In this document: positions 1-64,000 of the stretch, piece after piece
Numbering within the stretch: the first letter of the stretch is position 1
How the letters are laid out: every line of letters starts with the position of its first letter
Translations under genes and position numbers: made by a program
The notes under the pieces: generated by a model
The model's input: only the letters and a program-made list of their open reading frames with translations
Databases searched by the model: none
What the model was told of the DNA's origin: nothing
NCBI GenBank assembly: GCA_951406725.2
Contig: OX597829.1
Coordinates: 16,058,001-16,122,000 of the forward strand
Length of the DNA: 64,000 nt
From: Octopus vulgaris
Taxonomy: Eukaryota
Reading direction: 5' to 3'

Positions 1-849
<849 letters not shown>

Positions 850-979
850 CTATACACTGAGAAAGTGAACGCACTTTACCGGTAAACTACCAGGTGTATA
901 CTCTATGATTTATTAACTAATAACATATATATAAGTAGAGCAAAATCCCAGTTGTGTCCTCAAGTCCTTCTGCTTATTG

Positions 980-1031
<52 letters not shown>

Positions 1032-1442
1032 ATTCAAAAATTAGAGTTCAAAATTAGAGTTCAAAATTAGAGTTCAAAATTTTGAAAACATTGATTGCAG
1101 AGTTTATTGTATAACAAAAAAAGGAAGTTTGGAAAAATGGTCTTGGCATTATTTATTCACCATTGTGTAATGTTTCATTTTGCTAAAAGGAATTACAGAA
1201 TTTTATGTGTTAGACAGACATGTAAAGAATTTTCCATTAGAAAGTCTTCAGATAGAGAATTAAATAACATTATTTAATTTAAATAGTATTATTTAATTCT
1301 CTGTTTGAAGAATTTTTTTACATGTTTATCTAACAAGTAAAACTCATTAATTTCTGTTAACAAAACATGTGTAAAGGTGGAGTAAATAATGCCAATAAAT
1401 TTCTCAGTTTCCTGTTTTGCTTAATATATAAATATATATATA

Positions 1443-1930
1443 CGAGTGTGATCATTGACAGAGCGGCTAACCGGCTTCAATGCCAGTGGCACGTAAAAGG
1501 CACCATTCGAGCGTGATCGTTACCAGTGTCGCCTTACTGGCACTCGAGCCCCATGCTAGTAGAGTATTAAGAGCACCATCCGAGCATGATCATTGCCAGA
1601 GCGGATATCTGGCCTCTGTGCCAATGACACGTAAAAGACACCATTCGAATATGGTCATTACCAGCATCGCCTTATTGGCACCTCTGCCGGTGGCATGTGT
1701 AAAAGATTCGAGCAAAGCTGCTGCCAGTACCGCCTTACTGACCCCGTGCCAGTGGCACGTAAAAAGCACCCACTACACTCTGGGAGTGGTTGGCATTAGG
1801 AAGGGCATCCAGCTGTAGAAACTCTGCCAGATCAAGATTGGAGCCTGGTGCAGCCATCTGGTTCGCCAGCCCTCAGTCATTCATCCAACCCATGCTAGCA
1901 TGGAAAGTGGATGTTAAACGATGATGATGA
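1443..1930 (+). mobile_element. SINE-like repeat family C (internal GGCACGTAAAAAGCACC tandem units, RTE-like AGGAAGGGCATCCAGC block, (GAT)n tail)
   Basis: Same blocks recur at about 15200-15684, 17800-17970, 25300-25490 and 27588-27935 (+) and 13780-14400 (-). All end in GTTAAACGATGATGATG-like tails. Confidence 0.8.
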
Positions 1931-3026
1931 TATATTATACAATACAAATAAAGTAATATTTTTTTTTATGTAGAATTTCCATTAGAACAGTAGAAATACT
2001 AGGTAAATTACCCACACAAAGCAGAAAAATTTGTCAACAAACGGCCATGGGATGTGGGTCCATACCCCATGGCTGGTCGTTGAGAATTTTTTCAACTTTG
2101 TATGGATAACTTACCCAGTGTTTCCTCTGTACTAACAGCAATTCTGCATTTGAAAAACATAATTTTATTTGTATCATATAATACACATTTCAACACTTAA
2201 AAAAACAAATGTTAGTTTGTTCATATTTATATATATATATATATATGAAGTATTATTGACAGAAGTAGTATTAGTACCAATGAGCAATTTTTATATCCAA
2301 CTAAACATGAACGTATTATAAGAATGCCACAACCACAGATGCGGACTGGTGTTGGTAAAATTTGAGGTGAACTGCTGACCACACATTCATGTATGTATGG
2401 GTGTCTAGAGGTCGACTTTGCCTTTCATCCTTTCGGGGTCGATAAATAAAGTACCAGTTACGCACTGGGGTCGATTTAATCGATTTAACCCCTTTGTCTG
2501 TCTTTGTTTGTCCCCTCTATGTTTAGCCCCTTGTGGGCAATAAAGAAATATATATGCATGTATGCTTTAATTACTCTTTTTCATTCTATCTTTTATGCCA
2601 CAATTAATTTTTTTAAAAATTATAACGAGATAGTCGTGTCAATCAACTCATTTGACCAATCTGTGTGAAATACATGAATTTATTTTCCACTGGATGAAGA
2701 TAAAATTCCTGCAAGAGACAGATATAGTTGATTAGCTCAAACATCCATTCTCAATCAATATTCTGCCATTTCCTATTTTGCTATCTGCCATCATTTATTC
2801 CAAATTGAGGGGAAAAAAAAAAGAAAATGTTGAAGTCAAACCCTAATGAGGTCGAAATTAAAATATGCAAAACTGGAAGCATGACAAAACATTGAATTAG
2901 TCTCAACGTGTGTGTGTGTGATTGGATGTGCATCATGCCATAGAAAGCTGTTTTGAAGGTTTCATTCTAATATAAACATGAAAATGTATATGTAGAGATA
3001 TATGTCTATCAATCTATCTTTCTATT

Positions 3027-3498
<472 letters not shown>

Positions 3499-4068
3499 AC
3501 GTATACTCTGTATTTGTACAAGTGTCACTTGTTTTAAATGTGCATGTGTTTACACACTCACACACAGACATAGATACATGTAAATATACATAGATGCATA
3601 CGTATGCATATATGTGAGCGTGGGTGTTTGTGTTTGTGTGCGCAGGTGCGTGTTTGTATGTATGTATGTATATATCAAATATTGAATATATCTGGCTAAT
3701 AACGTAATTATTATATAGAAACTACTCTCAATTTCGATACAATGTCACACGTATTTTGGAAATGACATACGCTGGTGTGTAATCGATATCAACAGCTGAA
3801 CATTTGGGACATTATTGGAAAGGAAAAAGTAGAAACGATTTAGGTAAGGTTTGAACTCACGACGTCATTAAAAAAGAAGACTTAATTAAATAAAAAAAGC
3901 TTATTTTGTTCGGTTGTTTATTGCTATAAAATGGAGGAATTGTTGACAGCTTCCTTTTAAGTGTCTGTGTTTATCACTGTTTAGCGTTCCTCCCTCGCTT
4001 ATGCGTATCTGTACGTCCACACAAACATAGATTCGCACCACTGGGATAAGCACGCGTACACACAAGCA

Positions 4069-4778
4069 GAGGGAGATGAGGGAGGGAGAGAGAAAAGGAT
4101 ACAGAGAGAGAGAGAAAGAGAAAGAGAAAGATAAAGAGAGAGAAAGAAAGAGAGAGAGAGAGAAAGAAAGAAAGAGAAAGAGAAAGAGAGAGAGAGAGAG
4201 AGAAAGAAAGAAAGAGAGAGAAAGATAGAGATAGAAAAACAGAGAGATAGAAAGAAAGAGAGAGAGAAAGATAGAAAGAGAAAGAGAAAGAAAGAAAGAG
4301 AAAGAGAAAGAAAGAAAGAAAGAGAAAGAGAAAGAAAGAAAGAGAGAAGAGAAAGAGAGAGAGGATAGAGAGAGGGAAGGATAGAGAGAGAGAAGGATAG
4401 AGAGAGATGGAGAGAGAAAGAGAGAAAGAGAAAGAGAAAAGGATAGAGAGAAAGAGAAAGATAGAGAGAGAGAAAGAAAGAAAGAGAAAGAGAAAGAAAG
4501 AAAGAGAAAGAGAAAGAAAGAAAGAGATAGAGAGAGAGAGAGAAAGAAAGAGAGAGAAAGATAGAAAGAGAAAGATAGGGAGAAAAGGATAGAGAGAGAG
4601 AAAGAGAAAGATAGAGAGAGAGAGAAAGAAAGAAAGAGAAAGCTAGAGCGAGAGAGATAGAAAGAGAGATAAAGAGAGAGAAGGATAGAGAGAGATAGAG
4701 AGAGAAAGAGAGAAATAAAATGATAAAGAGAGAGAGAGACAGAAAGAAAGAGAAAGAGAGAGAGAGTGAGAGAGAGGA
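4069..4778. repeat. About 700-bp polypurine (GA/GAAA-rich) tract
   Basis: Almost only A and G on the + strand. Confidence 0.95.
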
Positions 4779-5039
4779 ATCATTAACTGTTCCATAAAAT
4801 GGCAGATTTATGAAGAGGTACACACACACACACACACAATAAATATAAACATAAATGTTTAACACACATGTTCACGCAGGAATGTGTTCGTTTGTAACAT
4901 AAACAAAATGATAAATACTCTTTTACAAGAATACACACTTATATACACACACATTTACATACATACATACATATACACACAAACACCTACACGTGAACAA
5001 GTGTACTGATACTCACACACACATACACTAGGAAGTATA

Positions 5040-5400
5040 CACACACACACATTCATACACATACTCAAACGTATACACATCTACACTACCACATACACAC
5101 GCGTACGTACACACAAACACACAAACACATACATTCATACACATACTCAAACGTATACACATCTACATAACCACATACACACGTGTACGTACACACACAC
5201 GCACATATATACACATACTCAAACGTATACACTCCATCTACACTACCACATACACATGCGTACGTACACATAAAACACACACACACACACACATTCATAC
5301 ACATACTCAAACGTATACACATCTACACTACCAAATACACACACGTACGTACACACAAACACACACGCACACAAACACACACACGCACACACACACACAC
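5040..5400. repeat. Minisatellite, about 4 copies of a roughly 80-bp CA-rich unit
   Basis: ACACATACTCAAACGTATACAC core repeated four times, near 5057, 5138, 5211 and 5298. Confidence 0.85.
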
Positions 5401-6525
5401 AGTATATTGCGGTTATTGTGAACTCATTGAATCGACTGAAAGCTTTGCTGGAAGGAGTTGTGCAGTTGTCTCCCTTAACACCATTCACCAACATCAAATC
5501 ACTCAAGGTAATTTCTTGATATTTCTCTCTCTCTCTTAACACACACTAACAGCTATATTTTATTAATTGATTTTTTTCTAGACGCACCTGTTTATTAAAA
5601 CACCATTGCTTGATCTGCAAGCCACACAATACACCCCTCCTACTCGCTAGAAATAGCGGCAAAAATATCGTCTTGAAAAATAGGAGACTCTTTTTAGTAA
5701 TAATATATTCTGTGCGTGATGTTGAATATACGCGAAATACGTGTTGGTCCTGATTGGAGCGTATTCAATCATAGTTTTTATCCTGTGTACTTTGACATGA
5801 GACTAAGCAACAAGTCATGATAACCTCTTTCCTGATGCACACACAGACACATATTGGGCTTGCTATGTTTTTACTAGAACTCTCTTATATTCTTACAACA
5901 TACCATTAATATATAGTTATTTTGTGTCAGGTTACTATGTCGAACTTTCTTTTCTTCCTCACCGTTATCGTTTAACAAATATTTTTAGTGATGTATTCGT
6001 TAAGGAAAGCATTGGTCGTCGCCTAATATATATATATAATAACGTTTATCTTAATCCACAAATTACATGTACCTGTTTCTTTGTTTTGATTTTGAAATAT
6101 ACACGCGCATTATTATTATACATGCATACGTTACATATAAACATATACGTAACGTATATATATTTTTATATATACGTTATACAGGGCAATGGTAAAGAAT
6201 GCGCACACCCGGTGTTTAGGGTTAGGGTTTAAGGTAAAAGATATATTTATGTATGCGTGTTGTATATTTTTTTTGTTTATGCTATAATTCTCTTCGGACG
6301 TTTTTGCTCTCTCTCTCTCTCTCTCTCGTGTGTTTCTCACCCTCTCTGTCTCTCTCTCTCTGTCGCCAAGGTAGTTTCTTACCACACAAAGTGATAACTG
6401 GGTATTTGTTAATGAACTTGGAAAGACTTCACAACTTACACAAATAATTTCACCATATATTAAAATGGCGAAGTAATGGCGAAAACCGAAACTATGCCAA
6501 CCGAAACTATGCCATTAAAATATTT

Positions 6526-6945
6526 GGATCTTTTCGGTTTGACCGGCAGTTTTTTAAAAATAATTTCCACGTAACTAAACACTTTTAAACTTCGTATACT
6601 GGTAGAATGTGTTTATAAAACATCTTTTCCTCTTGGCTTTATTGAGAAAATTCTATAGTTTGTAAGATATTTGTTGTTGTTTTTCTGCAGTTTCAACCAA
6701 TCAATGATGTCTATTGAGGTGAAAACATTCTGTGCCGTATGAATATGTCCCTCGTTTAAGAAACAGATTGGATTTATTTACATTTCTGAAGAAAAAAAGA
6801 TACTCTTCCCCCCACCCCTAACCCTAACAACCCTCTAACCCTAAAACAGATTGAAATGCAATAGATTGATACTAGGGTCATAATTATGGGCGACAATTTC
6901 ATATGACACCGCTAGAAAAAACTACCATTCAAACCGAAAAGATCC
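6526..6945. mobile_element. MITE / non-autonomous DNA transposon with about 30-bp terminal inverted repeats
   Basis: GGATCTTTTCGGTTTGA... at 6526 and ...TCAAACCGAAAAGATCC ending at 6945. Internal CCCTAA-like units. No clean TSD. Confidence 0.8.
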
Positions 6946-7606
6946 TAATGTTTTTCGACCACATGGTTTTGGGTTCAGTCCCACTGCGTGGGACCTTGGG
7001 CAACTGTCTTCTACCATAGCCCCGGGCCGACCAAAGCCTTGTGAGTGGATTTGGTAGACGGAAACTGAAAGAACCTCGTCGTATATATGTATACATGTAT
7101 GTGTATGTATATGTTTGTGTGTCTGTGTTTGTCCCCCCCAACATTGCTTGACAACCGATGCTGGTGTGTTTACGACCCCGTAACTTAGTGGTTCGGCAAA
7201 AGAGACCGTGAGAATAAGTACTAGGCTTCCAAAGAATAAGTCCTGGGGTCGATTTGCTCGACTAAAGGTGGTGCTCCAACATGGCCACAGTCAAATGACT
7301 GAAACAAGTAAAGAGAGTAAAAAATACAGCTGGGGTCAATCAAGGAACCCTGCAAATCTAAGATTATCCTGATCACCAAAGCACAAGGCCTTGCTCAACT
7401 GTTGCTCTCCAATTTGCTGGTGGTTGCTTAGGGTAGGACCATCCACTCTAACCATTTTTGCCACAGTCATCCATCTGTTCTCAACTTTTGGCTTAGTTTT
7501 AGAAAAGGATGTAGCAGAATATTTTCCATTTTTTAAATTTTTTTATGATGGGTTGGTACTGTGAGAATTAAAACTGCAAGATAATAATGAACTCAGGTGC
7601 ACTACA

Positions 7607-7820
7607 TATTTCTTTACTACAAGGGGCTAAACACAGAGGGGACAAACAGATTAAGTCGATTATATTGACGCCAGTGTGTAACTGGTACTTATTTAATTGA
7701 CCCCGAAAGGATGAAAAGCAAAGTCGACCTTGGCGGAATTTGAACTCAGAACGTAGCAGCAGACAAAATACTGCTAAGCATTTCGCCCAATGTGCTAACA
7801 ATCCTGCCAGCTCACCGCCC
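7607..7820 (-). mobile_element. tRNA-derived SINE family A (GGCGGTGAGCTGGCAG head, GCCTTTCATCCTTTCGGGGTCGAT core resembling the Meta/MESC SINE domain)
   Basis: Near-identical copies at about 8131-8492 (+, tandem), 9634-9940 (-), 10795-10930 (+), 13892-14288 (-), 17050-17275 (-), 26353-26580 (+), 54745-54980 (-), 59990-60207 (-) and 61980-62211 (-). Confidence 0.88.
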
Positions 7821-8857
7821 TCAGGTGCACTACTACTCATCAGAAAAAGTAACCAAAACTGCACAAACATTGCCTAAAATATGTACAAGAAGTGAACTGT
7901 GAATAAGTCACTAAAAAAAAAAAGGAAGAAGTAGCAGGGGTGGGGGCATCAGGTGTAGTGTTGATGAATTTCAAGAAGAATGGAAGTTTTGAAGGATGTA
8001 TTGTCTTAACAGCTAACAACTGATGCAGGTAGTTTATTCCATACTTCAGCAATTCTGAGCATGAAAGAATGTTTTCAAAAGCATGTCCATTAGTGTTAGA
8101 CATATGGAATTCAAAAAGGTGTCCAAAATTGTTGCCGTTACGTTCTGAGTTCAAATTCCACCGAGCTTGACTTTACCTTTCATCCTTTCGGGGTTGATTA
8201 AATAAGTACCAGTTACGCACTGGGGTCGATATAATTGACTTAATCCGTTTGTCTGTCCTTGTTTGTCCTCTCTGTGTTTAGCCCGTTGTGGGTAGTAAAG
8301 AAATAGGTATTTTGTCTGCCGTTAAGTTCTGAGTTCAAATTCCGCCGAGGCCGACTTTGCCTTTCATCCTTTCGGGGTCGATTAACTATGTACCAGTTAC
8401 ACACAGGGGTCGATATAATCGACTTAATCCGTTTGTCTGTCCTTTTTTGTTCTCTCTGTGTTTAGCCCCTTGTGGGTCGTAAAGAAATAGGTATTTATAT
8501 ACTGATTTTAAATCCTACCAAATTTGCCTTATATTGTATTTGTCTAGGATCACAAGTATGTACCGGTTATTTACTGGTGTTTATCTTATTGTCTGTGTCC
8601 TTTCCATTAAAATGTAGCATTTGCTCTATGTTAAAAATACTATCTCTGTACATGTAGTGCAGTGGACAAAATGCTTTGTATTTAACTTAAAAGTTAGGTC
8701 AATTTTCATTCCAGGTTCAAATCCTACTGAGGCCTATTTCTTTTTTTTTTTTTTTTTTTACCAGGGGCAGGTAGAGGATAAAAAATACCATTCATGTACT
8801 GGTACCTATTTAATAAGTTTGGGTTTCCTCCAACAAAAATTGATGTTTTTGTGACTT

Positions 8858-9148
8858 GGGCATATGGCATAGTGGTTAAAAGCAATGGCTGCTAACCCCA
8901 AGATTCCAAGTCCAATTCCAGGCAGTGACCTGAATAATCATAATAATAATAATAACAACAATAACAACAACAACATCGAAAAAATACTTTATGAATGAGA
9001 ACCCAGGTTTGAAATTTCCCCAAGACACCTGATGAAGGCTGGAGGGTATATCAGCTGAAATGTTGTGTTAACAACAAACAAGATGAGGACAAATATCCGT
9101 TGAATGTAAATAATGTACATAATTCCTCATCTCTTAAATATAGAACTA
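8858..9148 (+). mobile_element. tRNA-Ser(GCT)-like head + (AAT/AAC)n + degenerate minimal hammerhead: SINE/retrozyme-like element
   Basis: A box TGGCATAGTGG at 8865-8875, anticodon loop CT-GCT-AA, B-box-like GTCCAATTCC at 8910-8919, hammerhead motif at 9024-9069. Confidence 0.65.
9024..9069 (+). ncRNA. Minimal type-I hammerhead ribozyme motif (Penelope-type), slightly decayed
   Basis: Stem I GACAC/GTGTT; core CTGATGA 9029-9035 plus an extra A; stem II GGCTG/CAGCT; GAAA 9057-9060; TGTT (expected CGTT, consistent with CpG decay). Confidence 0.7.
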
Positions 9149-9982
9149 TACTACACCATGCCACAATAAACCACATGGTACTGCACCACAAACTACTAAA
9201 TAACACACCTGTTCTACTCACACATCTTTTGGTGTAGAGGCAGGTATGTATGTTGAATGAAATATTGGCATTTCTCCATGGCTAACAACTGCTTTTGTGT
9301 AAAGAGAGAGAGAGAGAGAGACTAGCCAGGCTCGAGTCAGTTCGTCTGACTTGTTCACTGTCTTTATTTCCATGTAGTATCCTTGGTTACAACCTCAAGT
9401 GGTTAGCTAAAAATACCCAGAAATATCATTAATAGTTGGGTATCATCAATACAGCTTACAATGACATGTAACAGACATCTTCAATAAGAGCTTCAAATGC
9501 TTATTTTTTTTAATAGAGACCAACTACTCAAAGTTGGAAGCTGTATAATGGTTACGCTCACTTTATTGTCTAGACTGCAAAGACAATAAATAAATTCACT
9601 AAAATATTTGGGTTTATTTTTTTTATTATTTAATTCTTTATTGCCCACAAGGGGCTAAACATAGAGGGGACAAAGAAGGACAGACAAACGGATTAAGTCG
9701 ATTACATCGACCCCAGTGCGTAACTGGTACTTATTTAATCGATCCCGGAAGGATGAAACGCAATGTTGACCTCGGAGGAATTTGAACTCAGAACATAGCA
9801 GCAGACAAAATACGTATTTCTTTACTATCCACAAGGGCCTAAACATAGAGGGGACAAACAAGAACAGACATAAGTATTAAGTCGATTACAACGTCCCCAG
9901 TGCGTAACTGGTACTTATTTAATCAACCCTGAAAGGATCAAATTTAGTAGTTATTTATTCACATAAGTAAAAATTAGTCATA

Positions 9983-10149
9983 CAGGAGTGGCTGTGTGGT
10001 AAGTAGCTTGCTAACCAACCACATGGTTCCGGGTTCAGTCCCACTGCGTGGCATCTTGGGCAAGTGTCTTCTACTATAGCCTCGGGCCGACCAATGCCTT
10101 GTGAGTGGATTTGGTAGACGGAAACTGAAAGAAGCCTGTCGTATATATG

Positions 10150-10186
<37 letters not shown>

Positions 10187-10380
10187 TTGTCCCCCTAGCA
10201 TTGCTTGACAACTGATGCTGGTGTGTTTATGCCCCCGTCACTTAGCTGTTCGGCAAAAGAGACCGATAGAATAAGTACTGGGCTTACAAAGAATAAATCC
10301 CGGGGTCGATTTGCTCGACTAAAGGCGGTGCTCCAGCATGGCCGCAGTCAAATGACTGAAACAAGTAAAAGAGTAAAGAG
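9983..10380 (+). mobile_element. tRNA-derived SINE family B (CAGGAGTGGCTGTGTGGTAAG head, CTTGGGCAAGT core, internal (TA)/(TG) run, GTAAAAGAG tail), near full length
   Basis: Copies at about 6957-7320 (+), 11650-12025 (-), 16088-16692 (-), 29455-29833 (-), 44890-45307 (-) and 61502-61930 (-). Confidence 0.88.
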
Positions 10381-11049
10381 TATTACCTTGCAGTTTTGAG
10401 ATTTCAATGATGTAATTGTTTAATTTCTGAATAATATTGTAGTGTAAGTGTTAGAAGCCGGATCTGGTCAGTTTGAAGATAAAACAGGTAGATTATTTTG
10501 GCCGGATGGGGCTGGCTTAAATTCTAAAGGATTAAATTGACTAAGCTTTTTCTTCAATTTCTCATGGGAAAAATAGTTTCCGTTTATAAATAATTCATGT
10601 GACAAAACAGCCTTCAGCAATGAATTAAATTTTAAACAGAGATTCTACTGTATTTCTTTTCGTGTTTTTGTATGGTGGGTGTGATGTGAAGGAGTTCAGG
10701 CTGCTATCTTTAGCATGTCTAAGGCTAAAAAAATGTCTCGTTGGCTCAAGTCTGATGACTGAAGCAAGTAAAAGATAAATGATATAACATTAAGTTACGT
10801 TCTGAGTTCAAATTCCGCCGAGGTTGACTTTGCCTTTCATCCTTTCGGGGTCAAGTAAATAAGTACCAGTTACGTACTGGGGTCGATGTAATCGACTTAA
10901 TCCATTTGTCTGTCCTTCTTTGGCCCCCTAAAAAGAATTAAATAATAAAAAAAAAAATAAACCCAAATATTTTAGTGAATTTATTTATTGAATTAATACA
11001 CAGTATTAATGGGTAACTTACTGCAATATTTGTTTTGAGATCTTTATAA

Positions 11050-11364
11050 ATATATTTCGTTTTTGGATTTGGTTTGCAAGATTCTTTATATGAGTTCATG
11101 TGTTGAAGCATATTCTGTTGTGTCTGGGGAGAGTCATTTTCTTTTTGTGCCTTATAATGGAACACACTCACCAGTAAAATTTCCACTTATTCCTTATTTT
11201 TATTTTCCTAAAACTCTCTAGAGTCAAGACTATTGAAAAGGTTGCAAGATGCAACGAAAATTTCAGGAAAATAAAAATGAGAAAAAAGTGGAAATTTTAC
11301 CTGTGAGTGTGTTACATTATAAGGCACAAAAATAAAATGACTCTCTCCAGACACAACAGAATAT
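11050..11364. mobile_element. Fold-back (inverted-repeat) element, probably Penelope-derived, with a hammerhead-like motif in the spacer
   Basis: Arms of about 100 bp at 11110-11209 and 11265-11364. The spacer contains TTGAAAA-G-GTTGC-AAGAT-GCAAC-GAAA-ATTT, followed by AATAAA. Confidence 0.65.
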
Positions 11365-12384
11365 AAATATAGTTTTCTTTTTCTTTTCCTGTCAGATGTT
11401 ATTTGCTCATTCCTTTTTAAGTCTATTTCTTTTCTATGCTGGTGTGAGTTAGGTGAATGCATTATTGAGTGATTGTTTTGTGTCCAGGTGCCTTTCCTGT
11501 CTTTAAACCTTATTTGTTTTTAAAGTAAAGTGTCTTTTATTCCACATGTCTTAGAAGACATGTTTCCACCCAAAGTAATTTGAGAACGGAGAAAATAACA
11601 ATAATGTCACTACAGCAATTCAGTATTTTCAATGAAGTACAAATACTCCTTTACTTGTTTCAGTCATGTGACTGTGGCCATGCTGGAGCACTGCCTTTAG
11701 TCGAGCAAATCGACCCCAGGACTTAGTCTTTGTAAGCCTAGTACTTATTTTATCGGTATCTTTGCTGAACTGCTAAGTTACGGGGACGTAAGCACACCAG
11801 CATCGGTTGTCAAGCAGTATTGTGGGGGACAAACATATACACACGCATACATATATACATACATATATATGACAGGCTTCTTTCAGTTTCCGTCTACCAA
11901 ATCCACTCACAAGGCTTTGCTCGGCCCGAGGCTATAGTTGAAGACACTTGTCCAAGGTGCCACGCAGTGGTACTGAACCTGGAACCATGTGGTTCGTAAG
12001 CAAGCTACTTACCACACAGCCACTTCTACGGCTATGAATGTAAACAAACATATATATATATATACACATGTACATATCACACACACACATAGATACTATG
12101 GGCTTCCTTCAGTTTCCATCCACCAAATTCGCTCACAAGGCTTTGGTCAGCCTGAGGCTATAGCAGAAGACATTTGTCCAAGGTGCTGTGCAGTGGGATT
12201 GAACCTGAAACCACATGGTTGGGAAATGAATTTCTTAACTGCATAATATACTCTCTTGCAAAAGACAGGTGATTGAAAAGAATGTATGAGGCAAAGAGGG
12301 TCTTTCTGTGCTGGCTCAACTGAGTGACCACCCATTAATCTTTTAATCCTTTAATTTTTCATCTATTAATCTTTTAATTCCTTT

Positions 12385-12950
12385 GACAGACACCCATAAA
12401 ATTATTAACCATCTTACAAACAATAACTCTGAGCACCTTTTCAAACTCCACCTGTCTAACACCCGTGGGACATGTTTACAAAGTCAGAAAACAGCACAGC
12501 TCCCATGACTTTCGGAAACATTTTTTCATGCTAAGAGTTGCTGAAGCATGGAACAAACTGCTGGCATCAGTTGTTAGTTGTCGGAGCACTGCATCCTTCA
12601 AAACTTCCATGCTTCCTGAGATTCGCCAACACTACACCTGATTTTCTCCCCTCCATACACACACAAGCATGTATCTGACTCATACACTGTTCACTTTCCA
12701 GACATTTGTACATTACTCTTTTACTCTTTTACTTGTTTCAGTCATTTGACTGCGGCCATGCTGGAGCACCACTATAGTAGAAGACACTTGCCCAAGGTGC
12801 CACGCAGTGGGACTGAACCCGGAACCATGTGGTTGGTAAACAAGCTACTTACCACACAGCCACTCCTGCATATGCTTTATATGTACTTTTTGACAAGTTG
12901 TGGTGCACCTGAGCACTGTATACAATAATTTCATTATCATTATTATTATT
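12385..12950 (+). mobile_element. CR1-clade LINE 3' fragment interrupted by an internally deleted family-B SINE (about 12718-12869)
   Basis: Near-identical to 60910-61310. Encodes ...RKHFFMLRVAEAWNKLL... and ends in an (ATT)n tail. Confidence 0.88.
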
Positions 12951-13016
12951 GCTATAGTTTCAGGTACTTTTTATTTATTTATTTTTCTCCTTTTCGTTTC
13001 ATTTTAAGGTCAAACC

Positions 13017-13204
13017 ATGGAAACTGCCCAGATCTATTATTTTTTCATGGACAACTCAACAGATAGAATCATATTCAGTTTTGTGGGCATTCTCCTCAGC
13101 ATCTATGCGCTTTATGTAGAAATCCGGAAAGAAGCAGATCCAACTTTCAAAGCTGTTTGTGATTTGGGTAACAATGTTAGCTGTTCAAAAGTTTTGACAT
13201 CAAA
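13017..13204 (+). CDS. VKORC1: Vitamin K epoxide reductase, coding exon 1
   Basis: METAQIYYFFMDNSTDRIIFSFVGILLSIYALYVEIRKEADPTFKAVCDLGNNVSCSKVLTS(K). Contains the YALYVE motif and both loop cysteines. Acceptor TTTTAAG ends at 13008, ACCATGG start context, donor GTAAGT at 13205 (phase 2). Confidence 0.95.
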
Positions 13205-13328
13205 GTAAGTAACTGATTTATTGCTTATTTACTTTTCACACATTTCAGTCAGCAGACTGCGGCCATACTGGGGCACCACCACAAAGGACTTTTAGTGGAA
13301 TGAATCAACCTCAGTACTTATTTTCTTT

Positions 13329-13620
13329 CAGTTGGATGAACTGAGCCGTGATGTCCTTCTCCCAACTCCACTTCCCAACTGGTGGAAACGCACTGGCAGG
13401 CAGCTGAAGACCTGGGTTACAATGGTCAAGGAGGACCTCTCCGTGCTCACGGGTCTGCAGGTGGTGGGCCTGCGCCGATGGAACCATAACTGGCTCGCTA
13501 TCTCCAGTGAACTAGGCGCAGGACCGTCGTGCGTGGGCTGCCATGGTTTGAGATGCCTCGAGGGTGGTAGAAAAAGCCAACTCAACCTGCCCAGCGTGAA
13601 TGTCGCCACAAGTACAAGTA
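13329..13620 (+). mobile_element. RTE-clade LINE 3' fragment with a 16-bp TSD, inserted in a family-B SINE
   Basis: KRTGRQLKTWVTMVKEDL then, after a frameshift, AQDRRAWAA. (CAAGTA)2 tail. AGTACTTATTTTCTTT occurs at 13313-13328 and 13617-13632. Confidence 0.85.
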
Positions 13621-14721
13621 CTTATTTTCTTTAAGCTTGGTACTTATTCTATCGATCTCTGATGACGAACTGCTAGGTTACAGAGACATAAACACACCAG
13701 CATGGTTGTCAAGCAGTGTTAACTGACAAATATAGATGCAAAGACAAAACACACACACACACACACATATATTTATCACCATCTTTTAACGTCCGCTTTC
13801 CATACTGGCATGTGTTAGATGTTTATGGTTTCACTGGAACTGGGAAGCTGAAGAACTGCACCAAGTTCCAGTCTGATTTGGCATAGTTTCTTATTTCTTT
13901 ATTGCTTACAAGGGGCTAAACATAGAGGGGACAAACAAGGACAGACAAACGGATTAAGTCGATTACATTAACCCTAGTGTTCAACTGGTACTCAATTTAT
14001 CGACCCCAAAAGGATGAAAGGCAAAGTCAACCTCGGCAGAATTTGAACTCAGAACGTAACGGCAGACAAAATACCTATTTCTTTACTACCCACAAGGGGC
14101 TAAACACGTAGAGGACAAGCAAGGACAGACAAACGGATTAACTGCGTAACTGGTACTTAATTTAACGACCCCAAAAATGATGAAAGGCAAAGTCGACCTC
14201 GGCGGAATTTGAACTCAGAACGTAACCGCAGACGAAATACCACTAAGCATTTCACCCGGCGTGCTAATGTTTCTGCCAGCTCGCCACTTTTGGCATAGTT
14301 TCTATGGCTGGATACCTTTCCTAATGCCAACCACTCGAAGAGTGTAATGGGCGCTTTTTACAAGCCACCGGCATGGGTGCCATCTACATAACACCAGCAA
14401 CAGCCACAACTACAGGTGTCATTCATATGACATTGGCAACCCTAACCCTTATCCTAACTATGATTTCACTTGGCTTGATGAATCTTCTGAAGTACAGCAT
14501 ATCATGAAAGGTCTCAGTCACTCACTTCTTTCAGTCTCCATCCACCAAATCCACAAGGTTGCCTAAGGCTATAGCAGAAGACACTTGCACAAGGTGTTAC
14601 ACCGTGGAACTGAACCCAGAACCACCTGGTTGGGAAGTAAGCTTGCTATTTGTAACTGTCCTATTTTTGAAATTATATTTTAGAAGATTGTCAAAGGAAG
14701 GGATGGAAATTCTGTTTTTAA

Positions 14722-14941
14722 CCCTTTTGTTACTGTATTTATTTTGAGATGCCCTGTGTTTTTTCAATCACCTTAAATATGACAAAGAATTTAGTAAAAT
14801 AACTTAGTTATCATCAAGCTTGTGTTAGTAACATAAATTGTGCCTAAGGTTTGGTGGAAGATTTTAATTCAAAACTTATGAAAACAAGACATTTGTACTA
14901 CAGAGCTAGAGGCAGTTTCAGCTGGGTTGGTAACGAAAGAG
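14722..14941. mobile_element. TTAA-target (piggyBac-like) MITE
   Basis: TTAA|CCCTTTTGTTAC...GTAACGAAAGAG|TTAA. Same family at 19086-19287 and 57234-57444. Confidence 0.85.
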
Positions 14942-14959
14942 TTAATGCTGTTGTCATTT

Positions 14960-15175
14960 ATACAGAGCCTCCAAGAATGGTGAGATTATTTTGATGTGGT
15001 TGATGTACATCTTGGGTATTTGTAGAACAGTGTCCATGACCTTCGAGTACTCAGCACTTTTTGCAGTTTTCATCCTTTATATGTATTACATGCTTGTCCA
15101 CACTGACACAGTTTTCTCTCTTACACCTGATTCGTCTTATTCCCAATTTTTTTCTCACCTTGTTTATATATTGTC
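14960..15175 (-). mobile_element. Decayed RTE LINE C-terminal fragment
   Basis: Minus-strand remnants RKKLGIRRIRC...HVIHIKDENCKKC resemble the RTE tail motif (LRWYGHV...VKKC). Frameshifted. Confidence 0.5.
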
Positions 15176-16503
15176 GACCAAGACCTTTGGAAATATGCTG
15201 TGCGTGAGAAGACCCGACAGGACAAGTGAGACCATAACCCATGGCCTTTACCTGGGATGTAGCCAGTCCACTTATGCATACCTTTCCTCCTTGGGACACA
15301 AAACTCTGCTTGTGAAGACCTGTTAAGGCAAGTGAAATCGAAATTGATAAAAAAATCAATGGAAATTGTAGTTGTGATACCAGTGACGGTGGCACGTAAG
15401 AGAACCATCCAAACGTAGCCATTGCCAGCGCCGCCTCGACTGGCCTCTGTGCCGGTGGCATGTAAAAAGCACCAACCGATTGTGGCCGTTGCCAGCCTCA
15501 CCTGGCACATAAAAAGCACCCACTACACTCACGGAGTGGTTAGCTTTAGGAAGGGCATCCAGCTGTAGGAACACTGCCAGATCAGACTGGGTCTGGTGCA
15601 GCCTCCTGGCTTCCCAGACCCCAGTCGAACCGTCCAACCGATGCTAGCATGGAAAACGGACGTTAAACGATGATGATGATGATGTGTGGTAACGTTACAC
15701 AGCTAATAGCAATGAAAGAACTCTAACAAATCTATCTTATTGGTTGATTGACTAAGCAATTAACGAAACAGTCAATTAGTTAATTAGTTACATGATTAAC
15801 CAAATTGACTGATAAATATAAAAGAATTGGAAAAGAACCCTTGTGCGTGTGTGTGTGTGTGTGTTTATTATTGACATAGTGACCCTCCTGAGATACAACA
15901 ACAAAAAAAAATTAACAAACTGATATAGAATACAAAAATTTATCTTGTCTTTCTCATTGATGAAAAAATATGCAAATGCTATTTACTTGAATCAGACAAG
16001 CAAAATAAATCTGCACTCCGTAAATGGCAGACAGAATTTATATCTTTGGTGAGCACTTTGTTTATATGGTCACAGGTATATTATATTCTCTTTACTCTTT
16101 TACTTGTTTCAGTCATTTGACTGCTGCCATGCTGGAGCACTGCCTTTAGTCAAGCAAATCGACCCCCAGGACTTATTCTTTGTAAGCTTTGTACTTATTC
16201 TATCGGTCTCATTTGCCGAACTGCTAAGTTAGGGGGTGGTAAACACACCACCATCGGTTGTCAAGCGATGTTGGAGGGACAAACACAGACACACAAAAAT
16301 ATACAGACACATACATATATACATATAGAGAGAGAGAGAGACGACAGGCTTCTTTCAGTTTCCATCTACCAAATCCACTCACAAGGCCTTGGTCAGCCCG
16401 AGGCTATAGTAGAAGACACTTGCCCAAGGTGTCACGCAGTGGAACTGAACCAAGAACTATGTGGTTGGTAAGCAAGCTGTTTACCACACAGTCACTCCTG
16501 CAC

Positions 16504-16534
<31 letters not shown>

Positions 16535-18318
16535 ACAGGCTTCTTTCAGTTTCTGTCTACAAAATCCACTCACAAGGCTTTGGTCGGCCTGAGGCTATAG
16601 TAGAAGACACTTGCCCAAGGTGCCACGCAGTGGGACTGAACCCAGAACCATGTGGTTGGTAAGTAAACTGCTACCACACAGCCACTCCTGCACCTATGTA
16701 ATATTTTATATGCAAGGCAGCAATCTTTAGCACACCAGACAAAATGCTTAGCAGCATTTCATCCATCTTTTCCATTCTGAGTTCAAATCCCACTAAGGTT
16801 GACTTTGCCTTTCATCTTTTCAGGGTCGATAAAATAAGTACCAGTTGAGCACTGTGGTTCGATATAATCAACTCAGCCCTCTACTGAATATGTGGGCCTT
16901 TTGCCAGAATTTAAAACCAGTATTTTATATGCAAGGGAGAAAGCTGGCAGAATTGTTAGCAACCCGGGCAAAATGCTTAACATTCATTTAGTCCATCTTT
17001 ATCTTCTGCATTCAAATTCCATCAGTTTTGGGGTCAATAAAATCAGTACCTATTTCTATTTCTTTACTACCCACAGAAAGGACAAACAAGAACAGACAAA
17101 CGGATTAAGTCGATTATATCGATCCCAGTGCGTAACTGGTACTTATTTAATCGACCCCGAAAGGATGAAAGGCAAAGTCGACCTCAGCAGAATTTGAACT
17201 CAGAACGTAGCGGCAGACGAAATACCGCTAAGTATTTCACCCAGCATGCTAGCGTTTCTGCCAGCTCGCCGCCTTAATAAAATCAGTACCAGTTGAGCAC
17301 TATTGGCCAATATAATCGACTTAGGTATCGAGTACGAGTGCGTGTGCCGGCCGGTCGGTCAGCGCACAAATGCGATCTCTGCTGTTCCAAGTTAGTTGCA
17401 AAGAAGTTCCTTGAAATTGCTGGCCTTGGGCCAAAATTTAAAACCAATATTTTATATGTAAATTATTGATTATGTTGTCAATAATAGTTTATAATTACAA
17501 GACAAATTTGTAAGACAGAGTGAACCAATATTCTAGATTAAGTCTACATGATATGGATAGCAGAAACTGGTACTATGTCATACCTTAACTTGCATTTTGC
17601 TAGAAATACAATATCCGAAATAAATTCAAATGTTCTCACAAACGAGAATACTAAAAAAGGACCGACCACTCTCAAAAATTAAGTGAAAAAAACTGGAAAA
17701 ATAATCCAGAATCCTTGTCCGGTACCTGATCAATCCCAATGGTAGTCATGGAATGTGAAGGTGAGTGTGCGGGCCATGTTTGTAAGATCATAATACTTCA
17801 TGGTGGCACGTAAAAAGCACCCACTACACTCTTGGAGTGGTTGGCATTAGGTAGGGCATCCAGTTGTAGAAACTCTGCCAAATCAAGATTAGAGCCTGAT
17901 GCAGCCATCTGGTTCACCAGCCCTCAGTCAAAATCGTCCAACCATGCTAGCAAACGATGATGATGATGATGAATCCAGAATCCTTGTCCAGTACTGGATC
18001 AATCCCATAATCTAATCAGTTTGTGCCAGTCATAAGGCCAAACATTCCTGAAAGTTTCATCTAAATCCATCCAGCGGTTCTTGAGATATCTTATCCATGG
18101 ATAGACAAGCAAACAAACATGACCGAAAACAATACCAGCGATAGCGGCAGCAGTGATAAGGATCATGATGATGATGATGGTGATGGTCTTCATGTTGATG
18201 GTGATGATGGTTAATGAAATCAGTGAGATATGTTGTTGTTGTTGTAGTTATAATTTTGTTATTGTTATATTCTTAGTTCACTAATCTGACGATTCTCATT
18301 ATCCTCATTATTTCCCAG

Positions 18319-18428
18319 ATATGGACGAGGTTTTGGGATTGTTGAAGCATTGGTTGGAAAAGAAAATTTCATGAATGTGAGAAACTGTAATCTTGGAATC
18401 CTCTTCTATGCAGCACAGATAATCTTGA
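18319..18428 (+). CDS. VKORC1: Vitamin K epoxide reductase, coding exon 2 (110 bp)
   Basis: Acceptor TTTCCCAG at 18311-18318. (K)YGRGFGIVEALVGKENFMNVRNCNLGILFYAAQIIL(S) contains the GRGFG motif. Donor GTAAGT at 18429 (phase 1). Confidence 0.95.
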
Positions 18429-18458
18429 GTAAGTTCTTTCATACCGTCTTCTTTTATA

Positions 18459-18830
18459 CTAGCACTATGACCCGGCGTTGCCAGGTCATAGTGCTAGTGC
18501 ATGCATATACAGATGCGTGCGTGCGCACATACACGCGAGTACTGTCCAAATCTCCGACCAATCACATACACCTAGCTGGCATTCAATTGACGTATCAAGT
18601 TTTGGGCATTTTGATTGGGTTTTGGATAGAAAATTCACAAAAAAGTCACTGCTATTGATTTTTTAATGGCTTTGCGGGGTGACTGGGAAAATGTAAAGAT
18701 GTGCACGACCACCCTTGGACGGTTTTGAATGACCATAGAAAGTGCGATCCCTCTAACTGAAAAATTGTGGATTTGTATAAAGGATACACACACACACAGA
18801 CAGACATTTTGCCGTTTATATATTTAGAGA
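18459..18830 (-). mobile_element. Non-autonomous Helitron
   Basis: Minus strand reads A|TCTCTAAATATATAAA at the 5' end, GACCTGGCAACGCCGGGTC subterminal hairpin and CTAG|T at the 3' end. No TSD. Confidence 0.85.
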
Positions 18831-19085
18831 TGCCAACATACCATCGTTTATTTTTTTTAACTCACCTTTAGTCCTCTTGTCAAACCACACTAGTGACCTC
18901 AGCGTGTAAACAATATCAGACCCAAACCATTTCACATCAATCTGTTCTGCAGACATGTGTTTTCATATTGATCTATTCTTTTGTTTAGAACGGAGCCGGC
19001 CAACCTGAGGTCCTCGGGACACATGAGACCCATAGACTTTTATTTTATAGCCCACTTGATACTTTCTTGAAATGGATTTATTTAA

Positions 19086-19287
19086 CCCTTTTGTTACTGT
19101 ATTTATTTTGAGATGCTCTGTGTTTCTTTCAAATACTTTAAATATAACAAAGAATTTAGTAAAATAACTAGTTAACATTCAACTAGTGTTATAAACATAA
19201 ATTGTGACTAAGATTTTAATTCAAAACTTATGAAAACAAGGCATTTGTACTACAGAGCCAGTTTCAGCCGGGTTGGTAACGAAAGGG
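19086..19287. mobile_element. TTAA-target MITE nested in the hAT element
   Basis: TTAA|CCCTTTTGTTAC...GTAACGAAAGGG|TTAA. Confidence 0.87.
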
Positions 19288-19366
19288 TTAAACAAGCATT
19301 TTAAAAATGTTATCAAAAATTAAAGATTGTAATGTAAAGTAAAAAAGAAAGAATCTGCTGTTTTTG

Positions 19367-19688
19367 TTTGTTCGTTCCTTCTCGAGCCATGCCTGGCTCA
19401 TAAGGACCGGTTTCCTTGGTGTATAGGTTCCCCATCTGGACAGGACGCCGGTCCATTACAGGTGAGCTGCAAGATGCAGGAGGAAAGAGTGAGAGAATGT
19501 TGTGGCGAAAGAGTCAGCAGAAGTTCGCCATTACCTTCTGCCGGATCCGCATGGAGCTTAGGTATTTTACTCATAAACACACACATCACCCAGTCTGAGA
19601 TTTGAACCCGCGATCCCTCGACCGCGATCCCTCGACCGCGATCCCTCGACCGCGAGTCCGCTGCTCTAACCACTAGGCCATGTGCCTA
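19367..19688 (-). mobile_element. tRNA-derived SINE family D (possibly octopus OR-type), full length
   Basis: Minus strand GGCACATGGCCTAGTGGTTAGAGC (A box) ... GGTTCAAATC (B box). CTGTTTTTG TSD at 19358-19366 and 19689-19697. A 14-bp unit is triplicated in the head. Confidence 0.85.
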
Positions 19689-20517
19689 CTGTTTTTGCAA
19701 CGATAATATTTCATGTGAAATCAACGAGCATTCATTCATTATTGTAATAATAGGATGAAAAAGCAAAATGCTTTCAATTCTGTCAGTTTCCAAGCGGCCC
19801 TCAAAAAGCTTTCTGTGATTAAAGTGGTCTGCTATGTAATTTGAGTTGGCCAGGCCTGGTTTAGAATATTATATAATAACTAATGTACCAGGCAAGCATG
19901 GAATATGAATACATACACACACACACATATATACATATATATGTGTGTGTATGTGTATTCATATTCCATGCTTGTTTGGTATATTAGTTTACGGGGAACA
20001 TTTTGAATATCCATATAAAAGCGCCTATTCCATTATGCCAGCTATTGCCTAATACTGCCAACTAGTGATATCAGTTTCTTGGGGTCACACCGAGCTGTGC
20101 CGATATAATGTAGGATAAATACAGTAATAATAATAATAATAATATAATCCTTGGATGGAATTTACAAATATCCTAATACATCATTATGCCTGTAGCAATG
20201 CATTAAAATATTTTTAAATTGCATCCATGGATTATTATTATCATTACTATATATATAGGCACGTAAAAAGCACCATCCGAATGTGGCCGATGCCATACCC
20301 ACCTTGACTGGCTTCCGTGCCGGTGGCACGTAAAAAGCACCAACCAGTGGAGTCTTTTAATCCAAAATGTCAGTTAGTTGATTTATGTGAATTATCTCCC
20401 TTACATGTTCTCATTTAGACGTGAAAAAACTTCAGCAGAGTTAGTTTTGCCTAATTAATTGCATATAAAATCTCAGCTAATTAAAGTTGTATAACTCACA
20501 TATATGGAGCTCCTACT

Positions 20518-20553
<36 letters not shown>

Positions 20554-21095
20554 TGTCCGTTTTTCCATGCTGGTATGGGTTGTTGGATGGTTTGACCAGA
20601 ACCGGAAAGCTGGGTAGCTACACCAGGTTCCAGTCTGATCTGGCTTGGGTTTCTACAGCTTCCTAACATCACTCACTTTACAATGTGTGCTTGATGCTTT
20701 TAACATGCCTATTTCTTTACTACCCACAAGGGGCTAAACATTGAGGGGGCCAAACAAGGAGAGACAAACGGATAAAGTCGATTACATCGACCCCAGTGCA
20801 TAACTGGTACTTACTTAATCGACCCTAGAAGGATGAAAGGCAAAGTCGACCTCGACGGAATTTGAACTAAAATAGATACCAGGCTTAAAAAAGAAGTACT
20901 GGGGTTGATTCGACTACAAATTCAAGGTGGTGCCCCAGCATGACCGCAGTCTAATAAAAGATTCATATTCTATGCTCAGTTATTATATAATTTTCTAAAC
21001 TAAATTTTTCTTTATAAAAAAAAGATAAAATACAACACCCACTTAATCTAAATGATAAAGGATTCTTTAATTTATATTTCTGTTCAAATTTTCAG

Positions 21096-21289
21096 GTTTT
21101 TTTCCTGGTTATATACCAATTTACATGCTTTACTGGTCTGCTTTGATCTCGGTGCTTGGCTGTGTATATTTGGCATATATTCTTGTCTTTGTGCTCAAAG
21201 ACCTCTGTATCTTGTGTATGGCAACCTATGTCATCAATGCATGTATTCTGGTTTTAAACTATTCTGCTTACAACAAAATGACTGTTTAA
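21096..21289 (+). CDS. VKORC1: Vitamin K epoxide reductase, coding exon 3 (CXXC active site and stop)
   Basis: Acceptor TTTTCAG ends at 21095. (S)FFPGYIPIYMLYWSALISVLGCVYLAYILVFVLKDLCILCMATYVINACILVLNYSAYNKMTV*, with TAA at 21287-21289. Spliced CDS is 188+110+194 = 492 nt = 163 aa. This frame is missing from the ORF track. Confidence 0.95.
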
Positions 21290-21334
21290 TTCCGTTTAAC
21301 AAACAATCATGGCTCCCGAAACAATCAAAGAAAG

Positions 21335-21340
21335 AAATAA
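21335..21340 (+). terminator. Candidate polyadenylation signal for VKOR
   Basis: AATAAA about 45 nt after the stop, followed by a TTGTTGTTTTT GU/U-rich element at about 21361. Distal AATAAA also near 22140 and 22255. Confidence 0.45.
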
Positions 21341-22278
21341 AGATTTTGCATAATTGACAGTTGTTGTTTTTTTTCTCTTCTTTTTCTTCTCCTCCTTCCT
21401 CCTCTTCTTCGTTCTTCCTTCTTTTCTTCTTCCTCCATCTTCACATCCTCCTCCTCTTCCTTCTCCTCCTCCTTTGTCTTCTTTTTTGCTTGTTTTTTCT
21501 TTCTTTTAATAGTTTCAACCATACTGAGGAACCACTCTCAAAGGTTTAAGCTAATCATATCCATGCCAGTAACTGTCTCAAAATGATAATTATTTTATAG
21601 ATCTTTAAGCATAAGCAAACACACGCACACACATTTCCCAAATGCTTTTCATTGCTTCTGTAGGGGCAGTTCTTTTTTTTTTTAAACTCCTGCAGTAAGC
21701 AATGACGAATATGTATACTGGTTCGTAAAGTCCTTATCCTCCATGAGGTAAATTACTCAAATAATTTCAAATGACACACTCCCTCATAGAAGAGATGACC
21801 ATACTATTTCTAGACAGTTGTTGCCCATTCAACCTTGGTTCTGAAGTGATTGGTTGAGTCATATTTCATAGTGGCAAAAAAACACTTATTTTCCAAACAC
21901 GCCAGTATATATATATATATATGTAATAATGATAATTTTTTGAGGGAATATAGTTCCTCACTTACAGGGAAAAATTCAATTTAGAAATACTAAATCAAAT
22001 TTCACAAAATATATAATATATATGTAAAAATTAGAAAAAAAGTACCTTTTATCAATTCAAAATGAACAATTAAATTACATCTAGAAAATTACATATAATA
22101 GAAATATTAAATATAAAATAACAATAATTGCAAAATAATAATAAAAACGTGTATATATTTGGAATATATATATATATATATGGATGTATGGATTGAATCA
22201 CGTGTGTGTGGGTGTGTATGCGCGTAATGAAATGTAAAGTATACTGTTTTTAACAATAAACGGTCAATTTGGATTCAC

Positions 22279-22769
22279 TGTTGTGGCGAAAGAGTCAGCA
22301 GAAGTTCGCCATTACCTTCTGCCGGATCCGCATGGAGCTTAGGTATTTTGCTCATAAACACACACATCACCCAGTCTGAGATTTGAACCCGCGATCCCTC
22401 GACCGCGAGTCCGCTGCTCTAACCACTAGGCCATGTGCCTACTGTTACGATAATATTTCATGTGAAATCAACGAGCGTTCATTCATTATTGTAATAATAG
22501 GATGAAAAAGCAAAATGCTTTCAATTCTGTCAGTATACAAGCGGCCCTCAAAAAGCTTTCTGTGATTAAAGTGGTCTGCTATGTAATTTGAGTTGGCCAG
22601 GCTTGGTTTAGAATATTATATAATAACTAATGTACCAGGCAAGCATGGAATATGAATACATACACACACACATATATACATATATATGTGTGTGTATGTG
22701 TATTCATATTCCATGCTTGTTTGGTATATTAGTTTACGGGGAACATTTTGAATATCCATATAAAAGCGC
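22279..22769 (+). repeat. Direct duplication of 19498-20024 (about 0.5 kb)
   Basis: Colinear near-identity. Differs by 28-bp, 6-bp and 2-bp indels and a few substitutions. Confidence 0.93.
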
Positions 22770-23472
22770 TTTACTTTTATAGTGAGATTAAAAGATTAAA
22801 AGATTAAATTATTTATTGAAATTATTGTATAAGTCTTTTAATTACGCTCATTCAAACTAAAGGTAACGCTCAAGTACTCAAATCCACAAATTAAGCGGCA
22901 CAAGTCTACAGTTGCCTCCCTTACAGTCACTTACCTCCCTTTGAAGGTATGTATTCATACCACAATGGCTTACTTTTCAAGTGCATAGTGGTATTCCAAT
23001 GTAAATGTCGAAATTTAGCCTTGGCTCAGATCTGGGTACAGTTATGAAAATCAAACCAGTGATGACCACACGACTTTTTTCATTTTTTTTTTTTAATTCT
23101 GGTTACCATGTCTACACATTTTGCAATTCATTCCTCCAGCTCACATGCCTGTTCTGGGATACTTCTGGGCCGAGGTTAAGCTGTTAAAGAACCTTTGCTT
23201 TAATTCTTTATTTCAATATGAAAATGTGAGTATAGGCGCAGGTGTGGCTGTGCGGTAAGATGCTTGCTACCCAACTATATGGTTCCTGGTTCAGTCCCAC
23301 TGCATGGCATCTTGAGCAAGTATCTTTTACTATTGCCTCAGACCAACAAAAGCCTTGTGAGTGGATTTGGTAGACAAAAATTGAAAGAAGCCCATTGTGA
23401 GTGTGAGTGTGTGTATGTATGTATATATATATACATATACACGCACACTCACAATGGGCTTATATATATATA

Positions 23473-23780
23473 TGGAGGCACAATGGCCCAGTAGTTAGGG
23501 CAGCAGACTAGCGGTCGTAGGATCATGGTTTTGATCCCCAGATCGGACGTTGTGAGTGTTTATTGAGCGAAAACACCTATAGTTCCACGAGGCTCCAGCA
23601 GTGGGTGGTGGCGATCCCTGCTGTTCTCTTTCGCCACAACTTTCTCTCACTCTTTCTTCTGTTGGTCTGCTCACTTAGCCAGCTGGGTGGCGTCATTTGA
23701 AGGCTAAAACAATGAGAAGCACATTGTGACCAGCGATGTGTAGCAACATCTGATAGCCTGGTCGTTCATGTGATCACATG
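23473..23780 (+). mobile_element. tRNA-derived SINE sharing its 5' half with family D but with a different 3' tail
   Basis: GGAGGCACAATGGCCCAGTAGTTAGGGCAGC head. Shares the CTCTTTCGCCACAAC-TTCTCTCACTCTTTC block with 19367-19688, then diverges. Confidence 0.75.
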
Positions 23781-23868
23781 ATATGTATATTATAAAGTTA
23801 AAAGTAGGAAAGAAAATGGAGATAAGGAAGTTAACAATTATTTGTTATTAACAAATTGGTCGTGTTTG

Positions 23869-23966
23869 CTTCTTACAGCCATTTCAATTAATATTCAATA
23901 ATCTAATTACAAATTTGTACATTAAATTTGCATTTATGTGACATAAGCATAATTTCATCAGAAAAA
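23869..23966 (-). ncRNA. Type-I hammerhead motif with a long loop II, in a fold-back element (about 23785-24069)
   Basis: CTGATGA 23961-23955; stem II AATTA/TAATT; GAAA 23885-23882; TGGCTGTA (GUA triplet); AGAAG pairing with the T run. Inverted arms span 23950-24069. Confidence 0.62.
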
Positions 23967-24075
23967 AAAAAGATATACCTTGGGATGTTATATGTGGACC
24001 TGCTGAAATGAATTGATAGGACCACATATAACATCCCAAAGTACATCTTTTTTTTTTCTGATGAAATTAATAAAG

Positions 24076-24425
24076 CAGGGGTTCTCAACGATTCCTTATC
24101 TATGGACCCCTTTGATTACTATTTTATTATGGTGGACCCCTATAACCAGTTGATGTTTAAAAACTAGTTTCATTGAAACTCCTTTCAAAATTCCTATTTT
24201 GTTTTTCACCCATTAACTTGTGTAGATTGAATTATGTAAAATGTTAGATAAAGATACCCAGCTGTTTCTTGCAATACATACCAATACATAATTCTAAAAC
24301 AAAATTTTATCAGGGGCCCTTAAAATACTAATGTGGATCCCCCAACTTACTGTTCTATTACATAGTCCCCACCAAAATCTTATATAGACCCTCAGGACCA
24401 TATAGATCCTGGTTGGGAACCACTG
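24076..24425. mobile_element. hAT-Charlie-like MITE
   Basis: TIRs CAGGGGTTCTCAAC / GTTGGGAACCACTG. TSD not preserved. Confidence 0.75.
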
Positions 24426-24602
24426 ATCTAGGAGAAAGAAAACTCCAAAATTGATATATTTGAAGCATGCCCTAAGCCAGCAGAGAAGAATATGGCTGAT
24501 GAAACTAACATCAGGCATGTCCAATAACACAGATTCATACCATGGAGGCAACTGTAACAGGATGAAGGTCTCAGGAACACTTGAGGGGTGTTGGTCTTAT
24601 CC

Positions 24603-25017
24603 TGTTACATTCAATTTTGTCGAAAGGAAAACTAAAACTTCGACTATCTTCAGCAGCAATAAATAATACTTTATTTTGGTCTGGATTCGCAAATAAAATA
24701 CATACACATATATCTTCTTCAGGGCGAACCGGTAGCCAAGTCCATAAAACTATTCACAATAGCTAACTTGTGTGAGCCAAAATGCTGTCTCCGTTCCCAT
24801 GTAGAAGGGGGCTTCTCTACGTGTTGGGTTTCCCTTGAGAGAAGGTTAAATCGTGTCCACACGATAGGGCTTTTTGCTTGTTTTTTCTTTCTTTTAATAC
24901 CGATCTAGCGGGAAAACTTTCTGTTGGCAGTTCTCTGTGCATGCGCTTGAGGGAACTTCCGGCGGCCTACCGGAAGTAATCCAACTCTGCACATGTGTGC
25001 TGAAAACTTCTAAAACA
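24603..25017 (-). mobile_element. Probable solo LTR
   Basis: TGTT...AACA ends, CpG-richer than the flanks, promoter-like motifs near the minus-strand 5' end and AATAAA (TTTATT at about 24670) near its 3' end. No TSD found. Confidence 0.45.
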
Positions 25018-25678
25018 GTGTCACTATACAACTATCTCTTGTTAAGTGCACAGTCTGCTACAGGAAGTGATGGCAAGAAATGATGACAGTGAATCTCAAT
25101 GTATTTTCGAATTTAAACATTCTTTTACAAATCAAGATGAGTAATTTCAAGGAGACTTAGATGCTATTTCTCCCAGATTATGTACACACAAGTGTTTGTG
25201 TAAATATATTGTCAAAGCTACTATGAGAATTTCAATCCACAGTTATAGTCTTTAGTCTTTTCCATTTCGTTGCTTAATATTTTTCACAAATATTTTCACA
25301 TCCTGGCATTAGGAAGGGCATCCTGGCGTTAGGAAGGGCATCCAGCTGTAGAAACTCTGCCAGATCAAGATTGGAGCCTGGTGCAGCCATCTGGTTTGCC
25401 AGCCCTTAGTCAAAATCGTCCAACCCATGCTAGCATGGAAAGCGGACGTTAAACAATGATGATGATGGTGATGGTGATGGTGATGATGATGATTAGAAGA
25501 ATATAAAATGGCTAAGAAACTATAAATGCGAAACTTGGAAATCGAAAGTGTTTTGCTGCAATTATTATTGCTGTTGTTTAATCCCAGTTCCATTGTGATT
25601 GAGTAAAATATTGATCAGAGGCATTCCAACTGTGACCATCTGGCATTTTTTTCCTGTGTGATAAAAATCGCTGTCATA

Positions 25679-26192
25679 TCTATATATATAAAACTGTAGT
25701 TGTGTGAGTGTCTGTCCCCTTCAATTTAGATTCCTAACTCCTCCCACATTTTGCGGTGCAGTTTAACCAAATTCGGGTATCTTATAGTCGTGATTAATAT
25801 CGAGCCCGTCTGAGTATTAGCGCGCGTCTACGATGAGTCTACGATTTTAAAAATAATTTAACATCATTTTTTATTCCATTTTAATGCATAATTTTTCGTG
25901 TGTCGATGGCGGCAGAGTTGGCGTCCATGGTCACACCTGCACCTGTGTTGCTTCTCCCCCTTCTTCCCTCCCTCGTGAAGCTGTGGGGAAGGGAGTGTAA
26001 GGAAATCAACGTCGTAATGCGTTGTCAAGGAGACCAGCGTTCTTTTAGAACAACGACTTCATGGCTTGAAGACATCAAAACAGAAATGGCTAAGAAAGCC
26101 CAAATTGGCATCTATAAGGGAAGTAACTCTCTAAAAATACTTATATAGTTATTTCCCTTACAAACCCGAGCAACGCCGGGCGATACTGCTAG
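25679..26192 (+). mobile_element. Non-autonomous Helitron (514 bp)
   Basis: A|TCTATATATATAAAA start, CCCGAGCAACGCCGGG hairpin, CTAG|T end. Confidence 0.9.
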
Positions 26193-27318
26193 TTATATAT
26201 ACAAACGTTTGCTCTCTTCTAAAGCGATAACGTATGATTCGAAGAGAAATTAGTTTCTATGTTTTGCAATCGAATGACCCCAGGGTAAGTAGCTTGATAC
26301 AGTCTACAAGGGAAATAACTCTGTAACCATGATATATATATATATATATATGAGTGGAGCTGGCAGAAACGTTAGCATGCCGGGCGAAATGCGTAGCCGT
26401 ATTTCGTCTGCCGTTACGTTCTGAGTTCAAATTCCGCCGAGGTCGACTTTGCCTTTCATCCTTTCGGGGTCGATTAAATAAGTACCAGTTACGCCCCGGG
26501 GTCGATATAATCGACTTAATCCCTTTGTCTGTCCTTGTTTGTCCTCTGTGTTTAGCCCTTTGTGGGTAGTAAAGAAATAGTTATCTATGATCATTAAATT
26601 TGCTTAGCCAAGGTGAGTGCTAGGGTCAAACAACTGACCGAAGTCTTTCAACTCTGTTGTGTGTGTGTGTGTGTGTGTGTAGACGCAGACGTGACTGTGT
26701 GGTTAGAAGTTTGCTTCCCACCCACATGGTTCTGAGTGCAGTCCAATTGCATGTCACCTTGAGCAAGTGCCTTCTACTATAGCTTCAAGCCAACCAAAAC
26801 CTGTCCTATATACATGTGTGTGTGTGTGTGTGTTTGACCTCCACCACCACCGCTTGACAACCAGTACTGATGAGATTATATCCCCATAACTTAGTGGCTG
26901 GGTAAAAGTAATTGATAAATTGATAGAATAAGTTCCAGATTAAAAAAAAAAAAAAACTAAAGCACCGGGGTTAATTCTCTCAATTAAAAATTCTTCAAGG
27001 CAGTGCCTCATCATGGCCACAATCTAATGACTGAATACAAGAAACAAAAGATAAAAGATACGTGTACATAAGACTGTATTATGTTTGAACTTCATTGTAC
27101 AGATCACTTCAGATATTTTTTCTTCAAGTACATTGTTAATATTCATTATCAGTACCATCAGATTTTCCTGTCTATGTCTGTCTACCAGCCTGTCTCTCTG
27201 CCGACATATCTCTCTACTGACCTGTCTCTCTGCCGACCACTCTCTCTGCCTACATACATACATGTATGCATTTATGTATGCATGTTATTCTCCTCTTACA
27301 CACTTCTATAAACCTACC

Positions 27319-27467
27319 CAGGGCTGGCTCAAGGTACTGGTAACTCGGGCAGTCACCTGGCATGCCAAGGAGGATGTAACAAAGACAAGGAAATTTCCAA
27401 GACCGTCAGCTTGTACATGACAAAGTTTAGCTTGCCTAGGGTGCCAGCAACCCTAAGGCCAGCCCTG
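27319..27467. mobile_element. hAT MITE (149 bp) with a perfect 8-bp TSD
   Basis: CAGGGCTGGC...GCCAGCCCTG flanked by AACCTACC at 27311-27318 and 27468-27475. Confidence 0.92.
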
Positions 27468-29983
27468 AACCTACCCAATGACCCTTCCTGATCCTCAGTT
27501 CCTGTTTTCTCTTACACTCGCCTTCATGCATCTTGAATGTATGCTCCTCTGATAAGCATGGATATTTTCCTTCCCTTCACCATTTGAGCTTGATCGTTAC
27601 CAGCATCGCCTTACTGGCACCTGTGCCATTGGCATGTGTAAAAAGATTCGAGCGAGGTCATTGCTAGTACCGCCTGACTGGCCCCCATGCTGGTGGGACG
27701 TAAAAGCACCCACTACACTCTCAGAGTGGTTGGCGTTAGGAAGGGCATCCAGCTGTAGAAACTTTGCCAGATCAAGATTGGGGCCTGGTGCAGCCATCTG
27801 GTTCACCAGCCCTCAGTCAAACCGTCCAGTCCAGCCCATGCTAGCATGGAAAGTGGACGTTAAATGACGATGATGATGATGATGGTGGTGGTGGTGGTGG
27901 TGATGATGATGATGGTGATGGTGATGATGATGATGAAATGCAGAGCATCCGATAGTAGAATCCATGCCAAATTAGACACTGTATCCCCAACACAGAGTTC
28001 CAGCTCGTCAGATCTAATCGCACTATCCAATCTATATGCCAGCATTGAAAGTAGAGTTGTGTCATGGGTGAAGGCCACTTGCAATTAGACTACCTATGAA
28101 TTATCTAGGAAGTGACTGATACTAAAGTTTCAACACTTTTATGCAACATGAAATTTTATGCAACATGAAATTTAAACAGCAGTAGAAGTCATAGGAGCTG
28201 GATTAAAACCAAATGATGCTTTAATCACAACATCAATAACAAAGAGAAGGAATGTGACTTAGTAGTTAGGGTATTTGGTTCACAGTTATAGATTCTTAGC
28301 AGCACATTGTGACCTTAAGCAAGACACTTTATTTCACATTGCTCTAGTCCACTCAGCTGGCAAAAATGAGTAGGGTCCCATATTACAAATACATAATAAA
28401 AATATTAACAAACTCATTATAGGATTATAATTAGTAGCACCTGTATTTCAAAGGGCCAGCTTTGTCACATTCTGTGTCATGCTGAATCTCCCTGTGGATT
28501 ACATTATTAAGGGTACATATGTGGAGTGCTCAGCCATCTGCCCATTAATTTCATAAGTGGGTTGTTTCATTGTGATCAGATTAACTGGAAACCTCATTGC
28601 CATAACCAACACAGTGCCATTTTCAAAAAAAAAATAATAATGATGTCTTACTCAAGTCTTCAATTTTCTAATTGACAAAACATAATAAAGTGAGATGGGA
28701 ACTAAATTAAAAATTTGATTTTCTTCAAGGCGCAGGAGTGGCTGTGTGGTAAGTAGCTTGCTTACCAACCACATGGTTCTGGGTTCAGTATCTTTTTACT
28801 TACTGGTTCTGAAAAAGAGACAGCGTTCTAGGCTCACCAAGATCAAAGAGACTGATTCCAATTACTGTTTGGAGTTTGCGCAAAAAAAGCTGGCCTGTTT
28901 GGTGTCTCAAATTTAGGTTAAATCAGTGTTTCTGAAAGGGGAGGCCTATGGGACGGTTGAACAAGTTGTTTTGAGAAAATTTGGTTTAAATGTTTGACAA
29001 CTCAGTACCGTCCATTGGACGGGGGGGGGGGGACATTTTGCTCGTATACACATATTATAGAGTTTTGGCATTTTTTGCTGTTAATAACGAAGATGCAAGT
29101 AAGTCAGTTTGTGTTGAGGCTTCCTTTTGTGGAAACTCAGGGGATCATGTTTCTGTTTTTTACTACAACCAGCAAAAGTAAAAATATAAAACTCCTGGTT
29201 GCTACCAAGAGAAGCAGCAGCACTAAATTAATCTAACACAAACACTGTATGGTAAGAAGCTTGCTTCCCAACTTACATGGTTTCAGGTTCAATCCCGATG
29301 CATGGCAGCTCATGCAAGTGTCTTCTGCTGACCAGGCTGACCAAAAACCCTGTAAGCAGATTTGGCAGAGGGAAACTGTAAGAATCCATGTGTGTGTGTG
29401 TGTATGTGTGTGTGTGTGTGTATGTATGTCATTATTCAGTTTTATTTACTCTTTTAGTCTTTTACTTGTTTCAGTCATTTAACTGCAGCCATGCTGGAGC
29501 ACCGCCTTTAGTCAAGCAAATCGACCCTAGGACTTATTCTTTGTAAGCGTGGTATTTATTCTATCAGTCTCTTTTGCTGAACTGCTAAGTTACGGTGACG
29601 TAAACACACCAGCATCGGGTATCAAGTGATGTTGGGAGCACAAACACACACACACATATATACATATATACGACGGGCTTCTTTCAGTTTCCATCTACCA
29701 AATCCACTCACAAGGCTTAGGTCAGCCTGAGGCTATAGTAGAAGACACTTGCCCAAGGTGCCACGCAGTGTGACTGAACCCAGAACCATGTGATTGGTAA
29801 GCAAGCTACTTACCACACAGCCACTCCTGTGCCTATTATTTCATGACTTCTTGCCAATAGAGAAAGAACCAGAATTTTGACATCAACAAGGTACTTTTGC
29901 ATGTTTGCCTGTCTGTCTGTCTGTATGTGTGTGTACATATATATGTGTGTATGTGCATATGTAGTATGTATGTATGTATGTAT

Positions 29984-30428
29984 GAGGAAGTAAGGAGGGA
30001 TGTCAGGAAGGGCATCGCTGTTGCACTTCCAGATGGGAAGGGTCTTCCTATGATGCTGAAATGCAGTGTCTTGCACAAACACTGCCTCAGTAAAGCTGGA
30101 CTCAAGAGCCATCTTCGTAGTCATAAAGCGAGACAGATGATTGACAACCAGGCTGCTGGTTGTGATGCTACACACCATACTAATCATATCTGTCGGGCAT
30201 GTGGAAGGGAGTGTAATTTGGCAGGAGGACTTAAACGACATGCAACGGTACATGAAGCCCATTTACAACTACAGCTGGCTATTAACGGTAAAGGTTTTAG
30301 TTGCCAATTCTGTACAAGACATTATAGATCTTGAGCTGGGCTAAAAAGTTATGTTCAATCACAGCACTAATAACAGTTAAGCTTCGTGCAATGGCCATAC
30401 TTGATAACGAGGGGGCAGCCATAATAAT
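29984..30428 (+). mobile_element. Internally deleted RTE-like retroelement retaining three decayed C2H2 zinc fingers
   Basis: CSVLHKHCLSKAGLKSHLRSH, CRACGRECNLAGGLKRHATVH and CQFCTRHYRS*AGLKSYVQSQH. AGGAAGGGCATC block at the 5' end. Embedded in (TATG)n on both sides. Confidence 0.65.
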
Positions 30429-31101
30429 ATGTATGTATGTATGCATTTCTGTATGTATGTATGTGTTTGTGTGTATGTATGTATGTAAGCATGCATGTTT
30501 GAGCTTCCTGCTCTTAATATCATGGGATAATTGTAAATAAGTATCACCATTATAGAAGTAGTTTGTTTCGTTTCCGTTTCCAATCATCCATGGAGAATAC
30601 AGCCGGTCATGGGGAAAATATTACCCGTATTTGGAAACGAGTAAGGAGAGTAAAAGAGGAAGGGTCAATCAGCCATATAAAATCTGCTTCAGTGACCTCC
30701 GTCTGATCCATGCAAGCAAGGGAAAAGGTGGATGTTAAGACACTAACAATGGTGATGATGTCAACAACGGTGGTGATGATGATGAAGGATGATGATGATG
30801 TGGTGCTGATGATGATGATGATGGTGGTGGTGATGATGGTGGTAGTGGTGGTTGCAAAGATGACGACAATAATGACGATGATGATGGTGATGGTAAGGAT
30901 AATGATGATGATGATGATGACAGTGGTGGTAGTGAAGATAATGATGATGATGATTATTGTGATGACAATGACGACAATGATAATTATTGATATTGATGAT
31001 GATGATGATGATGACAACGTAGACAATGTCAACGACGATGGTAATGACAATGATGATGATGGTCTATGATGACGAAGATGGTGATGATACTGATGACAAT
31101 G

Positions 31102-31898
31102 GCAACATTTATGTCTGGTACATCTGGTATGTGCAACATATATTCTGGTACATCTGGTATGTGCAACATATATGTCTGGTACATCTGGTATGTGCAACAT
31201 ATATATCTGGTACATCTGGTATGTGCAACATATGTTTGGTACATCTGGTATGTGCAACATCTATGTCTGGTACATCTGGTATGTGCAACATATATGTTGG
31301 TACATCTGGTATGTGCAACATATATGTCTGGTATATCTGGTATGTGCAACATATATGTCTGGTACATCTGGTATGTGCAACATATATGTCTGGTATATCT
31401 GGTATGTGCAACATATATGTCTGGTACATCTGGTATGTGCAACATATATGTCTGGTATATCTGGTATATGCAACATATATGTCTGGTACATCTGGTATGT
31501 GCAACATATATGTCTGGTATATCTGGTATGTGCAACATCTATGTCTGGTACATCTGGTATGTGCAACATATGTCTGGTATATCTGGTATGTGCAACATAT
31601 ATGTCTGGTACATCTGGTATGTGCAACATATATGTCTGGTACATCTGGTATGTGCAACATATGTTTGGTACATCTGGTATGTGCAACATATATGTACATC
31701 TGGTATGTGCAACATATATGTCTGGTACATCTGGTATGTGCAACATATATGTCTGGTATATCTGGTATGTGCAACATATATGTCTGGTACATCTGGTATG
31801 TGCAACATATATGTCTGGTACATCTGGTATGTGCAACATATATGTCTGGTACATCTGGTATGTGCAACATATATGTCTGGTACATCTGGTATGTGCAA
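31102..31898. repeat. 31-bp minisatellite, about 26 copies
   Basis: Unit ATATGTCTGGTACATCTGGTATGTGCAACAT, head-to-tail, with C/T and short-indel variants. Confidence 0.97.
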
Positions 31899-32641
31899 AG
31901 AAACATAACAACAGCAACAACATGTGCACCAAGTGAATTAAATTGCTTTGCTTATTATAGGTGTACATGTTGTTGCACAAAGAAATTACAACAAGAATGC
32001 ATTATGCGTAAATGAATTAAAACAAGAAGGCATTATTATAGTGTTAAATCAACATTTTTTACTATAATATATGATACAATCTGCCATCTATAATAAACAT
32101 TATCACACATCTTTCCGTACTATCTGAAAAAAAAACAATTTTTTTTCCTCTACAATAAACCACTCTGGAATATGATTTAAAAAAAAAAATGTTAAAAAAA
32201 TGTCAGGTGGTGATTAACTCACACAGTTGCTCTTTTTGTTTTGGTTTTTTTTTTGTTGTTTTGTTTAGGCTTTAAAAAACAAACAAACAAATGAACAAAC
32301 ATACATAACAGAAAAAAAACATTTAAGAAAAAAAAAACATACTTGGAATGGGTTTAAAAAAATCTTTTACAAATTTGATACACAACTACGGAGATACATA
32401 CATATACATACATGCATATACATATACATGTATGTACGTATGCATGTATGTATATGCACATACACACATAACACATGCATGTATGTATGTATGTATGTGT
32501 ATGTACGCATAAATGCAGGAGTAAACCAAACTCTAAGATGAAGTCTTAGAGTTAACCTTTCTTTTGTTAACCTCTGTTCAAAAGAAGCGAAGAGTGAGTG
32601 TCACCTACTAAATAACAACCAATTCATGACCCTTGAACCTA

Positions 32642-32675
<34 letters not shown>

Positions 32676-32947
32676 CTGGTACTTTATCAAACCCTTTTTA
32701 AGATGAAAGGTCAAGATGACTCAGACAAAAAACTTGAAATGCAAATATCAAATAAGTGGTACTTTAGAACTGAGCCTCCTTTCAATCATTCATATATGTA
32801 TGTGTATATATATATATATGTACATGTATATATATATATATACATGTATATATATATGTATATGTGTATATATATATGTATGTATATATATATATATATA
32901 TATATATACATACTTCATACATACATATACATATGTGTGTATGTGTA

Positions 32948-32992
<45 letters not shown>

Positions 32993-33335
32993 TATATATA
33001 TATATATATACTATATATATACTATATATATATATATATATACTATATACTCATATAAAACATGCAGTAGCAGGTAAAACATTTTGGGACACCTGATTTT
33101 GTTTATTTTGTTTGTTTTTCTTTTGTATAATCATTTTTATTTCTTTTTCTTTTTTTTTGCATAAATTATTAAAATGTAAAATTATGTTAAAGCCAATGAA
33201 GAGCAACAAATTAAAAGTAATCTTTTGCTTTTTGTTTTTTTTAATTTTTGATTGCATATTATTTTTTTTCATCTCTTTATAAATATATTTTTGTAATGTG
33301 ATGTTTCTTTTCCTTTTTTACCTCCTCCTCCTCCC

Positions 33336-33394
<59 letters not shown>

Positions 33395-34249
33395 TAATAA
33401 TAAATAATTTAATATTTTGTTCTACATTAAGAAATAAAAATTGTTTCTCATGGTCTACAAAGTCAGCTATTTTTAGGAGAAGAATATTAGTAAATATAAT
33501 CAACCTCAGAAACTAACTGAAACACTATTTTATTCACCCCCAGAGGGATGAATCGCAAAATTAATCCCAGCACAATTTGGATAGAGAATGTAAAGAATTG
33601 GAAGAAATACCACAAGGCATTTTTTTTTTTGGCTGCTGTAAGAATTGTCTGATATGGTAACAACCACCATTGTTTATCTCTCATTCTATCTATATTTCTG
33701 TTTCTTTCTGTGATTCTCTTTAGAATATAATATTCATCATCATTTAATGTCTGTGTCCCATGCTAACATATACATATATACATATAAATGCATGTGTGTA
33801 GATGTATGCATGTATAATGTATATGTGTAGAGACAACACACAGGTGCACTTATTAATATTGATTGGTCTTTGTATAATTACAGACTTAATAAGGTAAACT
33901 TAATAAAATATCAGTAATGAAGTAAAAACATCCAAATTCTAAGAAGAAACTAACAATGGTCTCCACCAGCAGAAGTTTCTGTCTAAGAATTTTGTAGATT
34001 GTAAATAAATTTAAAAGAAAATAAAAATTTAAAGGGAGTAAATTTGCATAGTGGCGTTAAAAAATTCAATATCCTTTGTTTAAGCAACCCTTTACAGGGT
34101 TCTAAATAACAAATTTCACTTTTTTTTTCTCTCCAAAGAAAAGCATTCACTTTTTTTTTATTGTCTAATTTTTTATTTTTCCTAAAAATTTGGCCAAGCA
34201 ATAACAACAATAATAATAATTCTTTTATGCACTCATTTACACACATGCA

Positions 34250-34290
<41 letters not shown>

Positions 34291-34609
34291 TTCATATACA
34301 TATATGTATACATGTGTGTATTTGCGTGTGCATCTATAAAATGTAAAACAACATTTAACATTTAACAAGTGTGTTCGTTATTATTTCTAGGACAATAAAC
34401 CTCCTGTCAATCAAATTAAATTAATTGCATTCAATTTTACTATTTTATTACTTATAGTTTGAAAAAAAAATTCATGTATTTTCTCGCAATTCTAATTAAT
34501 TTCTTTTCTTCTTATTCAATGCCATTGAGGACAGGAAGAGTGAGAAAGTGAAATAGAGAGAGAGAGAGAGGGAAGTAAGTAGAGTGAGGAAAACAGAGAA
34601 AAACAGAGA

Positions 34610-34661
<52 letters not shown>

Positions 34662-34719
34662 AGGAAAGATTTTGCCTTTGTGTGTGTATGTGTATGATAT
34701 TTACTCATGCATATTTACA

Positions 34720-34783
<64 letters not shown>

Positions 34784-35843
34784 TACCAGTACTCAAACAT
34801 GCAGGCATATATTCCTAACATTCTACTATTATTACCATATTCTAAATGAAGTTGCATTGGATGCAATATCTGCAAATATCAGATTGGATGCAGAATCTAA
34901 AAAAGAAAAAAAAAGAAAAAAAAATATTAAAAAAAAAACAGAATTCTTTCCTCACAATCCTTTAAAAATATTCATAACAGACTTAACCAAACCTCTGCTG
35001 CAGGTGATATTTTAGAGATACATATCTTAAGAAAAATCTCTAAGACAGTATAATAAATATCAATGCATATTAGAAGTGGAACAGAGGTAGTAAAAAAAGA
35101 CAAGCTTGTCTCTTTGAATTCGCATAACAGAAACCAAAATGAATACAGAACAAATTATGGAAGAGAAGTCTGTAACATTTCCAGAAGGTTTAGGAACTGT
35201 TTTGTTAGATAGGCAGAATCATCTGTTATCTAGTACGCCCACACAAGCACACAGCCTACCTAACTCAGAGCAAGGCTTGATTCTGCAGACCTTTGGTCAA
35301 AGACATTCCAGTTGAAATGTTAATGGATTTAGGAATGTTATTGCTCCAAACTAAAAGGTGTAAATGAGGGAATATGGTAAATCCTTATAAACGAAAGGTT
35401 CAAACTTGAACATAAGACGTATCTATATTTATAAAGAAAACCTGTTGCCTATTTTGGGTTTCACACACACACACACACATTTATATATATATATATATAC
35501 TAATATATATGAATGTATGCACATACACAAGAAAAGATAACTGCAAAGGTATAGAGTTAGAGTGAGGAGGAAAAGTTGAAAGAGGAAGAGGAGAAACGGT
35601 AACGGAACCAAAACATTCTCTACAGATGATGGCAATACATCACCTGGGGAATATACATGCATATAGCTACACACAAACATGCATGTATATATATATATAT
35701 GAAGAGAGAGAGAGAGAGAGAGAGTTGGTAAAGCAAACAGAAACATAGAACTCAAAACATGAGTGTATATATATTTTTGTACTTCTTAATTAATCAGCAG
35801 ACATCACTTTGTAACTTCTGGTGATTTTATATATGTATAAAAG

Positions 35844-35890
<47 letters not shown>

Positions 35891-36256
35891 TATATTATAG
35901 TGTCTGATAGCCTGGTTTAAGAAACTAAAACAATAGAAAACCCCAGTATAAGATTGCATTTTTGTTTTATTTTGGGAAAATGTTTGCTCTTCAATATATA
36001 TTGTGAGTGTATGTGCATGTATGCATACATATATATATATATATATATATACATATATATATGTGTGTATATATATATATGTATGTGTGGATATATATAT
36101 ATATATACATACACATATAAATAAAACAGATGGTTCCAAGATATAAAAGTGTGTTTACCTGCTACTACATATATCATTGAGGAATAACATAAATAAATAT
36201 ATTATAAAATAATATATAAAATAAGCTATCACACACATGAATGATTTGGAATTTTC

Positions 36257-36309
<53 letters not shown>

Positions 36310-37519
36310 TATAAATAAATAAATTAATGAAAATGATGAGGTGATGACAATAATAATAATAATGATGGCAATGATGATGATGATGACGATAGCATGATTT
36401 TTAGTTAGAATAATCATAACAACGATGTAATGGTTACGATGGTGATTTCTTTTACTTAACCAGATGTGAAGTTGTGGGTTCGTGGTAGAGAAAGACAGAA
36501 TGTCTGTGTGTGTGTGTGTGTGAGGGATAAAGACAAAGGGAAAGAGAATATGTGTGTATGTGTGCGGGAGGAGAGTTTTTGATGTTCAAGTATTTCCCAA
36601 GAATTATTTAGCAACGTAATATTTGGTGTTTTTGACTGTAAATTGAAACCAGGTTCTTGACATGGTTTAACGAGAACATACCACCACCACCACCATCACC
36701 ACCACTACCACTACCACATTCACCACTAAATTATAGAAATTAATGTTGCTTACATTATTAAGTTTTTTCACCAAATAGATAGAAAATAACTTTAATTTAG
36801 GAAAAAATAGTTTAAATGAAGATGCAACACTGACACCTTTCACATGAAATTGTTTTTTTTATTCTCAATTCCTTTTTTACTATCTTAATTGAAAGTGCAA
36901 TGATTTTGAATGGCTATACATAGCATTGCTGTTGAGAAGTTTCCTTGCAACCACATGGTTCCAAGTTCAATCTCAATGCAAGGCATGTCTGGCAAGTGAG
37001 TGGGTTTGGTTGAAAGAAACTACAAAAACCTATCGTATATGAATGTTTGTGATTTGATATCACTCGATAGTTGCGAACAATCTTAGAAGAAGGCATAATA
37101 GTAATTAAATAACAGCAATTAAAATAAATCATTGTGTTTAACTGTTCAGTATTTAGATGACACTGTCAAATGTAAATGCTTGCTTATTCACATTGTTTTG
37201 AATTAATTATGTATTATGTCATAGCTTTGAGATTTTGATGATGTGACTTTATTTTTAGAGCGATATTGTAAGGTATGTGTGAAAGGATGAATCTGGCCAG
37301 TTTGAATATAAAACTAGTAGAATATTTGAACTTGATATGGCCAATTTAAATGCTTAAGGGTTAATTTTTCACACTCATTTCATCAAAAGTAAAGTTGAGA
37401 TCTAAGCAAGATATGGACATAGAATATAAAGGAGCATAGTTCACTAAATGAAGCAACACTATGTTCTCTTTCTCTCTCTCTTTCAATTCTAATAATTTAT
37501 CATACTTAGTTCATAATAA

Positions 37520-38300
37520 CAACTGTTTCTAATTTAAAGACAAGGCAACCAATCTTGAGGGGTTAAGGTTAGTCAATATAATCAACCCCAGTATATGACT
37601 GGTGCTTTATTTTTATCAGCTCCAGATGGATGAAAGCCAAAGTTCACTTGGTGGGATTTGAACTCAGAGCATAATGGGAAATGCCTCAATGCTTACATTT
37701 TGTCTGATGCTCAAATAGTTCTACCAGCTCACCATCTTATATAATAATTATGGCTACAAATTTTGACACAAGGTCAGCAATTTGAGGGGAGGGGTTTAAG
37801 TCAATTACATCAACCCCAGTGGTTGACTGGTACTATTTTACTAACCCTGAAAGGATTAAAGGTAAAGACAAACTTGGTGGGATATGAAATCAGAATGTAA
37901 ACAAGGATGGAATGCCGCCAAGCATTCTGCTCGGTGTGTTAACAATACTGCCAGCTTACCATCCTCTATTACAATAATAATAATGATAATAACAGTAATA
38001 ATAGTGGTAGTAGTGGTGGTATTGGTTATAAGAGTGGTGGTTGTAATAGGAGTATAGTAGTAGCAGCAGCAACAGCAGCAGCTAATGGAGATCATTTTGA
38101 TTAACTCACCTGCATGGAGGTAGGTTCGTTGGGGTGGGAAGGTTGTCTTGGTGAAGTGAATGAATTTGTAGAATTTGCTATGTTTGCTAAACGTGTCAGT
38201 GGAGAAGAAAGAAGAGGAAGAAAAGAGAGAAGAGGAAGAAAAGAAGAAGGAGAATGATAGTAATAATAATAACAATAATAATAATAATAATAATAATAAC

Positions 38301-38344
<44 letters not shown>

Positions 38345-41300
38345 TGACTTAAAATTTTAGCACAAGGCCAGCAAGTTGTGGGGAATGGGTAAGTCGATTA
38401 TACTGACCCCAGTACTCAACTGGTACTTAATTTATCGACCCCGAAAGGATGAAAGGCAAAGTCAACCTCGGTACAATTTGAACTCTGACAAGCAAAATGC
38501 TAAGTATTTTGCCTGGCATGCTAATGATTCTGCAGGCTTACCATATTATTTAATAATAATAATAAATTGAGAAGAAGAAGAATTCTTTCAAACTTTGACA
38601 CAATGTCAGTAAATCAGAGGTGAGTGGGCAGGTCCATTACACTGACCCCAGAAAAGTAAAAAGCAAAGTTGACCTCAATCAGATTTGAACTCAGAACATA
38701 GAAAGCCAGAAGAAAAACCCTAGGCATTTTCCTAATGGTCTAACTTTTCTACTAGCTTGCTACCTCAATAATAATAATAATAATATTAATAATAATAATA
38801 ATAACAACAACAATATTAATAATAAATTTTGGCACACAGCCAGTATATAGCAAGAGGGGGGTAAGTTGTCTACATCGACCCCATTGACCCCAAAAGAATG
38901 AAAAGCAAAGTCAACTTTGGTAGCATTTGAAACTCAGAACATAAAGACATGAAATGCTGCTAAGCATTTTTTCCAGCATGCTAACGACTCTGCCACGTTG
39001 CCACCTTAATAATAATAATAATAATCTTTTCTACTATAGGCACAAAGCCTGAAATTTAGGGGAGGGCACTAGTCAATTAAATCAACCCCAAAATGATGGA
39101 AGGCAATGTCTACCGCAGCAGGATTTGAACTCAGAATGTAAAAATCGGTAAAATACTGCTAAGCGTTTTGTCTGCCACAGTAACAATTCTGCCAGCTCTC
39201 CGCCTTAAACACAAATTAGAAGAAATGTCACTTGGTGTTTTTTCCTCTATGCTAACAATTTTGCCAGCTTGCCACTTCAATAATAATAATTATTATAATA
39301 ACGGTTTCAAATTTTTGCACAAGGCCAGCAATTTTGGGGGGAAAGTTAAGTCAATTACATTGACTCCAGTGTTTAACAGGTACTTATTTTATTAACCTGA
39401 AAGGAAAAGTCAACCTTAGCAGAATTTGAATTCAAAATGTAAGGATGGACAAAATACCACCAAGCATTTTGCACAGCATGCTAACGGCCCTGCCAGTTTG
39501 CCTTATAGTAATAACAATGATCCTTTCTACTAAAGGTACAATGCCTGAAATTTAATGGGATGGGACCAGTCTATTACATCAAACCCCAGTGTTTCACTGG
39601 TACTTAATTTATTGATTCTGAAAGGATGAAAGGCGAAGTTGACCTCGGCAGAATTTGAACCCCAGAATGTAACGATGGGCGAAATACCACTAAGCAATTT
39701 CACCCAGCATGCTAGCGATTCTGCCAGCTCACCACCTTAGTAATAATAATAACAATAATAATAATAATAATGAGAAGAAGAAGAAGAAGAAGAAGAAGAA
39801 GAAGAAGAAGAAGAAGAAGAAGAAGAAGAAGAAGAAAGAAGAAGAAGATGATGATAGTGATGATGAAGATGATAAAGATGAGGAAGAAAAGAAAAAGAGA
39901 GGAGGAGGAGAAAGAAGAGGAAGAGAAAGAGAGGACGGAATAGCAAAATAGTGAATAACAATTAGGGAAAAACTTAAACCATTTGTTAATAAGTTTCAAC
40001 GTCTTTTTTTTCTCTCTATCGTTTGTTGCTTTTGTTTTTTTCTTTTTTTGAGAAAAAACAATTATTTAATCATTTATTTATTCTTTTCTTTCTCCATTCG
40101 GTGTTTTTTTTATTATTATTATTTTAAAATTTTATATATATTTTTGTTATTTTTAAAAATTTTTATATTTATTTATTTATTTATTTATTTTTGCATAAAG
40201 TTTACCTTTTCCCAGACCATAAATAGGCAAACCATATATTGTTGAAATTATCAATTAACAACAACAATAACAACAATAACAACAATAATAATAATTATTA
40301 TATTAACAATAATGATGAGGATGCTAATAACAATGAAGAGGATTTTGATGATGTAAAAGATGATTGCTGTGATAAGTGTTCATGATAACAATGAATGAAT
40401 AATATTTATTATTATTATTATTATTATAATCATCATCGTCATCATTATCATTATCATCATTATTATTATATTACTATTATCATTATTATCATTATTATTA
40501 TTATAAATCATGATGATGATTTTGATGGAGATGATAATGATGATTGTAGTCATGGTAACGATTACTTCGATTAAAAATTTTTTAAACCCAGGTTTAAAAA
40601 AAAAAAGTTTTTGTTTACTGGAGAAATTGCAGTAAATAAATAAATAAATAAATAAATAAAATTCATACCATTTATTCAAAATGAAAATACCAGAGACACT
40701 TTCATAAAAGCAAGACTCTTGGGACTCTTGCTTAAGTGTTGTAATTCATTAAAAAAAAACCAACAGAAACTAATAATAATAATAATAATAATAATGATTG
40801 TTTCTAATACAGGCAGAAAACCTGAAATTTGGGAACTGTGGTTAGTTGATATCATCAGCCCCAGTGCTTGTCTGGTACTTTATGTTATTAGCCCCCAAAA
40901 AAGATGAAAGGCAAAACTGACCTTGTCAGGATTTGATCTTAGAATGTAAGGTATCGGAACAAAATGTAGCAAGGCATTTTGTCCAGCATTCTAACGATTC
41001 TGCCAATCCACCACCCTTAACAACTACAACAAGCAATGATGATGACAACGACGACAATGATGATGATGATGATGATGATAATGATGGTGGTGGTGGTGGT
41101 GGTGATACTGGTATTGTACATTGCCACAAGACAAGAAATTAATAGGGAAACGGCAATGATTGGTTGAACTGATCCATTTGATCCCAGTATTTGATTTGTA
41201 GTTTATTTTGATGTTCATAAGAGGCATGAAAGATAACAAGTTGCCAATGGCAGGATTTGAACTCAGAACATAGAGGGACAAAAGTAAAATAATGTAAGGT

Positions 41301-44260
41301 ATTTAATTTAGCACTGCTGCAATGCTGACAATAAAATACCATTCCTGCGGTTCCAATGAAAATAAATAAATGAAAAAAAAAAATTTTTTTTTTAAATGAA
41401 AGAGGATGAGGAGGAGGAGAAGGATTTCATAGAAAGAATTTTTACTTAGTAACGGAGAAACAGTTGTTTAATCAAATGATTTAACCCCAGTGTATAACTG
41501 GTGTATTTGTCTGACTTTGGAACTGTAAAGTCAAGCCCATACTGAAATGAGTTCAGAAAATTTCAAGCACCAAATCTAATTATTATAAACATCTATCATA
41601 GTTAATTAACTACATTCAACTGGCACTCATCATACTAATTATGATAACAATGATGATAGTTATGTTGGTAATGGTGACAACTGAGAAACTTAAATGATTT
41701 TGTCTTTCCGTGTTTAGGGTTGATTAGTATCCATTGATAAATCCTGGCATCTCTCCTCACACTATCAACAAGTCCAAACCCAATTTTTAGCTTTTACCAC
41801 TTGGAGATTGAAGATCAGTGCCTATGGCCCTTTATATTATCACGGTCTATGACATTAGTAGGAAAAAAAAGGGGGAAGTTATCGTTAAACCAGAGATGTG
41901 ACCCAGATGCTTGTAACACACTGGTCACAGCTAAAGGCACCCCAAGATGTCAGATGGTGGTGTTAGACTGGGTGATGGATTAAATTTGCCATCAAAGAAT
42001 TCAGGATGTAAAAAGCTAAAACTGATAGCACAAGGTATTTCATCCAATGCATTAACAATTTCATCAAATCAATGCCCTGAACAGGTTCTTTTATTGACCC
42101 TGAAAGAATGAAAAGCAAAGTTTACCTTGGTGGGATTTGAATTCAGAGAGCAGAGAACAGAAACAAATACTCTCTAATGATTCTGCCAATTCACTGCCTG
42201 ATAGGATACTCTTTCAAATTATTTTATTTTGCTACATTCCAGGAGTATTCAACAAGACTACTGGAGCTACTGCTACATACACCTACACTAATATCAGCTG
42301 ATGGATGAGTATAGTAGCGCTGTCAAGTGTGAGTGCTAGTGTTAAGTGTGAGTGGTGCTGTTAAGTGTGAGAGATACTAATATAAGACTAGATTTATTCA
42401 AACTGCACTTGATCGAGTGTGAGTGGTGCTGTAAAACGTGAGAGATATTGAGTTGTCACTAGATTTACCCAAACTGTATCTGCTTGTGTTAAGAGGTGCC
42501 ATAAATGGTAAGAGAGATATTAAGTGGCAAAGACAGAGAGAATTACTTCATATATAATGTAAATATGAGTGATGCTGTCAGGTTTAAGAGATGAGGAAAT
42601 AATTCTTAAACTTATTGATTGGTAATTCTTTAGTCAGTAAATGTTGTTGCTGATAGATGATGGTCTTTATACAGGTGTTATAACATTAACATCAATAAAC
42701 AAAAAGGTGACCCTGAAAGCTCCCTAAACTTCACCAGAGAAAGACAAGGAAATCATACCATACAAATCAACAAGGGAGCAAAACTTACATGGTCATTAGA
42801 CCTGTTTGAAATAACAGCTAAATTGCTGTCAAATCACAGCCTACTGTCTTAAATAAAGATATATAGAATAATGTAGTCCCTGATATAAAAAAAAAAAAAT
42901 GACAGGGTGGCCATAGCTGGAAAGTCTTTGATCATTGTGTAGTACTTGACAGGGTTGACCTGGCACTAACAACAATGGTGGCAGATTACTGTCTTTGAAT
43001 GAAAATGAATGAAGAATGATTGCAATTGATAGAATGCCGTGTCTTTATTAAATGTAAGAGCTCCAAGAATGGTAAGAAGAAGAGAGGGAAGAAATTATTC
43101 TCAAACCAAAGATCTGACGAATGGCTGCAACAGAGTAGATTCTGATACAGGTACCCAAAGACCAGATTGTGGTGATGATGGTGGTGTTGGAGTAAGATGA
43201 TTGCTGATGACGATCATGATGATGATGAGAATTATTATAACAACAACAACAACAGCAATAATAATAATAATGATAATGATAATAATAGTAATTTCTAACA
43301 TAGGCACAAGGTCCCAAATTTGAAGGAGCAGTATAATAAAACATATCAAGTCCAGTACTTGACTGGTTCTTTATTTTATAGACCTCAAAAGTATTAAAAA
43401 CCAAAATTAACCTTGATGGGATTTGACTCAGAATGTAGAATACTATAACTAACTAATAATAAATAACACATTTTATCCGATACATTAACAATTCCGTCAG
43501 CATACTGTCCTCAGTAATGACATTAACAATGATTTTTATTTTTATTTTCTTTCTTTCTTTCTTTCTTTTCTTTTTTTTTGCTAGAAGCAAATTGCTGATT
43601 GAATTGCTTTCTCTTACAACCAAGGCTACTCCCTCAGTAGATAACTGATACTAATTATATCAACTTGAACAATAGAAAGGCAAAGTTTATCTCTGGTGGC
43701 AAGAATTGAACCAAGAATGTAGGAAGTGGTGGACAAAAAAAAAATTTTTAAATGGTAAGGCAATTTTAGTCTAAGAATCGTTCTACCAACTCAGTAATTT
43801 CATGAGCATTTCTTTTCTTCATTAAGTTATTAGAATATGTGGTGGGTATGGCTGATTGAGCTAAAGTCCCTCTTATCCACTAGTGTATATTTTATTATAT
43901 TACCTGCGATTTTATTATATTAGCCTTTGTAAATAATAAAAACCTCCACACCTATACACAGGATTTTAACTCATGAAGTGGAGGGACAAAACTAAATATT
44001 GTAAAAGTATTTAATCTGGTACTGTGCTATTCCTGCCAACTCTCCAAATAATAATGGTTTCAAATTTTGGAACAAAGCCAACAATTTCAGGATGGAGGCT
44101 AAGTCAATTATATCAACACCAATACTCGTTAACTGCTACTTATTTCATTGACCCCGAAAAGGATGAAAAACAAAAGTCAACCTCGACAGAATTTGAACAG
44201 ACGAAATGCCGCTAAGCATTTTGCCCAGCATGATAATGATTCCGTCAGTTTGCTGCCTCA
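37520..44260 (-). mobile_element. Cluster of about 15 old, co-oriented family-A-related SINE copies interleaved with (AAT)n
   Basis: Degenerate GAAAGGCAAAG...GAATTTGAACTCAG blocks near 37630, 37860, 38450, 38660, 38900, 39100, 39400, 39630, 40905, 41255, 42110, 43400, 43675 and 44160. Confidence 0.75.
39771..39847. repeat. (GAA)n trinucleotide run
   Basis: Direct reading of the sequence. Confidence 0.95.
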
Positions 44261-46274
44261 ACTCTCCAAATAATAACAATAATGATACCAATAATAACAT
44301 CAACAACAAAACAACATTAGAAAATGTGTGTAATGTTTGTTCTAATTCTTTGTTATTTTTAAAAAATTATTTTTTAGTTCCAGTAAGAACTTTGAACTCA
44401 AGAGCCAAAGATTAAAATATCCCAAATTTATCAACATTTGTAGAAGAAGGAGAAGGGGGACGAGGTCTTTGATTAAAGTAAAGTTTCAACAGGATGCTCA
44501 AATACGCATGTATCTCTTTTCAAAATTCACTTGAATCATTCACTTAATTATCTTAATAACAACAATAACGGCTGATTTCTTTTAAGATTTCTTTGAGAAA
44601 CAAGCATTAAAGCTTTGTCCTCTTGTGTTCAAATACAGACACAATACCTCCCCCCACCCACTCTCTCTTTCTTTCTGGTACCCTACCCTCAAACCTCCAA
44701 AAGATGATAGATATATTTCAGAAAGGAACCCTCATGTGGTACCTTGAACAGCTAGAAATAGCAGCCAAATATATCTTGCAGATCAATTAAAATAGAAAGA
44801 AGAAAAAGTGTGGGGTAGACAAAGGTATACATTGGTCAATTTAGTCCCTGATTTTACACATGCATATATATATATATATATATATATACTCTTTTACTCT
44901 TTACTCTTTTACTTGTTTCAGTCATTTGACTGCGGCCATGCTGGAGCACCGCCTTTAATCGAACAAATCAACCCCGGGACTTATTCTTTTGTAAGCCCAG
45001 TACTTATTCTATCGGTCTCTTTTGCCGAACCGCTAAGTGGCGGCGATGTAAACACACCAGCATCGGTTGTCAATCAATGCTAGGGGGACAAACACAGACA
45101 CACAAACACACACACACATACATATATATGTATATATATATACATATATACGACAGGCTTTCAGTTTCCGTCTACCAGATCCACTCACAAGGCATTGGTT
45201 GGCCTGAGGCTATAGTAGAAGACACTTGCCCAAGGTGCCACACAGTGGGATTGAATCCAAAACCATGTGGTTGGTAAGCAAGCTACTTACCACACAGCCA
45301 CTCCTGCATACATACATATAATATGCTGAAAGGATGGTGAATGATGAAAGGAATGGCCTTGAACAAATGCTTGCTCAATCTAGCATTAAACACCACCACT
45401 ACCATCACCAATAACAATGACAAATACACCATCAGTAAAAACAGCCAAAAATTACCCTTATGAAGTAGTATAATTTTGCCCAACTATAATTCATCATGAT
45501 CATCACTATCATCATCACTATCATCATCATTATCATCTGCATAATGATTATGATGATGAATGCCATCATCATAGACTACAAACATTAAAAAAAAAATCAA
45601 AGAATCAACTGATTCCAACAAGGAAAAAGAAAATATTTTGCTAGCATGGATATAAATTATATTACATTATTAAAAGAAAATTAAAAAGGGGGTGAGAAGG
45701 ATTTAATTGAAGGGGATTCCAATTTTTCTCGTAATTACTTGGTGATGGTATCCATTTGTTGTTTCCCTATTTGTTGTATTTTGAAAAGAAAAAGAAAAAA
45801 TTATAAAGGAGTTGAGATATTCCTTCTTTCTTCTACCCTTCACTGTCATCATCATCATCATCATTATCATCATTACCATCATCATCATCATCATCATCAT
45901 CACCAATTTATTTAGTAGTTCTTTGTGAATGATTATGTTTGTCACCAGTTAGAATGGAAAGAGTGTGGTTTTGTGTGTGTGTGTGTGTTAACTAGACACC
46001 CATGAACCTCACAAGGCACATCTTAATATTCATCTAATCAAAGCTTTTACTCACTGAGAGTGCTCTACAATCATGTAGAAATTACTTGGAGCTATGACCA
46101 TTGTCAAGGTATAATAATGAAATGGGTCAAATGAATTTCAGATATACTCATAGAAACAAAATATGTATATATCTACTTAATATAGCCCTTCCAGGACATC
46201 AGGATGTTTCTGTGGGCTACTCATTTCTATAACATGTAAGTGTGTGTGTGTGTGTATATGCATGTGCACATGCA

Positions 46275-46320
<46 letters not shown>

Positions 46321-46438
46321 TACATATACACACACACTTATGTATGCATACAGTGATGAATTTCTAGAATGTGGTTAAATTTTAATAATAGCTTCTAACA
46401 TTTATAAGAAGAGATTAAGAAAGTGAGAAATAGAACAT

Positions 46439-46470
<32 letters not shown>

Positions 46471-46696
46471 AAGGGGCAAGAATAAAATGCAAGGGATGGA
46501 GATAATGAAAGGTAGAGAGGGATAAGCAATGATAAAACTATTTCAAAAAGCACTATATTAGTGAAATAAACACTAGTTTTTAGCAATGGTAGAGATGAAA
46601 GTGATGACAAGGAGCATGATTGTAAAAATGCTTTAACGATTATTAAAGTAGTAATGGTAGAAGTAGTAGTAATAATAATAATAATAATAAAATAAA

Positions 46697-46727
<31 letters not shown>

Positions 46728-46758
46728 GTAATAATAATTGTTTAAAAATAATAATCGG

Positions 46759-46793
<35 letters not shown>

Positions 46794-47234
46794 CATATAT
46801 ATATATTTATTTATTTATGGCATATAAAAATGGGTGTCCAATAATGGAATAACAACAACAATAACAGCAATAGCAATAATAACAACAATATTTGGACTAC
46901 TGCAAAAAATGCAATGTTTTTTCTTCTTTTTTTTCTTTTTGATTGGTTGGGGGGTGGGAGGATTTTTTTTTTCTTTTTTAAATATGAAATTGCAACAATT
47001 CTGAGGAAGGGTTTAAAGATATGCTAAGGCAGCGAGCAAATAGACTTAGGACTCTATTTTAAGACCAGCAAGTAGCCAAGGGCAAGACTGCAATGATAAC
47101 GATGAAGACGATGATGACAATAATAATAATAATGATAATAATAATAAGAAGAAGAATGAAGAGGAGTAAATGATGATTGTGGTGGTGATGGAGTTGATGA
47201 TAACAATGATGATAATGATGATAACAAAAAGACA

Positions 47235-47298
<64 letters not shown>

Positions 47299-47581
47299 AA
47301 ATGGTTTCAAACTTTGGCACAAGGCCAGCAATTTCGGGGCTGGGGGATAAGTTGATGTAATCGACCCCAGTGCGTAACTGGTACTTATTTCATCGACCTC
47401 CAAAAGGATGAAAGGTAAAGTTGACCTCGGCATAATTTGAATAATGACAATAATAACGATGTACAAGATCTGTCTGTGATATGGATAATATTGAAATACA
47501 ATAAAAAATAGAAAACCAAGCCAAAACACTGCACATACCCAGGGTGCACATACATGAGATTGAGATGTGCAGTGAAAACAT

Positions 47582-47654
<73 letters not shown>

Positions 47655-48452
47655 CAACAATAATTTGACACTACTGAAAAGTATAAAATGTGTAAAAAAG
47701 TAAAATAATAAAAAAGAGAAAATGAAAAAAAAAAGTGACATTTAAGTAAGACATAATTAATTCAGCTTTTAATAATAGTAATAACAATGATATTTGATAA
47801 TCAATGTAATTTTTATGTCAACAATTGTTATATGTAACAATAACAACAACAGCAACAATATTTTTTATTATTATTATTATGATTATTATTATTATTATTA
47901 TTATTATTATAAGAGATAATAAGGAGCAGGGCAGGGGTTATTAAAAAAGGAAACCCTAAAGCTGATTGTCACTCTAGTCTCCAACATTCAACAAACTTTT
48001 ATTTTAAAAATATGACTATGATGATGATAACGATGTTGATGATGATAACGACAATGAAGATAATGGCGAGAAAAAAATAATAATTGTAACGATGACGATG
48101 TCGATGATGATGATGATGATGATGAGAAGGAGGAAGAAGACAATGACAATGATGATGATGGTGATGAGGATGATGGTGGTGATGATTGTAAGCAATGATG
48201 AAAATGCTGATGCAAAGTGTTAAAACATTTAGTAAAGTGTGATACGAAATTATTTAAAACATGACTCAATTCTATTTTCTCATATTATAAATCTATGAAG
48301 ATAACTTTTCTTTTCTTCTCTAGGATTAATTTACGTCAATACATACAATACAAAGAAGTATATTAATTCTGTGTGTGTGTCTGTGTGCATGTGTATGAAT
48401 TTGTTCGTTATGAGTGCTAAATAATTCATCTAAATATCAATATCTATCTTCT

Positions 48453-48763
<311 letters not shown>

Positions 48764-48826
48764 CATTAAACAACAATCACCATTACCACTACCATCATCA
48801 TCATCATCATCTTCATCACCACCACC

Positions 48827-48859
<33 letters not shown>

Positions 48860-49604
48860 GTCATCTTCCTCTTCATTACCATCATCACCATCATCATCAT
48901 CATCACTATCATTATTATCGTCGTCAATGCCACCAACACCATCACCTCAACTACTGTTACAACAGCAACAACAACAACTAAATCACCACCATCTCTGCCA
49001 CTACCTTCACCAATACCATTCTTGAATGGTGTATTTTCTTTTCTTTTTTTCCTGTTTTTTTTTTTGTTTTATTTAACGTCCTTCAATTCCATGACGACAT
49101 GGGTTTTTGGACGGGTCTGTAGAACAGCTTTAGCCAAGCTGTCCATATATCGCTTGTCAGCTCCTCTTTATGATCATACATTTATACATTCGCCTACACA
49201 TATGCCTATACATATGATTATACAGGAAAAAACAAACAAACAAAACAAGAAAAAAAAATCCCCCTGGAAAATAACATTTGCCTACAGAATATACAAACTG
49301 CTGCAAGAAAACATCTGCTAATAGGAACAGTGTGTACGATACATAGAATCACAAAGTTATTGTATGAAATGTAACTATCTATCTAAATAGCTACCTATAT
49401 ATATATATATGTGTGTGTGTGTGTAGGTGTGTGTGTTGTGCATTGTCTGTGTGTATACATATATATATATATCTGTATGTTTGTATAATTATATATATGT
49501 GTATATACATACATGTGTGTGTGTATATATATATATATACATACACACACATACTAAATTTAAAACAATGAATCCTATTTAATTTTTAAAACAAACATAA
49601 AAAC

Positions 49605-49649
<45 letters not shown>

Positions 49650-50008
49650 CAAATATATATAATCACACACTTATATACATACATATGTCGGTGTGTGTGA
49701 ATATATATACATGTACAAACATATATATACATATGTTTATACATGTATAAATATACACACACACACACAAACACACATGCCCCATGATACACATGAAAAA
49801 AAAAACAAATTATGCACACATAAAACATTGACACACACACATATATATATATATATTTACACACAGATATTTGTCATAAAATACTGGTAAAAATTATCAA
49901 ATAGTTTCTCATCCAAAAACTAAATGTTGAAAAGAGAGAGAGAAAAAAAAGAAAAAATACTACTGAGTGTCTATATACATACACACATGCACACATATAT
50001 ACATCATT

Positions 50009-50050
<42 letters not shown>

Positions 50051-50332
50051 ATGTAATAAAACTGTGTGCATATATTAAAGTCAATATTCAGCTGCTTTAT
50101 TATATATTTTTGTTTTGTTTTATTCTTTTTTCTTCTTTCATCCTTTCAACCAATAGTTTATTTATTTATTTATTTATTTATTTTAAATATTTTAGTAATT
50201 CGGGCAATATAGAGTTTTTGTTTAGACATAGCCTCAAGTTGCTTCTCATCAGACATTCATGATGGAAGGTTGCTAACTCAGTAAAGGTATGAATAAATTC
50301 ATTTATACATACATACACATATATTTACATAA

Positions 50333-50380
<48 letters not shown>

Positions 50381-50948
50381 GTACACACACATATATATAA
50401 GTATGTATATACACACACATAAATTTCTATGCATATATATATATATATAAAATGCATGTGTTTATATATGTATGCATACATATTATTATACATATATGTA
50501 TTCACACATGCACACAAACACATACTTATGTACACACACATACACACATCGATGAATATACATAAATATGCTTGTGTACGAATGTTTGTGTGTGTGTGCA
50601 TGCAAGTATGCATGCATGTGTGTGTGTATGCACGCGTGTGTGTATAAGAATGTGTGTCTGTGTAGGATTGTAAGTTTTGTAAAAGCAGAAGCAGCAGTGT
50701 TAAGACCAATTCTATGTGGTTCATTCCCTCTGCTTTTTCTTTTCACTCTCACATTCTTTCATTCTAGTATTCTCTAGCATTCTGTCGGTATATATATAAA
50801 TATATACATATATATATATATATATAAATATATATATATATAAATTATATACACATATATACATATACATATATATTATATATATATGTACACATGTATA
50901 TATATATATATACACACATATTATATATATATATATACAAATATATAT

Positions 50949-51000
<52 letters not shown>

Positions 51001-51907
51001 CATACACACACACATGCAAATACATGTGCATATATATATATAGAAAGGCATATATATACACACACATATATATTTATAAAATTCAGGTATTAAGTTAGGT
51101 ATATACACTATTAGTGCTCAGGTTGACGTGCTACCTAAATTCCAACTTGAACTGCAACTAAAAAGATGAGGATATTATAGCTGCCTAACGACAATTGGCT
51201 ATAGGTGGTCTATCAATCGAACAGGTATGTGTATATTAGAATAATAGTATATAAACAGGCAAATAACTGGTATCAGATCTGGTGATGACACTTGCATAGT
51301 TTTAAACATAAGGGTTGAGTTTTTACAGGAATATAAATCACAAGGGTCTCATAATGGTTATGACATATGCAGGCATTCTGGTATAGTTTTATGGCAAACC
51401 GAAATTATTGACATTTGATAAAGCTAGTCATCATATATAGAATCCAAAACTGGATGAGAAAAAGGAATAAAGGAAAGTATACAGATAGTCTCCTACAGCT
51501 GTTCCATGAGAGATGCGCATATGGCGTATTTCCCTGCAAACAATCAGTCAGCAGCCAACAACACAGTTGTAATTTATTCCATCATCAGAGAGGAGGATTG
51601 AGAGAGAGCCTTAGCAGGAAGTGATGGAAGGTATACAGAGGCGACATTTCTTCTCACCCAGCTTCAGATTCCTTCTACAGATTCCTTTATCCAATACCAA
51701 TAATTCAGTCTTACTGTAATAATTGTTCCAAGAGAATACCAGAATTTACCACAACCAGCACAAACATTCCTCAACTGTTCTTGAATTTAACTCTTGTGAT
51801 CTAAATTCCTGTACCCTCATTTTGTGCCAGTATCGAAATACATAAATGTCATAATTTGACCCGAAGCCAATTATTTGCTTAAATATTTACATCCACTTTT
51901 TGTTATT

Positions 51908-51949
<42 letters not shown>

Positions 51950-52606
51950 ATGTATGATTTACAGATATAAATACACACTCATAAGTTGTGTGTGTGTGTG
52001 TATGTGTATACTTGTGTGTGTGTGTGTGTGTGCGTGCACACACATGTGTGAAAATGAAACTCACTCATACTCTTTTCAATGTTAATGAAACGATTTAATT
52101 AATATTTTTAATTTGGATTGTATTCAAACTTAACTAAAAGAAAAAAATGAAATGACATATTTCTTGGCTATGTTGTTTTTCTTTGTTCTCTGTATTTGCA
52201 TGTGTATGTGTGTGTATGTATATGTGCCTGAGAAAGACAGAGAAAAGGGAAAAAGTGAAAGTAAGAGAGATGTTGAGAGAGTTTGAGAAAGAATGAGAAT
52301 GTATGAAAATGTGTATGTTTTTATGAGGTTTTTTTTATATATTTAATAACTTTAATAATGCTTCTTTTCTCTTATTGTCTGTGTTTATCTTAGAAGAACA
52401 AGGTAAATGGTGTTTACCTTTGAAGTATTTTGAATTCTTTTTAAAATGGTAAATAGACATTAGTTGACAAAGATGATGTGAAATCTCTCATTTTGATGAA
52501 TTTCTTTTTCAGTCAAATATCACATAAGAGGCAAAAAATTTATTCGTTAAATTATACATACAGACACACAGCAGTATGTGTGTATGTATGTTTTAATATG
52601 TGCATA

Positions 52607-52638
<32 letters not shown>

Positions 52639-52790
52639 CGCACATACACACACCCATAATATAAAACACTATAAAATAATATGAATGAAAATGGACTTAC
52701 AACAATACTTACACATACATTCACATATATACTTGCATATAAATGTATGATTGTATATATGTTTGTATGTGTGAATGTGTGTGTATACAT

Positions 52791-52849
<59 letters not shown>

Positions 52850-54353
52850 CACACATACATATATTCATATATCTCTAACACACATTTGGCTGTTTTTCTT
52901 TTCTTTTTCTTTCTGTTTTGGCTTGAAACTTTGAAATTATTTACCATTTCTACCTTCCACCCTTTACTGATATAACAACAATGCATGTCCATAAATATGA
53001 GTTCATTATTATTATTTTTTTTCTTCTTCTTGCTATCTACAGAAACATGGAACATGTAATATAAAACACACCAAAAAAATACTACAAAATTACTTCAGAG
53101 CTTTTCTCCTCAAGACTAAAATGATGAATGTCAGAGGTCACGTTTGAAACCATTGTTAACATGCTACAAATTTCTAAAAATAGAAAAAAAAAATGCACAC
53201 AACTTAAATCACTCAGCCAACATTGCCCAGTCAACCATGGAGGGAAAAAAAATATTAAAAAAGAAAAAAAAAACAATGAAAATGTCACCTAATAATGTTT
53301 CAATTAGGGTCCACTGAGTTAGCCAGTGTTGTCTGGAGTTCTGAAGGGGTTCAGGGAATTTTGGGGAGTTTTGACTTTAATTATTTTATTTTTTTTTTGT
53401 CAGTGATGTAAACAAATGATATAATAAGCTTACCAGATTCTTTTTTTAAAAAAAATGATAAATTTTTGAAGTTTTTTTGCTGTTGTTTTGTTTGATTTTT
53501 TTTTGTTTTGCATCTGAAGATTACCCAAAGTTAAAAAAAAAATGACATTGGGTAAATATAACAATATAATGCAGTCACCAACCTTCCAAAACTCAGTCTT
53601 TTTTTTTTGTTTCTTTTCTTCTTCTATCTATCTATCTATATCACCACAAGTTTATCATACCAGAAAAAAAAAGGAAAACAAAACAAAAAAAAAACTACTA
53701 TTAATTCTCAAGAACGTCGACTGAGAGTTTAAGCAAGTTAAGGCTAGTCAAACATATCACAAAGTCTGTAATGAAAATTTTTTATTTTCATACAAATATC
53801 GGGAGTAATGAATATTTTTCGAAGTGGTTGTGGTACTAAGATCAATTTTTTTTTTTTAAACCAATATGTGTAACGTGGCCCAGGGTTTTTGGCTGATGTC
53901 TAAAGCCTACACCAAAGAAAAACTCTCCTTATAAATAAAGGGAAAGCAGTTGTCCAACACCCATCTGAAAACCAAGAAAGGCAGAAGTTTGATTTTATAA
54001 AGCCACAACTAAACTCCTTTTTTTTTTTTCGTTTTTGTTTTTGTGTGTTGTCTGAAAGTCAAAAACTAGTAATATAATATTACTATTATCATTACTTTTT
54101 TTCCTCCAAATGTTTAATAGATTTAGGAGTAAAGGTAACTATATAAAAAAATGTCTCATTCTTATTTATATTTTTTTCAGATTAGGCAAGACTGATGATG
54201 GCTCGTAAGTTTTAACCATAACCACAGTTAAACAGTTTAAAAGATGTCCGGCTAGGCATTTGTCAAATGTGAGCAAACCAAACCCATCAGCCTGTTAATT
54301 TTAAAAGTTCTACATATACATCTCTTTCTCTTTTTCTATATATATATATAATA

Positions 54354-54410
<57 letters not shown>

Positions 54411-54451
54411 TATTCATGGTGAACTTGGCTACATTAATAAGCTACGCAACA

Positions 54452-54693
54452 TCAAGAATCAGCTTCCAGCATCTCTAAAAACAGCTTGTGCATGATGACG
54501 CGGCCGTCCTTTTTTACATCAAACCAATACTGTCTTGCCAGCAGTTTTACATGTGTTAAGTGTGGTAAAAGCATAAGGAGATGACCCAACCGACGCATGT
54601 TACCAGTGTGCTTTGTTTTTACATATTCAATGAGAGTATCATGGAATTTGTCTTGAAGTTGTTTCACTGAGCCATTACTGTCAGAAGTCACAT
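54452..54693 (-). CDS. ERR: Estrogen-related receptor (NR3B), last coding exon (LBD helices 9-12)
   Basis: Acceptor TTTCTAG (AG at 54695-54694). (D)VTSDSNGSVKQLQDKFHDTL...RRLGHLLMLLPHL...DGRVIMHKLFLEMLEADS*. HKLFLEMLEA is the ERR AF-2 helix. Confidence 0.95.
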
Positions 54694-55547
54694 CTAGAAA
54701 TCACAAAGAAAAAAAAGTAAACATGTAAGAAAGCAGATAAATAATATTTATTCCTTTATTGCCCACAAGGGGCTAAACACAGAGGGAACAAACAAGGACA
54801 GACAAAGGGTTTAAGTCGGTTGCATCAACCCCTGCGCATAACTGGTACTTATTTTTATCGATCCTGAAAGGATGAAAGGCAAAGTCAACCTCAACAGAAT
54901 TTGAACTCAGAACGTAACGCTAGACGAAATACCGCTAAACATTTCGCCTGGCATGCTAACGATTCTGCCAGCTCACCACCAAAATAATATTGGGTTTAAA
55001 AGAAGCAAAAATTATTTGTTAAGAGTTGGGATAGATAAAGAAACAATAAAACAATTAGAATGAGAGACTCGAGTATTTTGTATCAAGCATTTTCAGTTAA
55101 ACAGACTAGGTTTCAATAAATTTTAAAATATACAAACAGTGAGATTGAACCTAGAAGTATGTGGTCACAAAGCAGACCACTTAACTATATGACTATGCTC
55201 AAACTGAGATACAAAATGTTTTTAACTATTCTCTGAAGTAGCATATAAATCATTACTAAAAGACTAATGGTTCCATATATTTAACCATTTAGTAGCCAAA
55301 ATAATCCATCTGATTTATGTTCCAACTGGCCAGATCTGGTCTCTCAAACCTATCCTACAAAGTCATTGTAAAAATATACAATCACATTACTGATATCCCA
55401 AAGCTACGAAATAATGCACGATTAATTCAAAATAACATGAATAAATAAGCATCACATTTGACAAACAAATCTAAATGCTAAAGAGTTAAACATATTTATA
55501 ACATACATACAAACAAGCACAAGCACATACACACACATATATATTAC

Positions 55548-55868
55548 GGAGATGTACTTGCACAGCAAGTAACCTGATCTGAGACCATGTGCTGATAGAA
55601 AAACAATTGCAGCGTGGAAGGTGTTTATAAGCCATTTAAGAAACACACAAAAACCATTAGATTCACTTCAACATTTAAATTTAATTTGCTAAAATATTTT
55701 CATCGCTTTGAGATAATGACCTGTTCACTGACAAAATTCCATGCTGCATCACAGAATTTTGTCAGTGGTCTCAAAGCGACGAAAATATTTAGACACATTG
55801 AATTTAAATGTTGAACGGTTTTTCCGTGTTTTTAAATGGCTTATAACCACCTTCCTTGCTGCAATTGT
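55548..55868 (-). mobile_element. Fold-back element, probably Penelope-derived, with a decayed G3-C8 hammerhead-like motif
   Basis: Inverted arms span 55603-55868. Minus strand TTTGTCA-GTGAACA-G-GTCAT...GCGAT-GAAA-ATATTT. The unpaired tail ends at (TA)n. Confidence 0.62.
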
Positions 55869-55879
55869 GTTTGTGTGTG

Positions 55880-55921
<42 letters not shown>

Positions 55922-56174
55922 TATGCATATGCATAGCATAAATATATCCTTTTAGCCTTTAACCTGGCTTGATTTGGCCTCTCTTAACAACCCTACAATG
56001 TCATTCTAAAAATAAGCATTCACATCATAAAAATTTCAAAGCTATGAAGCATTACCTTTGACAGATTAATCTGAAAGCTAAAGGGTTAATATTATTATTA
56101 AAAATGGAACTCAAAAAATAAACTATCAAGTTTCAAAGAATTTTTATCATTCAAATCAAAGATTTAAAACTAAC

Positions 56175-56450
56175 CAGGATTGCAAAGAATTAAGGCTTTC
56201 AATAATATATACTCTTCTTTAGTCACTCCAAGACTCGTTATTTTGCTGGCCAATTTTCTACTAAGGTTGTCCATTTTGGGTGAGCAACCATATGTGTTTG
56301 CAGCTTGCTCTTGGTCGATTTTGAAGTCCTCGGCAAATTTTAAGAAGTGGTTGTAAGGGCAGGATCGATGTGCAAGATTGAGGCATAGAATCTCTAGCCA
56401 TGAATGTTGTAAGAGATTCATCTGGTCAACAAGTGGGAGACTGGCAAAAC
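56175..56450 (-). CDS. ERR: Estrogen-related receptor, internal LBD exon (276 bp)
   Basis: Acceptor CCCATCAG. (G)FASLPLVDQMNLLQHSWLEILCLNLAHRSCPY...TKEEYILLKALILCNP(D). Donor GTTAG at 56174. Phase 1 at both ends, matching the neighbouring exons. Confidence 0.95.
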
Positions 56451-56520
56451 CTGATGGGTAAAAATGATAAAAATTACATATGCATTGAAAAAAATTATAC
56501 ATTCCTTTATATATATATAT

Positions 56521-56754
56521 ACCAGAGTAAGCACATAAATGCGAAACAAGGTGGAAAAAATGGTACTCAAATACCAGAGGTAGAGTAATATGCTTTATTA
56601 AAAAGCAGCAAAAATATCACAAAAACTGTTACTTAGAGTTTCACGTTCCCATTCGTCAGACAGTTTTGTTTAGATTCTAAACAAAACTGTCCGATGAATG
56701 AAAACATGAAACTCTGAGTAACAGTTTTTGTGATATTTTTGCCGCTTTTTAATA
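56521..56754 (-). mobile_element. Penelope-type fold-back element (palindromic arms, hammerhead, AATAAA, (TA)n end)
   Basis: Arms 56596-56674 and 56676-56754 with a 1-nt spacer. The unpaired tail 56521-56595 runs into (TA)n. Confidence 0.78.
56622..56667 (-). ncRNA. Minimal type-I hammerhead ribozyme with an intact core
   Basis: AAAACTGT-CTGACGA-ATG GGAA CGT-GAAA-CT CTA AG-TA-ACAGTTTT: 8-bp stem I, 3-bp stem II, 3-bp stem III, GUA cleavage triplet. The mirror copy at 56683-56728 (+) has CCGATGA (U4C, likely inactive). Confidence 0.8.
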
Positions 56755-58817
56755 GTGTGTGTGTGTGTGTGTTATTGGAGTGACAGAGCTACCGCTTTAC
56801 AGAATAAAAAGAAAATTAAATATTCTAGAAGTATTAAAGTATTTTTTTTTTTAATTATATATTCAGAATAAAAAGAATGTGTGTGTGTGTGTACACAAAA
56901 ATATTTGCTATTACAAAATGGCAAATATTGATTTCAAATTTTGGCACAAGCCCAGCAAGATCTGGGGAAATGTAAGTTAATTAATTCAACTCAAGTGCTC
57001 AACTGTTACTCATTTTATTGACCCTGAAAGGATGAAAGGTAAAATTGACCTCATCAGGATTTGAACTCAGGTTAAGAAGATGGACAAAATACTTCTAAAC
57101 ATATCTCTTTGCATGGTAATAACTCTGCCAGCTCACCACCTTTTCTGCAAACTCTCTGAATCCGCATGCAGTTGCTTCGCTTGCAAGAAATAAGTGTCTT
57201 TAATCACCTTTGAATTACACCTTACTGTCTTAACCGTTTTATTACCATATTTCTGTTGAGATGCTCTGTGTTTCTTTCAATTAATTTTAAATATAACAGA
57301 ATTTAGTAAAATAACTAACCTAATGCTAGGAACATAAATTTGTGTACTAAGGTTTGGTGGAAGATTTTAATTCAGGATGTTTGAAAACAAGTCATTTGTA
57401 CTACAGAGACAGAAGTGGTTTCAGGCAGGTTGGTATCAAAAGAGTTAAAGTTAACAAAAAAGAAAAGAAAAAACAAAACAAAAGATAGTAGATAATATTG
57501 TAGCCCCCTGATATTCTATGTCTAAAAATTTTTTTTGTAAAGAAAAAAGAAACAGTTGGGACACCTTTAATTATAGGTTTCTCTAAATTGTCCTAGAGGT
57601 AGATAAACAAAGACAAAATCAACACGAAAGATATTAAGACAATATTATTCCCTTTCTACTTGAAAATTGTATTTCTAATATTTCATTTGTGAATTTATTT
57701 TGCTAGAATCTTGATCTGAAACAATGTTGAGGCCAATATTATTATATTTTGGGAGGGTCATACTTTCAACAAACACACTCACTAGACATTTTATTATATT
57801 ATTAGGGAATTTCTGACAATGTAAATTAACATTGAAGTGAATGACAACTGTTGTGTGTGTGTGTGTCTGTGTGTGTGTGATTCTTATTGGCAATATGGCT
57901 GTTCCAAAGTATAATAATATATTTATAATTAACTATTTATTTTTATTGGCAATTTTTATATTCATTTTCACAATACTATCTCCTCTCAGTAAGTTGGTTA
58001 AAATTCTTCAGACTGATCAGAATATGGAAAAGGAGATACAATGAATAAAATATCAACTCAACAAATTCAATTCTAGAAACCTGGCTACTTAACCTCTTAA
58101 TTATGTTTAAGAAGGAAATGAAAAACAAAAACAAAAAAAATTAACCTATTGATACTTAACAGCCAGTCACTACTCTTTGCTTCCCTTCACATAAAGCCAC
58201 CTGCTTTGAAGTGTTTCATATTTAAATAAAGTTTTCTACTAGGCTGTGATTCTGATACTATCTTAATATATCATTACATGAATAAAGTTAGTTATTTTGC
58301 AAAAATCCCTTCAAATTCTTGACCAAACTTAATTGAAATGTAAGCTGTGTATTTCGTTTAAAATATTGTCACAAAATAGTAAAACAGATCATTTTTTATT
58401 TTTCTTAACTAGAATATAATAGACATTTTTTTTAAAATGTTATATTCTAATTAAGATTGCAACAATTTAATCGCTGAACCATACAATATACGGTTGAATG
58501 ATTAAATTACAGATGAACTATGAACAGCGTGTATTCACTTCCAAAGTTGTCATTTCAAGAACAGGAATGAATCTATTCTTGCTTTTCAAGGATAACAGCC
58601 ACTGTCTAGACAATTCTTTAAACCTTCTTGCAGACTTTTGAATACACAGCTGCAAACGAATTCTTCCCCAAACAGGCGTACACAGGTTCTGTTGCTTCCC
58701 CCCTCTCTCCCACATGTTATATGTACATTATATATATATATATATATATATATAAATATATATATATATTCTTGCATTTGTATGTACTACAATAAAATAC
58801 ATACACACATATATTAC

Positions 58818-58910
<93 letters not shown>

Positions 58911-59038
58911 ACGTGTGTGAATAGTTTCATAAGCTGTTATGGAAAACTATCTCAAAATCAACAGGAGAAACATCAATATCATAAACACGGCGGAGAGTTA
59001 GCTCCCCTATCATTGCGATCTAAGATAACATTATTGAG

Positions 59039-59083
<45 letters not shown>

Positions 59084-59242
59084 CTCTCTCTTTCTCTGTG
59101 CTGTCACAATAACGCATATATGTAAGCACACGCCCACACATGAACATGAAAAAGAGCAGGTACACAATCTTTAATCTATTTTTGTGTTTCGTTTACTGCC
59201 TTTCGCCATTTCATTGTTGATAAACTTTGCTCTTAACAGTAG

Positions 59243-59279
<37 letters not shown>

Positions 59280-59334
59280 TGCGTGTATATACGTATCTTT
59301 CTCTCTCACTCTCTGTATATATACATAAGAAACG

Positions 59335-60673
59335 TGAATGCTTGGTCAATGTCAGACTCTCCCCAGACTCCCACGACCAACCTGCTTTGCCCAAACAGTT
59401 TAGGGTCAAGGTCTGCGCAAGTGCTTGTCTTTATCTCTTTGCTGTCTTCTTTTCTCCATCCACACTTGCTCCCCTTTGGCAGGCAACATCCTCTCCTCTC
59501 CAGCATGGACTAATTCCAACAGGGAGATGAATGAAGCTTTATATCACAGTGGGTTTGTCAGTTCCAGTTACAGTGGAGGATAGAAAGAGAAATAGAGATT
59601 ATGGGGTCAATCCGCATTCAGGTCCCACTTTCAACTCTCTCCTTTATGAATCCGATCAATTTTCAAGGTGTCGCCAACTTTCAGCTAGTGTAAAATTCTC
59701 AGGGGACTGGATTGATGCCCTGCCTGAGGCCATCATTGGAGTCTAGTCAGTCTTGATGAATCCCACATCTCCACTGCACTCAGAGTGGGAGCTGACGTCT
59801 GTAAGGGACTGAGATGCTGCTGTGCTAGGTCCCTCGACTCCACAAGTTTTCACAGTCTGCCTATAGCCACCTAAATGCTGGTCACTTCGCTTGTCACACG
59901 CTGCTAAACCTAATCATTAAGCAGACCCTGACTCAGATTAATATCCTTATTTCTTTCTGTGTTTAGCCCCTTGTGGGTAGTAAAGAAATAGGGGCTAAAC
60001 ACAGAGAGGACAAACAAGGACAGACAAATGGATTAAGTCGATTATATTGACCCCAGTGCGAATAACTGCTACTTAATTTATCAATCCCAAAGGGATGAAA
60101 GGCAAAGTCGACCTCGGTGAAATTTGAACTCAGAACGTAATGGCAGACGAAATACGGCTACGCATTTTGCCCGGCGTGCTAACGTTTCTGCCAGCTCGCC
60201 GCCTTAAATCCCATCAGTTCAGGCGCCATTGGGGTTATACAGAAGTGATGGAAAGAGACCAGATGGTCCTACTCTCTGTCCCTGGGTTAGAGGGAGGTGC
60301 CTCATTTGGGACACCACAGTCTGCAGCTTCTTTGCTCCCTCTCACATCATGGATGCTGCAGTTAATGGAAGAGTCACTGCTTCCATAGCCAAACAGAAGA
60401 AAACCCTGAAGTATCGGACCTGACGGTGAACTATCTCTTCCAACCTGTGATGTTTGAGATGTTCAGAGGGACAGTGCCACTAACCATGAAGTTCTTCTCA
60501 ATGTTGGCAGCTCACCACACCAAGGTGTCAGGTAATGCCCATGAGGGTGCTTGGCCTTCCTAAAACCTTAGCCTCAACATCACCTGTGGTAGTGCTGCAA
60601 GAATGCTAGCTTGCTTCAGTAGGTTCCATTAAACCTTGTGGTGTGTGACCAGTTGCTGGGATAAAAAAAAAAA
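59335..60673 (+). mobile_element. CRE-clade (restriction-like endonuclease) non-LTR retrotransposon, decayed 3' part, interrupted by a SINE at about 59948-60207
   Basis: Fragments SGDWIDALP, ALRVGADVC, HTLLNLIIKQTL and GLYRSDGKRPDGPTLCPWVRGRCLIWDTT...APSH...KKTLKY match the CRE RLE signature (RPDG...PW...WD). A-run at 60663-60673. Confidence 0.85.
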
Positions 60674-60771
60674 TCACCCACAAATGATTTCAATACAGTT
60701 TTAACAGAAAAATTTGGAAGAATTAGATGAAATTTCTCTGGTAATTTTCTTTCATGTAAATGCTTATTTAC

Positions 60772-61318
60772 CCAGGATATTAATTGTCTGGAAGTTGTTC
60801 AGCGACATGCAGCCAAGAGAATACCCTCCATTAGGCATTTGCCATATTCTGAACGCCTTAATTCCCTGGGCATGGATACATTGAAACTCCAATGTCTGGC
60901 AGCTGACTTGGCAGACACCCATAAAATTATTCACCATCTTACAAACAATAACTCTGAGCACCTTTTTAAACTCCATCTGTCTAACACTCATGGACATGTT
61001 TACAAAGTCAGAAAACAGCACAGCTCCCATGACTTTCGGAAACATTTTTTCACGCTAAGAGTTGCTGAAGCATGGAACAAACTGCCAGCATCAGTTGTTA
61101 GTTGTCGGAGCACTGCATCCTTCAAAACTTCCATGCTTCCTGAGATTCGCCAACACTACACCTGATTTTCTCCCCTCCATACACACGCAAGCATGTATCT
61201 GACTCATACACTGTTCACTTTCCAGGCATTTGTACATTACTGCATGTGCTTTATACGCACTTTTGACAAATTGTGGTGCACCTGAGCACTGTATACAATA
61301 ATTTCATTATTATATTAT
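60772..61318 (+). mobile_element. CR1-clade LINE 3' fragment
   Basis: LEVVQRHAAKRIPSIRHLPYSERLNSLGM...HGHVYKV...RKHFFTLRVAEAWNKLPASVV, followed by a 3' UTR and an ATT tail. Confidence 0.9.
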
Positions 61319-63849
61319 TACGTTAATTCAAAAATTTGCCAGCAAAATCTTACAAAATCACAATGTTCTAAAAGATGTACATGTTTATATTCTACACATG
61401 AAAATAAAATTTTTACTATATACATATATATATATATATATATATAAATGATGATGATATGATAATGATATATATGTATATATATATATATATATATATA
61501 GTCTTTCATTCTTTTACTTGTTTCAGTCATTAGACAGCACCCATGTTGGAGCACTGCTTTAAAGGGTTTTAGTTAAACCAAAGGACCCCAGTACTTATTT
61601 TCAAGTTTGGTACATATTCTATTGGACTCTTTTGTCAAACTGCCAAGTTATGGGGATCTAAACACACCATCACTGGTTGTCAATCGGTTAGTGGGGGACA
61701 AACACAGATGCAAAGACACACGTACATACATATTTATATATCTCATCATCCTCAAGTAACATCCGTCTTCCATGCTGGAAATTATATATGACGGGCTTCT
61801 TTCAGTTTCCATCAATCAAATCTGCTCACAAAGACTTGGTCAGCCGAAGGCTAGAGTAGAAAGTGCCACGCAATGGGACTGAACCCAGGACCATGTAGTT
61901 GGGAAGCAAACTTCTTTACCACACAGCCACGTCTGAGCCATCTATATATTCTATATAGATGGCTATATATTTTGATATATATTTCTTTACTGCCCACAAG
62001 GAGCTAAACACAGAGGGGACAAACAAGGACAGACAAACGGATTAAGTCGATTACATCGACCCCAGTGCATAACTGGTACTTAATTTATCGACCCCCGAAA
62101 GGATGAAAGGCAAAGTCGACCTTGGCGGAATTTGAACCCAGAACGTAAAGGCAGATGAAATACAGCTATGCATTTCGCCCAGCGTGCTAACATTTCTGCC
62201 AGCTCACCGCCTATATATTATTTTTGATATACACGGCTATATATTTTGATACAGACAAAAGTACTACCACATTTGAATCTTTCAGATGTAGTTCTACTAG
62301 TTATGAGGAACACCATATTTTAAAATAGTTTATTCAGTACAAGACAGTCATTACATCAAACACATTCAGAACCTCCAAGACTCTCTCTCTTCTGCATCCC
62401 CTCTCACTCTAATTCTCTTTCTTTCTCTCTCTCTTTCTCTATCTTTACTACTTAACTGTCAAATACAGTTCAATCTCAAACTAATTAATCAATTCATTTA
62501 ATTAATGATTTCTTCTCCCACTTTCTCCCTTTTCCATTAAATACCTAAATGTTCAATTCAAAATATTTGTTTAATAGCAGAAAGGCTAAAATCCATCTCA
62601 GACATCACATATCCAGTTGATTACATCTTTTATTTCAGTACTTTACCAGCATTTGATCTTTACAAAAGGAAGGGTTCGTAAAAAAAAAATTTTTTAATGG
62701 CAAAATCACTATCTTCAATTCAGATTCCCTGCCTAACCTTACATATGGCGATGGATAGTGGGCAATGACCAAAAGATTATGATGGCAAATATGAATAGCC
62801 AAAATGGGGTTCCTGAAACCAATACAATGCAATCCAGATGTTCAGAATTATGATAAATGGAAGAAGATTAAAAGCAAACAGGATTATTATGAGGAGCTGA
62901 AGGATAAACAACATAGATAATATAATATCAACATCACAGTTTTTTTCAAGCTTTTTTTTCTTTTTTTCTTTTCCTAAACTTTTTTTGCATAGGCACAGGC
63001 ATGGGTGCTTGATAAGAGGCTTGCTTCCAAAACACATGGTTTCGGGTTCAGTCCCACAGTGTGTGCAATCTTGAGCAAGTGTCTTCTATGATAGCCCCAA
63101 GCTGAGCAAAACCATGAGTTGACTTGCTAGATGGAAACTGTAGGAAACCCGTTAGGTGTGTGTGTGTGTGCGCGCCAGTTGAAGAGAGGGTAAGAAATAA
63201 GTGTCTTAAAGTGGAGGAGTGACAGTGAAGGGAGTGAGATGATGGTGAAGATGTTACACTCAAGTTAGAGGGAGGTGTATATAAGTGAAGCAGAACCAGG
63301 GATGGGATTGGACGAGTGGGTGGGTGAGTTTGTAAGACTGTGAAAGGTAAGTGGGAGGTGGAGGAGAGGAAGAATGTAGTGAGTGGACACAAAGAGAGAG
63401 ATGTTAGGAGGTTATGTTGTGCGGAAGAGGTAAAAAAAGGGACAAATAATGTGTTGGTAGGTTTGCAAGGATACAAAGACAGAATAAGGGATGGAAAGGA
63501 GAAGAGTGCAGCAAGTGGTGAATATGGGTGGAGGGAAGAGAGGAAGATGTTAAGAAGGTGGGTTTGTTGGGGAGAGAAATTTCTCAGGGACAGATTGTTT
63601 GCAGCGGGTGTGGACATGACATGATGGCCTCAATTTTTACTTAGCTAAGCAGGTTTTCTTAAGCACTGCAAATTGCCAATCATGTCAGTGAAAATGATTT
63701 GGCTATTATATACAACAGCAGGAAGCATAACCACATAGAGGTTCCTTCACCTTAGCTTTTTTTCTTTTGTCGTTATTATTTTGTGTTGTTAGTGTTCATT
63801 ATATAGAATAATTAATATGAAATTATTAATACCCAAAACAATCACTTAC

Positions 63850-64000
63850 CAGGTACTTGTTTTGCCCAGCTAATTGTAACGACTAATTCTCTATCAGCTA
63901 GATCTGATACAATGGACATAAACTTCACCTCATTTTCAGGTACTTCAGGATCTGGTGTTGCATATAGTTTATCAAGCTGTGCTTCTATTGCGAGTAGTGA
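63850..64000 (-). CDS. ERR: Estrogen-related receptor, LBD exon (helices 1-3), truncated by the window edge
   Basis: SLLAIEAQLDKLYATPDPEVPENEVKFMSIVSDLADRELVVTISWAKQVP(G). Donor GTAAGT at 63849. DLADRELVV...WAK is the NR3 helix-3 signature. Not in the ORF track. Confidence 0.93.

Follow-up and report, generated by a model that had tools for sequence, protein, structure and literature searches.

A Penelope/Poseidon pseudo-LTR of Octopus vulgaris with an internal hammerhead and a tRNA-like head that is likely a Pol III promoter

We analysed a 64,000-nucleotide stretch of the Octopus vulgaris genome, referred to here as the window (contig OX597829.1 of assembly GCA_951406725.2, forward strand, positions 16,058,001 to 16,122,000). 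A short repeat on the plus strand at 8857..9150 aligns to positions 4-296 of its family consensus and is the only copy of that family within the 64-kb window. The repeat is not an independent SINE but a solo pseudo-LTR, and the retrotransposon it comes from is an autonomous Penelope/Poseidon element. Family-consensus positions are given below as u numbers, with u5 corresponding to window position 8858. The window copy is a single arm without an inverted partner, no target duplication is seen in its flanks, and its 3' end falls at about 9147-9150. It opens with a tRNA-like head of class I size (8858..8931), which has a disrupted acceptor stem and is missing the first ~5 bases of the usual family start. 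An A box was placed at 8865..8875 by sequence and motif score, and a B box lies at 8909..8919, decayed at two positions in this copy and intact in the consensus. The head is followed by an (AAT/AAC)n tract (8933..8973) that varies in length among copies, and then by the first ~52 codons of the Penelope ORF (8995..9150). The 835-amino-acid consensus ORF begins here, with its ATG at 8995, and the window copy carries a CpG-decay stop in this ORF start at 9010-9012. Within these codons lies a minimal type I hammerhead (9024..9069) with a predicted cut after 9064, and the copy ends in a Penelope "tail" (9124..9150). The preliminary description of this DNA had reported a tRNA-like head, an AAT/AAC spacer and a hammerhead-like motif, all of which are present in this order between 8858 and 9069.

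Elsewhere the window contains a fragment of a non-LTR reverse transcriptase frame on the minus strand (292-849), interrupted by an (AGAT)n tract, and a minisatellite at 31102-31898 with 26 copies of a 31-base unit (93% matches). Tandem pairs at 8129-8496 and 16344-16711, with units of 184 and 191 bases, look like other common SINEs of the genome.

The hammerhead has a 5-bp stem I, an unpaired A followed by a 6-bp stem II, and a palindromic stem III stub. Together with the core boxes and an NUH cleavage site, these are the features of a minimal type I hammerhead, and the same layout is found in Penelope relatives. Stems I and II form in a folded 48-mer, and folding of 9015-9080 alone gives no hammerhead fold (z -0.23). 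The preliminary description had attributed two defects in the core to C-to-T changes at CpG and had predicted a consensus reading CAGCC-GAAAC-GTT. Both points are borne out: among 107 arms unselected for the core, position 9056 is C in 77 and T in 25, and position 9061 is C in 83 and T in 21. A minority variant with a 3-base loss at the cut site occurs in 24 of 171 scorable arms and is unlinked to subfamily markers, so we read it as recurrent slippage rather than a lineage. Minimal hammerheads of metazoan Penelope-like elements (PLEs) are described as cleaving poorly, and as dimers (PMC4209133), and hammerhead mutants of PAc, from Anolis carolinensis, are reported still to insert in vitro (PMC11167929). 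The octopus hammerhead probably works only as a dimer and probably leaves the copied RNA uncut.

A search of the 2.8-Gb genome gave 3,916 candidates, of which 40 were scored and 30 copies fetched; the 30 have a common start and a common end. An exact search for the 35-base intact core finds 2,155 occurrences in the genome, against zero for a reversed control. As the intact core is present in 7 of the 107 unselected arms, this corresponds to some 33,000 arms genome-wide (17,000-81,000). Whether head and hammerhead travel together had been left as a check by the preliminary description; they do, with the repeat body lying within ~630 bases of the head in 26 of 30 head-only matches, one further match (L113) also having a body, and fixed ends. 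The other three of these 30 head matches (L100, L103 and L109) have the head and AAT tract with no body downstream, and L100 belongs to an inverted pair. The genome also contains several other repeats with a hammerhead core and different stems (L130, L131, L132, L134, L136 and L137), some of them lying downstream of different GIY-YIG ORFs.

When intact-core copies were sampled in order of position, several proved to run upstream of the head into shared coding sequence. The 296 bases of the short element are the pseudo-LTR of an autonomous Penelope/Poseidon retrotransposon, whose unit is 2,673 bases long and reads head, (AAT)n, ATG, hammerhead in the first codons, 835-amino-acid ORF, stop, ~25 bases, and next head. 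An identical repeat thus flanks the ORF on both sides and contains both the ORF start and the hammerhead, with the ATG inside the repeat and the frame reading through the ribozyme. The preliminary description had suggested looking for autonomous Penelope elements that share the 3' part, and this is such an element. Of 30 ORF-end loci, 25 have the head directly after the ORF (21 of 26 once segmental duplicates are merged), and in 16 of 30 ORF-start loci the 3' end of the repeat continues straight into the ORF. No ORF-start locus extends past the head start, and two stop there. One locus, L304, is a complete repeat-ORF-repeat copy that starts at the head, and the two longest elements (L257/L304 and L251) both begin at the head.

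The consensus ORF has a Pfam RVT_1 match and encodes a PLE-type reverse transcriptase. It is 37% identical over 808 amino acids to an 836-amino-acid Anolis protein (P0057) that likely belongs to the PAc family. Its C-terminal piece aligns with the GIY-YIG domain of relatives, with the motif Y-K-G, and has no Pfam match of its own. The N-terminus is 39% identical to a second relative, P0004, across the hammerhead, and this relative retains the hammerhead-encoded peptide. No second Poseidon family was seen in the genome, all 30 loci fetched from 150 Poseidon-type reverse transcriptase matches belonging to the pseudo-LTR's own family. No intact ORF was found among the 150 matches listed, where the longest open frame is 569 amino acids, and copies of the family diverge by 4-5% outside CpG; the family therefore looks past its peak. 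A search of viral contigs found nothing. Assembled contigs of four runs that differ in organism code cover 28-29 of the 30 bins into which the full element was divided, the coverage carrying no information on ends or strand.

A genome search with the Pfam GIY-YIG model recovered mostly another PLE type with a 781-amino-acid ORF, which we take to be Neptune-like; none of 30 such loci shares the repeat beyond the AAT tract. As these loci are without the repeat, we used them as controls. This second, young PLE family (L121-L123) has many intact 781-amino-acid ORFs, with reverse transcriptase and GIY-YIG domains by Pfam, and an overlapping upstream frame. A pattern search detected no hammerhead core near the GIY-YIG end.

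Insertion marks were assessed in 99 fetched intact-core copies, reduced to 97 by removing two segmental duplicates. An inverted arm is present at the 5' junction in 51 of the 97. The 3' ends form two clusters ~27 bases apart, with 36 copies ending at u255-270 (21 exactly at u269) and 54 at u291-305, together 90 of 97; the tail of the window copy lies between these clusters. Reverse transcription would accordingly be expected to start near 9123 and 9148-9150. PLEs are described as inserting with an inverted copy and a 30-40-base tail (PMC8557442), and PAc as having two reverse transcription start sites (PMC11167929). The inverted arms and paired 3' ends of the octopus repeat, with an optional tail of ~30 bases, match these marks. 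Many head-less copies (L156, L161, L162, L167, L205, L211, L215, L216 and L219) start in the AAT tail of other repeats, which suggests that head-less copies target (AAT)n tracts or use microhomology with them. At a further locus (L018, G000:C30:17290900-17294191, minus strand), a full copy precedes five head-less units of ~190-205 bases in head-to-tail order, every one with a hammerhead. We read this as a retrozyme-like array derived from the pseudo-LTR, where cleavage of dimers would be possible.

Short and ORF-linked arms show no sign of separate lineages. Both of two linked subfamilies are represented among the ORF-linked arms (44 compared) as well as the short ones (127), no variant out of 28 common ones is confined to the short arms (lowest P 0.016, uncorrected), and the 4-5% divergence is common to both. 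Given the shared subfamilies and the lack of a private variant, the short copies are the autonomous element's own product and not a separate lineage.

The head is tRNA-related, with A and B boxes, and its source is less clear. The preliminary description had labelled it tRNA-Ser(GCT), a label that does not hold: ACT stands at the anticodon position in 86 of 97 scorable arms, with GCT in only 9, the variable loop is short, and the long variable arm is absent. Compared with 15 genomic tRNAs, a set that included no Asn and no class II Ser gene, the head is identical at no more than 49 of ~74 bases and has no clear isotype. It may resemble tRNA-Asn. The combined A and B box score gives P = 0.005 for the consensus and P = 0.14 for the window copy, using an A-box matrix built from two distinct strings only. 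Rfam and ARAGORN made no tRNA or hammerhead call in the window, in a near-consensus copy or in the metagenomic relative L323.

We next consider where copies begin. The 5' ends of the 97 copies fall at u1-9 in 28, in the head in 17, in the AAT tract in 27, in the body in 16 and upstream in 9 (L163 being assigned to this last class by hand). Of the arms that reach the head start, 28 of 37 stop within 11 bases of it, where 2.0 would be expected (P 2e-28). The pile-up is also present among arms without an inverted partner, 9 of 15 of which stop within the same 11 bases (P 1e-8). Among 84 head arms mapped at base level, fold-backs and ORF-linked arms excluded, 30 ends lie at u-2/u-1 and 8 further out. 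The mode is a G at u-1, 13 bases before the A box, and tRNA-derived SINEs start 13 bases before theirs. Many of the u-2/u-1 arms carry 1-4 extra bases, which in our reading fits self-priming on the self-complementary first 10 bases of the RNA. Rotifer Penelopes are described with palindromic pseudo-LTR starts and fixed repeat boundaries alongside TATA/Inr-type promoters (PMC3846280), which means that the pile-up reveals a defined end of the RNA or a site of fold-back, and not which polymerase was used. The nine upstream-extended copies indicate that some templates start earlier; such copies are expected from truncated full-length templates, and Pol II read-through fits them too.

Pol III stops at T runs, and a unit read by Pol III should therefore lack them. 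The sense strand of the 2,673-base consensus unit contains no TTTT, where 2.9-4.9 are expected (P 0.029 by codon shuffle, 0.0056 by base shuffle and 0.004 with Phe usage freed). Real, decayed copies contain 0.44 TTTT per kb, and the other PLE family of the same genome has 8-9 per ORF. Metagenomic relatives were limited to the best 80 of 513, giving 78 loci; in the 42 of these whose alignment spans 1.2 kb or more, the median is 3.5 TTTT per kb, and two have none. None of 31 control ORF segments is depleted in TTTT (lowest P 0.26), two ~1.1-kb segments with zero having an expectation of about 1. A headless relative, L329, likewise has no TTTT over 2.25 kb of its ORF, although its UTR contains several. 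The octopus unit also lacks GGGG runs.

A parallel is found in a distant relative, L323 (metagenome contig JGI1357J11328_10009043), an intact tandem element whose protein is 38% identical to the octopus ORF. Its order in the 2815-3030 region is stop, A/B-box head, AAT tract, hammerhead and ORF. It has the top A+B score of 34 scanned and the only A/B pair in a UTR upstream of 40 hammerhead sites, and Rfam makes no tRNA call in it. L323, which was chosen after its low TTTT count was seen, has two TTTT and no T5 per 2,791-base unit, with one TTTT in the ORF (P 0.076 and 0.0097).

Taking these observations together, we think it likely that the tRNA-like head of this Penelope/Poseidon pseudo-LTR is a Pol III promoter that sets the 5' end of both the short and the full-length RNAs. 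Pol III would initiate at the G at u-1, 13 bases before the A box. Starting in an upstream repeat, the polymerase would pass through the terminator-free ORF into the next repeat and yield a full-length template, and starting in a downstream or solo repeat it would yield a SINE-like RNA of ~300 bases already holding the protein's binding and priming sites. By analogy with the anole element, the protein would nick AT-rich DNA and prime at two sites separated by ~27 bases, frequently at both ends of the break to give head-to-head arms. The self-complementary first 10 bases of the RNA may let the cDNA fold back, and the hammerhead would be little cleaved in the RNA that is copied. A fuller version is quite possible, and we put it forward tentatively: the whole ~3-kb coding unit would be transcribed by Pol III from a captured tRNA-type promoter, with its terminators purged and its own SINE shed from each repeat, in at least two Penelope families whose proteins are only 38% identical. 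The Pol III reading is favoured by the 5'-end pile-up 13 bases before the A box, the TTTT-free unit and the L323 parallel. An uncapped RNA made by Pol III serves poorly as mRNA, and no early ATG is available other than the one upstream of the hammerhead cut; both count against it, as do the TTTT-free ORF of headless L329, the two TTTT per L323 unit and the absence of GGGG.

The translation problem disappears if use is split, with Pol III making only the short RNA from solo and downstream repeats and Pol II making the mRNA and full-length templates. This division, which for the mRNA is compatible with our preferred explanation, also suits the excess of short over ORF-bearing copies (9 of 97 reach the ORF side). 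It leaves the lack of TTTT across the ORF and the head starts of the two longest elements unexplained, and we consider it rather doubtful as a full account. An ordinary Pol II Penelope is unlikely. Here the tRNA-derived piece would be a passenger in the 3' UTR, and short copies would be 5'-truncated and piled at the palindrome by fold-back. Palindromes are known at inverted junctions (PMC3846280), the D. virilis Penelope promoter is described as Inr/DPE-type (PMC2377424), upstream-extended copies exist, and L329 has a TTTT-free ORF without a head. However, the same G is also where arms end that directly abut flanking DNA or an unrelated arm, that G lies in the 5' arm of the hairpin and not at its base, and both the TTTT loss and the L323 parallel would have to be coincidence.

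Two readings closer to the preliminary description fare worse. It had proposed a Pol III-driven SINE with a tail borrowed from, and mobilised by, Penelope. The dispersed family, the Pol III-type head, the Penelope hammerhead and the mobilisation by Penelope all stand; the borrowing does not, as the head is part of the autonomous pseudo-LTR and no SINE-only lineage is seen among the short copies. An independent, Sm-alpha-like tRNA SINE with its own lineage is therefore very improbable: its layout and fixed ends are SINE-like and solo copies could be re-transcribed, but its head is present in the autonomous element and the short arms have no variant of their own. We regard this reading as largely refuted. 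The candidate retrozyme of the preliminary description, spreading through circular RNA, finds its one favourable locus in the tandem array at L018 and is less probable still. Nearly all copies are monomers or inverted pairs rather than tandems, the head upstream of the cut site is intact, copy ends are unrelated to that site, and the repeat belongs to a coding element rather than being non-coding and without an autonomous body.

Protein-coding retrotransposons are taken to be Pol II users, with SINEs as separate parasites. If our preferred reading is true, a Pol III promoter in Penelope's own repeat blurs this line and amounts to a new way of life for protein-coding Penelope-type elements. It would also show a way in which repeats combining a tRNA part with a hammerhead, Sm-alpha for example, can come about, and would sharpen the question of how an uncapped RNA with a ribozyme in its first codons is translated. 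The promoter, start base and two priming sites are defined, which makes the proposal directly testable. A further consequence would be a warning that the SINE annotation of such genomes includes some Penelope ends.

Our search of the article texts and abstracts available found no Penelope element with a tRNA-derived or Pol III promoter, and the available parts of two octopus repeat papers (PMC13282606, PMC8967140) do not describe the element. The best-characterised relative is PAc (PMC11167929), which shares the ORF size, the domain order, the ORF start overlapping the hammerhead, the two reverse transcription start sites bounding a tail, and inverted and tandem arms. It differs in that the portions of the report available describe no tRNA-like promoter or Pol III transcription, a promoter being assumed within the pseudo-LTR. 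The minimal hammerheads of metazoan PLEs (PMC4209133) share the short stem I, the long stem II with an unpaired base and the palindromic stub, and are likewise mostly single dispersed motifs; the octopus ribozyme, known here from sequence, is itself no different. Animal non-LTR retrozymes (PMC7229834; bioRxiv 10.64898/2026.07.22.740005) are also hammerhead-bearing short repeats related to PLE pseudo-LTRs, but are defined by tandem units, and tRNA, promoter and Pol III appear nowhere in the available text of the latter source. The nearest concept to a Pol III promoter in a terminal repeat is that of the TRIMp3 elements Cassandra, Helenus and Ajax (PMC10886601), which carry a small-RNA-derived Pol III promoter inside the terminal repeat, for which SINE insertion has been proposed as the origin. 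TRIMp3 are non-autonomous LTR elements, whereas the octopus repeat is a pseudo-LTR before a 2.5-kb ORF. Schistosoma's repeats Sm-alpha and Sj-alpha (PMC6765202, PMC2770079) share the high copy number and the order of a tRNA-related Pol III promoter and then a hammerhead. They differ in being non-coding, often tandem and equipped with canonical, active hammerheads, and no autonomous element with the same head is described in the parts of these sources available. The octopus element behaves as a SINE does, and as Sm-alpha does, yet is not an independent SINE.
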